A stretch of DNA of 64,000 nt. It comes from Lepidodermella squamata (lineage: Eukaryota; Animalia; Gastrotricha). The DNA lies in NCBI GenBank assembly GCA_047495785.1, contig JBLDXI010000054.1, forward strand, positions 3,968,001 to 4,032,000, in the 5' to 3' direction. The position numbers and the translations under genes are program-made. How positions within the stretch are numbered: the stretch's first letter is position 1; every line of letters starts with the position of its first letter. A model generated the notes under the pieces. It was given only the letters and a program-made list of their open reading frames with translations, ran no database searches and had not been told where the DNA came from. This document shows, piece by piece, positions 1 through 64,000 of this stretch.

Positions 1-845
1 GTGAACATTTTTGCAGTATTTTTCTTCATTGAATTCGCGCTGAAATATCTGAGCCAGCAGGTTGATGCCAAGCTTAGCCATTCCGAAACCGTAAATATCG
101 CCCAGGAAATAGTCGTTGGCAACTATTTTAACGGCTGAGTCGGCCAACCAGTCATTTTCAAGCTCAGGTAAACCAGCATCGAGGAGGGATTTTTCGAATT
201 GTAGGACATCCTCCAAGCTCAAGCAACCCTTCAAGGTCTCCTGAACAGCTGGTCTGGAGTTCATGAATGCGAGCTGGGCAAAGCGGCTGGAAACCATGAT
301 AACTAAACATTTCGGAAAAAAAATTAAGGCATCGCTTTGCAATGAGAAAAATGTGTACCCTTGGAGTCATCACCCATTAAAGGGAACAACTCCGTGCAGA
401 AAGTTGCCGTGTCCACAAAGTTTCGCTGGATAGCGTCGCGAAATGACTGCCGATCGAAGCAAAACGGTTCTTTGGCACTCGGCCGCGGCCAAGTTTCGTC
501 GTCATAGTTGTTAACGATTAGCGTTGAAATGACACGCGTGTGTTCTCGCTGAATTAGCTCGCGCAGGTGCCAGATTGATTCGAAAGAGGAGATGTCAAGC
601 TGGCAAAATCGAACCCTATCGCCATAGGCTGATCTCAAAACTTCAACCGAATCAGCGCCAGCTTCGCTACGGCTGGTCAGGAAGACTACACAATTCTCAA
701 GCTGCTTGAGGATCGACTCTGCTACAGCATAACTGTTTTGAAGTGAAAATTAACCTCGATCGGTATAGATCAACAGGCTATTAATTTACCCAACGCTGCC
801 TGAGATAGCAGCTTCGGTGATCACAGCAACAGACCCTTCTTCCAT
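1..845 (-). CDS. CBR1-like short-chain dehydrogenase/reductase paralogue 1, degenerate motifs; 3' end runs off the window
   Basis: Spliced model MEEGSVAVITEAAISGSVG|YAVAESILKQ..VFLTSR..FCQLDI..LIVNNYD..ELFPLMGDDSK|VIMVSSRFAQLAF..IYGFGMAKLGINL..KNVH, with two short GT-AG introns. Aligns by eye to the two other SDRs in the window. Confidence 0.85.
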
Positions 846-1001
846 TTTTCGGATTTCGAAATAACTTTTTTATCGAAATTTCTAATTAGACATCAGTCTC
901 GTCATGACAAATTCATGACGCAATTGCTCGATTTTAAGACGCATGAGATTTGCTGTGTTGCTAAACCATACTCAACAATGCTTCGCAAAACGCGTTATGG
1001 G

Positions 1002-1036
1002 TATAAAAGCTATGGTTTGACGATTCCAGTTCATCA
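1002..1036 (+). promoter_or_regulatory. TATA box and probable initiator of SDR paralogue 2
   Basis: TATAAAA at 1002-1008, TCATCA about 30 nt downstream, ATG at 1092. Confidence 0.6.
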
Positions 1037-1091
1037 ACCTCTCAAGCCATTTCTAAATATCTTTCTCATTTAATAGAATTCGATCAGCAAA

Positions 1092-2404
1092 ATGGAGGTT
1101 CATATTTTAGCCTAATTTCTAAGTAACAATTTGCCTAAATCCATTTTCTATCCACAGACAATGCAAAAGATTATGCACCCCGCATCCCTGTTCCAAGGGG
1201 AGCGAGTCGTAGTCGTTACTGGCGCTGACAAGGGCATCGGCTACGCTGTCGTTAAGGGCATGCTCAAGTCGAACCCGAACTGGACCGTCTACCTGACTTC
1301 TCGCGATATCAACCGAGGCCAGGCGGCAGTGAAGCGCGTGCACGACGAAATTACTCTGACGGCCAAGTACCACCAGCTCGACATTGATGACTTGGACAGC
1401 ATTCGCCGATTCCGCGACCACATCCGCGAGAACCACAAGAACGGCATCCACATCCTGGTTAACAACGCCGGAATCTACCCTGACGTTCATTCTCACGAGT
1501 CGTCGTCCAAGTCGTCGTCTGGCCTGTCGTCGTCGACGAAGAGCGAGTCGATGCGCCAAACCGAGGGCCACGCCGAGCAGGAGGTGCGCGAAGCCGGCTC
1601 GGAGACTGGTGGCAGCCGTCGTGTCGAAGAAGAACGCGGCGAGCGGCGTTCTGAGGGCCTGCGCAGCGAGGACGTGAAAGGCGAGCGTCGCAGCGAGAAA
1701 GAAGGCGACAAGAAGAAGGAAGAGGTGAAGTTCCGCTACGACCGCGAAGCCTTCAAGGCCATCATCAAGAACAACTACTTCAGCACGCTGCAGGTGTGCC
1801 AGGAGCTGTTCCCGCTGCTCGGTGACAACTCGAGCGTCATCTTCGTCGGCTCCCGCATGGCCAACTTGGCTTTCATGTCGACCAAGGAGGACAAGCAGAT
1901 GCTGCTCCGCGGTTGTACCCGCGTCGAAGACTGCTCTAAGGTAGGTTAAATTATATCTGATCTGTTTCAATGACTATCATATTTTTCCAGCTTATGGAGC
2001 AACTGATGAACAGCGACCCGGACAAGCTTTACAACCCGGAGGACAAGAAAGACAACCAGGCGTGGCTTACCAAGTCGCCCGACACAGAGCTGATCCCGAA
2101 CTACCAACTGGGTGCTATTTACCCGTGGGCGATGGCCAAGCTCGGCCTGGCCATCATCTGCCGCCTGTACCAGCTGCAATTCGATGCCGAGAAGGAAGGG
2201 CAGAACGTGCACGTCGTCACCTGCTGCCCAGGCCTTGTCAAGACCGACCTGAACCCGCTTGGCGTTCGCACCCCCGAGCAAGGCGCCGACACCATCATCT
2301 GGTGCGCCGAACAGCCAAAGGACACGGAAATTCGCGGCGTTGTCTGCGGTGACCGCAAGATGCTGGACCCTTTCGTTCTGCCCGAAGGCTCGACTGTCTT
2401 CTGA
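1092..2404 (+). CDS. CBR1-like SDR paralogue 2 with ~80 aa Ser/charged insertion and Trp at the catalytic Tyr position
   Basis: Exons 1092-1097, 1158-1940, 1991-2404. Motifs VVTGADKGIG, YLTSRD, HQLDIDD, LVNNAGI, CCPGLVKTDL, TPEQGADT. Strongly C/G-ending codons. Confidence 0.92.
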
Positions 2405-2619
2405 TAACCTGTCAGCCTGCCTTGAATGACTTATTTGATTCAGTTCAAAACTGGACTTATTCTCAGCCTTTTTGAATACGTGATGGCAATTGTTCATCTG
2501 AATTTTTCATTGCTATTGATACTACGACATCTAATGTCCCATCAGCTAATTTTTGAGAATAACGCAATATATTCACCTGCTTCGAATATGCTTGCTTATC
2601 AATAATAAACTTGATAATG

Positions 2620-3053
2620 GTATTTTATGTCGCTTTTTTTATGCGAAGTACCTAATAACACCGAACCAGGAAAAATAGCGCAGCTGATCACTGATCACCA
2701 ATATAAAGTTCATAATTTCTACTTTCGGTTGTTTTCTCGCAGTTCTCAATAAAAAAAGCCGTTAATATTGCTTCTGATAGCCATCACAGATCAGATCAAA
2801 TCCAGTAGGAATATGAAGATATTAGCACACCTGAGCTACTTCAGCTCGACCTCTCCCCCTAATTTTTCCGACAGTGTTACGAGAAGTCAGCAGCTACAAA
2901 TAGTATAATAGGTATATTTATTTTTAGTATTCATCATCTTCCTTAAGCGGAGCTTTTATACTCCAATCGCAAGTTGTAAAATATAAGTCTGGTATGCACA
3001 GGGAAGCCATTTGCTTAGCAACCGGTAGACCTAATTTTTGCGTGGCAGAGAGG
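2620..3053. repeat. Direct repeat copy A (non-coding)
   Basis: Near-identical to 14980-15563, e.g. ACTTTCGGTTGTTTTCTCGCAGTTCTCAATAAAAAAAGCC and GGTATGCACAGGGAAGCCATTTGCTTAGCAACCGGTAGACC. Both copies end at GGCAGAGAGG. Confidence 0.95.
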
Positions 3054-3462
3054 TTTAGTTTGGAAACGGGAGTCAGCTGGCGAATCACTTGTTTGATGCT
3101 AAAAAAAGAACGCATCCAACGAATCGACTCCACAGATCTCACATACTTAAGGATGAGGAAACAACACAGAAGCTCAGTTTCGAATAAAAATATCCAACCC
3201 TTGGAGAAGCAATGCTCTCTATTACTCAAAGCTCCGATTTCAAGGTGTTGCTCGGCGTCTTTATATTGTTAATTAATTGCAATGCTTGAACGGCGTTTGA
3301 AAATGCAACATCAACTTATTGATTTATTTTGCAATGCTATGTGCAAAGAAATAGCGAACGAAATCGAACTGTCTTGTTCAGCAAGCGAGGCTGACTCTCG
3401 ATTTTTCTATATCATAGTCTACGGTCTATGGTGTGGCACGGTTCATCGTTTGTGATTTGCTG

Positions 3463-4827
3463 CTATTTAAGCGCATCACTGAGAGCGCTCAACAGAACAA
3501 GTTTAGCCAACTGCAAAAAAGATGCATCTTAAATCTTTTCGCAAAATTTGACATTCTTAATTATGCGTATAGCCAGCGAAAACCCAGCGGTGTTGGCTCA
3601 TACAAATGCGCATATAAACTTACCATGCTGCTGACGTCATCCGAATCGCCGGCTGCAGCGCGTCCGCGTCCAATGGCGTTCAGGGCGGTGATCGATGTCG
3701 ATGATTGACGCTTCTCACCCAGTTTCGGCAGATGCTCCTTGTAGTATCGCCACAACACTTCAGGGGCTTTACATTTCAAATCAACCTGATAACATTTCAG
3801 CAACAGTCAACCATAATGAATGTTTACAATAGACTCACAGCGCCTCCCGAACCAAGTCTGTAGACATTGGCGGATCCACCTGTCCAACGAACACGCACTG
3901 AGTCACGCGACGTATCCACACTGTCGTTGAATTTCGTTACAACTCCCGACTTGCCAGAACCACCGTCTTGATCACCGTACTTCCAATCCCTGCCTCGCGT
4001 AACCACGGCACCAGGAGTTATTCCCATCTGGCAAAACAACCCCAAAAAAGTTCTCAATATATATAAAACATAAGGAAGACATGAAGGGTACCTATATGGG
4101 CTTAAATCAGCCTGAAGCCGAATATAAACCCATATAACCTGAATGGCTTCCGTTTATGTGCGTTATCCGGGTCGTATCGTAACGTTTTCAGGGTTACTAA
4201 TATTCTAAGTTGTCCGACTAAGTTGTCCGACTTGGCTCGATTTTGCGATACGATCCGGATAAAAAACCCCTTGTATAAAAATCTAGCTGCATTTTACCGA
4301 ATTTTTGCGAAAGTGTAAAGCTCGCGGCTTTTGAAGTTCCGGGCTGGCACCTGGATAATCCACCCGCACAAAAGGATGCTCCAAGTCGTGTTTATTACCA
4401 TGGTAGCATTCCGAGCACAAATCATACGTCTGTTCCTTGCCGTTGCTGCAAGGTGCACAAATCCAACGGGCGCCCCAAATCGGCCGCGTACTACAGCCGT
4501 CACAGTGAATGCCAGATCCTGTGTCGCAGTAAAAGTCAATTGGTTTTGACATACCTATGGCAAATAATTCTACGATGTTATACCATGCTTGATCTGAGCC
4601 GGACCACTGTCCAGGATTAGCAGATCGAAGCCCCCGACTAAAGCTGAACTGCGATAGTTGGCTGTCTCGCCGCTCTGATCCCAGTGTACGATGGCAACTT
4701 TGCCATTATCTTTAAAGCAAAGCACCGTACCAATGTTTCCTTCTCCGCCATCCTGATTGCCCCATTTCCAGTCGTCGCTACGAACGACTCTCGCTCCAAC
4801 TTCAGGCCAGTGACGTTCTTCCGTCAT
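3463..4827 (-). CDS. Stand-alone Mind-bomb MZM protein 1 (Mib-herc2, ZZ zinc finger, Mib-herc2; no ankyrin or RING)
   Basis: Five exons: [25 protein letters not shown]; [27 protein letters not shown]; [18 protein letters not shown]; [15 protein letters not shown]; last exon [15 protein letters not shown]. Confidence 0.88.
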
Positions 4828-5409
4828 CTCGTACGTGGCTGTCCTTAGATTTTGTCTTCAAGCCGAAAATTACAAGTAGCTACACAGGGGCGAATGCAAT
4901 GCGGCACGACTGCAGTAGCGACCTTATCGCTGTTACGGCTGACCCCTGAGGTACTTGTCAACAATAGATAGGTAGCTGTTTTTTCCAAGGAATTTGCAAT
5001 ATCAATTGAAACACAGCTAAAAATGAAAACTTCCTTATCCGAGAAGAGATCAGTCAAGAAATATGTTAGTTTTACTGTAATACATTTAGAAACGCGTTAA
5101 CACCCCCTTTTTACAAGTCGCACCACGGCAGATTAGAAGCATTATTTTTTTGCGCGGCTGTGTAAATATCACTAAAAATAGCTATGAATTTCTGAAGGGC
5201 AAATGCCAAAGAGTATCTGCAGCAGAGTTGAATTTGTTAAGAGACATGCATACCTTCGCTTATCTCCGGAACATTTTCCAAGAGAAATTTATATTTTATC
5301 TATGACAGTTGATATCTCTCGTCCATCCACCCGCGCCTTCACGCATGCGCACTTGCCATTTTTTAATTGCTGTCATTTTGTTCCAGTAAAATCCGCACTA
5401 TTATCTAGT

Positions 5410-6723
5410 ATGGAGCAACACGCTGCTGCCGTTGTCGCAGTTGCTGGAGAAGCAGAAGCTGAAGCAGAACAACAAGAAGTTGAAGAAGAGGGTCATGATG
5501 ATGCCGATGATGATCCGGAATCACATCTACCGGAGGCTATGATGGCACCCGATGCTGATTTTTACGAAGTTCTCGGTGTTACGAAAGATGCATCAGATAG
5601 CGAGATTAAGAAGGCATACCGGCGCAAGGCCCTGGTTTGGCACCCTGATAAAAATGTGCGGTGTAAAGACCTGGCCGAGACGCAGTTCAAGCAAATCGCC
5701 GAAGCATACGAAGTGTTATCAGATCCTGAGAAACGGCGTCTCTATGATCGATACGGTCGTGATGGTCTAAGGGAATTCCAAGGGGGATATGGGGGCGCAA
5801 GTGACAACTTCGATTCTAGGTCCTCGTCGACACTGTACCAAATGTTCGAGACTTTGCTGCGAAAATCCTACGGTGGTTCGAATTTCCGACAAACGTTTTA
5901 CTACTTCAGAGTTGATCCTAATGAAGTTTTTCGTCGATTTTTTGGCGGATCCGATCCGAACAATTACGAAACGGACGACGATAAACGTAATAAAAGTAGC
6001 GGGGATTTCAGACACGGTGCCAACAAGCAGGGGCCTTATAGGCAACACAAGTCGCATAACTGGAGGAGTTCAGATACGCCGAACAATTTCTACCACAGCC
6101 ATGACTATGAAGAGGATCCACATCACTTACACGCAGCTGCCAATGATGGCTTGAACGACATCAAACAATCTAAAACAAGCAGTAGTTTCAATTACCCGCA
6201 AAGCCCGAAATTGCCTAGGGCAAAATACACCACGCCTGCATCTAGCATGGGAGCGAACAAGCAAAAACTACCACAAGCCAAAGATGGAAATTACCAAGAT
6301 TATGAAATAAACGACTTTGGAACTTATAGAAATGATGCAAATAATAGTAATCGTTATCCTTCTCATGCCTACGAGAGCAGGCGGGTTTCATATTACGACA
6401 GTACTCCAGAAGATACCAACCCTACTTCGCAATCCTCCCTTCCCCCCTACCCCACGCATCAGGGCCGCTTCGGCTACGAGTTTGACCGGTATGGAGGAGG
6501 CGCTAGAGTTCCACGTCACTTACCACCGGTAGCTGCAATCCGCTACCCATGTGCCGGCTGTCCAAATTGCAGGCAGTGGCGGAGAGAAGCGGACGGCATC
6601 TCAAATTTAGCAGGTATGAATAACCGTGAAAATTTGAATGCCGTTGAACAAATCAATTTCACTTTCCAGCCTCGCTCCGCTATGCCGATCGTTCTCAGCG
6701 ATATTAATGTTCCCATAATGTAA
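5410..6723 (+). CDS. DNAJB6/DNAJB2-like class B J-domain protein with acidic N-terminal extension and low-complexity C-terminus
   Basis: J domain [49 protein letters not shown], then [18 protein letters not shown] typical of the DNAJB6 group. A possible intron at 6614-6669 would move the stop to 6707. Confidence 0.88.
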
Positions 6724-6873
6724 CCATAGTGTAACTAACCTTGTGAAAGCTTTGCTATCTAGCCATACATACGCTATTGCTTGCCATCAAAGGCCCATGA
6801 TTGGTGACTGCCCATTATCTGTTTGATTTAATCTACGCAGTTAATGATCCTTGTAGGCTTATTCTTTAAGGCA

Positions 6874-8877
6874 ATGACTGATATTACGTCGACGTCGCAC
6901 TACACGAGGCAAGGCCAGCTTGGAGCTGGCTCATTTGGCACAGTCAGTAAAATTGTGCGTTCGACAGATCAATCCGTCTACGCGGAAAAAGTGATCAAGG
7001 TTAAGAGTTCGTCCATCTTCTCTCGTCAATCAGTTGCAGTTTCCTTAACAAAAGCTCAGCAAGAGGTTAATTGACCTTCAGCTGAAAAGATGCATTCATT
7101 ATTTCATGAATTGTGCTGTTTATATAGGTTAGCTTGCTGCACCAGTTGACACATCCGAACATCGTCCGAGTTTACAGTTCTTTCATCGGTAAGTTTCTTT
7201 TCGAACCGTAGACTTTCTTTAATCTAAGTCATTATATTTTGTTCTCTATAAGATGATATGGGAAATTTCGTCATAATAATGGAGTTTTGTGAGGAAGGCG
7301 ATATGAATGACATCATTGCCGAGCGCCGAACAGCCGAATCGCCGTTTCCTGAAAAACAAATCAGGCTCTGGCTGCATTGCCTTGCTCATGCTGTCCATTA
7401 TTTGCATGGCAGAAGTATTTTGCACCGAGATATAAAACCCAAGGTTTGAGAAGCTTCTTTTAGTTTTTGCAGTATTCCTCTTTTTATCTGCCAAATGCAT
7501 TTCTTGCGCGAATTTTTCTAATCACATTAAATTGAACTTTTAACTTTCGATCAGAAAACTAAAGTGTTGACTGTTGTTCACAGAACGTATTTCTTTCATT
7601 CGATCGAAATACTGCTAAACTTGGCGATTTCGGCATAGCAAAAGTATTGGATGAATGCAAGCCAGTGTGCAATACGGGAGAGGGCACTTGGGCATATTCG
7701 GCACCAGAAGTATTCAAATCAGATGGCTATAGTTTCAAGGTCGATGTTTGGAGCTTGGGCGTTCTGCTATATGAGTTGGTAACGTTTAAGTTGCCTTTCA
7801 GGGGTGGCAACCAGGCACTGCCCTTGCTAATCATGCACGAAAACTACCGTCCAATTGCCGATGGACTCTGTAGCCAGCCACTGTTGATTCTGATCGGGAG
7901 AATGCTGACTAAAGATGTAAACAAGCGTCCGACCATCCAGGAGGTGCTTGATGATCCTTTCTTAACCGTCGTGAAACAGTCACAAGAGAACAGCAGACCA
8001 GCAGCAGGTAGTGTAGTCGATGAGCGGCTGGGATTGCATTCTATTAAACGATCGCAGCACTTAACGCTCAATGAAAGACAAGTGGTGGCTGACATGATGC
8101 GGGAACAGGGCCTTTCATTTTCCGCATTGCTTGCATTGAGCGCCTCTGAAATAAGCGGAAAATTTCCACAAGATCTTGCATCAACTGTTGTTGCAATGGT
8201 GGAAAAGGAGAGGGCGGCCAGCGGTACGAGAAGTCAGCAGAGCTATCCAAGACTTACCCAGTCAAGTTCATCCAAACGAGTTAGTAATATTTACCTCCTT
8301 CGCTACTTCTCCAAGTGTAATCATGATTTTGTTTATTTCTTCGAAGCGTCGTGAGAACATGGAGGCGGTCAAGCAATCACTGGCTTTGCCGCCGAGCTAT
8401 CGCGAGATTGTGCTCGACGTAATGGATGATAAAGATTTGGGCTTGCAGGATTTGAGTCAATTGACCGAGGCGACTATTTCAGAACTGTTCCCGTCACCTC
8501 AGCTTAACAGTGCTGTGAGAAAGTTTGCTAGGGAGCTGCAGCAAAGAAATCCATCGAACGGCGAGCGGAGAAGCGAACCCAAAACTGAATCCAAGGTAGA
8601 AGCCGGTATTCCAAGCGTTAGCAAGAGCCATTGCAATTCGAAAGACGTCGCGATAGCGGCAACTGATGCTAAACGAGGATCAAGAGGATCAAGAGGATCC
8701 GTGGAGCCAGAGCCTGATGGAATTACTAACGACAACAGGCACTCTCGCGACAATGACGCCGACGATGGCGCTGATGTGAAGAGAAAACTCTTTGGCGGTG
8801 ACCGTGGAGCGTCTGCGCCATCTATTCGTATCAGGCCGATCAGTCGAACAGCTGAGACTACAGTGAACCAATTTTGA
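6874..8877 (+). CDS. NEK-family Ser/Thr kinase with two C-terminal SAM-like repeats
   Basis: Five exons. Motifs LGAGSFG, VYAEK, EVSLLHQLTHPNIV, IIMEFCEEGD, HRDIKPKNVFL, KLGDFGIAK, GTWAYSAPE, YSFKVDVWSLG. Confidence 0.9.
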
Positions 8878-9012
8878 CTAAAACTTTGCAAAATAGCTAA
8901 CGCTGATTTTTATTTGATATGCAGCCAATCAATTAACATTCCGTTGATACACTATATAATTGCTGGATGCTTATACTGATGACTCGATGTTAAAATTTTT
9001 AGATAATATTAA

Positions 9013-10168
9013 ATGCCGGCTAAAGAAACTCACTGGCCCGAGACCGGTTCGCGGGTAGTGCGCGGCCCATCCTGGAAATGGCAAGATCAAGATGGCGGTG
9101 AAGGTGGCGTCGGAACCATCTTATATTTTGAGAATAATGGCAAAACGGCTTACGTCTGCTGGGACATTTCCGGCGTGACAGGTAGTAATAATCATTTCGA
9201 CCACGCAATATTGTAATTATTTTTGATGATTTGATAGCTGATTATCGCTGCGGACCCGGTAACTACGATTTGCTGATTTTGGATAGCGCGCCTGCAGGTG
9301 TAAAGCATGACGACGTGCTATGTGACGGTTGCGGTCTTGACAACATCGTCGGCATCCGCTGGAAATGCAAAACCTGTTATGACCGGAATCCTGCTTCAAA
9401 CGGCTACGACTTGTGCTCTGAATGCTACCATGGTAATAGGCACGATTTGGATCATACTTTTTTTCGGATTGAACGTGAAGAAAGTGAACCGTAAGATATT
9501 TCCATTCTCAAGCCAAACTTATCTTCATCATGTGGATTGCTTCTACCATCAGATGCCAGCTGGAACCTCGATTAAAATATTACCGCAAACAAGCTAAAGG
9601 GATATTTCCAGGTTCTATTGTTTGTCGAGGACGTCACTGGAAATACGGAGATCAGGATGGGGGCAAAGGAAGAGCTGGTATTGTTCGCAAGTTGGTCGAC
9701 TGGTCCAAGTCTGAAAAAGGCTCTCGTAACGGTGTCATAGTCAAGTGGGCCAATGACATTTCCAACTGCTATCGCCTTGGCGCTGAATTCAGCTCGGATT
9801 TGGTCTCACCAAAGCCCGAAATTGGCATGCTCTATTACAATTCTCATTTGCCGAAATGCGGTAATGCTTTGCATACTTTGCGTACTATTAACACCAGCTG
9901 AAAAGTACTTTCGTACCTATCTCTTCTTCGTCATGCATCATAGGAGCCGCTCGAAATGGCGAGAATAGTAGCGATAGCTCGGTGGATGCTAGAACTGACC
10001 TTTTGGCTGAACTGGTTTGTCTTCTTACATGATTTAATAGTAGTCTAGAAGCTATAGATGGAAAACTTCTGCATGCTATTCTGATAGCATTACTCATTCA
10101 TTCCGCCTATATTTATATTTCAGTTTGCGAAGTTGCTAGTCGGAATGGCTCGCAATGAATCGGGCTAA
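9013..10168 (+). CDS. Stand-alone Mind-bomb MZM protein 2
   Basis: Five exons: [24 protein letters not shown]; [35 protein letters not shown]; [22 protein letters not shown]; [10 protein letters not shown]; last exon [14 protein letters not shown]. Confidence 0.88.
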
Positions 10169-10638
10169 GAAAACTCAAATACATACTGTGGAGTACCTTC
10201 CCACGCAGCATTTCCCATAGCTAAAATGACGTTGGCCGGACTATCATCATCCATCGTTGCCTAAAACAAATTTTTAATGAAGCAATGCAGTACTCGTGCG
10301 TCAAAAAGTGTTATTTCTGTTTCAACTGCTTCGTTTTTCGTTCCAATTGGGCAATTTATGATTTCTCACTAGGAATCAATCGGTGTTCTCGGCTCTCTTT
10401 AACTTCATCTATATTCTATTTTCCGTTTTTCTCTTTCAGCTATCTCTTTCAGCGAACGGCTATGGAATTTGTCGAAAAAAATGAAAATCTGAAAACTCTT
10501 GTTAATGGGTAAATAACCGGCAAAGAAATCAGGTTTATTGGGATTTCTCAATGAACTGGTAGAGAAGGACCACGAGGTATACAATACTTCTCCAGAGAAC
10601 AGCAGACAAGTCACTAGCATTTTACGTACACAGAGTTA

Positions 10639-10745
10639 ATCGGCGGGCCAATAAATTTTGTTTGATAAGGCTAATCGATAAGGCTTAGAACGCTCAAATG
10701 ATCACACAATGTAGCCTTATCAAACAAAATTTATTGGCCCCCGAT
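10639..10745. repeat. Small hairpin / MITE-like element
   Basis: 34-35 bp inverted arms ATCGG(C)GGGCCAATAAATTTTGTTTGATAAGGCTA at 10639-10673 and 10712-10745, differing by one indel. Confidence 0.75.
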
Positions 10746-10934
10746 ACTTCATAAGTTAAAAGTCCAAATTTGAAAATTGATTTCTTAAACCTACTTATTG
10801 TCGCGGAAGCTCTTAGTACCCTCCCGATTTTAGCGCAACAGCTCAATAAATTAAAAACATTCGTTTGTTATTTTAAAGTTTACCTATTTGGTGACTCGGG
10901 AGGTGAGATCGAAGTTTTTTGAAGTCAATGGGTT

Positions 10935-11499
10935 GAACGCGCGGAAATGTGCCAATTGCGATGGTCCGCACTCTGCCAACTACGGAGGCTGCAAATCCGT
11001 TCAAGCCGCAGTCAAACGAGATGAACAGCGCCTGCAAGCGAAAATCGAGAAAGCACAGGGCAGAAGGGAATCAAACGCTCCGCCAGGCACGTCAAAGGAT
11101 AAGCCACAGCCGGTTTTCAAGCCAGCACCTCAGCCATCGGGCCTTGCTTGGCAAGGTCAACTCAAAAGCATCATCGAAAACGACAACCTCATCGAAAAGC
11201 TGGCCTGCAAACTGGCGCCAATCGTGGCCGAAAAAGCACGGAACGAGCTGCTCGGCAATTTGCATTCCACTCTCCAGACGCTATCCGACTCTGTAGCCCG
11301 CCTAGAAGCCAGGCTAAAGAATCTAGAGGACTCCATCACTGGAAAGAAATTGACGAAGACCACCTCATCGTCGCAGTTAGCTGTAGGTAACAGCGACTAC
11401 TGGTATGAACCACCCATTGCCGGGACGTCGTCTCGCGGAAACAATCGCGGTGCCAGAGGCAGCAACACTGGTCCGAAAACCTCTCGTAAACTATCATGA
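10935..11499 (+). CDS. LINE ORF1 (Gag-like) C-terminal fragment
   Basis: KCANCDGPHSANYGGC knuckle and a coiled coil. Its stop overlaps the ORF2 start (ATGA). Confidence 0.75.
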
Positions 11500-14396
11500 C
11501 CTGGGTTGGACAGTGGAATTCTGGACACGGCAAAAAAGTAACTTTAACACTTGCTGAAATTATTTTGATGATTGAAACGCTAATGCTTGATATTTTGTTG
11601 ATCAACGAAACATGGCTTGATGATGACGATATTTTTGAAATCCCAGGATTCACCATTTTCAGTCTAGAAAGGAAAGCGAAAGCTGCCAATAACGTCACGT
11701 ATGGTGGCGTCGCAATAGCTGTAAGAAACTCCATCCGAGTCACAGAGACTTATGAATATTATACAGATCACAGTGAGTGGCTAGCCGTGGTTGTGACCGA
11801 TAAAAATGGCAAAAAACTCACCGTAGCCACGGGCTACAGCTCTCCCAACTACCCCCTTGACTTGACTTTTTTGAACTTGTGTCTAGGTGGCTCAGCAGCA
11901 AATCCTAATCACCCGTGCATCTTCGCCGGCGACCTTAACTGTTGGCATCCGACTTTATCGGACCCTATTAGCAAAAATCCGGCTGGAACTGCACTCGCTG
12001 CATGGCTGGAGAATGAGGGTCACACCGTCATGAGCGACGGTACCCCCACGCACTTTTCCACATATGGCTACGGTCGTCAAATTGATATTTGGCTGGCTAA
12101 TCAGGCGGCTCTGCCTTTCCTTACAGGACCAGCCCTCGTCGAGGACAAGTACGGCAGTGACCATTGTGCTACCCGCCTGCAGGTCGACTTCAAAGCCAGT
12201 CCTGAGCAGGAAGATACTTCTGCGAGCGAGCCTCGACTCGATTTCAACAAAGCAAACTGGGACCGTTTTGCCGAAAGACTCGCATATTGGCTCGCCACGA
12301 TTGCCGACCCGGTGAAGCCGAAGCCGGGCGACCCGGTGGAAAGCATTGAAACTTATGCCGACAGCATCGTCGACGCTATCCAACGAGCGGCGAACGAAAC
12401 GATCCCTAAATGTAAGTACTCAAAACTGTCGAGCTGGCGTTTAACCAAGGAAATAGCCATCCTACTTGATCAACGAAATAAATTGCAAAGAATTTTTGAC
12501 AAAACAAAATCTTCTGAAGCCAAAACTCGAATCAACAAACTCAACAAAGAAATCAAATTTTTGATCGCCCAGGAAAAACTCAGGGCTTGCGAACAATTTT
12601 TGAAAAAACTTGCAAAGCTTTTTAAGCAGCACCAAACTAGAGAAGCGTGGCAGGCCGTCAATGGGCGGTTGAAAGGCCGCCGCCGAAACCGCAAAATCGC
12701 CGTTCTCACCAACCTAAATGGTGTAGGTGTCACAGAGGATGCGGCCAAATGCGAGCTATTGGCGCAAACTTTTGGTAAGGTTTTAGAGGGCCCGCCTATG
12801 ACATCGAAGTCGCCGGAAGATCAGCTCTTCTGGAACGCAACCAGCGAAGAGATGGCGAGCAGCGATAAGATGCGCCCTCTCCGTACGATCCCTAACAGGG
12901 TCCAAGTCCGTGTTCCGAAGTGGGCCGTGCGGCAAATGATGAAAGCACTGAAATGGAAAGCGCCCGGGCACGACAACGTCTCCAACGTCCTCATAAAGCA
13001 CGGCGGTAAAAAGTTGGCGAAGCACTTGCGGTATCTCTACCAACTCAGCCTCAACAGTGGCTTTGTACCGAGAAACTGGAAGGTAGCGATCATCGTTCCA
13101 ATTTTAAAATCAGGTAAAGATTCACGCCTTCCCGATTCTTACCGACCGGTGTCTTTGTTACCGGCCATTGCCAAAGGTTTGGAAGTTGTTGTTGCCAAAT
13201 ATTTATACCATTTTTTAGCCATGCACAATTTATTACCACGCCACCAATTTGGCTTTCAGCCGTTACACTCCACAACCGATCCCCTTTTTCTATTTATTAG
13301 CGATGTAGGTTTATCAATTGCAAAACGGAAAAAGCTTGTTGCCATGTTGCTCGATTTCAAAGCGGCCTTCGACTGTATCTGGCACGACGGCCTTCGCAGA
13401 AAACTGGAGCAGTCGGGTCTTCCGTCGCCTATTACCAGGTGGGTTTCAGATTTCCTTCGGGACAGGAGTTTTAAAGTCAGAGTCGGAAACGAACTTTCTC
13501 AGTCCAGAAATATTTTTTGTGGCGTGCCTCAAGGGTCGCCTTTGTCGCCATTGCTATTTATTTTTTACACCAGCGACATGCAGCCCAAAAGCTGTCTCCC
13601 TGACGATGGTGCTCGGCGTGTTGGTAAGGGCACCTTCGCCGACGACGTCATTAACTGGGCCTTCGGGGACCAATACCACGTCTGCGCTCATCGCCTTCAG
13701 AGGCGGCTCTGCGCCATCGAAAGCTGGTGCAACCGCTGGCGCCTCAAACTCAATCCTGCCAAGTGCGAGGCGATCGTCTTCGGCCACTACGGCAACACAC
13801 CACCCACTGTCAACCTACGATTGTACGGCCAAGCCATCCCGCAGGTTACCCAAGTCCGGTACCTAGGTCTGCACCTAACGCCGCTCCTTTCATGGTCGAC
13901 GCATCTCGACGTCATCTCGTCAAAGATCCGACAGACCGTCGGATCTCTGTATGGCCTTTGCCGAGCTAAAAATTTGCCAAAAGGAGTTTGTGTTTTATTT
14001 TACCAGACACTCATAGAACCGGTGTTGCTGTATGGTGCCCCGGCCTGGTCCTGCATGAGCCCTTCAGCCCTGAGTCGCCTTGTGGACCTTCAAGCCTATG
14101 CCCTTAGAGCCCTACTGAACCTCCCCCAAGAAACGCACCCTATCGATGTGATCGCCTTCGCCGGCGTCACTGGTATTGACCTGCGGTTTGAGACCGCTAC
14201 CCAACGCTACGGCGAGCGAACTCTTGCCGCAGAACTCGATATTGCTAAATATATCGAATACATCGCTCATTTAACGGCTACAGACAAAATCGCGACAGAA
14301 CTGGAAAAACGCTGCCCAGCGTGGCATATCAGACAGCTGCCAAAGCCCGACTACCGCCTCCGATTCGACACCAGAGATTGGCTGATCATTGAATAA
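11496..14396 (+). CDS. LINE ORF2: APE endonuclease plus reverse transcriptase (966 aa)
   Basis: Endonuclease motifs NETWL, GGVAI, GDLN, SDH. RT motifs KAPGHD, YRPVSLL, QFGF, LDFKAAFD, GVPQGSPLSPLLF, FADD, YLG. Confidence 0.96.
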   Translation: MTWVGQWNSGHGKKVTLTLAEIILMIETLMLDILLINETWLDDDDIFEIPGFTIFSLERKAKAANNVTYGGVAIAVRNSIRVTETYEYYTDHSEWLAVVVTDKNGKKLTVATGYSSPNYPLDLTFLNLCLGGSAANPNHPCIFAGDLNCWHPTLSDPISKNPAGTALAAWLENEGHTVMSDGTPTHFSTYGYGRQIDIWLANQAALPFLTGPALVEDKYGSDHCATRLQVDFKASPEQEDTSASEPRLDFNKANWDRFAERLAYWLATIADPVKPKPGDPVESIETYADSIVDAIQRAANETIPKCKYSKLSSWRLTKEIAILLDQRNKLQRIFDKTKSSEAKTRINKLNKEIKFLIAQEKLRACEQFLKKLAKLFKQHQTREAWQAVNGRLKGRRRNRKIAVLTNLNGVGVTEDAAKCELLAQTFGKVLEGPPMTSKSPEDQLFWNATSEEMASSDKMRPLRTIPNRVQVRVPKWAVRQMMKALKWKAPGHDNVSNVLIKHGGKKLAKHLRYLYQLSLNSGFVPRNWKVAIIVPILKSGKDSRLPDSYRPVSLLPAIAKGLEVVVAKYLYHFLAMHNLLPRHQFGFQPLHSTTDPLFLFISDVGLSIAKRKKLVAMLLDFKAAFDCIWHDGLRRKLEQSGLPSPITRWVSDFLRDRSFKVRVGNELSQSRNIFCGVPQGSPLSPLLFIFYTSDMQPKSCLPDDGARRVGKGTFADDVINWAFGDQYHVCAHRLQRRLCAIESWCNRWRLKLNPAKCEAIVFGHYGNTPPTVNLRLYGQAIPQVTQVRYLGLHLTPLLSWSTHLDVISSKIRQTVGSLYGLCRAKNLPKGVCVLFYQTLIEPVLLYGAPAWSCMSPSALSRLVDLQAYALRALLNLPQETHPIDVIAFAGVTGIDLRFETATQRYGERTLAAELDIAKYIEYIAHLTATDKIATELEKRCPAWHIRQLPKPDYRLRFDTRDWLIIE

Positions 14397-14979
14397 ACGA
14401 CATAAAAACGATCAAAACAAACACTAAACATCAACCATGATCTCTTGTTTATAAGCTTTACATTATACATACTGTCTACTTACACACAAATTTTATATCT
14501 ATGAAATGTTATTGTACCCCCTGAACCATCGTGGCATCAAGTTATCGCGCCGAGAGCGCTGCGAGGCGTATGGCTGAAAATAAAATCTCGATATGCCAAT
14601 GGGTTCCAATTTTTTAGGTCATTTTGGTTCTAATAGCAAGTTGCTTTTTGCGATTTTAAGCATGTGCCTTCATGACTTCTACTAATATTAATTTTACGTC
14701 GAACAAATCCCGATAATGGCGGATGCTAGCGACCAACAGCCAGAGGATCAGTTAACCCGGATAGCTCGCCTGAAAGAGGAACTGAAAGGCGGTTGGCAGA
14801 CGAGTTAGCCGAATCGAGGCCTTCATTTGGCGGAACTCGATTGAAGATTGAATTGAGAATATTGTCCGTTTTTTAGCACATTGCTGAACCTTTGGGACGT
14901 TTCGAAAAACGCTTTCCTCCCTCTATAATTATTAAAATCGGGGGTCTCTATTGGGAATGTATGGTTAACTTAGCAATCG

Positions 14980-15563
14980 TATTCTCTATCGCATTTTGTA
15001 ATCGAAGTAATAATACCGAACCAGGAAAACTAGCGCAGCTGATCACCAATACAAAGTTCATACATTCAACCGTAATACCGCACCGGTCGTAATACATTAT
15101 TTATGAAGAATCCTATTGTCCTGCAAACTAGATCGATTTCGGTAACTATTGATAGATATCGATTTTGCTTCCCCGGTTTTCAAATATCGATCAAATCATC
15201 AAGTATTCACCCCCTCATCAGGTAACAGAAACTTTCGGTTGTTTTCTCGCAGTTCTCAATAAAAAAAGCCGTTAATATTGCTTCTGATAGCCATCACAGA
15301 TCAGATCAGATCGGTAGGAATATGAAGATATATTCGCACACCTATAAGCTACTTCAGCTCGACCTCTCTTAATTTTTCCGACAGTGTTACCAGAAGTTAG
15401 CTGCTACAAAACGTATATTAGGTATATTTTGTAGTATTCATCATCTTCCTAAAGCGGAGCTTATACTCCAATAGCAAAGCAAGTTATAAAATATAAGTCT
15501 GGTATGCACAGGGAAGCCATTTGCTTAGCAACCGGTAGACCTAATTTTTGCGTGGCAGAGAGG
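14980..15563. repeat. Direct repeat copy B (upstream of SDR paralogue 3)
   Basis: Matches 2620-3053 and carries an extra ~165 bp (about 15063-15230). Confidence 0.95.
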
Positions 15564-15715
15564 ACACCAACGAGTCCCTTGTAAATAAAATATTAATTTG
15601 AATCAGCATTGAAGCACTGAACTCATCTCCAAACATTAAATTCACAAGCAATTCACTTCGTGAAACTTTTCAGTTGGAGCTTTTTTAGATTTTGAGAAAA
15701 GTTAGCAAGCCATAT

Positions 15716-16735
15716 ATGAGCGACAAAAAGCGAGTCGTTGTTGTGACTGGTGCTAATAAAGGCATCGGCTTCGCCATTGTCAAGCAGATACTGTTACAGC
15801 GACCTACTTGGACCGTCTACCTAACTGCCCGCGACCAAGCGAGAGGCCAGGAAGCGATTCGCAAGCTGAAAGACAATTCGAATCTTCTCGCCAATTTTCA
15901 TCTGTTGAACGTCGACTCGATTGACTCGATTCGGACTTTCCGCGACTATCTTCGAATGCAGCATGGCAATATCGATGTGTTAATCAATAATGCCGCGATT
16001 TTTCCGATGGTCAACTCACCGAACGCCAAGCCAGGAGAAATCATATTCGACCGTGCGAAAATCGAACGAACAATTAAAACTAATTATTCGAGCGTTGTCG
16101 ATGTTTGCCACGAATTATTCCCGCTGTTGGCTCCAGACTCTCGAGTCGTCTTCCTTTCCTCACGGCTAGCTCAGGTAACACTATTCAATGGAAACATTTG
16201 TAAAACCTCCCGTTTCCAAACTAAAACAGGCTGCGTATGTCAACACACAAGACAATATGCAATACAAAATTCGTGATTGCACCACCGTCGATCAGTTGAA
16301 TGGGCTCATGAACTCTTTCACAGCAGTGGACCACAATAATTCCAGTCAAATCAACTCATGGTTAGCTAAACCAGCAATTTATGACGCCCACCCGCCTTTC
16401 GCTCTCGGTATTCTATACGCGTACGGTTTTGCAAAGCTTGGGCTGAATATCTACACCAAAATCATGCAGAAGAAATTTGACCAAGAAGGTAAACGAATCA
16501 ACATCAACGCCTGCTGTCCCGGAATGGTTTGCAATTTGTCCTGATTTTCTTGCGCGAATATATTCCGAGTTTCCATGTTATTATTTAGGTTCAAACCGAT
16601 TTAAATCCATATGGAGTTCTCACAACTGATCAAGGAGCAGATACTCCTGTCTACTTGGCTCTTTTACCAGCTGATAGCACGATAAAAGGTCAATTTCTAT
16701 TCGAGCGGCGCACCATCGATCCTCTCACACTTTGA
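15716..16735 (+). CDS. Carbonyl reductase (CBR1-like SDR) paralogue 3, catalytically canonical
   Basis: Three exons. TGANKGIG, NNAA, VVFLSS, YGFAK (YxxxK), INACCPGMVQTDL, GADTPVYLALLP. Confidence 0.93.
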
Positions 16736-16856
16736 CGTAATAGCTTAAAGCTAATATTTACTCATTCATTAATATTTTAATGTCATCAATAAATTTTGAG
16801 TTGGAAGCGCAAAATACAAGCTTTATTAAAAAAAAATCTAAAAATTGCCCGGTTCA

Positions 16857-17563
16857 CTAGCGATATGTTAATAGTAGTGTTACGATGATCGATAACAATG
16901 CTGTGAATGAAAGCTGAGAGTTCAGGAGACGCGAATCATTCGGTGTTAAAATTGAAGTTTCGGCTCGAGCCATGCATGGTACGCCAGTGGCAGATTCACC
17001 GCTTGCTATTCGATAGAATCCTAACACTGCAACCTATAATCATGCGCATTCATTTAATTTGTTCGCAATTAAAATATTATTTGACCAACCTGGTAAACTT
17101 TGTTTTTGACGACGCTGAATTCGTACGAATTATCATCGATTCGATCGGCAGTTAACATGGTAAGGCGGACATCTTTCTGTTCACGACAGTAGGCATTGGC
17201 GCAGTCGCCGCTCCATTGTTGAAACCAGTAAGCTTCGTGTTCGTTCGGCGATCGATCTCGCCACGAACAAGAGGCGAGCATCGAAGCATTGACGAGGCTA
17301 TCGTCGAGACGCCTTATTGAATTCAGCGTTACATTGCCACTTTCTACCAAAACGAGACATTTTAGGCCGTAGATGAAATCGGAACAGTTCGCGGACGATT
17401 TAACCCCGTCTTCCAGTCCAGACTCTTCGAATAGAAAATGATCGTCGAATACTACGAATGGCTTGGTAAATGTTTGGCTGTTGCAGGCGCGGCTGAAGCC
17501 TGCCATGATGGCAACTGTTGAGGAAACTATCAAAAGCAACTCGGTAGGTTGTAGGAGTCGCAT
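16857..17563 (-). CDS. FN3-like cell-surface protein 1, predicted GPI-anchored
   Basis: Signal peptide; Cys pattern C..LKC..CSW..C-x4-C..YEFSVV..YQ|VAVLG..C; terminal hydrophobic SFTALLSIIVTLLLTYR*; intron 17034-17089. Confidence 0.75.
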
Positions 17564-17617
17564 GGGCAAGATTAAAAGAGTTCTAAACATTAAACAAAAA
17601 ATTGCATAATAATTCGT

Positions 17618-18259
17618 TCAATTTATCGCATAATGTTTGTTCCTCTCATTCTTGTCGACGTAAAGATAGATTATAAACGATACAACGCCCGCTATAAGGA
17701 AGCCGAACACGATGAAGATAGCAATCAGGTAAATGCCGTAAGGTGGCGGCACTGAAAAAGTCACTCGACTAGGAATCGAACAGCGGGCTTGATTTGTTGG
17801 TCCTATGTTTAACCCGACAACTTCGACCTACGATATAGAGACATTTAAAACTAATGCTGTTAAAATACATTTCTAAATACCTGGTAGTCAGCACCTGGTA
17901 CGACACCGAACTCTAAATGAGTTCGTCTCACATAGTAAACTTCGTTGATGTGAGAGCATCGTTTTTCATCGTAAGGACACTACAATTAATCTCAATCAAA
18001 TCAGGAATTATAAAAGGAAAATGAAGCCAACCTCATCTCGCCAAAATGACAGCGAGTATATGTAGCTTTCATTGCTGGGCGCGGAATTTGACCAGGAACA
18101 GTGGCTTGAAAACGATAACCACAGGGCGGTCTTCTCAACGATACATTTTAGCGATGATGGATCTAACGCAGTTTGGCAATTAATCAATCTCTCGCCGGCT
18201 GATGTCATGCAGAGAATCGCAGAAAAAATCGGTAGAAAAGTTGTGAACAGAATAGACAT
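17618..18259 (-). CDS. FN3-like type I membrane protein 2
   Basis: Signal peptide; C..LKC..CSW..YIYSLSF..|CPYDEKRC..LEFGVVPGADYQ|VEVVG..RC; TM IYLIAIFIVFGFLIAGVVSFIIYLYV; short tail. Confidence 0.78.
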
Positions 18260-18402
18260 CGATGTCAAAGAAATGTTGAAAAATTTTAAAATTTATTAGC
18301 ACAGAAAAACACTTCGAGACGCGCGAGATGATGATGATGTTGCTCTTCATCTGTTTTGTTTACACTCAGACGATAAAAAAAGTGTGTTTGCTCGAATAAA
18401 CA

Positions 18403-19020
18403 TCACTGCTCTGCTTCGGCTCGATTTGTAACAACCGTGCGTCGGCGCTTTCTGCAGTACAACGTGTAGACGGCGTAGACGGCTATCGCAAGGAAAATTC
18501 CAGAGATAGAAACGGCGACGGCGCCATAGGCGACAGGCACGTCGAAGGCGACAATGGCGGGAGAGACGCAGCGGCGCATGACATCACCGGTAATGTTTCG
18601 CCGCCTTGCATGCTCGTAAAGGGACCAGTCGGTTGGGATGCCGGAGACGTGAAGTTCATAGGCCGTGTCGGGCCGCACGTCGAACTCTAGCGATGTTGCC
18701 TTTTGGTACTTGATCTCGTTCTGGTACAAGCATTCGCGGCCTTTATTCTTACACGCCTGTAAAAAGACCAAAATGATTTCGAAGTTCGAATTCAATATTC
18801 AAAGAACAATGCTAACCCTGTAGTAGTAGGAAACGGTGTATATTAGATTATTCATCGGATCAGCTGCAGCCCAGTTGCAGAAGACTCGAAAGTTGAAACC
18901 GGCGTCGGGCGAGTAGGTTTCGCAGCGTAAATTAGATGCGTCGACAGACTGAACGCATTCCTTCATCGGTAACATTGCTGCCGCCGACTGAACGAAGGTA
19001 AGCCAGCTTAATAGCGTCAT
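18403..19020 (-). CDS. FN3-like type I membrane protein 3 (alternative start at 19068)
   Basis: C..LRC..CNW..IYTVSY..|ACKNKGREC..LEFDVRPDTAYELHVSG..RC; TM followed by stop-transfer CRKRRR. Confidence 0.78.
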
Positions 19021-20373
19021 ATAATTGTTGTTTATCGCCAAAACAACAATGTTGAAATCTGTGGTCATTTTTCGTCTCACAGAATTATTCGATCGAAGAG
19101 GCGAGGAAATGGCCGAGATATAAGGTAAGGATAGCCGGGCGATTTCCGCTTCGAGCTCAACGAGCAGCTCTAATAGCTGCCGTAGCGAAAAGTAGACCCA
19201 GCATTGGTCAAGTGGTCGGCAAATACTAATGTGAACGACGATAATAACTGAGTGACGAGCGCATCCGCCTTCCTTTTTGCTTTATTTCTACTCGGCAGCA
19301 CAAAGCCGCGCGCGGGCGACTCAGCGTATGACTGTAAACTGATATTGGAAGAGTTCTGTTTTTTCGTTCTATTATTATTATATATATATATTTAACTCTG
19401 ACGTAATTTGTACATCTCGTCTACTTTCATTAGCTTCTTCTGAATGATATCGTAGATATCCTCTTCCGCCGACAAAAGGGACAAGTGGGATTTCGTATAA
19501 ATTTATCCTGCTAAGTTGACAGTCATTTACACAATATCGATTAAAAAGTTTATCACAAATATAATATGGATTCAATAATATTATAGAATAAAACTGGATG
19601 TTAGCGGCAGTTCCAGAGCGTGATACCTCGTTACGCCATTTCAGGTCAATTTTCACGAAATTTTAAATCAGAGAATAGCGAGACCAAATTGCAAATTTGG
19701 AACAAAACACAAACTATAAAAATTAGTCTTTTCCGAAAAATTCTGTCAGTTATTATTTCGATTTATTATAAAAATTAATCGCGAAATTCAGAAAATGCAG
19801 AAAATAAATTTTTTGGTTTAGCTTACGGTCAAATTTTGTTCAGCTAAAAGTAGGACTCTTTCTAAATTAATGGACATTCCTTTACATCAGATTTTCTATG
19901 TTTCTGAAGAATAAACCGCAGTCTTTCGTTGATTAACCTAAACCGATTGTTTGATGCTCGTTTTCATTCCTAAAAGACGGTCCTTTCATTCTGTCTTCAC
20001 TGGCTTGAAGAATTATAACGTGTATCCGAAGTGTGGCAAAGAAATTGCTCAGGTGTACTTTGCCCCAAATGGGATGACTCATCATGCTTTATTTTACATC
20101 ATCTGGAAAAAGGCTAGGTGGTTTCGTTTTATCATTGTTGTGGTATTGCCGTAATAACTGAAGTATCTTATCATATTTTGGAGAATTACTTATTCGTTCG
20201 CACCCGAAATTAGCAACTCCCATTTCTTACGAAAGATAAAAGGATGCCGCTGCAAAGGAATTCGCGGAATTCCGGCAAATTCTGTGAAAACTTGTATAAA
20301 TAAACACCCGCCTTCGTCTACCTGTATTACTTCATTTTACAGTTTTAGGGCTTTCATTCAAAACGAAATCTTT

Positions 20374-23300
20374 ATGGGTACATGTAAGCATGGTGACTAC
20401 TCAGTGTTAATTGTTATTCATATTGTAGTAATTATTTACTCGTTATCAGCCACGCCCAGGTTCTCGTATTTTGGCTGTTGTAGATTACGCAGCTGCTGAA
20501 AAAATGGTTCACAGTGGTCTAGAGCAGTTAGTCGAAGAGTGTCGCAAACGAGGCTTCGATGCCGTCAAGCTTTGCCGCGAATTACAACAGCTCGATGACG
20601 ACTACGTCAGCAAGCAATTCGATTATGATTTCGTCGAACGGGTCTGCGAGGATAATTCCGACTTGAGACTTTCAGATAGGATTGATGCTTTCTGCAGCCA
20701 CTGGGGAAGCAGCAGTTGTAGTAACGAATCTATTTTCTGGGTAATTCAAGCTGCGGAGAACGTTGACAGAGAATTTGCACGTTTCATAGCTAATAAGCTT
20801 CGGAATCAACTAGAAAATCCGGCATCGCCTCTGCAAGATGAAGACGCTAAGGAGGAAATGTTCGAATACATCGAAAAATACACGCCTTTATCCGAAGTTG
20901 TAAGTCCTGTTAAGATAGATAATACAGCAGGTGATACAATTTGTAATAAAAAGGTCACTCTATTGGCGAGCCGACTTGCATCTGGTCCCTCGGGACATGC
21001 GACAAATAAAATATTCCGATGCAACATCCCCTTGCCTTTGCGCAATCATCACGATCGTAAGGAAGTCGACGAAACCATTAAAGGAGCCATCTATCTCCTC
21101 GGCAATGCTTCCAGCCCTGCAACTGTTGTCATTTCAGGCGAAGGAGGTATCGGCAAAACTAGTGCAATTAGCAATTTTGTTTCCAGACCTAGCAGTGATG
21201 AAATTTTCAAGGCTTTGAAAATGACTGCTATCGTTTGGCTGGATGTTTTCGATTTCAAGCGGGAAGATAATTACGACGAGATCGAATTTTTGCAGCGCTT
21301 TGCTGACATAATAGGAGCAAAATATAACCCTGCTAATACGCGCGATCGGCAGGGCTATTTCTCGTCGATTCGAATGGCTCTTGTGAATCGGGCCAAGGCT
21401 ACTGGAAACTTGGCGTTGATAGTTCTTGATAATCTCTACAAACCCGAAATTCTCTGGACCGTGCGAAAAATCAGCAACCAAACTAGGACCTTGGCTATCA
21501 CTAGAGACCCGCTGTCTCTAATAGAACACGATTTGACAAACAATATCATTGGAAACTTGAACATCTCTCCTATTAGTTTGGATGACGCTTGTGCTATGAT
21601 AGGGAAATATCTGTCACCTGAGCTCATTGATCGAGATGGTAAGCTGGAAACGTTGGGAAATTTCTGCAGGGGATTACCGATAATGGCGTCGCTTTTTGCA
21701 GCAATTTTCAGATCGCGAAAGAAAGTTGAACATCACAGCGTATTTGTCGACCTCGTCCAACGACTGAATCAATCACATTCGCTTTCAAGACTTCCGTTCA
21801 CTGAGCAGGAGATGCGATTCAATGATATGCAGCAATTACTTGCATTCAGCTTGGAAATTGAGCGAAAAGCCGAAGTTTATTACCGATTCCTGCTCTTCCA
21901 ACCTGGCTCAACCGTAAAGAGCAGTGAAATGGAAGTGTTATGGGCGACTTCTAACGCGCAGGAAGCTGAGAAAATGTGCGAAGACTTTTGCTTCAAGGGC
22001 CTATTGCGAAAGGTTGCAGATGGTTCCTACACAGTTCATGATCTGTTGTTCGAAGCAGCCTTGAGGCAAGCTCAATTAGGCGAAGACGCCGATAGTTCGA
22101 GAGAAGCTCTCCTCAATCAAACTTTATTCGAATTTGAGGATAAAAAATTCGAAGATAAAACCTTTGAATGTAATCTCTTGAAAACGTGCCTCGATCGGCG
22201 GCTATACCGGTTAATGGAAATTAGCTCGAAATACATTTCGCAAGATGCCTGTGAACGCTTTGTGTCGGATTCTCCCATTCTGCACAAACTTTTCGCCTCT
22301 GCTGAACGATCGGCTATATGGGGCCGCGAGCCAGCCATCTTTTGCTCTATTGTCGGTAAGATGAGTAACGAAGCCATTTCAACCTTGCCAGATTTGGATA
22401 ATCTCCGAGATCACGATGGAAATTACCCTTTGCACTATACAGCTTCAAGAAACGACCTGGAGATGACCAAGAAGCTGCTATCAATCAGCGGCCTGTCGGT
22501 GAATAAAGCTGCGAACGACGGGCAAACTCCATTGCATCTTGCCGTCCGATGGAATAACTTGGTTCTGTTGGAAACGTTGTTGGGAACACCTGGAATTGAT
22601 GTTAACGCTAGGGACAGGCTGGGAGCTACGCCCTTATTTGTCGCCTGCCATTCCGGAAAACCTGATGTGGTTAGAGCCCTGCTGAATTTATGCGATCGAA
22701 TCGATGTAGATTCAGCCGATGAATTCGGGGACACCCCATTGCTCTGTGCCTGCCGGTCGAAGAACGACAGGGCTGTTGAATTGCTGTTGGAATCAAAAAG
22801 GGTTGACATGAACAAGCAGAATGTCTACGGCGGATCTCCACTGCATTATGCATCTCTCGTGGGCGCTGCTCATGCAGTTCGCCTCATTCTACAACAACCG
22901 AACTGTAATGCTTGCCCAGAAGATGAAGATGGCAAATATCCGATTCATCACGCGATGAGGTCAGGATTCACCGAAATTGCTATAATGCTGCGGCGGAATG
23001 GTGGGGATGAATGTCGGGATGGTTGGAATGACCTTCACGCGGCGTGCAGAGCTTCGGAAATTGACAAAGTTCGCAATATTATGGCCGAAAATCCGCATTA
23101 CTGCGCGGCCAAAGACGGGAAAGGACTGCTACCGTTGCATGTCGCAGCTTTCGAGGGTGAAATTCGCATTGTTGAACTCTTGATGCCATATTGTGCAAAG
23201 GAAAACCTGGTTAATCAACGTGATAACAATGGCTGGTTGCCGCTACATTGGGCAGCTTACAAGGGAAGCTTTGAGATCGCCGAGCTTTTGCTAGCCCATG

Positions 23301-23638
23301 CAGGACCCGAGGAAATATCTGCGGCTGATAACTGCGGCAAAACAGTTCTCCATTGGGCTATGAAATCGCGAAATTCAGACATAGTTAGTAAACTGTGCGC
23401 ACTTGGGGTCAACGTCAATGCGGTTGACAAATACGGCAAAAGCGCGCTGCATTGGGCAGCTAGATCAGGGATCGTACCGTCGATCAAAGCGATTATCGCC
23501 ACCGGGCGGGTTGCAGACCTTCGGCAAAAAGATAATTTCGGGAAAACGCCGCTGCAATACGCCCATGACATGGGCTATTTGGAAGCAGTGAACGAGCTGC
23601 TGCGGCCGGAGAGACTCGGCGACGATAGCATGTGGTGA
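20374..23638 (+). CDS. APAF1/CED-4-type NB-ARC protein with ~12 ankyrin repeats and putative N-terminal death-fold domain
   Basis: Walker A GEGGIGKT, Walker B LIVLDN, ITRD, GLPI, VHDL motifs; 12 TPLH-type ankyrin repeats. Probable micro-exon 20374-20383 spliced in frame to 20484. Confidence 0.9.
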
Positions 23639-23788
23639 ATACGAATAATTTTATTGCCTTTTAATACACTTTTTACACAACAATTTCGTCTTAACATGAT
23701 GATGATGATGATGATAATTAAACATGTCGGAATAGTATAATACGAATAATCATATATCACAAGTGGAAAAATATTGCGGTAGAGCATG

Positions 23789-26700
23789 CTACTTATTCTT
23801 CTTGGATTTCTTCGACGACTTGGCGCCTTTCGCCATTTCGGCGCAAACCGGGCAGAACCAGGAGACGTTATCGGGCGGCGCCTCGACCAAGCCAACACAC
23901 GCCCAGTGGAACCACTCGTCGCAGCCGTCGCACTGCACCCACGACGTGTCATCCGCCAGACCGCAGCTCGGGCAAACCACCGAAGACGTCTGTTGCTCGA
24001 CCAGGAGGCCTGCTTCCGCTGGCGGCTGACCGTCCTCAATCGCACCTGCAGACAAGTCCAGGGCTACTACAGATGAAGATTCCGCGGCCATTTCCCGATC
24101 CGATCCGGGCTCGCAGAACGAAGATTGCATCTGAACGGGAGAGAAAATTTATAATAATTTCAGATAATTTGATTAAAGTGGATTCATGGGTGAAATGGTG
24201 GAGTGGGCCAGGCAGGGTTGCAACAACACAACACAGCATAACGATCAAAATCGCCATTTTATTACACGGACAAGTTTGTGAATAGACAAAAGCTGAGCGA
24301 TGTTTGAGCGGCGGCGGCGCACCAAGTGTGCCTGCCTTAAAATTTGAAATGCCGCGCGCATCATGATTTTCTATGAATAAAAGTAACGAAACACCGAATT
24401 CAGAACGATTATGTAACTAGCGCAAATGCGGATCACAATCTTGTATCATTTTCCAGCAGCTTCTTTTGTTGTTGTTGTGTTCGTTCGCGATTCAGTGGTG
24501 GAACTAAGTTTCAAGCACCGAAAAACTTGAGCGATCGGTCCAGACTCGTGGTCGCTACGAATTGAGCCTGGGAACCGAATCGCACACCGGTAGCCAATGC
24601 AGTATGATCAGTAAATGTGCGCAGTTCTTGCCACTGAAAGGAAAAACAGCAAAAATTATAACGTATTCAGCAACGATTTGATAATCTAACCTGTTTGACT
24701 AGGTAAACACGGACGTCAGTTCCACCTACAGCCAGGTAAGTGCCGGAGTTGTCGAAGCACATTGAGCGAATTTCGTACTTTCCACTAACAGCCGTGGCCG
24801 AGTCTTCACCTCCAGGCGTCAGGGTCTTGAAATTTTTCAGTTTTCTCAAGTCCCACAGCTTCACAACCGAGTCAGTTCCAGCCGTAGCCAGGTAATAGCC
24901 GTTCTCTGAGAAGGCAAGGCAAGTAATCGGACCGCCATGACCCGCGAAGTTCGCTACGTTAGCCTGATCTTTCAAGTCCCACACTTTGACCTTGAAAAAC
25001 AATAATTATATTGATGCTCAATTTTATTAAAGATCGGTTTATATACCTGTGAATCTTCGGTACCAGTGGCGAAAATCAGACCGTCCGGGTGAAACTGGCA
25101 GCAAGTGAGTGGGACCCGGCCATTCGCCTCATCGACGACCTTGGACAGAACACGGCCGCTGCGGATGTCACTGAATGACCACGACGCGTCAGTTGACGAC
25201 GCCAGAACGTAGTCGCCGGTAGGATGAAGGCTGATGCCAGTGACTGCCTGGTCGTGGGCACGCACAACATGAGAGCACTGCGCATCCTTCACCGACCAGA
25301 CGCGGACAGTTTCGTCTGGCGACGCGCTAATCACAACGTCCTCCACCGGGTGGTACACAACACTGGAAACCTGATTTCATACAAAAAACGATTAGTCGTA
25401 TAAATATTAAGGAGGAATTTCTAAAATTAGGAGTATGTTTTTATTTTATCCAAATTAGAATATAGGCTATCTAACCCCAATTAATAAGCGAATTTTCGAG
25501 CTTTTTCGAATTCCAATCTTCCAAATTCCAATATTCCAATCCCTTTTATCCCGCTCACAGATTTTACTATCCAGGAATTTTCAAAAAATTAAGGTTAAAA
25601 TAGCGTGCAGCGTGTATTACGGAATGCGTATTAACACCATTAAATTATAACTTTAGGCTGGATTTTTCATTTTCCGAGTTTCTTTTATAATCAGCGAGCG
25701 CGATCACTTTTTCACGCACGCCTGGGTTCAAAAAGACAATGTCTTGGTCGATACAAAGGAAAAAAGCGATCTTAAATTCTGAGCCTTACAACGTTTTATC
25801 ATTAAATCTTGCCTATAATTCAACTAAAATTTAAGGAATTTTACTGAATTTTCAAGTTGGATTCACATATTTGTTGGGGTACAATGAAAAGTGACCAACC
25901 TTTTTCGAGTGGCCTTTGAGCACAGCAACCACCTGTTGCGTCTCCTTGTTGAAAACCGCAATGTTTTTGTCGTTGCCGCCGGTTGCGACGCGCGAAGTGT
26001 CGCGGAAGCACAGGTCGAGGCACAGGATGCCAGGCGAGCTGGTGCTGTGCAGGCCGACGTGCGACGCCTGCTGGTTGTACTTCTGAATGTCGTCGGCTGT
26101 CGCCAGGCCTTCCGGAACCGTCTTGCCGCGCTTCTTGCGCTCGCCCGTCAACATACTCGCCATGTCCTGCAGCTTCTTCATCACGTCGTCGCTGATGCCG
26201 ACAACTTCGATGGCGCCGCCGGCTGTTTCGTGGTGGTGGTGGTGGTGCGCGGCCTGGGCGGTAGCCGCCGAGAACGAGTCCGTGATTCCGGCCTGGGGTT
26301 TCAGCGTCGCCAGGGCCTCGCGCGCCGCCGTGACTTCCTTGTTGAGGCGGGCAATGACACGGCACGCGGCGTCGTGTTGGTACAAAGCGTGACTGAGCTC
26401 CTGACGGGCCGTTTGCAGCTGTTGCCGCAGCGTAAACGTGTGCAGCATCACAGCGTCCCACTCGTCCTGCATCATTTTAAGAATCGCCGGAATCGAGGTG
26501 GCCGAGGGCGGGCGCGGCTTGGCAACAGCCGGCGTTTTCACCTCAATGAGCTGTTCGACGGTCAACGACTGGCCATTCACCGGGTCCGTGCCGTTTTCGG
26601 CAATGTACTTCTCGACCAGCCGGCGTTCGAAAATCGTGCCGGAAACCGGCGAGATCACCGGGTGTTCCGGTGTCTCATTGCAAATGCCACAAATCAACGA

Positions 26701-28978
26701 CATATCAACTTGGTAATTAAAAGACTACAACTCGCCTCTATAAAACACACAAAAACAGGTCAGGCCAGTTCGCGTGTACAAAGAGAATCGCAGATCACAG
26801 TTTCCAGACGCATACACAAACATACACCCACAGTGGGGGTAAAAGGGAGGGGCGTTGGGGGTGTTGGATTCATAAAATCGAATGGCGCAATCCTACCTCG
26901 TAATCGAGCGCTCGCTTCTTCACGCCGCTGCCTTGCGACGACGACTGCTTGCGCTTTCGACTGCCCTTGTGACTGTGGTGGTGATGGTGATGGCTTTTGC
27001 CGCTCTTATTGCCCGATCCAGACGGCTCGTCTCCAGACACGAACGGGCTGCTTTCACTGTGTTCGGACCTATCGAACACATATAATTAGAACTAGCATAT
27101 TTGAAGATGGAAAAAACTAACCAGTCGCTTTGATGGGCTGTAGGAATGGGAGATTGAGGTTCAGCCACAGGTTCAGGCTTAGGTGCACCAAATTTGATCT
27201 TCAACTTCAAACCAAAGCCAAGTTTAGGCATAGCAGGTGGCTCAGGCTCAGGCGCAGGCTCTGGTTCAGGTTCAGGTTCAGGCTCTGCGGGCGGCGGGGT
27301 CGGAAGTTTGGCCGGCGATAACGTGAAAGGCTGCTCAGGGGGCGAAAGTTGGAAGGGCGGTGGAGACGGGGCCATTTGAGCTTTCGGCGACTCGGGTGGA
27401 TACCAGTCGACCTCAGCAGATCCGGCGCGATCTCTAGATAGATCCTGCGGCTCATCTTCAAATATATTCGCTGATGGCGGCTCTGCTGGTAGCCCTGCCA
27501 CTTCCTCTGAATAGTTCAGTTTATCGTAACTTGTCACGCTGTTTTCCCCGCTCGGTATCTCAATAGCCTCGCTTATACTTGATTCAGCAGATTTTTCCGG
27601 CAATTTCGGTTCTTCCGCCTCTGGGATAGGAGGTTCTGCCGAGACTGGCGGAGGCGGGGCTGGCGAGGGCGCTTCTGCGATAGGTTTAAACCTGATTTTC
27701 AGGCTTAGCCGCTGCCCTAACGAATGGGCTGTTCCATCTTGAGAAGACTCATTCCCAGACGAATAGCCTGGTAAAGTGGCTGGCGCGATCGGTGTTGAAT
27801 GCTGAATGCCTTGCACCGCAGATTCGTCGATATTGCACACCTCCTTATGAAAATGAGCGGGGTTGTCGTCTGAAATTTCGCCTTCTTCCTTCGACTCAGC
27901 GCGGTCGACAAAATCTGGCGATCGCGTTGTCTGCTCTTGAGTACCCATGTCCGACGTTGACATGGCGCTGATGATTCGGTCCCGCTGCATCGATGTCTCA
28001 TCGACAGCCGAATGCTGGGTGACGTTATTTGCAGGCTCCTCGCCTAATGGGATAGCATCTTCAGTCGCTTCTCGCACAAGGGAAGGCCGGTAGACAGCGA
28101 TGTCTTCTTCAACGCGGCTGAGATCGATGATTTCAGGATGATGCGGCGCTTCTTCCTTCGCCGGCAATATTGGAATTCTGAATTTTATTCGCGGGAATCT
28201 GAGGGCATCTGTGGCTAATTCTTCCGGTTCGACCGGTTTCTCAACTTCCACGGACCTATCACCGGCGGCATTGCTTCCTCTGTGAATGACATCAACTTTA
28301 ATTCAAGCCGAATGAAAATGAAAAAAAAAGCATACAGTCTACTCAGTTTAGGCAATCCTCTGTACGGCCGAACAGCGTGGGACGTGGAGAACCGACGGCC
28401 CATGCTTCCAATTGATAGTTTCTTCGCCAGAGCCTCGGCAGGATGCAACACAGGGTGCTTCTCGCTGCGTAAATTTGTTACAATATCACTTCGAGTCGAT
28501 ATAAGTCAGCATACCTTGGGACCGCGGATTCCGCCTCTGTATCTGAAGACTCATCCTCGTCGCTATCAGAACCGAGAAGGTCGAAGTCCCATGGCTGCAG
28601 CAATTTGTGATGAGAGGTCGATGGTTTCACAGCAGATTCAACGCTGAATTTGAACGGAGGAGCTCGATATGCCCGCAGGAATTCATCAAACTCATTCAAG
28701 TCGAAGCGAACGACTTGCAGAGCCATGACCACATCGTCAAAAATAGGAGACGATCGATTACCTAAATAAATTAGGGCCATATTTCAAGAGAAGGCTCTGA
28801 CTAAAAGCTTACACATGAAAGCAAATTCCAACGCAATGTGTCCCACTTTAGAAATAAATCTCTCCACAAGTTCGGTCAGCACATCCATGGCTGATGACTT
28901 GACGGCATCCCACTGCAGCTGCTTGCATATCTGAGCGATTGCAACCTTGACAAGTTCATGATTTAAATTATCGATCAT
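23789..28978 (-). CDS. TAF3: TFIID subunit TAF3 (histone fold, Pro/Glu-rich linker, C-terminal PHD exon at 23789-24130)
   Basis: N-terminus [38 protein letters not shown]; [38 protein letters not shown]. Phase-0 donor at 26896 is compatible with the phase-0 acceptor at 24131. Confidence 0.85.
24511..26703 (-). CDS. PRPF19: Pre-mRNA processing factor 19 (U-box, coiled coil, WD40)
   Basis: [92 protein letters not shown]. Four exons. Confidence 0.97.
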
Positions 28979-29156
28979 ATTGATTCTACAAAATGACAAA
29001 AATAACATTGGATACCAATTCCGTTTTAGCATTGGTTTATTCTCAGTAAAATAAGCGCAACCGAAGTGAAAATGGATTGTGTCTACTATCACAGACATAA
29101 TGAGATCAAATGACTGAATGATTTATGTTTTTCAGTTAAAAGCATCAAAAAGACGC

Positions 29157-29825
29157 TCAATGCTTGGGTCCTTGCGACGTGTAAAGCTGAGCTGATCGCT
29201 TCTTGTCTATAACTTCCATCTCGCGCAATTTTTGCGATATTTCAGTCTCAATGATTGTACGATATTTGCCTCCTTGGCCGAGCCTCGTCATCTCAGCAAG
29301 GAAACGCCGACGTTCCTCTACTTCGTCGCAGAGTTCGTCGAAGCGGTCGACCTCCTTCTCTTCGACATCATCGTCATCAAAATCGAGATCTTCATACCTC
29401 CGATTCCTCCTTGCTTTTCCCTCTTCGTAAGATTCTATGCCAAAAGCCATGATGTGAGCCAAACGCTCCTTGTCTTCGTCAGTTCTGATTGGTGCGCCGA
29501 CGGTGGGTTTGTAAGCCGGGCGAGTTAAATCCCCGCTTGACAATATTTGCTTCTGAGTTCGCATGCCTCCAGAATAGTTTTTTGGATTCAATACTTTTGG
29601 CGCGGACGAATTAGCACGGGTCTGTTTCTTTGGAGCTCGTTGGGGCGGAGGAGGTAATGACCCAGTTTTTTCGACAGATTCTTTAATCTTTTTTTGCTGT
29701 GCAAATGTCAACTTTGATTCGCGCATAAATTCGCGCAGCAAATTCTTGGTATCTTCACTGTAGTTAACAGGCTTCGAGTCCCATATGCATCCAGTCCGGA
29801 CGATTGCACTTTTGGACGGCTCCAT
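29157..29825 (-). CDS. UPF0193 / EVG1 (C22orf23)-like protein
   Basis: YSEDTKNLLREFMRESKLTFAQQKKI..GSLP; DKERLAHIMAFG; DRFDELCDEVEERRRFLAEM..YRTIIETEISQKLREMEVID. Confidence 0.85.
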   Translation of the reverse strand: MEPSKSAIVRTGCIWDSKPVNYSEDTKNLLREFMRESKLTFAQQKKIKESVEKTGSLPPPPQRAPKKQTRANSSAPKVLNPKNYSGGMRTQKQILSSGDLTRPAYKPTVGAPIRTDEDKERLAHIMAFGIESYEEGKARRNRRYEDLDFDDDDVEEKEVDRFDELCDEVEERRRFLAEMTRLGQGGKYRTIIETEISQKLREMEVIDKKRSAQLYTSQGPKH

Positions 29826-30355
29826 CAAAATAAATAACGGTCTAAATATTAAAAAAATAAGAAAAAAAGCTTAATTAAAATATCGAATCGTCAATTGATG
29901 TGAAACAACAATTTGCAGTCTTTGGAGTGGAGTAATCTTAAAGTACCTAACATGGTCACATGTTTTATCAACGGCGTGATGTCAACTGTTAACGGCAAGC
30001 CCCAATGACGCCACTGCCACGCTCGAAATCAAGAGCACCTATCCTGGTCAATATTTCATTATCTGGGCGAGCACATGTTGGCGTTCAGGAGGAGCGGGCA
30101 GCGGGACTGAGAAACTCTACGAGAAGACTAACGGCACCTTCTTGGGTTCAACTGTTGGCTCTCTTTGATACCGTTATGTCGGAACATGTGAAACGTGTCG
30201 TGTAGTGGTCCGACACGTTGGCGACATCATAGTCGACGGTACTCGTGAAGGATGAAGGATGCGAAAAGCACGGAAAAGGGCGTACAAAATTTACCGATAA
30301 AAGACAGGAAATTGACAGTTGTTGGAGCTGTTTAGAAATCAACCCCGCCGTCGTG

Positions 30356-30817
30356 ATGGATTATCTCACGCAATCAGCAATTGAAAACGCTACAGATTTG
30401 GCAAGAATCATAGGCCTGATCTTCAATCGGAAAGCTGGTATAAGAAATCTTAAATATTTCGACGTAAACAAAAACAAAAGCTGGAACGAATTGATTGTGG
30501 ATATGAAAATCAACTACTTTGTTCTCACCGCGTGGCTGCTTAATATGAACCTTGAAAATGTGCATCTCTTGAATTTTGGTGTTTCAAAAATTACCAAATT
30601 GTACAAGTTGCCAAAAAGGGTTGAAGTTGACCCGATTAAGCTTATGAAAGCATCTTGCGAGGATCTTGAATCCTGCATCAGATATCTACAAGAAATCGAT
30701 GTCAGTGATTTTTCGAAACCTGACCTGAAAACCGTTTCAGCTCCGGCAAAATCCAAAGGAATTAAGCATCGCCGGCTCAAAAAACTCTACTCAAAAGACT
30801 CGAGTCCCGATTCATGA
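30356..30817 (+). CDS. Hypothetical 153 aa ORF, unknown
   Basis: Open frame with protein-like composition and an upstream TTTAG acceptor. No recognisable motif; abuts the hAT remnant. Confidence 0.3.
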   Translation: MDYLTQSAIENATDLARIIGLIFNRKAGIRNLKYFDVNKNKSWNELIVDMKINYFVLTAWLLNMNLENVHLLNFGVSKITKLYKLPKRVEVDPIKLMKASCEDLESCIRYLQEIDVSDFSKPDLKTVSAPAKSKGIKHRRLKKLYSKDSSPDS

Positions 30818-30825
30818 TATATCGC

Positions 30826-31960
30826 GCTTAACGCTTCTCAGGAAGGAAAAATGAGGGAACTATTCGACAAGTTGTTTGATGAGGACCCTGTTCATCACAA
30901 GAAAATATTGGCCCTCTACGGCGCGTGCAAACAAAACTTGGTCATATACTCTAATGACTTGGTCGCAACCGTAGTAACTTAGTAACTTAGTAACTTGGAA
31001 CAAGAGGGCGTTTGTCTCCGTTATGCTCGTCGCCAGGATAAGACTGTTGAAGTAGTTGAGCGATTTCTTTGTTTTCTCAACTCTTCCGAGGACATGTCGA
31101 GCGAGGGCCTGTTAATGCCGGTTGCTGAGTGCCTAGATAAGTTCAGCACCGATCTGCAGAACTGTAGAGGCCAGGGTTATGATTGGGCCGCCGTCAAATC
31201 CGATGATAACAACGGACTTCATGTTCGTATACAGAAGGTTGTTTCTGAAGCCTTGTTTGTGCACTGTCTCAACTTGGTCGTCAATAACGCGGTTTCCGAA
31301 ACGAAAGAAGCGTTTTTTGATACGCTCAACAATTTATGGAATCTTTTTCATTGGCGGAATAGTTTGAAAAGTAAGGTGCCATCTACAATGAAACTGATCA
31401 GGCATCCGAATAAAACGAGGTGGCCAAGCAAATATTAAACTGTTAAAGCGCTCAAAGCCAATTTGAAACACGTTCATGAGGCCTAAGCGAAGATCGCAGC
31501 AGAGGCTATGCTGAATGCCAAGCTTTGACCGTCGTTTCATGGGAATTTGTTCTGCTGCTACATTTCTGGCAAAATCTATTGTCGTTGGTGAATCCTCTCA
31601 GTCGAAAATTGCAATCAGAAGATGTTGACCTAGGTAGAGCAGTCGATTTGTTCAAGAGATTGGAGAAGGCGCTGATCAAAATGCGCGAAGAAATCGCCAA
31701 CTGTGACATCGATAGCTACGATGAAGCTCATCGTGGAAACGCGTCTAATTTTTTGGTTGACGCTCTATTCATGGCAAGGGAACTAGATAACGCCAAATTC
31801 AAAAATATCAGGGGAGTAGCGATCTGAACTCGAGCCACCAAATTTCGAGACGATGTTCTCAAACCTGTAATAGATACTGCTATTGGGCAAATCCGAGTTA
31901 GGTTTCAGGGGATTCACGAGGTTAACCAAAGGTTTCAATGGTTGAACTTGAATGAAGTCT
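30826..31960 (+). pseudogene. Decayed hAT-family (ZMYM1/DUF4371-like) transposase
   Basis: Fragments GKMRELF..DPV, EQEGVCLRY..VVERFLCF, CRGQGYD.AA, ALFVHCLNLVV, TRW, VNPLSRKLQS, VIDTAIGQIRVRF, interrupted by stops and frameshifts. Confidence 0.85.
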
Positions 31961-33144
31961 TGACCGCACGCACCTTGAACCGACCCAGAATCCTTGTTCT
32001 GACTTCTGACACTCTCACACCTCGCAGCTTACGCCTTTACACCTGTCCCCCGTCCCCCGTTGGGTGTTCCTCGCTCTCAGCTCTCTCACATCGTTCCTCT
32101 ACTGGAGTCTCTCAGACTTCTGTAGCCCTTCATTCACAGCAACGTCATTGTTTACCAATTTTAATTTATTTATATAAAAATTATTAGTACTCGGTAATCA
32201 ATTACCCGGATATGACATTAAATGCAATGTCAAGGTCACTTAATATTTGAAAAAATGCGCGCGTGATGCGCATCCTGTTTCAAGTGCCGATTTTTGGAAG
32301 TGATCGCGAGGTTTTGTCTCAAATAGTCTCAAGCATTAAAGTGGAGAATGCCAAAGGCCAGGATGTCTACTTTTTTCTTTCGATCAAGGCTAATAACTCT
32401 AAAAACTCGTGAAATCTAAATGTTGACCTGTTCAAAGTCTTTAATCACTCTGGTGAAGTCTGCGTTACCTCTTAAAAATCGGAAATACAAAATGCAAATT
32501 ACTCAATTCGGCTAATAATTTGACCCCTTGGTAAGATATCGGAAATGGATGCATCGCATGCATTAACCATTGAATCGGTGTCGTGCTTGACTGGGCGTTG
32601 TAAAAAGATATTTGGAGGTGCCCATTGCCCATTGCCCATCCGTCCTGAAAAGTTGCACACCTATTTGTACGCTATACACCTTGAAGCTCAAAGAACGACA
32701 TAACCGTTTCAATGTGTTACAATTTCGGAGGTTTCTCAAATCGTGAAGTTATCTCTCTAAGGGTTGGCTTTGTGATTCTAATCTTAGATAGAAGTCTTAC
32801 GTACTTGGAATCACTTCCGTCCGTCCGTTCATTCGTTCATTTTATCGTTTGTGCGCTGTGTGCGGTGTGCGCCTTCGTGTACTCCTCGAAACTACGGCGT
32901 GTTCCCGTCAACTGTCTAATGCCGCCTGGGCGACAATGTATTACAATGTGGCTCAATACCCTGGTAATTATATCAGGGTGTCAGGGTTGTAAAGAGCGAT
33001 CTCTCTCGCACCTTTAATGCGTTCTTTCAAAGTTTTATGTTCGTTAAATATTGCACGTTAACGACACGACCAAAGTCTCAATCAAGCATTACGCATTAAG
33101 CCTGATACACTTTCCACTTCGGTTTAGGAAATAAACTTGAATTC

Positions 33145-36125
33145 ATGGCTGACTCAGATCAAGACGATTATGATCAAAGACAGCGCGGTGGCCGAGATAA
33201 ATTCCGTCGCGAGCGGGATGATTCAGATAGGCGAGGTCGCAATGACGAGTAAGTGTTGTGTTTCCTCCTTTGCATTCTCTATCTTAGTTATTTCAGCCGC
33301 CGTGGTCAAAATCGCCAGCAAGGCGGCAAGCGCGACTACAGTGGTGGACGTGGCGACATGGGCCGTCGAGATGGGAGCCCCAACGGTATGTCTGGAAAGC
33401 GTCGTCGTGATTTTCAGGACGGTAATCAAGATCAAGGCATGCCTGGCGGTCCTATGATGCCCATGATGCCAATGATGTCTATGGGGCCTATGGGTCCCAT
33501 GGCGATGAACCCAATGGCCGCGGCTGCGATGATGGCTGCTGCTGCTGGTCGTGGGGTTGGCCCAAACGGAACCGGAAACCAGGACGGTGATGGCACAATG
33601 ACGCAACCACCTATGATGACTTTCAAGCAGTTCGTTCTTCGTCTGGAGGACATGGTCAATGAGTTTGAAGCTGCGAAGGGTTACTCGCAATACAAAACCG
33701 ATTTTCAGCGACAAGTGCTCTCTGACTTTTTTGAAGCTCACAAGGACGAAGAATGGTGAGTATTGCCTGCTATTTTGCCGAGCTTTCTCAATGTGTTCAC
33801 TATATACCTATTATAATGTCCAGAACTTACAGTTCGTGTTATGTTTTTCTTACAGCTATACCATGCCACTATCACTCGAATCGTCTAATTGTCAGCTCTC
33901 AAATTTTCATAAGAAATATTTTCCTAGGCACAACGTAGAGTTTCATTCTCGCTATCCAGATGCGCATATGCGCTTTTCATAGTTTTTCATAAAAATCGCT
34001 GCTAAATTAGGCTTCACCTAAATTGTGCCAGCCTTAATCGCGGACTAAGCTGACTAGTCCTGTGATTCTGGCTCATCTGTTTGGCTGTCCCCGCATGGTT
34101 GGTGAGTTGCAGTCCATTTCGACACTTCCGGCCAGATATTTTTTTATAACTGGCGATCAGTTGTGCGTATGATATGCTAAAGGTCGTTTTTATGTAAAGG
34201 TTCAAGGTTCATTATGAACCCGGAGTTTGCGAAGACCGTCGCCGTGAACAGCGAAAAGCTGTTGTTCGCCGCCGCGATGTATTCGTGCGGCTGTACAAAC
34301 GCGGATTGCTCAATGGTTTCACCCTGGACATGAGCCACCAATCGCAGATCGAACGCGCTCTCGACGCTGCTGTAATTTTGCTTGAAGGTGGCTCAGACGC
34401 CGAACTTGAAGCCTTCATGCTCAACGGCCAGTCGGCGAAATCCGGCGATGACGACGCTGAAGTTCCCGGCCTTAAACCGGATGACGATATGCCTCCAGGA
34501 ATGACTGGCGATGAAGTGAAGAAAGGCAACGGAACGACTGCTTCTAATCTGCACAAAAATGTGGCGATTTTCTTGAGGAACGTTCCAGTTGACATTCCGC
34601 GTGCTGAATTGGAAAAGGTTTGTTATACAGTCTAATCGAAATATTTCACTGAATTGCGTTTGTGCAGTTTTTGAGTCAGTATGCCGGATTCCAACGACTC
34701 GCCCTCTCAGAGCCTCTGTTTGAGCGTAAAGTCATTCGGCGTGGCTGGGCAACTTTTTCCGCTTCGGTCAACATTCAAGAAATTTGTGACAATTTACGTC
34801 AGGCCACTTTGATGGGTCATTCGCTTCAACCTATCATCAACCGAGAGTTGAAGCAACGAGTTCGCCCGATTTCAGGCAACATGGCCCACCGTCGTGCGGC
34901 GAGGGCCGACCTTCGAAATGCTGCCCGTATTGCTCTCCGTCTTGACACGAAATGGGGTGTGTGGACCCCTGAGGAAGGCGGCGAGTCAGCTGCCAACGAA
35001 GAACACGAGCAGATGGAAGCGGCTGATCTTATCCTTGGAAGCTGGACAGCCATTGCCTGGAACGGCTGCTCGAACCCCGTTCTCCGAGATGCCGGCGACC
35101 TTCTGTTAGAATTTGGCGACAACGACGATCAGGATGAAGAGGACGATATGGCGCTGAATGGAACCAGTTCTGACCCAACTATGGAACTCGCCATGCAGCG
35201 CGATGAGTTGCTACTCCACAAATTGGACGCAATTCTGCTGTACCTCCGCATTGTCCATTCGCTCGACTACTATTCGGGCACCGAGTACCCACAGGAGGAC
35301 GAAATGCCTCAAAGGTGCGGAATCGTTCACGCTCGTGGCTCCCCCTCGGTACGTCTTACCCTGCAAGATTTGCTCGAATGGCGCACGCACATCTCACGGA
35401 AACTCGCTCCTTGGCTCAGCCAGCCTTTCGTCCTGCCGAAGGATGATGTCGAGCGTCTTGGGGCTAAAGAATCTGACCCGTAAGATTTCTTGCAATTTGG
35501 TGTATATGTATTGATGAAATGTTATAATTTAGAGCGGAACTGCAGAAGATATTGGGCAAATCTTTTGTTGAAATCAAGTCCGATAAATGGCGCTGCTTAG
35601 TTTGCGAGAAAATGTTCAAAGGCGAGGAGTTCGTGAAGAAGCATTTGCTCTCTAAGCACGGAATGGAGGAAAAAGCAACATCGCAGACACGCTATTTCAA
35701 TAACTACGTGGCTGATCCCCGCCGTCCGCATTTAGCCGAGCATCCTGCTAACAGGGCTCTAGCCCTTGCTCAGTCGGGCAATCAATCAGGCGGAAGCCTC
35801 TTGCCAACCCCGAATCAAAACAACCCATTCCCGTTCTTCATGCCAGGTCCTTTCCCGCCATGTAAGTTGATTAAATTAGATTGACTTTTATGATTTGATC
35901 TCTCATTTTTTTCCATTAGTTATGCCTTTCGGAGGTAATCAGGGCAACGGCCAGCAGCAGCCAACGTCTCCCCAAGGCGGCAACGGCATGACCCCGGGAA
36001 ACAAGATGCGCAACCGTCCGGTGGGCCACGACAACCGCCAGTCGATGGGCGACGGTCGGCCGCGTCGCACTGACATAGCTTCGTATGAAGACTTGGACGC
36101 TCCGAAAGACGAGCTGCCGTTTTGA
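33145..36125 (+). CDS. SRRT: Serrate RNA effector / ARS2
   Basis: MADSDQDDYD..RDKFRRER; QPPMMTFKQF; FFEAHKDEEW|F; AIFLRNV; LYLRIVHSLDYY..EDEMPQRCGIVHARG; KWRCLVCEKMFKGEEFVKKHLLSKH; YEDLDAP. Confidence 0.96.
34021..34137 (-). ncRNA. Candidate box H/ACA snoRNA antisense within SRRT intron 2
   Basis: Minus strand reads hairpin - AGAUGA (H box) - hairpin - ACA-auu, with upper stems 16 and 15 nt from the boxes. Confidence 0.45.
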
Positions 36126-39100
36126 GGTGCATCGCCTGAAAAAAGAAGGCCACAAGAATATGCGGTGTGGGAACATTTACTCGTTGTGAACCAGATCTAT
36201 ATCTATGGAAATGAATAAATTTCATAGGCGTGCACAGTCTACGTTCGTTGATACAATTCGTAATTTTTTGCATTAATCGGTCGTGGAGCGTTGTGTTCTT
36301 TTACGTGAATACTGCTACTATATTCAGATGAAGTCGATAATGATGATGATGATGATGACGACGACGATTCCACTGTACGCTAATAAAAGCCATTACTACT
36401 CGTACGACTTTTTTGACGGGTTCACTTTTTCTCGTGCATTTGTTTACTAGGTATCTTCTTGATGTATTTTGAGAAGATTTTCTCGGCTTAGCAGGCAGCG
36501 GCTCGAGGCCGTGTATTCTCGTCACGCCGCAAGTCTATAATTAGCTGGCAGTACGTGATTTTTGTATACAACACTAGTTATTTTTTGTCGGCAGCTTTCA
36601 GCGGCGTGCACTGATTGCTGAGTAGTAGCAGCTGACGATGCAAACACGCGTCACTTGGGACGGGTGGTCAGATTTATCGGCTGCCGTCGTCGATTCCTCC
36701 CCTCCCCTTCCCTTCCTCCAATCCAAGTTTGTTTAACCAAGGATGCAAAGCCTCGCGATGTTGTTGTTGTTGTTTGCGGCGGCGGCTATGTGTTTAATGA
36801 TTTCTAATTGGTATTGACTTTCCGCTTGTAGCGCGCGTCTCGCTGCGATTTCTCGCCGGCGAAAACGGTCTTCTAACAACATTGATTTGTTGCATTTCTC
36901 AATATTACAAACACATGATATAAAATGATTTCTGTAATGGCCATCGAATACAGGGATAGCGGGTGGGTGGGTATCATCTTCATGCCGGCGCCGGCGGGTG
37001 TGGCGTTTTCGACGACTAGCGGGCGATGCATTCGCTTATTTGCATTCGCTATCACCATAATAGCAGGCATCATCAGCATTGGTAATGTAGTAGCTACTGC
37101 TGAGAAGAGGAACGCGCGCGAGTCGATAAACGAGACAGTCGCGCGTGTGCTGACTAAGATTGTCGCTGTTTTCATTTCGATTGGTCTGCTGCTGCTGCTG
37201 CTGCTGTATACTGCCTCCCACGCTCGATCGTCGCGCGATGGGCAGTGGCGAGCGACTCGGCATGAAATTCGACCAATAACAATTACGCACGACACAGCAC
37301 AGCACTAATAAATAGAATTTTGACTATATTTATAGTATGCCTACGCTGCCGTAGTAGTAGCATTGCTGGGCGCGTGGTCCTCGGCTGCCTTCTCCTCGTC
37401 CTCCTCATTTTGTGCTTGACAAGAAGATATAGCATATTATAGGCGATATGCAGTGTGCAATGTCGAACGTCAACAACTCTCCGCGCATTATTTGCGCCGT
37501 ATTTCGCAAAATACAGCCTTGTTTGTGTTTTCGGCGTTGCTTTGCCATCGATCTGCCGCCTCGAAGCAGTCGTAGCGGCAGCAATATTACTACTATTTCG
37601 CCCCATGCATTTTGCCTAAATGCTTTGTAGCATGTATTATTATTATTATTATTACGCAAGGTAGTAGGGGTAGTACTGTCCACGCTGGCCATCGATTCGC
37701 CTCGGCCGATCGATAAACTTCGAATTTTTGAAAGTTGCTGCCCATAAGAGCCGCTGATTCGCCGTAGCCGTATTGACTTTCGATGCTTTCTCTTCCTTTA
37801 CGTCGCATGATGTATATATGTGTTTCTGCCTGACTCGCGAGCAGAAAATATATAAATATATAATAATAACTAGTATAGGCGTGGTAGTAGTAGTAGCACA
37901 GTAATAGTGATGATGATAGTAAAATACTAGCCGGCCAACCACATTTTCTGTGAAATAATTTCGCCATACATGCATAGAACACATATATATCGCAATAATG
38001 ACTGAACAAGGTTACCACTGCGCGGCTTCACTTCGTAATTTCAACGCTGTCCCACGGGGCCATACAAATGGAGACACGCTCGTTGTCCAGTCAGTCTTCG
38101 CCATTTCCAGCGACCACACCAGCTCGAAGTTGTCGACCATTTGCCGTAGTCAATAATAAAACGTGTCTGCAGATTGCCCTCCGAGGACTCGCACCGCCTA
38201 TTCCCCGACGAACTTTACAACCGCACTAGATTTCGTTATTTGTAGGTGTACGATTTAATTTATGTAATCCTTCCTAAAACTCTTACGAACCTGTGCGCAG
38301 TAAATAACGACGCGTTATTTGCTTCTTGTTATTTACGCATCTCTTATTTTTTGCATGAATATTTTTGGACTAGTTACGCGAAGTGCACTTCGTCAGCCAC
38401 AACAATCTTTAATTATCCGCAAAAGTTACAACCCACCTTCTGCTCTCCATATATCTCTGGCTCGGTACCATGTTTACTTGTTTTCATTACAACACTTTGT
38501 TTATAGGCTGCATTGAGAGGTTAGTTCGGCAAACAATCAAAACGAGTATACACACTGATTGGTCATAGTAGCTGCTTGTTATAATAATCGATATAGGAAA
38601 CGGCAACTTTACTTCGGCATTTCGGTATTTTATCATTCACTAGCTCTGCTTAGGTATTACTTTAATAGCACACACACACAAGCCGTTTCGCCAAAGGCGC
38701 GGCCCGAATAACGATCACTGATCAGGCCGGTGTGATAGCTGTAAACTGGCGCCGTTATAATGCGCCGTGTAGTCGATCAGCGAATCGAGCGCCAACATCA
38801 TCGCCGGCTTTGTTTCGGCAAACAACAACAGTAAACGCTGCATTTCCTGCCGAAATTGCAATAATTATTTTACCGCAAAAAAGTGACTCCGGCGACGACG
38901 GATTATTCTGCACCTAAGTTGAGCATATCCTTCACGACCACCGTTTTTTTATTAATTTTTCGGCTCTGAAAATTAATATTCGATTTTGTTGCGGTTGCGT
39001 GCCTCGATTGTAGTAACTATTCGCCGATTTGCATTCGTCGTCTTCATCAGAGCCGTCGTTATTTTATATTGCTGCTTGTCATCATACCATATTCCAATGC

Positions 39101-41462
39101 GACTCCGAGCTGGGACATCATAGTATTACTAAATAATCAGTATCACTCGCAGCGGCGCGCGGCGCTTTTAGCAGCAAAAACTATTAGGGCATCAGTATCG
39201 TCTTCGTCGTTTTTTGCGATATTGAATTATTGAGAGGGCTGACATTGTTACCATCATCATCATCATCATCGTTATGTTATTATTATATGGAGAGTTAGCT
39301 CTCGAGATAATGTCGCGGCGACGACGATGATGAGTTAGTTGAATGGAGGCGAGTGCGATTCGATGCGTACGTTGCGGTGTTAGCATGCGGTGTTTTCGCT
39401 ACTTCGGCCCTCCTTTGTGTGTTTGTTCAGCATTTCTTCGTCTGATCCATCGGCCGTCGTCTTGCTTATAAATATATCATCATCATCGTCGTCGTCGCCA
39501 TCGTCATTGGTTCGAGGCGAGCGAATGTATCGCCGCGCGTCCGGCATTGGCGACAATGTGCGAAACAACGCGCTGATTAACTGCGGCACTGCGGCGGTTC
39601 GTATTTAAAGCGCTTTTTATGGCCGGCAAATGACCGATATTTAAGCGCGCTCGTGCTCTGTTTTTACGCGCGACGATGGCGATAATGAAGCAAAAACGAC
39701 TTAACTATTAAAGTTGCGCGTTGTCCACGCACTATCTATGCCAGCTATCGAGCGGCTGACTATAGCGGCATTAATAGTAATAAGTTCGAAAGAACAGGGC
39801 TAAAACTGCCACCACCACCACCCCCCTCCACCAACACCGCCGCTACCCCACCCCTACTGCTACGACTACTAACTACTACATCGCAGTTGTTAGGAAGTTG
39901 GCGACGAGCCGGCCGCCTTTTTGCGCACTGCCATGCCCGGTAGCGCCAATCGAAAGCAGTTAATGTGTGCAAATACGATAACACGATATATTCTAGGACA
40001 CATTGCTGTGAATTTATTATGAAATATAAATGCGCTTTATTCGCGGTCTGTGTCATATTTTATAAACCGATCCGTGTTTTGCGGGAGCGGCCGCGCGCGC
40101 AATCCAATCGAAATCACTGTCAAATCGCGTTAGACTGCGGCCGCGTGCCGCGATGATACATTATTAGCTAGTAAATCGCTTTGATGAGCAGTTTCCAGTT
40201 TCGTCAACACGTCTCATGCCACTCTCGGTTTCACTTGCGTCCTTCTCCTCATCACACGGTTCGCCGCCGAAACCAGTGGCGTGCCGCCCTAATTTATGCG
40301 TGACACCATTCCCATCATTCATGTTTTCATCATGTGCCTTGTCCCGTTATTTTTTTCGTCTCCTGAAACCTGGATCTCTAATTTTTTATAGCTCTACCCG
40401 GCATCTCTTCACGTGTTTGAACGGCTAAATTTAGCAAACAAGCACGTGGGGCGTTTTCATTTCCGGCTGATTTACCAAGTCGTCGCGACCGCGGCGATCC
40501 GAACAAAGGCGACGGGAAGCTCGGCGTTTTCTTACGACGATATCGAAAATAACGATGATGGACATCGTCCTTAATGATTGGCCTCCTTACTTCTCAGTAC
40601 GCGGAACCGTTATTTCAGCCGCTAATTTTTTCCGGCGATCGGCACAGCGATTGTCCGTATTTATAGACCGATCGGCCGTTTAAAAATAGAAACTAGGTGA
40701 ATATAACTAGCTCGGAAAAGGACTTGTTTAATATTTGAAAATTCTCTATTCCAGCGCAATTCAACCCATTTTGTAGGCTTAATATTAAGCGTTTATTTGG
40801 CTGGTTTGGCTGGGTTTTCCAACCTCAGACTTGTATTAGCAGATTCATGCATTTGACCATCCTCTGTAATAATTTATTCTTATGCTGGATGTATACCCGC
40901 GGGTCTTGAAATGCGTAAATTTCGCCGGCAAGGTTTCATATCAGCCAACATCTCAGTACACTGAACCCTACCATCTGCTTCCATCTTCATTTTTGTGATT
41001 TTTTATGAGCCATATAGTCATTTTAGCCATTCACAGAGTTCCGGCCGGAAATATCTTATGCGGTTCGTATGAAGCGAAATTTGATGCGAAATTTCCGGAG
41101 ATCATGGAAAAAGCAGGCTATTCTGATTTTGTGACTGGAAATCCCATTTGAGATGGACGATTTTACATGTCACTGAAAATTTCGGCCTTTTATGTCTAAT
41201 TTTTGGCTTTCTCAAATTTATAGGATTTTACTATCTGTGGTGACATCTTAATTTCAAACGCGCCGACTCGAGAGGTTAGCGCGTAACTCGCAGATGAGCA
41301 GGCGACAGCTTTGCGGCTGATTATTTTGAAGAATACAAGTTGACACGCATTCTCCGGTCTGGCTTGCGACCGCAGTCGATGATGGCCGGCGTTGAATCCG
41401 GACGTGGCCGCCGGCATCCCGTGACAGCGAACCAGTCGAGCTTTTGAGCCCGACGTCTTGCA

Positions 41463-44400
41463 ATGAGTAGACAACATGGCGCCAACTACGCCGCAGCACA
41501 GCAGCCCGGCGCGTACCACGGCTCGCCGCTCATGGACCAGCACCACAAGTACCAACAGCAGCAGCAACAGCAGCAGCAGCAGCGAGTCGCGCCCGCCGCC
41601 ACCAGCTACTACAACTCGGCGCGACCGGCTTCGTCGGCCGGCGTCGCCGACATGTCACCGGCGCGCCGCTCCAGCATGCGCCGCCGCCAGATGAGCGCCG
41701 GCGCGCGCAGTGCGCACAACAGCCGCCCCGCAAGCCCGGACTCGCGCGCCGCCGACTACATGGAAACGCCGTGGGGCCCGCAGTACCCGTCGGCGCAGTG
41801 GGTGCGCTACCCTCAGGAACCGCCGCCGCCGGCCCACCGAGCTGTCTCGGCTGGCAACTTGTTCGAACGCGGCGACGGCATGGCTTACGAGATGGCTGCG
41901 GATCCGGGCATCGACCCGTACCAGCCGCAGGTGCCGGCCTACCAACGAGGCGCTCCGGTTTGTTCGGGAGCGCAGCGAATACCGCAGCAACAGCAGCAAC
42001 AACAAATGCCGGTTCAACAGCAGCAGCAGCAACAAGGTTACGTTTCGCCGCACCACCTCGCCGCGAGTCAGCGGCGTTCGAAAAGTGTCGAGCGCGTCAT
42101 TGATACCGGGCAGATGCCTGTGGCGGGTGGTTACGGCGACCGTGGCGGGTATACGGGCCACCAGCACAGTCATCGCATCGATCCAGCGCCGGCTAGTTCT
42201 TCGGCGGCCTGGTACGATCCATACGCCACGCTCCCGCGTCTGCCGCACGACCAACAGCAGCAGTATAGGTTAGCTATATTTTCACTTTTCATCTTTCAAA
42301 TTTTAGTAGACTCATTATTTGCGGTTTGGTCAACTTCAATTTTCAACCCATATGAGTAAATGAAGCAGTGGAATCAGCTGCTCTAAGCCGAAATGCACTG
42401 ACGTTGCTGTTGTTAGGAATCTATTTGCTGTAAATTAATACCATTCACGAAAATACTGCTGAATTTTGCAGAGAATCAATCATATAAACAGGCTTAAATT
42501 TAAGCAGGGTCGGAGGAACTATTGAAGCTTTTGGTGATCAGGAAAGTTGGGACAGTCAAGTTGGTCCAAGTGAAGCTGGACTTGAAGTTCCTTGTGGTTA
42601 TTTGAGCCCACACATCAACTTTCACCAAACTATCGAGAGTTCGAAGTTACATGCTGTCGATATCTCGTGAGCATACCATTAGCTTTTCTGGGGTTCAAGG
42701 CTTCAAAATATAGCCATTTTAGGCTGGTGTCCTTAAGTAGATCAGATCTATTTATTTCCGCTTTTTCTATATCATTTGAAAGGTTTTATAGCTTTTGATC
42801 AACTTTTGTTGAGATTTTTGACCCTGAACTCACGTGTTTAGTTAAGGAATGAATGACAGTTTTGTTGATTGAATACGGCTGTATTTTGTGCGATGTTAAC
42901 TCTCATCTTTTTTCCTTTGCCAACAGATATAGCACTCTACCTCGGTTTGCACCTCGTGATATTCCTCAGTCGTCTACTTCGAATCTGCTGATGCCCCACC
43001 ACTACCACCACCACCACCACTCGCAATCGCAAGGCGGCCAAGTCGTGCCGCCGCCTGCCCCTCCCTCGCCACCGCCACCACCTATGCAGCCTCCGCCGCC
43101 GCCCATGGTCGAGTACGCGAACATGGCGCCGGGCCAAGCCTCGTCGTCGCCGTTTCTCGCCGAGCTGCAGAACCAAATCGCGGAGCTGACGCGCGAGTGT
43201 GCGAACCTGCGCGCCGAATTGGACGCGGTCCGCGAGCGTCTCGCCTCGACTATGAACAGCATCCGGTCGTTCTGGAGCCCCGAGCTCAAGAAAGAGCGCC
43301 AACTGCGGAAGGAGGAGGCGGCGCGCTATTCTATGCTGTCAGAACAGTTCAGATTACTGCAGCTCGATAGCCAGGTAAGGAACGCGTGTGTGTGTGCGCG
43401 CTCTCTCGCACCTAGCATTGTTTTTTTACTCACTACTCGAGTGTGCCGCGCCCCCTCGACTTGAAGAGCGAGCGAAAGAGTGAATTTTGTCCATACGCCT
43501 ATGTGTATTTTTCTTTGAATCGCTTCTTCGCGTAAACTACTCGACGGTGTAGAAATTTAGCGAACGATTATTAGCCTTGACATTTGCTAAATAGTTGCCG
43601 GTTATTTATTAAGCGTCGCCGCCGTCGTCGCCGCGTCGCCCGGCCGGCTGTATGATGCTCAAAAAGTCGATTTCAGGCAAACACAACACGGCGTCGTCGA
43701 TCTCGGTACTTTTATTTTGTGTCGCTTATTGCCCAGGTATATTTTTTCAGTCGATCCCATAGCCAAACATCCTTGGTGTCACTTCAAGCCGATACCTGTG
43801 CGCATATCTAATATATTCATTTCACCGCCGCTTAGGCATCTAGGTGCAAATATTCGTCGCATTTTTTCTCGTGTTGGATAAAATCGTTGGGATTCTCGAG
43901 TAGTAATGATCGCCTCGATTGAGTGTCTCGTGTCGACGGGTTATACGGGATATACGCATAATCGCCCGTTGTTCTCTTAGCCGGCTCTTATATACTACTT
44001 ATTATGCGCTTACTATACATAGCGATGCGGTGAAGAAAAAACTCAAAGCGATAGTAGATTATATCGCGGAGTGATTGCGGTTTTTTGCGAGTCGCGTGCA
44101 CGCGAGAACACTTTGGCTAATACGAATAGAAATCATCATCATCCCATCCCGCCTGTGAGTTTATAAACGCAAGTCTGAGATTTGCTGCTGCGACTCCTTT
44201 CTTGCTAGCGACGCGCCGAGTGCTTTCTCGTTTTTTATCGCGCGCAGTAGCTGCCGATCGATTGCCTTGTAATAATGCGTCCGTCGATTTATATTATGAT
44301 TATATTGTTGCCCGGCCTGCGTCTCATTGTTTCGCTGGCACTGTGCCGCGGATGACGACCGACCACTAGCAAAAGTAGTAGTAGTAGTACTAGTATATTC

Positions 44401-47400
44401 GCTGGCCGACAAAGAACAAGCACGGAGCGGTTTACAGTTGTCGAGGACATTTGTACTCGCTGGAATATCGGCCGCGCAGCCGTTGTTGATGCTGATTAAA
44501 TGTGTGCCGCCGATAATGTATGCGCCGCTTTTTTGGCGATAGGGGGCTCGCGGCGGCCGCAGCAGCAGCAGCAGCGCGCGCGCTAAAAAAATATGGCAAC
44601 AAAAAAGGAGGAAGCGCCGATGATGCTCTTCTCATCGCGCGCTTCCGCCGTGTCGCCCTCGTCTCACTACAGTGTCTCTGCTAATGGCAGCGCTTCGCAT
44701 TTATTTTCTGCACTGCCCCCTCCCCTTTTCGCATCGTCGTCGTTGTCGTCGTCATCATCGCCTTGCAACTACTGGCGTAATGCATTTAGCAACAAATTAT
44801 ACGTGTCTTGTGAGAGATATCTCGCCTCGGCTGTCTCCCCCGCGTGATCCCGCGCTGCTGCTCCCTGTCGACTCGCACTTAATGAGGGGCCACGGCGCCG
44901 CTGCCGCACGGATATGAGATGAGGCGGCGGACACACTTTTTTTATAGGGCCGCATTTAATAAATAGTATCGCCTGTTTTCACGCTGCGCTGGGCAAGAAT
45001 CATTTCTGCTCGTTTTCTTGCTTTTAGGAAGCATGTGAAGACATGCTGTTAGCTTTTCGTCGAAGAGTATAATGTTTCGAGATTAAGTTGCCTGGCATGA
45101 AGCCACAGGCCAACTGCTGTGCGTATGCCGCGGGCAGTGGTGGCACCGCCCCGACTTCTCCGGTTCCGGATCGTGTTTCGGCTTTTCACGTCAACAACTC
45201 GCCGCTTTACTCCGGCGTGTCTTCCAGCGTACCGAACAACGCTTTCTATAGCCCGCAACTTAGCAGTAGCAGATTAAATTCTACTGCAATGTACTGCCAA
45301 GGACATGCGTGTAAATCTGCGGGGATGTCGCCTAACACTGCCCCGTCCACTCCACCCCAGGTTACTTGTTTACTATCTCGCGGCGTTGGCACACTCGGTT
45401 TTTTTTTTAATATATTTTAATTTCGCATTGGATTTGTTTGCGATTATACTTACGCCATGTCTTTATTTGATTTTGGCAACAAACAGAAACGGCTCATGCG
45501 GATCCAGGAGCTGGAGCAGCGGTTGTCGCAGTACGAAGCCGGTCTTTTGCAGCCGTCGCAGCCGAGCGGCATCCAGCCGTGGGAGGTCGAGGCGTTGCGG
45601 GCGGAGCGTGACCGGCTGCTCAACGAGTTTCAGGGCACACGCAAAACCGTCGATGACCTCGAGATGCGCCTCGAACGCATGAACGAACAGTTGACGCAGC
45701 GGGATGACAACATCCAACGGCTGCTCGAAATGCTCAATAACCGATCGTCTAAAGGTTAGCTGTAATTGATTTTTCTCTTACATGAACGTACAGGAAGGAT
45801 TTATTGCTTTCGTATTTTATAGCCCCATAGAGTTTCGAATATCTAATTTTAAAAATCAGGGCGTACTCGGATATTTTATGCGGAGGAAGTCTTAATGACA
45901 TGGCTCTTTTTTTACAGTACTTATAAGTATTCGCTAGGATTTACGGATCGGCAGGGCACTCGATGAGCAACTATTTTTTATCCTTTCGAGTGCCTTCATA
46001 GATTTTGAAAAGCTTTTTCAACTCGAGAGCCCCTTACAAGAATAATTGGATATATGGAAATGCTTAATCTGGAATGCTATTTTCAGTAGTATTATTCCGA
46101 ATAGAAGCCCATCTTGAATTATATTCGAAGGTCAGGGGCCAATCCCAGAAAACAAAGTCGATGACTTACTTGTTAACAGAATCTTAAGAACCTCTTCAAT
46201 TGAATTTTTTCTAGAACAAGCTCAATCGTCAGCCGAGAACGAGTTGCTTCAGGCCCGTCTTCAGGAGGCGTACAACCGCGTGCGGCAACTCGAATCGCAA
46301 CTGACCGACCGAACCTCAGACGTTGTGCGCCTGCAGCAGGAGGTTGGCAACCTTTCGGCGATGGCTAATCGCCAGGCCAACCAAACGTCGCAGACGGCCG
46401 CCGTCGAAGCGCAGTTGCGGGACTCAAAAATTTCGTTACTCGAACGCGAGGTCAAGTCGATGTCGGACGAACTGACGCGCGTGCGGCTGATAAACAAGCA
46501 GTTGGAAACGCGTAGTTTCTCGAGCACGCCTGGCAACTCGCAACAACAAGCTGCTGCCTACACGGAGAAGGAACTCGAGCTGGCCCGGTCGCAGGAAAAG
46601 GTGATGAAACAACGCGTCGAAGCACTGCGGCTCGAGCTCGCCACCCGAGAAACCGAAGTCTTGAGCCTGAAGACGAAGGTCGATACCCTCGAGAACCAAA
46701 TGACCGATCAAACGCACCACGTTTCGTTTCTCAAAGAGCAAGTCGCGGCTCGTGAGTCTCAACAGGCTGTTATGCAAAGCGACCTCGAGGCGGCGCAAGA
46801 GCGGCTGAAAGAGCGCGATGCGCAGCTGGAGAAGAAGGCGAAAGTGCTGCAACAAATCACGGCTGAGCGGCGCAAGTTCGAGTCTGAAGTCTCTGAGCTG
46901 CGAGATCATGTCGACATCAAAGAAAAGAAAATCGCCGTTCTCCAGAAAAAGGTCAGTTTTAAATTCGAATTGGTTTCTAGCTTTTGTGAACCCTCATTAA
47001 AATTGCGCCCGATTGGAGGAAAAATTCCGCATTTAAATCATATATTTGATATTAAATTATTCGGTTACTAGCTTGTGATGGTGGTAAGATGGCGATGCTA
47101 TTAGCCGCTTATGAAATCTCAGTTTGAAATCCTGTTTTGATTGCTTTTAATTTGCCCCGAAGACGCCTTGTTTAACTTTCCGTCATATAATTTTGCTTCT
47201 TTTTTAAGGTCGAAAGTCTCGAAGATATGCTGCGCGACAAGGATGGTCAACTAACAGTTGTGCGGCAACGGTTAGCTCAGCTTCAGTCCGAACATGCGGC
47301 TTCTGGCTCAGCAATCGCGATGTTGGAACAGCGGTTGGATGATCGTGAGAAAAAACTGGCTGTGTTAAGCGATGAACTCGGTTCGTGCGAGGGTGATTAC

Positions 47401-49966
47401 AAGGCGGAGATCGCGCAGCTTCAGACCGTGAACCACGATCTGAAAAAGCGCGTTGAGACGCTTCAGGTTGAGCTCGAGATTACCAAACAGAGTTTGAACC
47501 TCGCTCGCGACGAATGCGAATCGGTGAAAAACATGGCTGGCCAACAGCAGGAGCGAATTCGCGAATTGGACCGCCAGCTTAATTCAGCTCAGCAGAATGT
47601 CGATAAGATGCGTTCCGACTCTTCGGTGGAAACGCGCGAGCTCAAGGAGCAAATTACCCGGTTGACAAACGAGGGCGAACGGCTCGGCTCCGAAATGTCT
47701 CGATTACGCACTGAGAACGAGAAACTCAACAACATGGTCTCGGACACGCAGGGCACGTTGAAAATGCGTGAGGAGAAGATCCAACAGCTCGAGAAGGAGG
47801 TGCAAAACGCGATCTCAGAGGCTTCGAAAGCGAAATCTCTGGCCGAAGAGCGGGCCGAGCGCCATGCTGCTGCCGCGAGTGACTCAGTAGTGTGGCGAGA
47901 GAGGGAGGCCAAGTTATCGAGCGAAATCGAAGCTATTAAAGTGAACGTGGAGAAGAAGCAGAAGCGTATTGAAGAACTCGAAACAGCTCTGTCTGAGTCG
48001 ATCGCGTTACAGGCGCAGCGAGAAGTGGCTGTCACGCAAGATCTCAGCCGGTTCGACCAGTCGTTGAAGCAGGGCAAGGGCCTGAACGACGAGGTCGATC
48101 GGTTGCGGCAACGGCAGCAAGAACTCAGCACTGAAGTGAACCGGTTGACGGCGGAAATTGCCGATCGAGACCGGCAGATCTACGAGCTGACCAGCGAGCG
48201 CAACCGGCAAGAGGAGCAGATTCTGGAGATGAAGCAAGAAGCGCTGGTTGCGGCGATTTGCGAGAAGGACGCGAATATTGCGTTGTTCGAGCTGACAGCC
48301 GCGCAAGCCGGTGGGCGCCCGAATCCGAAGTCGAACCAACAAATGAACAAGTTGACCAAAGAAAAGGAGGACATACAACGCCAATTGAAAGAACTCGTAA
48401 GTTTAAAAAAAATATCAAAGCTTTTTTAAATAAAAATTCTTAAGGCGGATTTTTTGTTTGAGCTTTTTTCAAGGATTTCTACAATTTTATATTTAAATTT
48501 TCATTTAGGGCGAACAACGGTCAAGATTGGCGCAGAAACACTCACAACAAGCTCAACAAGCACCAACACCCATGTCGAAGAACTCATCAGCGAGCGCCCT
48601 CGACCGGTTACTTCCGATGTCGCACTCGTCGAGCGCTTCGTCAACTGGGGCGCTAACCATGACGACGTCTCAACCCAAACAGCTTCCACCCACCCCATCC
48701 CAGCTTCAGCAGCAGCAACAACAACAACAGCAACAACAACATCAGTTGCCACCTACACCATCTCAACTTCAACAGCAACAACAACAACAGCATCAACTGC
48801 CTCCAACGCCTTCTCAGCTACAGCAACAACAACATCAGTTACCCCCAACGCCCTCGCAAATGCAGCAACAGCAACAGCACCAGTTACCACCTACTCCGTC
48901 CCAACTTCAGCAGCAGCAACTGCCTCCGACCCCGATGCAGATGCAGCAGCAACAATCGCAACAATCTATGCAACAAATGCAGCAGCCGCAGCAAATGGGC
49001 TATGCGGGTCGGCGATCACCGTCGCCGTCTCGCGTCACCGATTTGAGCAACGGCGGCGGCGGCGGTGGAGGGGCTAATTTTCTCAAGCAGCAACCACAGC
49101 CTCAGCAAAGCTCAGGTGGTTACGGCATGCAGAACAACGGCATGGACCAGCCGGCTAACATGTCGGCGTGGAACATGTCCGCGGGGCCGGCTAACTTGAG
49201 CTCGGGCAACAACGGCATGGCGCCGATGAATATGGGCTACGGCAATAACAACAACAACATGGGCATGCCTGGAAACATGGGCGGTAATATGGGCGGAATG
49301 GGTGGCAATATGGGCGGAAACATGGGCGGAAACATGGGTGGTAACATGGGCATGGGAAACAATATGGTTAATAATATGGGTGGAAATATGGGAGGCAATA
49401 TGGGCATGCCCGGTGGCAACATGGGACCGGGTATGGGCGGCAATATGGGCATGAACATGGGCCAAGGCATGGGCGGCCCTGGTATGGGAATGGGCATGGG
49501 CATGCCGGGTAACATGGGCGGCAACATGGGCCCGGGTGGCGGCAGCGTCATGACGACCATGTCGGACGCTCCTCTGCAGCTGACTGCGGCGCACCGTGGC
49601 AGCTTGACCCAGGCGCACTCGTCGCCGTTCCAAGTACCGCCGGGCCCGCCCCAGGGCGCCGAATTCACGATTCCTGGCCGGCGAGGCGGACCGCCGCCGA
49701 TGGGTGGCCCCGGTGGGCCTGGATTTGGTGACAATTCAGGCCAGCCCAATCGGCGCTCTCAGGTTAGTTGCGACTAATTTTACAAGCATATTTATGCATA
49801 GCACGATGCTTTATCATGTAATTTCGATGAAAAATTAGGAATGAGCACGAAATTTGCCTATAGCAGTATTATATATAAACACAATTTTGTAGAAATTTTG
49901 TACTCATGTTGTTATTTTTCATTTCGCTTGTTAAAGGTGCCTGGAAACGGAGGTGTGTGGGCGTGA
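41463..49966 (+). CDS. ERC: ELKS/CAST/Bruchpilot-family active-zone scaffold
   Basis: STMNSIRSFWSPELKKERQLRKEE; long coiled coils; EMKQEALVAAICEKDANIALFEL. Seven exons ending VPGNGGVWA* (IWA-type RIM-PDZ ligand). Confidence 0.95.
45097..45360 (+). CDS. Candidate alternative first coding exon of ELKS
   Basis: ATG-initiated Ser/Pro-rich 88 codons ending CAG|GT in phase 0, matching the next ELKS exon at 45487. Acceptor TTTTAG lies upstream. Confidence 0.5.
48680..48934 (+). repeat. Coding tandem repeat: six QLPPTP motifs spaced by poly-Gln
   Basis: KQLPPTPSQLQn HQLPPTPSQ.. in the ELKS frame, with synonymous variation between units. Confidence 0.9.
49259..49540 (+). repeat. Coding low-complexity repeat (MGGN/MGPG)n
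   Basis: Repeated ATGGGCGGNAAY units in ELKS exon 6. Confidence 0.9.
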
Positions 49967-50313
49967 ATGACGCCTTAAAAATTGCTTCATGTAGTGATGA
50001 TTTACCGAGAACAATAAAGAAAACTGCTGTGCGTGGTGCTTCGAAGCATACTCCCTCTACCTAGCTAAAACATGCTACCTTTGCCTGTAATCTACTTCTA
50101 CTACCTTCCTCTCCATCCTAAAATACCTCTCTGCGAATGGCGGCAACGCGGCTCGACCTCCAGCATGACACAATTCGACCTACAACGGATCTAGCTTACA
50201 GCTTTTAGGTATAGTTGAACAAGCCTCACCTTTAGTCATCATATATGCTTTATAGCTCAGTTGAAATCAGTTTTTTCGAATTCAATGCTAATGGGTTGAT
50301 TTTTTCTTGATAG

Positions 50314-50415
50314 CTCTCGACCTCACCGACGAGTCCCGTTAACCGCCGGCTGAGCTTCGAAAGCTGGGGCGACGGTCTAGTCGGCGGCGAAACCGAGGAG
50401 AACTTCGAGTCGTAG
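50314..50415 (+). CDS. Candidate alternative terminal exon of ELKS
   Basis: TTTTTCTTGATAG acceptor, then phase-0 GC-rich frame LSTSPTSPVNRRLSFESWGDGLVGGETEENFES* in AT-rich surroundings. Confidence 0.6.
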   Translation, partial: LSTSPTSPVNRRLSFESWGDGLVGGETEENFES

Positions 50416-51303
50416 CAGCCTGCCTAAAAAAACTTGTCATTTTTTGAGACCACGCCAATCCGATCTACTTCGTAAAAAAAATTGAAATAATATTATAGTA
50501 TTATTACGAGAGTAAAACGAAGCAAAGATTTATTACGGCTATATCATAGTGCGAAAGTCTTTCAATTTTCTGTTTCTTTGTCTCGTTTATTGCGCTCTCT
50601 TATTTGCGTTTTATTTATATGAACAAAACCGTCAGCTTTTACAACAGAAAATGCCAATTCAACTCACAAATCACGAACCATTGCCCCAATTACAAATCTG
50701 CCTCAAGGTGCACGACATAATTTTTAGACTCAACATGTCTCCACCTTGACAATCCTTTGTTCTCAATCTTTGTTTTTCGATGACGCTTATAACCATAATT
50801 TACATTAAAAACTCGCCCCAAATTTGTAAATATTTAAAATATTGAGAAATAAGTCTGCTATATTTATTTTGCTGGACTAAAAATTGACGACGACGACGAC
50901 GAAAAATTAACTGCCGGTTTACCAGGAAATGAATCTTCAGCACAAGCTTTGTTGTTTTGGTGTTTAGTTTTTTGCTAATCTCTCTCTCTCTCATCATCTC
51001 ATCTCTCGTCATCGATCACGTGTCTGCGTCGTAGTTTCTAAGCAAGTCATCTCTAGTGACCCTGATAATCTTGTTCGATAGCTCGACAATCTTGTTCTCG
51101 GCAATTTGATTATAGCTGTATAAAGAATTTTCACGTTGTTTAATATAATGTTTACATTCGAGCGATAAATAATTGCGATGCGATGATACGTATAGGTGAA
51201 CAGTAATAAACAAATGAATGATTGAAAGGTTAGTAGACGGTCTTGAGTTGAGTTGGTTGCACAAAATGTCTCAAATCAGTTCAGTGATTGGAAGTCGGTA
51301 CTC

Positions 51304-52975
51304 TCAGGCCGTAGTCGAGTCCTCGGCGAGAAGAGGCCGGTAGTTTCCGGCGCCGATAGCGCCGACATGCACGGTGGCAGGGCGCCGGCAGCACAAATCG
51401 CTGATCAGAAAAACGAGGGCGGAAACGCCGCCGATGACGGCATAGGGCACTCCGCGCACGACTAAGTCTTCGATGTTGAACGACTGGGTCAGGGCGATCG
51501 ACAGCGCCATCGCCATCGACGAGCAGCCGTGCACGAAGGCGAGCACGGCGGGTGTGTTGCCGTAGCTTTCAGCCACTCTCAGCAGCGCAGGCCCGACTGT
51601 TTATAATATTTCCATAATTTCACATAATAAAATCGAAACTAGAACTTACGAAGAACGAGGCGAGCGAAAGAGGTCAGGGCAATACCAGTGACGTAAAGCC
51701 AAAGGTAATGCATGTTGCTGAAGCCTTCCTCGACACGGTCAACGTCCTGAACGACCGGCGTGAAGAAGGGCGCGCCGATGAAGATGCAAAGGAAGGCGAT
51801 GGCGAACGGCCGGTCGGCGGTGAGATTTCGCAAGTAGGGAATGCGATTGCGAAGGGTCAGTAGCAGGATAGCGGAAATAAACCCGATGAGTTCGAACAGA
51901 CAAGCTCCGCTGAGGTTCATGAGCTGGAATGGCGGAGCGGGGAAAAGCACGCGGTAGTAGAGCTCAAGGGGCAGCTTGAAATACATGTAGTAACGGACAG
52001 CTGAAACCGTGGTCAATGCGATAGTAATCGAAAAAATTTGGCTGCAAAATATGTAACTGCGTAAACGAAATATTATACGTATATTGAAACTCACCGATCG
52101 AAAATTAATAGCTTGATTTCACCCAAGCGAGCTGCGATACCAGCGCCAATGCGCTGAGCGACGTTTCCGGCTGCCGGGGCCTCTCGCTCATTGCTCATCG
52201 AAGACAGGCCGAGCTCGACTTGCTCGCCCGGGAAGAAGCAGACGACGTAATTGAGAACGTTAACAACGAGCAGGCCAACCGTGATCAGCGTCGAGCACAA
52301 CGTTTCATCAGCGACATTGGGCTGGAAATCGGAAAAACTTATATAGAGCAATTGTGAACTTTTAGAATCTTACAGCGGAGACGAAGGCCATCACTGAACT
52401 GATAAGGCCGACAAAGAATGTGAACAACGCGTAGCGATATTCGGTAAATCGTCCGGCAATGCCTTCGTCGGTGTTGCGGTATTGCTGCAGCAGGAGGCCG
52501 AGCAGTGGCGCCTGGATGAAACCTTGCAGTAATCCTTGGAACACCCATAAAATCGCCGTGAAGGTAAAGGGTGTATCCCCAGGGGCTACCATGCAGCAGA
52601 ACTGAAAATTGAGAGCAATTACAATTTGATAACTTGAGTAAAAATGCGTTTTACGTAGAGCAAAGATCGGAGGGTGAGCGATGCGATGGCGACTTTACGG
52701 AAGCCGAAAGTCCAAGGTAAACGCCAGAAAAATAGTGTCGAAAACCCGTAGAAGAAATAGTAGAGTACGTCATAAGTAGGGAATTCGTCCACGAAAGCTG
52801 CATCGAGGCTATCGAGTTTCACTTTTATCTAAAAAATATATCATGATGCGTCGGGAAAATTGGCATCTTAGATGTGGGCACTTACCAGACCGAAAACCTT
52901 CTCCTGAACCTCGAAACCGGCGTGGAGCAAAAACAGGAAAAATCCCAGGTGATACGCGTTGCAGTCCAACTTCAT
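51304..52975 (-). CDS. Multi-pass membrane protein A, divergent UNC-93/MFS-like
   Basis: Six exons with many hydrophobic helices. NAYHLGFFLFLLHAGFEVQ and a GFRK loop resemble the UNC-93/MFSD11 N-terminal half. Family call is tentative. Confidence 0.6.
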
Positions 52976-53152
52976 CGCCGTATTTTCTTTTAAATTTCTA
53001 TTGAAAGACTAAATTTGAAGAATTAGTGACACATTTCCTTTATTTCTATGTGAAAGAGGCTTGGTCTTGAGCTATTCTCGTTTAAACTTGATGCGTGGGA
53101 TTGCCCCACTTCACGAGGCTTGACTCGCTTTACGCATTCAGAAAGTGGTGCC

Positions 53153-55016
53153 TCAGCTTGAAATAGAAACGGTGGCGGTGGGTTTGGTTGAAATTGAAGC
53201 TGCTTCGGCCAGGGCGCGGGATGTAGCGCGCCATAAAGACACGCCGGTGATCACAAGTAGCGCTGCGAAACCGATCGACTGCCGCGCAGAGACGTAGTAA
53301 CAGTGCAGTGGCATAATAAAAGAATAACCTGCCACCATAATACCGACGCCGAAATTGACCGCCGCCAAAGTAGTCAAGAGATTGTGGGCAACCGCAGTGT
53401 CTGGCAGTGGCGCCACGCAATTAGGGTGCGCCAACCTGGTACGGCTTTGAGAGTTACTAACGCCATCAAATGTCGAAATTACGAGCCAAATAACTACCGA
53501 TTCAATGAACAAGAATGTGGCCGATGCAATACAATATAGTGGGATGAACGAGGCCTCGAAAACCGAGTGGGTTATTCGAGTCAAGTCTGAGCCTATCATA
53601 GAGACCAATGGCGCGGCAAACAACAGCAATATAGCAACCCATTTTTGCAATTTGGCGTAATTTGTGTTGAAATCGCTTTTATCGACGATGAATTTTTTCA
53701 CCAGGTAGCATCCGATCATGCCGAAAGATTCAAAGATCCAAATAAATTGTAAAGCCAGGAAATTAAACGTGGGAGTCTCCATGAAAGTCTGAAAAATTAA
53801 GTTTTCATAAATATCTTCTTGTTTTGCTTAATTCTTACCTGGTAGAAGAACTGAATAGGTAAGACCAAATGAATGTAGGTTCGAGCTGATTTGCATAGGA
53901 TCAGGATGAAAACAAATCTGAACCACTCTGAATAGAGGCTTCGGAAAAATTTGGGAACAAAAGCGAGCCTTCGCTCTTCCTCAGTTGACGATATTAGTGC
54001 CGACGGTCTTCGAGTAGAAGTAGAATGAAGCCGATCGTTTGAAACAATAAACGATGATATGAGCTTATCGAACTCAAGCCAATGAATGTCGGAATCGGTA
54101 TTTTCAGTGTATCGAAGTGTGAACAGGAGACATGGAAGCTAAAATGGCATCATTTCACGAAAAAATGCACAAAAATCTCAGGTCCCACCAGTATTGCCGT
54201 GCAGATGAAATGAATCGATCCTATTGATTCAAGATCTACCTGAAAACAAAAAATAATTCTGAAACTATTGGAGCAATCGTTGATTTTTTGTACCATAGTA
54301 GCGACTAATGAAGCTAGAGATGCTCCAATCAACGTCGTAGAGATGTGGAATATAGCGAATTCGTAGAAAAACGATCCAAGCCCTTGAAAATGTACAGAAT
54401 CGCTCCGAAGTTTTAATCCGATATCCGTAGAGGCTTGAGATTGACGCCTGATTAGGGCCAGCAAAATGAAGGATTGCAACGGCCCGACCTAAAATAATGA
54501 TGTTGAAGGGAATTATGTCCGATTTATAATACAATTTATTTAGCGGTACATGTGCGATGGCTTGAACAATCCAGATGAGTAGTGTTGGGTATGGGGAGAA
54601 AGGTGCGGTGTCCCAATCTGCGACTGGAGCGTGCATATAGTCCGAAATTCCCAAACAAAGCTAAAAATGAGAAATCGGACGTGGTCGAAAATGGAGCATT
54701 AAAACTGCGTACATGGCTGAGAAATCTCATGATTAAGCAGTAGACAGTAGCTTGGCGAAATCCGGCGCAACTCCGGAGAATTCTGCCTGAAAACATCATG
54801 ACTATTCCTGAGATCAAGAAGTGGGATACATCGGCTGCTGCGATCCAGTAAAATGTCTCAACGTTCGCCACCATTATCATCGGCTTCAGCTGCGATAGAT
54901 CAATTTTAAGGAATTTTGAGCATTTTTATTTCTGAGATATATTTTACCGCGGCCATGATGTGATAGGAAAACTTGAAGCTGGACTCAAGAAAAAATAAAT
55001 AGAGCAACATCGACAT
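53153..55016 (-). CDS. Multi-pass membrane protein B, probable paralogue of A
   Basis: Multi-exon hydrophobic ORFs; GFRQATVYCLIMRFLSH parallels GFRKVAIASLTLRSLLY at the same exon end. Start is approximate. Confidence 0.55.
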
Positions 55017-56034
55017 TTTTATTTGATCGAAATTGAATAGGTAGAAAACACAATAGTTTCAGCATTTCCTTTACCTCGTGCAATTTCAAAGGATTGGTTA
55101 ATTAGTCACTTGATTTCCGCACATGCTCTGTAGAGTTAATGAGTCAGGGAAACTTTTGTTCCAACTCACAAAATTTATATTACATCGATGCCACCTGAGC
55201 GTTTCATTTCCAAGTGTGTCACTCGTTTATCTCATAGCCTCTAACATACTGAGGATGATTTAGGTAGAAGACATCGCGCCCTTATATAATGCGTTGTGAA
55301 AAACGCGAAGCGCGTACTAAATATGCGGCCAAGTATAGAAAGATCACGGTTTTTATTTCCATGCGACATGTACTGCCTTTTTATACCTGTGTGGCATGCG
55401 CTCAGCATACTGGCCGTGCACCCAGTCGTGAAAAAAACACATGACAGTCGGCGTATACTGCTGTACAAGCGATACAACTACCCACGCATTATATTTATGT
55501 GTGTGCCTTGTATACTCTCATTGAAAATATTATTTAGCTAAAGCTAAACTCATGCTTGTTTATTGCATTTTGTTCTTTGAGGCCTGATGGCATCTGCGCA
55601 ACTCCTAATAACGGAAGCTTTTAAAACCTCATCACCCTATAAATTATAAAATCATATCTTTGAACATTTCCCAATTAAAAAATCTGCTCAACTCATCTCC
55701 ATTACAGCCTATTCGTAGCCCAGTTTTCCCGACCTCTTTAAGTGAAGATATTTGATGAAAAATGGCCAAGCAAATTAAAGATTCCTTCCAAACATCCAGT
55801 TCATTTTTTCGGTAAATTTTTGGGAGGTAAACCACGCCTTCCAGGTGTGAGGAACTATCTCCATTATTACTATAATATTACTTTTATTGTAAAAAAAAAA
55901 GTTATTAGAGGAAAACACGTTAGACAGAGACAAACAAACTAGAGTATTCTCTAGCCGACCAAAATAGACCCCGAAACAGGCAATTTTAAAAAAATATTGA
56001 AACCGGTATATTAGGGTTTATTTATTTTTTGTTG

Positions 56035-56853
56035 ATGTGGGATCCGGAAGACTCTTCGAACGGATTCGAGGCAGCTGTCGCCGTTCTCCAGACGAGCAAT
56101 GCTGCAAGACCGCGGCCACACGCCGCTTCTTCCGGAAATACGACAGGACCCAACGACGCGAACCAGCCGCCTAGACTCGCGCCACCGCCGCCCGTGCAAC
56201 GCCCTGCCCCGGTCACCCAGCCTCCACCTTCATATAACCTAGTGTCAGCGGCAATGCAAAGCAAAGAGCCGCCGGTAACATCAACGACAAATAGTTTAGC
56301 TCCACTTATGGACGACGAACAGGGTACCTACATGCAGACTTCGTCGGTACTCGCCCAGCAGTATCCTGAACCTCGTCACATGAATATCGCAGCGGACGCC
56401 AACGTGACTACCAGTCATAGATCGCCCCATAGTGTTAACGTCGTAGACGGTGGGGTTGTCTCCAGCTGGCCAGGTTACCTTGCAGCGCCACCTCTACCCA
56501 CTCGTCGCCTCGTGCGGCAGCGTGACTTGCCCATCTACATGGGCTTATCCATCGCCGCAACTATCATCTTCTTTCCAACCGGCCTAGCCGCTTTGTATTA
56601 CGCTATCAAGCTGCGTCGCGCTTTCATCGAGGGTGTGTATGCCAACGACTTGCAAGAAGCGACTAAGATAGCTCGCAACTGTGAAAAGTGCCTACTACTG
56701 ACGGTGGTACTGGCTTTCGTCGCGGGCTTCCTCATTTTCGGCATCGTCGACTACTACAACAACAGAAACGCGATTCGCCGCAATTCGACTACTACACCCG
56801 ACCCTTATGGAGACTATTACAGCCGAAGTCGAGTGCCAGCGATGGCAGGCTAG
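56035..56853 (+). CDS. CD225/dispanin (PRRT-like) membrane protein
   Basis: Pro-rich N-terminus, then YMGLSIAATIIFFPTGLAALYYA..DLQEATKIAR and a second hydrophobic segment. Confidence 0.85.
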   Translation: MWDPEDSSNGFEAAVAVLQTSNAARPRPHAASSGNTTGPNDANQPPRLAPPPPVQRPAPVTQPPPSYNLVSAAMQSKEPPVTSTTNSLAPLMDDEQGTYMQTSSVLAQQYPEPRHMNIAADANVTTSHRSPHSVNVVDGGVVSSWPGYLAAPPLPTRRLVRQRDLPIYMGLSIAATIIFFPTGLAALYYAIKLRRAFIEGVYANDLQEATKIARNCEKCLLLTVVLAFVAGFLIFGIVDYYNNRNAIRRNSTTTPDPYGDYYSRSRVPAMAG

Positions 56854-57492
56854 AAAATATTCGAATTTCGTTTTTCTGAAAACCAAAGATGACTTGATAT
56901 AGTATATGGATGCTTATGAATTGCTGCAACATTTTTCTACGAAAATAAACACGCTTTCCAGAGTTGTAAACTTGAGACTGTTTAAGGCAAATTTCATTTC
57001 ATGTCCCTTTTACGAAAATCGTGCTTTTCCTTATCAGTAATTTTTCACCGCAATATGCGAGATAAAGTTTCTACCAATGCTAGCAAGCATTGTGTAAGAC
57101 TATACACACTACGTAGCCAAGTTCACGTTATACTCCACATAGCACATAGAGTTAGACAATCTACACCGGCATAAAACAAGGTATGCGATGAACATGAATG
57201 TTCGTAGCTGATGTGCGTAATTTTAAACACACCACAAGTTTAGCTTTAGTTCAATTCATACTATTAAAATGTGTATAGTGTTAGTTATCTGTGGTGGGCT
57301 TTCAACTTTCTGACTGCAGATTCTAAGCCTATTTCCAATCAATTTTTCTGTTATTACGTTGAAACAGATCTTGGCACTTGGCACAAGACGGGCGACGTAG
57401 CAATTGCATTTAATGAACTCGCGTGCCATTCATAATTTTATTTTACACGATTTTTTTAGTTAATTCTGTCTTTTGTGGTATAAAAATTTACA

Positions 57493-59269
57493 ATGAATGC
57501 TGCATTCGCTGTAACTTGGCGGCGTTTTGCGAGCAATCTGTCAAGCAAGCACAGTGCCACCTCCCGAGTTCTGTTTCATGGGCCCAAGAACAATTACGGC
57601 ATCAATCGACACCTTTCAGCGGCCGGTTGGGGTTCGGAAAGGCCGAAAGATGGTGATGACGGCTTTTATCGTAAGTCGTTGTTTGGAGTTATTTCGGGCC
57701 TTGCCGGTGGCACGGCCTTGTTGCTTGGCGTTAACTACCTCAGCCCGACAGCAAAATGCGAGGAAAGCAAGAAACATGAATTCGTGAAATCTGGTCATTT
57801 TATCGATGGCCTGCCGGTTTTTACTGAACAGCAAGTTGCCGAGCACAATCTTGGTGCTAAACGAGTTTGGGTGACCTACAAGCAAGGTGTATACGACATC
57901 ACCGAATTCATCGAGTCCCACCCTGGCGGACCAGATAAGATTCGTATGGCCGCTGGAACTTCGATCGAACCTTTCTGGCAAATTTACCCCGTGCATTACA
58001 GCCATGAGAATTTCGAGCGCCTGGAATCTTTTCGGATCGGAAATTTCAAACCGAGTGAATCGAAAGCAACCCAGAATGTAAACGATCCATTCGCCAACGA
58101 CCCGAAGCGCCATCCTTTGTTGAAAACACTGACGCAAAAGCCATTCAACGCCGAATCGCCGAAAGAAATCAGCGCAGATTTTATGATAACCCCTAACGAA
58201 CTTCACTTTGTTCGAAATCATTTGCCGGTTCCGACTGTTGACAAGCAGTCTTTCCGACTCGAAATTGTCGATTCTACGACTGGCAAGAAATTTGCATTTT
58301 CTCTCAACGACTTGATGACTAAATTCCCCGTTCACACGATCCCAGTCACGCTTCAGTGCTCCGGAAACAAGCGAAAATTTATGAATGAGCTTGAACCCGT
58401 TCAAGGATTGATGTGGGACGTCAATGCAATTAGTACTGCTGAGTGGACCGGTGTCAAATTACGAGATGTGCTCGATTATTGCAAAATGAATCTGTCAGAC
58501 GATAAAATACAGCACATTCAGTTTGAGGGTCTCGACAAAGACGCCACTGGTCAGGCTTATGGGGCTTCAGTTCCAAAAGACCGGGTCGCTAAGGAACCGA
58601 ATGATGTTCTTCTCGCCTTCAAAATGAACGGCGTTGACATACCAGCTGACCACGGTTTTCCGTTGCGAGTAATCATTCCGGGTGTCACAGGCGCTCGCTC
58701 CGTGAAATGGCTAAGCAAAGTTGTTTTGAGCCCAGAGGAAAGTAAAAGCCATTGGCAGAAGAATGACTACAAATTGGTTCCTGCAAACATCAAGAATTTG
58801 AAAGAAGTCGATTTTTCCAAGTACCGAGCTATTCAGGAGACGTCGGTTCAATCCGGAATTTGTCAGCCTGTTGATGGAGCTAAAATTGAACGTGATGATG
58901 GTAGTTTCAAGGTGAAGGGATACGCTTTTAGCGGCGGTGGCAATTCCATAGAAAAAGTTCTTGTCTCAATTGATGGAGGTAAAACTTGGAAACAAGCAGA
59001 GCTGAAGCAGCTCGACCGTCCTCTTTATCGGTAAGAGATCAATTATTATTTGTTTTATCAAATATTTTTGATAATTTTAACGTAGTCATTGGTCTTGGAC
59101 TCTATGGGAGTGTGATATGGAAATCCCAGATGGTAAATCTGTTGTGGAAGTAGTATGTGCAGCTGTCGATTCCCAGCAAAATTCGCAGCCTGAATCAGCC
59201 AAGGCGATTTGGAACATCAGAGGACTAATGAATAACTCTTGGCACAGGATTAAAGTCGAGATTAAATAA
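57493..59269 (+). CDS. SUOX: Sulfite oxidase, mitochondrial
   Basis: Cytochrome b5 domain (VWVTYKQGVYDITEFIESHPGG); Moco domain (FVRNHLPVP, TLQCSGN, DHGFPLRVIIPG, GARSVKWL); dimerisation domain (WNIRGLMNNSWHR). Intron 59031-59085. Confidence 0.97.
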
Positions 59270-60593
59270 ACATAATTGATATTCCATTTAAAACAACCAC
59301 AGTAGCTTTTTCTCATCTACCCAACATTTAATCATCCATAAAGGGTGCATGATCGTTCCCGATCGGTGAATTCATTTTGTCACAGTTCAGTCTGATTCGA
59401 ATTACAAATAAGTACAAAGTTCCAATCAAACCAAGGCTTTGGTGAAGGGAATCCAAGATAAAATAACGGTCGTCTTTTATCTGACCGAGGGACGACGCGA
59501 TTATTTCCGTGCCAGATAGATCTCGATGTTAGTCAGCTGATCCATTATCATAATGGGCAGAACACTGGGGTCCATGCTGTTGAAATTTCGCACCTGCCTG
59601 CTTCTGCTGGGAGATCAGAGATCCCGTTCTAGCACTCCTTGGTGTTGGCTTGAGGGGACATGAATCGCATCAAAGGAAGACGACGCTTTTCAAATTTTCC
59701 CGCGTATTCGCGGGTAATGCACACTTTCGATCTTCACAGTAATATTAGTCATTGATTTATGTATTTATAATTTATTTTCAGTTTTTCTTCATATTTCAAC
59801 GATTATCTTTTTTAGCCGCATGTTTAATCAAATTTGTTGCGCGGGGGCGAGCGATTTGATCTCATCTTATATTACTTACGCGGCCTGACGACGTCAACTG
59901 ACGCGTCACTCGTAACCTGAATTTTTGTTTATTTTGTTTACTAACTCAAGTCCAAGCTTGGCAGATGAGAGCTCTGAAGTACAGAATTTAGAATTGGTTT
60001 CAATTTGTTTTGATTGAGTTCCACGGCAGATTTCTTCAGTGTCATCTCATTCCTAATTCCCCGGCCGCGCGAAGTGGGTTGGTTCTTGTCCAATTTTATC
60101 AATCTTTCAATTAGTCATTTAGTTCATTTAGTTAATGTTCAAAGTCTAAAGGCCTATTTAAATCTTCACCAATGCCGAATGTGGTTACTTGTGCTGAGCT
60201 GCAACCTGTGGCTTGACCCTTGACCCAGGCATTTCGGTGGGAAACCAACAACTGGGCGTCGGCTCATTAATCCATCCAGGTCGATTTGCGAGCCACAAGC
60301 TAGTATTTTGATATGATAGTTGCAGCATTCCAGTAGTTTTTTTGCTGAGTTTGCTTACATGGCTTGATTCAAACAGTTATAATATATAGTCTATGATTAC
60401 CTCTATCGGCTTCCAGCTGCTTAGAATTTATACGACGATTCCTTGAAAATTAAATGGGCACCTTGCATCTTTGATGGCGGAATACTTCCCATCCCGCTGC
60501 TTCCTTTCTGCTTCCTCATTTTAGCCTAGTTATGGGAGTTAGTTAGATCTAAACTGTATTCTTACCGGTTATTTTTCATAAAGTATTTTAATA

Positions 60594-61904
60594 ATGAGTG
60601 TACCTACTCTAATCGCGTGTTTGCTGGTTTTTGCTTGTGTTTGGTCATGCACTTCAGCATCCGTAAGTTACTCTATTCTGTTTGGCTTCAATATCAGCAA
60701 GAGATGCCACCTTTTAGCCGCGTTTGGAAGCACTTGCTAGGGTTCCAGACAAAATCACGAATGAGCAGATAGCTGCATTGGACAGTTTATACACTCGCCA
60801 GAAGCTTTACCAATTTACTAAGCCACTCTTGGTTGTTCGACACGTCAACTCCGGTGGTCATGAAGCCGTCAGATCTGTAAGCTATTGAGCCGCTCTCAAT
60901 GCACAGTTTTAATGATTACTTTATTCTTTAGTATCTCTCAAATTTCTTCAAAGAACGCAGATATGTGACCGAGGAGCATGTATTTCAGAGCCAAATGCCC
61001 AACGGGACTTGGTTTACTGGTGCAAACATAATTGCTACCAGCAAAAGCTACTCGTCAACCACTAGGCGATTGGTGTTGTCTTGTCACTGGGACTCTAAAT
61101 ACTTCGCCGAGTTCGATTTTATCGGCGCTACAGATTCAGCGGTACCCTGTGGTATCTTGTTATGGATTGCCGACGTACTGAAGCCTGTATTTTCGGATCC
61201 AACCAATAACCAGTTGTTACGCAAGGCGAACGTTGCTCTGCAGTTTGTATTCTTCGACGGAGAGGAAGCAATTGAGGAATGGACAGATAGTGACTCAATC
61301 TACGGATCACGAATGCTGGCTGAAAAATGGGCTCGGTAATTACTTCTTTGATATTTTAGAGTTTATTTTATGCGCTTTTTCTCCCTTTTAGTGAGAACAA
61401 ACTTTCTGGTATCGACGCTTTGGTTTTGCTAGACCTCCTGGGCACTAAAAGTAAACTTTTTACAATAATGTAATGTGTTGTGTTACTTCACTTCGCCATG
61501 TAGATCCTGCCTTTTATTCGTTTTTCGAGGAAACGTTCCCGATGTTCTCGACATTCAGCGATGCCGAAACACGACTGAGGAATCATTGGACCAGGCTGAG
61601 TTCGTCGGCGAATGCTTTGCCAGCAATTTTCAGCACTAGGCGCAGTTCCGGCTCTGTCTCAGACGATCATTTACCCTTCTTGAGGCGTAGCGTTCCGATT
61701 GTGCACATGATTAGTGTCCCATTCCCTTCCGTCTGGCACACTGCTGATGACAATGAGGCCAGTATTGATTGGGAAACTGTTGACCGTTTGGCTCGCGTCT
61801 TTTTGGTTTTCACTGTTCGCCATTTGAACGCGATGATTGCAGCTACTGGATCTACTGGGACGCTGATGCTACCCGATGGTTCGTATTCTGGTCAGATGGG
61901 TTGA
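60594..61904 (+). CDS. QPCT: Glutaminyl-peptide cyclotransferase, secreted
   Basis: Signal peptide; CHWDSKYF, GATDSAVPC, FFDGEEA, DSIYGSR, LDLLG, DDHLPFL, PFPSVWHT. Five exons. Confidence 0.93.
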
Positions 61905-62047
61905 AAGCAATATATATTTTATTTCTTCGTGAAACTGCTTGAATAACACCTTATACTGGCTTTGGAAATTAGAGGAAAAATTAATTTAGCTTGTGCTGAT
62001 TTATGTTTTGGGGAACTAACTGGGTGCTCAGGAAAACATTTGTCATT

Positions 62048-62533
62048 TCCAGATTAAATAACATTGTTGAATTTTCCAGATGGTATCAAAGCTGAAGATG
62101 AACTATAGAAGCGGGCGAGCTGAGAAAATTAACCTTTAATAAACTGCTTTCACTAATTTTTCGTAGCCAATATAAGTTATGTGGATCAAGCGGTGGCACT
62201 TAGTCAAGGTTGTTGTCCTGGATTTGGTCTGTGCGGTGTTATGAACTGCTCGGTTGTGTATATAGTCCTGGTGATGCTGTTATATTATATTTGTGTGCGA
62301 AATTCCCGATATGGCGTGTTCAACCTCTCCAGATTAAAATAACTTTCCAAGATGGTATCAAAGCGGAAGATGAACGCTGGGCGAGCTGAGAAAATTAACC
62401 TTTCATTAACCGCTTTCACTAACTTGGTCTGTGCGTGGTTATAAACTGCTACCTATGTGTTGTATTTAGTCCTGGTGATGCTGTTATATTATATTTGCGT
62501 GCGACATTCTCGATATGGTGTGTTCAACCTCTC
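62048..62533. repeat. Diverged tandem duplication (~280 and ~205 bp units)
   Basis: GATGGTATCAAAGC..GGGCGAGCTGAGAAAATTAACCTTT..GTCCTGGTGATGCTGTTATATTATATTTG..GTGTTCAACCTCTC occurs twice. Confidence 0.9.
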
Positions 62534-62869
62534 GTTTCTACACATATTCATTCAATATTGTATTTTTGGTAAATTTAATCACGCCCAAACACTGGCAATG
62601 CAAATCTATGATGCCTAATTTTTTATGTCTGCGGGACGTTCCTTTCAATTTCTGTGGCCTTTTCATCACATGACTTGTTTGCCAAAGAAATGGCAATATT
62701 TTCAAATGCTGTTGTGCTCCATAATGCAAAGGTACCACTGATGTAACAATATCTGATATGCTGATCCTTTTGTATAACCTTTTTTCTGCGTAAATTTTTG
62801 AAAGTGAAGCCTTGGGATATCCGTTGTTTTACAATTTGCTTTTTTGTAATTTTTAGATTTTTTTAATAA

Positions 62870-63730
62870 ATGGATTTATCCCCCGAGCAGAAGGAAGTGA
62901 AAGATGAGACGAAAGTCAAGAGGACTCGAAATAGACTTGAAGCTTTAGAGCCAAGTTTTCAAGCCTTCGATGCTGAGCTGGAAGCTCTTAAAGGCGACCT
63001 GACCCTACTAGTCAATCAATTCGCATCGATGCAAACGCCTGATTACGTTAATTTCGTCAGCGTTTGGGCAGAAATGCGAATGGCCGAGATGATTGTCATT
63101 GCAACCGGTCAGAGACCGAACCGAGAGTTGCGTTTCATCTTGGAATTGGCACTCGAGCATGTCGCTAGTCTATTCGCAGAATCGACAGACAATAATTGGC
63201 GGCATTACGGCGCTTTCTATCTCATGTATTCGATGTATTTCATTCAGCCGACCATTCCGAAAATCAAAATTCGCTTCACAATTGAAATGTGGGAGACGAT
63301 GAAGAGGCTGGTGGAGGACGCGATGGCTAATGAACAGTGGGACATGGTTTACGTAGGCGCGGCTTTGCTTGAGGCTGACGCTTTTCATTTTGTAGCGACT
63401 CGAGACCCGTTAGTGCCACTCATGAACAACCGTCGAGCGATGAAATTCAAGCGGGCGACTGATAAGGGGGCAACTGCGACTGCTGGAGTTGTTGAACCCC
63501 CGGCGACTAGTGCTGAAAAGGCGGTCTCGATTGAGGCGTTGCTAAAACGGTTATCCCGGGATACAGATGAATTCGAACTTGCTCAAGGTGAATACCTGGA
63601 GGCGAAACAAGCGTTAGGATCTCTCAGATTGCCAGGTCTCGACCGCGTACCGGATACTGGCATCGGAAAAGACGTTTTAGCGAAAATTCGGCGGCTTGCG
63701 GATACCTCTTTTCTATCATCTTCAAAATGA
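62870..63730 (+). CDS. SNAPC1: snRNA-activating protein complex subunit 1 (SNAP43)
   Basis: DL..LVNQF..YVNFVSVWAEM; GAFYLMYSMYFIQP..KIRFTIEMW; AFHFVA. Confidence 0.8.
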   Translation: MDLSPEQKEVKDETKVKRTRNRLEALEPSFQAFDAELEALKGDLTLLVNQFASMQTPDYVNFVSVWAEMRMAEMIVIATGQRPNRELRFILELALEHVASLFAESTDNNWRHYGAFYLMYSMYFIQPTIPKIKIRFTIEMWETMKRLVEDAMANEQWDMVYVGAALLEADAFHFVATRDPLVPLMNNRRAMKFKRATDKGATATAGVVEPPATSAEKAVSIEALLKRLSRDTDEFELAQGEYLEAKQALGSLRLPGLDRVPDTGIGKDVLAKIRRLADTSFLSSSK

Positions 63731-63842
63731 ACAGCTCAATCGATCTTTTTTTACTGTGAATATAACGACCTTATTTCAATGCGCCGTGTTTCTTCTATTG
63801 TAGGTGACTTTTAACCAAGTGTGATAGTCAACTGCTGCGACA

Positions 63843-63890
63843 ATGGTCACCATTGTCAATTCGGTCGATACGACCCATGAGGACATGGTG
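63843..63890 (+). CDS. SEC13: SEC13 first coding exon (gene continues beyond the window)
   Basis: MVTIVNSVDTTHEDMV followed by a GTAAGT donor matches the conserved SEC13 N-terminus. Confidence 0.85.
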
Positions 63891-64000
63891 GTAAGTATTT
63901 TTTATTTCTTGAAAAATTCTCATTGAATGCGATTATAAAGTAACAAGATTCAAGAACGTTAGAAACTAAACCTGTCTCTAATCCGCCTCTCTGAAAAGTA

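What the first reader, a model, noticed from the sequence alone, without database searches (positions are those of the whole stretch)
3463..10168. Two intact stand-alone Mind-bomb MZM genes without ankyrin or RING domains
Seen: both encode Mib-herc2/ZZ/Mib-herc2 with intact Zn ligands, then stop after a short acidic linker and a tiny last exon with a similar hydrophobic helix (SM|LAKLVLL vs EL|FAKLLVG, same phase-0 intron). A shared ending in diverged copies argues for a maintained family rather than debris. Known: MZM is the substrate-recognition module of the MIB E3 ligases (binds Notch-ligand tails), and RING-less MIB acts dominant-negatively. Inference: natural decoys or adaptors, with the tail helix recruiting a partner.
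Basis: partly seen in the sequence, partly recalled or inferred. Interest (0 to 1): 0.7.

Follow-up and report, generated by a model that had tools for sequence, protein, structure and literature searches.

The report
Two expressed RING-less Mind bomb genes
A small invertebrate (almost certainly the gastrotrich Lepidodermella squamata) carries two expressed genes that encode only the target-binding part of the Notch-pathway ubiquitin ligase Mind bomb, and no complete Mind bomb gene was found in its genome.

Summary
Two inverted paralogues, A (minus strand, 4827-3463) and B (plus strand, 9013-10168), are five-exon genes of 287 and 281 aa. All introns are GT-AG. Each gene encodes Mib_herc2 / ZZ / Mib_herc2 with all eight zinc ligands, then a 40-45 residue tail.

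cDNA contigs confirm all four introns of B and a poly(A) tail 139 nt after its stop. For A they confirm intron 1 and a capped 5' end at 4883. Two A transcript contigs (1067 and 1052 nt) fit the model exactly and end about 15 nt past an AATAAA. So the transcripts do not run on to ankyrin or RING exons.

The two proteins keep 56 and 60 of the 62 columns that are strongly conserved across 104 MZM modules (dN 0.53, dS saturated).

The genome's only other Mib_herc2 domains belong to HERC2 and HECTD1. No Mib repeat (REP) domain was found, while Notch, one Delta-like ligand and Neuralized are present. A and B are sisters and group, with moderate support, next to canonical Mib1.

The "decoy of full-length MIB" reading is therefore weakened. 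I read them as stand-alone binding modules, acting as reader, adaptor or competitor. The tail-helix similarity is weak, and its role is untested.

This is a new variant of a known kind, of moderate interest.

The parts
4584..4883 (-). Gene A exon 1. The 5' UTR is 4883-4828 and the ATG is at 4827. It encodes the complete first Mib_herc2 domain (about 4797-4612).
   Evidence: Pfam MIB_HERC2, 59.7 bits. A SMART template-switch adaptor abuts 4883 in an X1 cDNA contig, marking the mRNA 5' end.
4298..4518 (-). Gene A exon 2. It encodes the ZZ zinc finger (about 4510-4391) and the linker to the second Mib_herc2 domain.
   Evidence: Pfam ZZ, 35 bits. Intron 4519-4583 is removed in contigs of X1 and X3.
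3839..4027 (-). Gene A exon 3, encoding the second Mib_herc2 domain.
   Evidence: Pfam MIB_HERC2, 58.2 bits. Splice sites are GT-AG. The splicing is inferred from transcript contig lengths only.
3624..3785 (-). Gene A exon 4. It holds the last strand (VDLKC), the [10 protein letters not shown] motif shared with MIB proteins, and a linker ending in GDSDDVSSM.
   Evidence: Aligns to MIB1 up to the HLPxLG motif. No Pfam hit of its own.
3308..3510 (-). Gene A exon 5. It has 15 codons ([15 protein letters not shown]) with the stop at 3465-3463, a 3' UTR, and an AATAAA at 3328-3323. The inferred 3' end is near 3308.
   Evidence: Phase-0 acceptor. The contig lengths of 1067 nt (X1) and 1052 nt (X3) equal UTRs plus the 864-nt CDS under this model. 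The X3 contig would end 15 nt past the AATAAA.
9013..9181 (+). Gene B exon 1. It starts at the ATG and encodes the first two thirds of the first Mib_herc2 domain.
   Evidence: Pfam MIB_HERC2, 47.5 bits. Intron 9182-9237 is removed in an X1 contig.
9238..9490 (+). Gene B exon 2. It encodes the end of the first Mib_herc2 domain and the ZZ finger (about 9303-9440).
   Evidence: Pfam ZZ, 32.3 bits. Intron 9491-9552 is removed in an X1 contig.
9553..9860 (+). Gene B exon 3. It encodes the linker, the second Mib_herc2 domain (about 9611-9802) and the [10 protein letters not shown] motif.
   Evidence: Pfam MIB_HERC2, 63.3 bits. It aligns to residues 131-226 of human MIB1 (4xi6), E 1.5e-22. Intron 9861-9943 is removed in X1.
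9944..10014 (+). Gene B exon 4, a Ser/Asp-rich linker ending in TDLLAEL.
   Evidence: Joints 9859/9943 and 10013/10123 appear in an X1 contig.
10124..10307 (+). Gene B exon 5. It has 14 codons ([14 protein letters not shown]) with the stop at 10166-10168, then a 139-nt 3' UTR and the poly(A) site at 10307. An AATGAA lies 26 nt upstream of that site.
   Evidence: An X3 contig covers 10124-10307 and is followed by 14 A's that are not in the genome. Hexamer position.

Best explanation
A and B are two real, transcribed, spliced and polyadenylated genes. They are old inverted paralogues lying 5 kb apart. Each encodes only the substrate-recognition module of Mind bomb (Mib_herc2-ZZ-Mib_herc2 up to the YYxxHLPxxG motif) plus a short tail with a hydrophobic helix.

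They are most likely fast-evolving, truncated descendants of the animal's Mib1 gene. The REP, ankyrin and RING parts are gone, and no complete MIB gene was found elsewhere in the genome.

Inferred mechanism: the folded MZM still binds short linear motifs in cytoplasmic tails. The model is the N-box of Delta/Jagged, and the single Delta-like ligand here has an N-box-like DNLQNAQRK. Because A and B have no ligase domain, they would act as non-catalytic readers. They could mask or compete for such motifs (for example against Neuralized, which is present) or bridge the bound client to another protein through the tail.

Shown: gene structure, expression, transcript ends, domain integrity, and the absence of detectable MIB. 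Inferred: what they bind, and what the tail does.
For: - Gene models and 46% identity between A and B.
- Pfam M-Z-M architecture, exon by exon.
- cDNA evidence: all four B introns, poly(A) at 10307, A intron 1, the A cap site at 4883, and A contigs of 1067 and 1052 nt. SMART adaptors and removed introns show that X1 and X3 are cDNA, while the DNA run X2 has no such joints.
- A's contig length ends 15 nt after an AATAAA.
- 56 of 62 (A) and 60 of 62 (B) strongly conserved MZM columns are kept, including all zinc ligands.
- dN 0.53 with dS saturated; the NG86 ratio of about 0.1 is only indicative.
- The genome has six MIB_HERC2 hits: four here, one in HECTD1 and one in HERC2.
- REP was not found by PF18346 or by a REP protein query.
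- Notch LNR, one DSL ligand and Neuralized are present.
- A and B are sisters (SH-aLRT 98-99) and sister to the canonical Mib1 clade (SH-aLRT 86). Their best BLAST hits are arthropod and vertebrate Mib1 at 47-49%.
- MZM alone carries most Mib1 function in ligand binding in flies.
Against: - No binding was tested. The one complex prediction gave no verdict.
- The published assembly that G000 appears to be has only 80.8% metazoan BUSCO completeness, so a full MIB gene could be missing from the assembly.
- The Mib1 affinity is moderate. The AU test does not reject placement with the MIB2-like group (p 0.23).
- Branches are long (0.84 each, against 0.02-0.1 for Mib1), so the binding specificity may have changed.
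- No orthologue above about 50% identity was found, so selection on the tail cannot be measured.
Confidence: 0.55

Rival explanations
1. Classic decoy. A full-length Mind bomb exists in the animal but is missing from this assembly. A and B compete with it for Notch-ligand tails, or protect it from degradation as reported for the human circRNA-encoded MIB1-223aa.
For: - RING-less Mib1 is dominant-negative in flies.
- MIB1-223aa stabilises MIB1 by competitive binding.
- The assembly's BUSCO completeness is 80.8%.
Against: - No MIB_HERC2 outside these genes, HERC2 and HECTD1 in 121 Mb and 151 contigs.
- REP not found by two kinds of query.
- The only MIB/IAP-type RING hits are a lone RING ORF and a small ANK-RING gene.
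Confidence: 0.12
2. Split E3. The MZM proteins recruit a separately encoded RING protein through the C-terminal helix, rebuilding a Mind bomb-like ligase from two polypeptides. One candidate is the small ankyrin plus C-terminal RING gene on contig C55.
For: - Mini-MIB1, which is MZM/REP tethered to ccRING3 by a flexible linker, is fully active. Only proximity of the binding and RING parts is therefore needed.
- An ANK plus C3HC4_3 RING gene exists.
- The post-MZM helix in a snail relative is modelled as a helix of only moderate confidence, 65-77 against over 95 for the MZM.
Against: - No evidence of interaction.
- The best solved matches of the C55 RING are IAP and MYLIP, and no MIB1 chain is among the 60 listed.
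- The tail is poorly conserved between A and B.
Confidence: 0.12
3. Relics. These are expressed but functionless remnants of a degraded mib1 gene, drifting towards loss.
For: - Very long branches compared with canonical Mib1.
- Loss of all catalytic parts.
- No close orthologues found.
Against: - Two copies have diverged to 46% identity yet keep open frames, canonical splice sites, all zinc ligands and 90-97% of the strongly conserved MZM columns.
- Both are transcribed, and A is found in two separate cDNA runs.
- dN is far below the saturated dS.
Confidence: 0.07
4. Truncated models. The real genes are longer and reach ankyrin or RING exons, for example the ankyrin ORF at 20471-23635 downstream of B.
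For: An ankyrin-rich ORF lies 10 kb downstream of B on the same strand.
Against: - Poly(A) is added at 10307 after B's last exon, and only one joint leaves exon 4.
- An intact LINE ORF lies in between.
- The ankyrin ORF starts with an NB-ARC-like NTPase region, so it is a separate STAND-type gene.
- The lengths of A's contigs leave no room for more exons.
Confidence: 0.03

Closest known systems
Mind bomb 1 (MIB1/Mib1) RING E3 ligase, N-terminal MZM module (structures 4xi6, 4xi7, 4xib)
   Same: - Same Mib_herc2-ZZ-Mib_herc2 order and the same zinc ligands.
- Colinear alignment up to the YYxxHLPxxG motif, at 47-49% identity to arthropod and vertebrate Mib1.
- A and B group next to the Mib1 clade.
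   Different: - No REP (SH3_15) repeats, no ankyrin repeats, no RING fingers, so no ligase activity of their own.
- They evolve far faster than canonical Mib1.
- They carry small inserts in the ZZ finger.
Engineered RING-deleted Mib1 (dominant-negative) and human MIB1-223aa (circMIB1-encoded N-terminal peptide)
   Same: A Mind bomb N-terminal binding region without catalytic domains. These act by competition.
   Different: Those are artificial constructs or a circRNA product, and they coexist with full-length MIB1. Here the truncated form is encoded by two ordinary germline genes, and no full-length MIB was found.
Mollusc 'MIB2-like' predicted proteins with shuffled MZM modules
   Same: - Examples are Biomphalaria, Bulinus, Physella and Lymnaea proteins with two MZM modules, and short MZM-only models in Lottia, Pomacea, a chiton and the sponge Geodia.
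- MZM is used as a movable module, and some models lack a RING.
- In the two-module snail proteins the first MZM is followed by an acidic stretch and a hydrophobic helix. One of these (Lymnaea, P0006) resembles A's tail (DDVxxMLAxLVL). It was the best of 108 regions, and 2 of 300 shuffles reached its score.
   Different: - Those are unverified annotation models, several of them partial.
- They group with the MIB2-like clade, not with A and B.
- None is a close relative (at most 50% identity).
HERC2 and HECTD1
   Same: They share the Mib_herc2 domain, and both are present in this genome.
   Different: They are giant HECT ligases with a single Mib_herc2 domain and no M-Z-M unit. They are unrelated loci (contigs C1 and C45).

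Membership tests
Mind bomb (MIB1/MIB2) RING E3 ubiquitin ligases | N-terminal MZM unit (Mib_herc2, ZZ, Mib_herc2) | tested here: met
   Pfam exon by exon. Alignment to 4xi6. 56 of 62 and 60 of 62 conserved columns kept.
Mind bomb (MIB1/MIB2) RING E3 ubiquitin ligases | Two Mib repeats (REP, Pfam SH3_15) after the MZM | tested here: not met
   - The transcripts end 37-45 residues after the MZM.
- The tails do not score above shuffles against a REP profile. In an anchored test the gain comes only from the linker, not the helix.
- PF18346 is absent from the whole genome.
Mind bomb (MIB1/MIB2) RING E3 ubiquitin ligases | Central ankyrin repeat domain | tested here: not met
   No ankyrin in either gene. 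The poly(A) site lies directly after the last exon.
Mind bomb (MIB1/MIB2) RING E3 ubiquitin ligases | C-terminal RING finger(s) that carry the ligase activity | tested here: not met
   No RING in either gene. Transcript ends.
Mind bomb (MIB1/MIB2) RING E3 ubiquitin ligases | Binding of the N-box of DSL ligand tails by the MZM | tested here: inconclusive
   The Delta-like ligand tail has an N-box-like DNLQNAQRK. The complex prediction, run with B's exons as separate chains, gave no verdict.
ZZ-type zinc finger (PF00569) | Six Cys and two His ligands in the C-x2-C ... C-x2-C ... C-x2-C ... H-x3-H pattern | tested here: met
   All eight are present in A and B. Scores are above the Pfam cut-off.
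HERC2 / HECTD1 HECT ligases | HECT domain with a single Mib_herc2 domain | tested here: not met
   A and B have two Mib_herc2 domains and no HECT. The genome's HERC2 and HECTD1 are on contigs C1 and C45.

The most novel reading that the evidence does not exclude
In this gastrotrich the canonical Mind bomb ligase has been lost altogether. What survives is its substrate-recognition module as two free-standing proteins that regulate Delta (or new clients) without ubiquitin-ligase activity of their own. They would act either by masking motifs or by handing clients to a ligase in trans.
Probability: 0.2. Interest if true: 0.7.

Novelty: new variant of a known kind. Interest (0 to 1): 0.5.

Why it matters
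[quoted passage not shown] An animal whose only Mind bomb relatives are two expressed MZM-only proteins would be an exception. It would also be a natural experiment on what the MZM module does by itself.

It bears on three things:
- how Notch ligands are activated when only Neuralized is available;
- whether MZM has ligase-independent roles;
- how substrate-recognition modules of E3 ligases can become independent genes.

The practical weight is limited. The organism is not a laboratory model, the assembly is about 81% BUSCO-complete, and no binding data exist.

Tried and rejected
1. The tail as a vestige of the first REP helix. BLAST extends B's tail colinearly onto the start of REP1 in insect Mib1. 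However, a REP profile scores the tails no better than shuffles. In an anchored test the small gain (5 of 300 shuffles) comes from the linker, not the helix. Not supported.

2. Free local alignment of the two tails is not significant (p 0.18). Only the fixed register at the shared intron is marginally so.

3. Complex prediction of B (three exon chains) with the first 80 residues of the Delta-like tail gave no verdict, with a score of 0.00. This is no evidence either way, and the set-up with split chains is unlike the tool's calibration.

4. Search for a hidden full-length MIB:
- PF06701, PF18346 and the REP region of a canonical MIB2-like protein.
- Its RING region gave two weak hits, a lone RING ORF and a small ANK-RING gene whose best solved matches are IAP and MYLIP.
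- A whole canonical MIB (P0017) gave only generic ankyrin hits at 34% identity or less.
No MIB was found.

5. Close orthologues. The representative search with exon B3 gave 489 hits, none above 53% identity. The word search with a profile that included the window's exons did not return the window's own proteins among the best 120.

6. The AU test could not reject a placement of A and B with the MIB2-like group.

7. My first repeat scan missed the flanking direct repeats. A laxer scan found them.

8. The joined (spliced) proteins of A and B were never sent to any search, fold or complex tool. They were assembled only inside scripts, for local alignment, trees and statistics. Folding the full-length A or B and searching with them therefore remain undone.

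Full report
**What is there.** The window is animal DNA with short introns. In 3463-10168 I rebuilt two genes from the sequence.
- Gene A is on the minus strand, with coding exons 4827-4584, 4518-4298, 4027-3839, 3785-3624 and 3510-3463 (287 aa).
- Gene B is on the plus strand, with exons 9013-9181, 9238-9490, 9553-9860, 9944-10014 and 10124-10168 (281 aa).
- All eight introns are GT-AG.
- The proteins are 46% identical (blastp 1e-86).
- The ZZ exons also appear as a 68-nt inverted repeat, 82% complementary.
- Between the two genes lie a DnaJ gene and a protein-kinase gene, both on the plus strand.

**Domains.** Scanned exon by exon by reference, Pfam gives MIB_HERC2, ZZ and MIB_HERC2 in both genes, all above the curated cut-offs, and nothing in the tail exons. 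Exon 3 of B aligns to residues 131-226 of the solved human MIB1 MZM-REP fragment 4xi6 (E 1.5e-22). Both proteins run colinearly with MIB1 up to the YYxxHLPxxG motif that precedes the first Mib repeat. Of 62 alignment columns that are at least 80% conserved in 104 other MZM modules, A keeps 56 and B keeps 60, including all six Cys and two His of the ZZ finger.

**Do the transcripts really stop there?** Three public runs hold this DNA, and I laid them on 4450-10449.
- X2 carries the stretch unspliced in one piece and is probably the source DNA.
- X1 and X3 are listed only as "RNA?". Their contigs lack the introns, carry SMART cDNA adaptors and in one case carry a poly(A) tail, so they are cDNA.

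For B, all four predicted introns are removed in X1, at exactly the predicted borders. An X3 contig runs from 10124 to 10307 and then into 14 A's that are not in the genome. The mRNA therefore ends 139 nt after the stop, 26 nt past an AATGAA.

For A, intron 1 is removed in both X1 and X3. A template-switch adaptor marks the 5' end at 4883. The two contigs are 1067 and 1052 nt long. Under the model (56-nt 5' UTR, 864-nt CDS) the X3 contig ends at about 3308, 15 nt after the AATAAA at 3328-3323. Only one reads call of at most 6,000 letters was allowed, so exons 3-5 of A are supported by length and not by laid joints.

Downstream of B on the same strand lie an intact LINE ORF (11496-14393) and then an NB-ARC-like plus ankyrin ORF (20471-23635). 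That ORF is a separate STAND-type gene.

**Are they maintained?** dN between A and B is 0.53 and dS is saturated, so the NG86 ratio of about 0.1 is only indicative. Only the last intron is shared, and the other three introns of each gene lie at different places. The duplication is therefore old, and both copies have kept frame, splice sites, fold-defining residues and expression. The cDNA runs show no base differences from the window, so no polymorphism test was possible.

**The rest of the genome.**
- G000 has 121.2 Mb in 151 contigs. This fits the published Lepidodermella squamata assembly of 122 Mbp in 157 contigs, with metazoan BUSCO completeness of 80.8%. It also fits an earlier agent's note that the organism is "probably a gastrotrich".
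- PF06701 hits six places: four in these two genes, one in a gene with ANK, SUN, MIB_HERC2, BTHB and HECT domains (HECTD1), and one in a gene with RCC1 and MIB_HERC2 (HERC2).
- The Mib repeat family PF18346 has no hit, and neither does the REP region of a canonical MIB2-like protein.
- That protein's RING region finds only a lone RING ORF and a small ankyrin plus C-terminal RING gene on C55. The best solved matches of the C55 RING are IAP and MYLIP.
- A whole canonical MIB finds only generic ankyrin repeats.
- Notch LNR repeats, one DSL ligand and Neuralized are present.

So a Notch pathway with Neuralized is there, but no complete Mind bomb was found. The assembly is not complete, so this is "not found", not "proven absent".

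**Relatives.** A search of 1.84 billion representatives with exon 3 of B gave 489 hits, none more than 53% identical. The top scores come from snail "MIB2-like" proteins with two MZM modules. Short MZM-only or RING-less models exist in annotations of Lottia, Pomacea, a chiton, Lymnaea and the sponge Geodia. They are unverified, and several are partial.

By BLAST the nearest full MZMs to A and B are canonical Mib1 of arthropods and vertebrates, at 47-49%. In a 43-row tree, A and B are sisters (SH-aLRT 98) and sister to the canonical Mib1 clade (86). Their branches are 0.84 long, against 0.02-0.1 within Mib1. The AU test does not reject the alternative with the MIB2-like group (p 0.23). The likeliest history is that a mib1 gene was truncated after the MZM, sped up, and was duplicated within the gastrotrich lineage.

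**The tail.**
- The shared motif at the start of the last exon is marginally above chance in the register fixed by the shared phase-0 intron (p about 0.004). It is not above chance as a free alignment.
- A's tail is uniformly hydrophobic and B's is amphipathic.
- A's tail resembles the acidic-plus-helix linker after the first MZM of a Lymnaea protein. This was the best of 108 regions, and 2 of 300 shuffles reached it.
- An AlphaFold model of that snail segment gives a confident MZM (pLDDT above 95) and a helix of moderate confidence, 65-77.
- The idea that the tail is a relic of the first REP helix found no statistical support.

**How it most likely works.** Shown: two stand-alone, expressed MZM proteins without any ligase domain. 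Known from the literature: MZM binds the N-box of JAG1 and Delta and carries most of Mib1's ligand recognition. RING-less Mib1 is dominant-negative. A minimal MZM/REP-RING3 fusion is fully active. A human circRNA-encoded N-terminal MIB1 peptide acts by competitive binding.

Inferred: A and B bind N-box-like motifs and act without catalysis, as maskers, competitors or adaptors. The single Delta-like ligand has a short tail with DNLQNAQRK, a PPPPPY motif and a PDZ-type end. A complex prediction with that tail gave no verdict. A classic decoy role needs a full-length MIB, which was not found. A split ligase with a RING partner in trans is possible but unsupported.

**Verdict.** This is a new variant of a known kind: a Mind bomb family member reduced to its recognition module, in an animal with no detectable complete Mind bomb. 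Interest is moderate.

**What was left out.** The joined spliced proteins were used only inside scripts. They were not sent to search, fold or complex tools.

Noticed in passing
window 2721-3053 and 15231-15563: Near-identical direct repeats (82-99% over three blocks, spacing 12,510 bp) bracket a 12.5 kb block. The block holds gene A, the DnaJ gene, the kinase gene, gene B and the LINE. This agrees with another first-stage note. My first, stricter scan missed them and one search found them.
   Followed up: partly
window 11496-14393 (+): An open 966-aa ORF with an endonuclease/exonuclease/phosphatase domain and a reverse transcriptase domain, that is, a non-LTR (LINE) retrotransposon 1.3 kb downstream of gene B. 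Observed only.
   Followed up: no
window 20471-23635 (+): A 1055-aa open frame with a weak NB-ARC-like NTPase region followed by many ankyrin repeats (Ank_2, 278 bits). It is a STAND-type gene, not part of gene B.
   Followed up: partly
window 8877-9013: Gene B's ATG lies only 136 bp after the stop of the upstream same-strand kinase gene. It is preceded by an acceptor-like tttttag ending 9 bases before the ATG. This is operon-like spacing that would fit the SL trans-splicing suggested in another note. The 5' end of B's mRNA was not resolved.
   Followed up: no
window 4883-5410: Gene A (cap site at 4883, minus strand) and the DnaJ gene (plus strand, probable ATG near 5410) are head to head about 0.5 kb apart. 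They may share a bidirectional promoter.
   Followed up: no
L017 (G000:C55:1266973-1270101), ORFs 412-954 and 1135-1656: A small gene with ankyrin repeats and a C-terminal C3HC4_3 RING (46.7 bits). The best solved matches of the RING are IAP and MYLIP, and no MIB1 chain is among the 60 listed. It is the only ankyrin-plus-RING candidate found when looking for the missing half of MIB.
   Followed up: partly
L018:7390-7917 (-) (G000:C17): The single DSL ligand found has a 176-residue cytoplasmic tail with an N-box-like DNLQNAQRK, a PPPPPY (WW-binding type) motif and a C-terminal EDSV (PDZ-binding type).
   Followed up: partly
P0060 (Diadema setosum) and P0164 (Megalurothrips usitatus): MZM modules are fused to protein kinase domains in a sea urchin (MZM-REP-ANK-kinase) and are annotated as a tyrosine kinase in a thrips. 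This is further evidence that MZM is a shuffled module outside E3 ligases.
   Followed up: no

Follow-up and report, generated by a model that had tools for sequence, protein, structure and literature searches.

Host/nested gene pairs are known in Drosophila and C. elegans. Protein-coding pairs of this type have been catalogued in mouse and human, where same-strand and opposite-strand orientations are 'broadly similar' and the nested genes favour long 5′ introns (PMC11694760); the initial annotation of the locus described here, which called same-strand nesting rare, was overstated in this respect. In the cholinergic locus, VAChT/unc-17 lies in the first intron of ChAT/cha-1, a same-strand nesting that has been kept across large evolutionary distances and in which the host transcript traverses the nested gene (PMC3053374); these functionally linked genes share 5′ exons or promoters, and alternative splicing leads to either product. 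In imprinted or retrogene pairs of the Mcts2/H13 type, the activity of the nested gene causes premature polyadenylation of the host (cited in PMC11694760). Another arrangement is that of the spliced-leader operons of nematodes, tunicates, flatworms and rotifers, which are tight same-strand clusters where each ATG closely follows an acceptor-like site and a poly(A) signal lies some 100 nt ahead of the following acceptor.

In the window analysed here, which is the whole 64,000-nucleotide stretch of Lepidodermella squamata DNA, PRPF19 is a complete gene within the last intron of TAF3, both on the minus strand, and the two most probably form a host/nested gene pair. As in other such pairs, the nested gene occupies a single intron over which the host exons are joined, gives rise to an mRNA of its own with a separate poly(A) site, and is expected to interfere, through its 3′ processing, with completion of the host. 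The locus differs in that the last intron is used, with the nested gene ending 113 nt upstream of the terminal exon, in its compactness (a 2.8 kb intron and less than 200 nt of putative promoter space), and in that the break in the host separates its body from its chromatin-reader domain. With the cholinergic locus it has in common the conserved same-strand nesting and a host transcript that runs through the nested gene; however, neither a shared exon nor an alternative junction appears in the RNA contigs, PRPF19 is nested towards the 3′ end of its host, and a TFIID subunit and a subunit of the spliceosomal NTC have no obvious pathway step in common. As in Mcts2/H13, a poly(A) site internal to the host and on its strand could end the host transcript ahead of the last exon, but no truncated host isoform was seen in this case, and PRPF19 is not an obvious retrogene, since it has three introns, two of them common to a distant relative. 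The tight clustering, the acceptor-like sites before the ATGs and the poly(A) signals with about 100 nt to the acceptor that follows (UPF0193 to TAF3, PRPF19 to the PHD exon) resemble spliced-leader operons; unlike in these, the 'cistron' formed by the PHD exon is demonstrably cis-spliced to the gene two positions upstream, no 3′-end signal stands between TAF3 exon 5 and PRPF19, and no leader was observed.

The RNA evidence consists of assembled contigs from one small transcriptome (X1) and a second, very small one (X3), a type of data blind to rare isoforms, RNA ends and expression levels. That both derive from RNA follows from the skipping of seven GT..AG introns, zero intron depth, a cDNA adaptor and a poly-T tail. 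Conservation was assessed in a single other lineage, a distant relative represented by two contigs (L001 and L002) from two different metagenome samples. The features of the locus, in the direction of TAF3 transcription, are as follows.

29157..29825, minus strand: UPF0193 gene, single exon (Pfam PF05250, E 7e-55)
28813..28985, minus strand: TAF3 exon 1, ATG at 28978, N-terminal histone fold (Bromo_TP)
28515..28761, minus strand: TAF3 exon 2, RNA joints 28757/28809 and 28464/28515, GT..AG ends
28336..28464, minus strand: TAF3 exon 3, predicted 3′ boundary
27122..28279, minus strand: TAF3 exon 4, open frame, long low-complexity body
26897..27068, minus strand: TAF3 exon 5, ending ...KKRALDYE at a phase-0 donor
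24131..26896, minus strand: TAF3 last intron, 2,766 nt, GT..AG, phase 0, holding all of PRPF19
26738..26896, minus strand: interval from the TAF3 donor to the acceptor-like site before PRPF19, 159 nt, C-rich
24511..26703, minus strand: PRPF19 CDS, exons 26703-25900, 25370-25047, 24990-24691 and 24633-24511, 516 aa
24244..24510, minus strand: PRPF19 3′ UTR, AATAAA at 24263-24258, poly(A) site at ~24244
24131..24243, minus strand: spacer from the PRPF19 poly(A) site to the PHD-exon acceptor, 113 nt
23789..24130, minus strand: TAF3 exon 6, MQSSF start, linker, PHD finger, Lys-rich tail, stop
23630..23788, minus strand: TAF3 3′ UTR, AATAAA at 23655-23650, reached by an X1 contig as far as 23667
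20471-23638, plus strand: ORF of an NB-ARC/ankyrin gene, stop at 23638, its 3′ end facing the TAF3 3′ UTR

The TAF3 model comprises six exons on the minus strand and encodes 737 aa with no internal stop. Its first exon follows directly on a pyrimidine tract and an AG whose last base is 28986, carries an adaptor junction at 28983 in an RNA contig, and encodes a Bromo_TP domain (PF07524, Pfam 7e-9) whose top-scoring PDB structure is that of human TAF3 (residues 3-47, E 4e-6; TAF8 scores 0.15), so that by this comparison the histone fold is of the TAF3 rather than the TAF8 type. The introns 28812-28762 and 27069-27121 are both present as RNA joints, the latter, between exons 4 and 5, at 27120/27066. 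The body agrees with the initial annotation in its features and positions, except that an extra intron is needed: a 56-nt candidate of typical size (28335-28280, GTATGC..CACAG), proposed from the reading frame and covered by no RNA contig, would restore the single 737-aa frame. Exon 4 has weak similarity to a 497-aa ORF of the relative. The body ends at the donor GAT TAC GAG|GTAGGA, with the exon end at 26897, the GT at 26896-26895, and phase 0.

Beyond PRPF19, the exon opening with TTCAG|ATG at 24131|24130 is likewise in phase 0, with 113 codons and a stop at 23791-23789. Besides the Pfam PHD match (1.5e-9), comparison with solved structures places TAF3 PHD fingers first (9e-17 to 7e-15), followed by PHF2 as the next family (5e-8), which bears out its earlier description as the TAF3 PHD finger; the match corresponds to residues 866-924 of 929 in human TAF3, that is, to the extreme C-terminus in both proteins, and four of the six top single-PHD relatives combine an N-terminal Bromo_TP with a C-terminal PHD. 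The second Trp of the human finger (DEWFHW) is kept. The finger-opening Trp of human TAF3 aligns to Val here and the Met 14 residues on to Trp, and both substitutions are also present in the distant relative; we take these two positions to belong to the H3K4me3 aromatic cage. The 3′ UTR that follows and the convergent NB-ARC/ankyrin gene on the plus strand probably overlap at their 3′ ends.

The two parts of TAF3 are joined in RNA. An X1 contig record of 841 nt (record 1) covers 23667-24130, then 26897-27066, and continues past the 27069-27121 intron, in agreement with the predicted splicing of the PHD exon to the TAF3 body with removal of PRPF19. The joint, 26897/24130, skips 2766 nt at a GT..AG pair, with 170 nt on the shorter side and two ambiguous letters, and the contig across it is unbranched, with a depth of 27 equal to that of the upstream TAF3 exon. 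The TAF3 product is canonical, a single polypeptide with the histone fold at its N-terminus and the PHD at its C-terminus.

PRPF19 is complete within the same intron and on the same strand, as originally described. It runs from the ATG at 26703 to the TGA at 24513-24511; all three introns are in phase 0 and have RNA joints. The U-box (Pfam 26.1 bits, cut-off 21.4), the Prp19 coiled-coil region (7e-33) and the C-terminal Prp19-type WD40 propeller are all complete, the four exons covering positions 1-51, 57-159, 159-249 and 250-281 of the WD40_Prp19 model, and exon 1 aligns collinearly with residues 1-266 of human PRPF19 (PDB, E about 1e-109). Its AATAAA, also noted earlier, is accompanied by a poly(A) tail at 24244 in RNA (a loose end of 22 T in X3; an X1 contig begins at 24246), and the spacer that follows includes one GT-rich and one C-rich stretch as well as a pyrimidine tract. 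At the 5′ side, the PRPF19 contigs end at 26689, 14 nt within the CDS. RNA depth over 26738-26896 is zero in both X1 and X3, against 128-250 for the PRPF19 contigs, which indicates that PRPF19 lacks a long unspliced 5′ UTR; judged from its sequence, this interval could be a promoter or an outron.

The arrangement is conserved. The relative differs considerably in sequence (79% amino-acid identity to the window in PRPF19, 60% in the neighbour gene), and its two contigs have the order found in the window, UPF0193 > TAF3 body > PRPF19 > PHD exon, with UPF0193 at 7174-7824 of L001. The TAF3 donor of the relative is DYQ|GT in phase 0, its PHD exon also starts CAG|ATG (MQSSF), and the motif KK.RA.DY[EQ]|MQSSF across the junction is conserved in L001. 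The interval before PRPF19 is comparable, with acceptor-like AGs 16-26 nt ahead of the ATG, and the distance from AATAAA to the PHD-exon acceptor is 129 nt in the relative and 127 nt in the window. A misassembled genome or a chimeric RNA contig might be suspected, since the published gastrotrich assembly was made with multiple displacement amplification, from which chimeras arise (PMC11660948), and joints between opposite strands occur in nearby X1 contigs. The repetition of order, donor and exon start in two independent metagenome assemblies excludes misassembly, the DNA run X2, 1-3% divergent from the window, is collinear with it over 25760-27491, and the RNA joint coincides to the nucleotide with a GT..AG pair in phase 0 and restores the canonical TAF3 architecture; an artefact is effectively refuted, and its remaining probability is negligible.

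The most serious rival to a nested pair with separate expression is an operon, in which UPF0193, TAF3 and PRPF19 share one precursor that starts at an upstream promoter, PRPF19 is freed by spliced-leader trans-splicing at 26738 and cleavage at 24244, and cis-splicing (TAF3) competes with trans-splicing (PRPF19) on every precursor, the last exon of TAF3 lying beyond the next cistron. It is a tentative possibility, appreciably less probable than the nested pair. The cluster is tight (176 nt from the UPF0193 stop to the TAF3 ATG, about 190 nt from TAF3 to PRPF19) and kept in the relative, in both species TAF3, PRPF19 and the PHD exon each have a pyrimidine tract and AG closely upstream of the ATG, poly(A) signals precede the next acceptor by about 50-130 nt, the AATAAA of UPF0193 lying ~50 nt ahead of the acceptor-like site preceding TAF3, and the host precursor demonstrably spans PRPF19. 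Against this, none of the three genes carries a leader sequence in the RNA contigs, those of PRPF19 stopping at 26689, and no leader-bearing loose ends were seen in them at 26737, 24130 or 28985. Moreover, the 3′-end signal present after UPF0193 and PRPF19 is absent after TAF3, neither the window nor the relative having an AATAAA or ATTAAA in the stretch from the TAF3 donor to the PRPF19 ATG, unlike in a standard intercistronic region. PRPF19 contigs are also about 5-10 times deeper than those of TAF3 in X1, a weak measure, for which a promoter of its own would be the simplest explanation. The stricter form, an 'interleaved operon' in which PRPF19 has no promoter and is cut from the UPF0193/TAF3 precursor by spliced-leader trans-splicing at 26738, is rather unlikely. 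Were it true, each precursor would give either a PHD-bearing TFIID subunit or the spliceosome core factor PRPF19, TAF3 would require cis-splicing over 2.8 kb and read-through of the PRPF19 poly(A) site, the TAF3/PRPF19 ratio would depend on how cis- and trans-splicing compete, a competition on which PRPF19 itself could act, and an exon of one cistron would lie beyond the next cistron in a conserved arrangement.

The remaining readings concern how the PHD exon relates to the body. The initial annotation proposed a switch, in which alternative use of the acceptor at 26738 by the TAF3 donor would produce a PHD-less TAF3 of 630 aa (...DYERRVVVF*) on a bicistronic mRNA with PRPF19, under a regulation that couples splicing capacity to H3K4me3 reading by TFIID. 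The geometry exists, the acceptor at 26739-26738 yielding a product that ends 13 nt before the PRPF19 ATG; acceptor-like sites in the relative also meet stops shortly past the junction, as judged by eye, and the transcript would be a target of nonsense-mediated decay that could be scarce in steady-state RNA. Nevertheless, chance alone would place stops in an AT-rich 5′ UTR, second-cistron translation would be inefficient for an essential, abundant protein, and the single transcriptome gives no evidence of a PHD-less TAF3, having neither a 26897->26737 joint nor a retained intron; no poly(A) signal stands ahead of PRPF19, the interval has zero depth, and the contig across 26897/24130 is unbranched and evenly covered. 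Nor do the contigs, in which rare forms can be missed, contain joints from the TAF3 donor to the in-frame acceptors at 25370, 24990 and 24633. The switch is accordingly very improbable, and coupling of TFIID chromatin reading to splicing capacity has no support so far. Slightly less improbable, yet still unlikely, is a split TAF3, also raised originally, in which the PHD exon is also or mainly its own cistron, leader-spliced at CAG|ATG to give a free 113-aa PHD protein: the exon opens exactly with an ATG after the acceptor in both species, with MQSSF conserved, and lies about 113-135 nt past a poly(A) site, like a downstream operon gene. In the contigs, which can hide rare forms and so give no proof of absence, the PHD exon travels with the TAF3 body at equal depth and a separate PHD cistron is not evidenced; the conserved motif spans the junction, fitting selection on the fused protein, TAF3 elsewhere keeps its PHD on the same chain, and, more weakly, the exact 113-aa product is absent from records. 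Intermolecular trans-splicing, as in mod(mdg4) and eri-6/7, could join a body and a PHD exon transcribed apart, and contigs are blind to the cis or trans origin of a joint; however, the parts are collinear on the same strand and 2.8 kb apart, so that ordinary cis-splicing suffices, and the PHD exon has no evident separate promoter, which leaves this the least probable of the readings that accept the locus as real.

Under the preferred reading of a host/nested pair, the presence in mature RNA of exon 5 (...DYE) spliced to the exon encoding MQSSF and the PHD finger means that RNA polymerase must traverse the whole of PRPF19. TAF3 would be produced only from transcripts left uncleaved at the PRPF19 poly(A) site in which, moreover, four same-phase acceptors inside the intron are skipped. 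The PRPF19 mRNA, for its part, has its three introns removed and acquires its poly(A) tail at ~24244, with 113 nt left to the host terminal exon. Its start may lie within about 50-80 nt of the ATG and would be provided either by a small promoter in the 159-nt interval or by spliced-leader trans-splicing at the acceptor 26738; the contigs, which stop at 26689, fit an own promoter and processing of the host transcript equally well. If 26738 served as a leader acceptor, each host transcript would give either TAF3 or PRPF19, an either/or output that would be a by-product of the layout and not a demonstrated switch.

A strong-looking acceptor stands 159 nt past the TAF3 donor and is apparently unused in cis, which counts against the nested-pair reading unless explained; nonsense-mediated decay of the product, rapid leader trans-splicing or weakness of the site may be the reason.

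In summary, PRPF19 is a conserved but ordinary nested gene, and a regulatory switch is unsupported. Automatic gene callers would probably report a PHD-less TAF3 and an orphan 113-aa PHD protein at this locus. The locus provides an RNA-supported, conserved case of same-strand nesting from a poorly studied phylum, in which transcription of the host has to pass a functional poly(A) site 113 nt ahead of its last exon, the one for the chromatin-reader domain, and it constitutes a compact natural test case for the order of splicing, polyadenylation and possibly leader trans-splicing on one precursor.

The minus strand carries all the relevant genes (reading of 23500-27400), and exon reading and translation bear out the coordinates and sequence details of the initial annotation. 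The gene models, together with a plus-strand neighbour, are as follows.

28978-28813, 28761-28515, 28464-28336, 28279-27122, 27068-26897, 24130-23789, minus strand: TAF3, six exons, 737 aa (exon translation)
26703-25900, 25370-25047, 24990-24691, 24633-24511, minus strand: PRPF19, four exons, 516 aa (exon translation)
20471-23638, plus strand: ankyrin-repeat protein, single ORF of 1,055 aa, with a weak, sub-threshold NB-ARC match

Exon 5 of TAF3 terminates in ...KKRALDYE at a phase-0 GT donor (26896), and the last exon, which opens with ATG CAA TCT TCG TTC (MQSSF) after TTCAG, is placed 2,766 nt further downstream; the whole of PRPF19, including its AATAAA at 24263-24258, sits between the two. 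The 56-nt TAF3 intron 28335-28280 is a probable addition to the model, made solely because the body must stay in frame.

Three public sequencing runs (X1, X2 and X3) contain this stretch, and their contigs, rather than raw reads, were placed on 23550-29500. X1 and X3 behave as RNA, since their contigs skip seven introns at GT..AG ends, have no depth within introns and carry a cDNA adaptor and a poly-T tail; X2, 1-3% divergent from the window, behaves as DNA, since it has no joints and its contigs reach 130 kb. Record 1 of X1 (841 nt, depth 27) covers 23667-24130, then 26897-27066, and continues past the intron 27069-27121; its joint 26897|24130 skips 2766 nt with CT..AC on the forward strand (GT..AG on that of the gene), the shorter side being 170 nt long with only 2 ambiguous letters, so that the TAF3 mRNA arises by splicing across the entire PRPF19. 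The same-strand nesting of a complete PRPF19 within TAF3, together with the junction 26897->24130 expected from it, is therefore confirmed by both the gene models and an RNA joint. The PRPF19 mRNA is found separately among the RNA contigs with its three introns spliced; an X3 contig stops at 24244 with 22 T attached, which read as a poly(A) tail in the direction of the gene, and 24246 is the first position of an X1 contig, both ends falling 14-19 nt past the AATAAA. According to the bin depths (100.1 = 128.5 x 155/199; 4.88 = 27 x 36/199), X1 cover of PRPF19 reaches 26689, with nothing across 26690-26896, indicating that PRPF19 has no long unspliced leader region, the contigs stopping at 26689. 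PRPF19 contigs are ~5-10x deeper than TAF3 contigs in X1, contig depth being a poor measure.

The same layout is found in a distant relative, as judged from sequence divergence, known from two metagenome contigs (L001 and L002) that come from two samples and share 99.9% identity; its PRPF19 protein (P0001) is the closest among 5.8 billion proteins, with 78% identity. In both contigs the order UPF0193 > Bromo_TP/TAF3 body > PRPF19 > PHD ORF is kept on one strand. In L001, the penultimate TAF3 exon ends in ...KKNRAAVDYQ|GT, phase 0, PRPF19 starts 187 nt on, and TTTCAG|ATG CAG AGT TCG TTT (MQSSF) comes 129 nt after the PRPF19 AATAAA. Identity between window and relative is 60% for UPF0193, 57% for the TAF3 histone fold, 79% for the PHD finger and 79% for PRPF19, and non-coding sequence is essentially unalignable. 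The junction motif KK.RA.DY[EQ]|MQSSF is kept on both sides of the intron, while the neighbouring linkers are not conserved, a pattern that would fit selection on the joined protein. The conserved order in L001 and L002, together with an X2 contig collinear with the window over 25760-27491, rules out the misassembly that the initial annotation had considered as a possible source of the arrangement. A word-indexed search with the PHD exon recovers this one relative only, and an exhaustive search yields no further close relative; two further PRPF19 loci (63% identity) adjoin LYAR with TAF3 parts absent nearby, so that the nesting is lineage-specific. PRPF19 intron 1 (25371-25899; at 529 nt ~10x as long as introns usually are here) is removed in RNA and is absent from the relative, where exon 1 runs straight through ...KGHTKKVTNVVYHP, which points to a lineage-specific gain or loss; its origin as a transposon or 'introner' was considered and rejected, with no other copy in the window, no terminal inverted repeats and its absence in the relative.

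Besides splicing across PRPF19, two other readings had been proposed for this locus: a switch in which the TAF3 donor alternatively joins the acceptor at 26738, producing a PHD-less TAF3 together with the PRPF19 mRNA, and a split TAF3 with the PHD exon as a separate cistron. The alternative joint would translate into a 630-aa PHD-less TAF3 (...DYERRVVVF*), and intron retention into a product ending in 11 residues (not shown). No 26897->26737 joint is present and RNA depth is zero over 26738-26896; the X1 contig that crosses 26897|24130 has no branches and its depth equals that of the upstream exon, no intron-retained TAF3 form occurs among the RNA contigs, and the PHD exon is not seen there as a separate RNA. 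No poly(A) signal is found between the TAF3 donor and the PRPF19 ATG in either species, and consequently a short TAF3 would have to be the first cistron on an mRNA shared with PRPF19, which would be exposed to nonsense-mediated decay and would serve PRPF19 translation poorly. Phase 0 is common to the host intron and the three PRPF19 introns (sites 26896, 25370, 24990, 24633), so that a splice from the TAF3 donor to any acceptor within PRPF19 would create an in-frame TAF3-WD40 fusion; no such joints (acceptors 25370, 24990, 24633) appear in the RNA contigs. These negative results make the switch and the split gene less probable, with the caveat that contigs tend to drop rare variants. In summary, the nesting and the splicing-out of PRPF19 stand on the RNA joint, and the switch and the split gene find no counterpart in the contigs.

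The identity of both proteins is clear from domain and structure comparisons. TAF3 exon 1 encodes a Bromo_TP histone fold (Pfam), matching residues 3-47 of human TAF3 among solved chains (4e-6; TAF8 weaker, 0.15), and the closest solved relatives of the terminal-exon PHD finger are TAF3 PHD structures (9e-17), PHF2 being the next family (5e-8). The PHD match aligns to human residues 866-924 of 929, and thus occupies the extreme C-terminal place, followed by a Lys-rich tail in human and window alike. An exhaustive profile-free search, with a Pfam scan of the best single-PHD matches, identifies the usual TAF3 architecture elsewhere as one long protein with an N-terminal Bromo_TP and a C-terminal PHD. 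PRPF19 is complete, with U-box, Prp19 region and full Prp19 WD40 model (Pfam), and human PRPF19 residues 1-266 align collinearly with its exon 1 (~1e-109). In the PHD finger (window 23978-23980 and 23942-23944; L001 12139-12279), the opening Trp of human TAF3 is replaced by Val, and the Met 14 residues past it by Trp, in both window and L001; both positions presumably belong to the methyl-lysine pocket, and these substitutions may represent a re-arranged cage. An X2 DNA contig matches the PHD core only (23817-23988) at >=90%, with unlike flanks of 49 letters before and 255 behind, and X2 depth doubles in the bin of this core; the contig may correspond to a second copy elsewhere in the genome, none being found within the window, or to a divergent haplotype. 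Histidine stretches (HHHHHH) are present in the linker of PRPF19 (26225-26242), in TAF3 exon 5 (26975-26992) and, in L001, past the PHD finger (12310-12370). Exact-product look-ups of UPF0193 and of the 113-aa PHD ORF returned neither on record. An antisense 409-aa ORF (25891-27120) matches no Pfam family and is probably a by-product of the GC-rich coding sequence opposite. The GC content of the window, ~45%, agrees with the published genome value of 43% (PMC11660948).

On the other side, the ankyrin gene converges on the minus-strand TAF3 3' end (23630-23788). No more than ~20 nt separate its stop (23638) from the poly(A) signal of TAF3, so that the two genes probably overlap at their 3' ends; 'opposite strands' joints are present in X1 at 23550-23655. 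The relative, too, has an ankyrin ORF past the PHD exon (L001), yet on the TAF3 strand.

TAF3 and PRPF19 form a host/nested gene pair, an arrangement that is common and has been catalogued; in mammals same-strand nesting is not rare, the two orientations being 'broadly similar' there (PMC11694760). Among well-studied loci, the closest parallel to such conserved nesting on one strand is the cholinergic locus, with VAChT in the first ChAT intron of nematodes, flies and mammals (PMC3053374), which differs in its shared 5' exons and alternative splicing, neither of them seen at TAF3/PRPF19. Compared with known pairs, TAF3/PRPF19 is unusual in its compactness, in the use of the last intron, 113 nt before the host terminal exon, and in that the reader domain of the host is the part cut off. 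The literature search returned no paper pairing TAF3 with PRPF19 and no relevant paper on gastrotrichs and spliced leaders.

Several sequence elements around PRPF19 were also considered. A nematode SL1-like string in its 5' UTR (26705-26721) is the best local match of the whole window (score 28 vs 24 for the next), and such strings (TTTAATTACC.AAGTT.GA) stand immediately upstream of the PRPF19 ATG in window and relative alike (L001 ~9975-9992). A relic spliced leader or a retrogene origin of PRPF19 was rejected, given that the orthologous site ranks only about fifth in L001, that a similar CCAAGTTTG string precedes another ATG (window ~36722-36735, ~36727) and that two of the three PRPF19 introns are common to the relative; the string may be a coincidence or a lineage 5'-UTR/initiator motif. 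C-rich CCCCTCCC-like elements lie near both host-intron ends (window 26840-26869 and 24195-24215; L001 9854 and 11891), and the 16-kb L001 contains just two exact copies of CCCCTCCC, one per intron flank. Target-site-duplication-like repeats or a C-rich pair around PRPF19 were discarded, as flank alignments do not exceed composition-matched shuffles (p 0.22 and 0.57), and so was an RNA duplex of the intron ends looping out PRPF19, which is not above shuffles in the window and borderline (0.04) in L001. No Rfam families are found in the window or inside the host intron.

From its sequence anatomy, the locus looks operon-like. The UPF0193 stop lies 176 nt before the TAF3 ATG, which is closely preceded by an AATAAA and then a pyrimidine tract and AG ending at 28986, with the same anatomy in the relative, and acceptor-type sites also closely precede the ATGs of PRPF19 and of the PHD exon. 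In an X1 contig, a 22-nt cDNA-synthesis adaptor follows right after 28983, 2 nt inside the acceptor-like AG (28987-28986) before the TAF3 ATG (28978); its orientation and missing GGG linker are unlike a standard template-switch junction. In the outron experiments of Conrad and Blumenthal, a nematode acceptor with an upstream donor was reportedly normally cis-spliced. On that basis the TAF3 donor would be expected to use 26738, which it apparently does not. The outron concept follows its use in PMC5737717. Most PRPF19 mRNA may derive from a leader acceptor on the host precursor or, alternatively, from a small promoter inside the intron. Should 26738 be a leader acceptor, each host precursor would have to choose between TAF3, in cis, and PRPF19, in trans, since the host precursor demonstrably contains this site.
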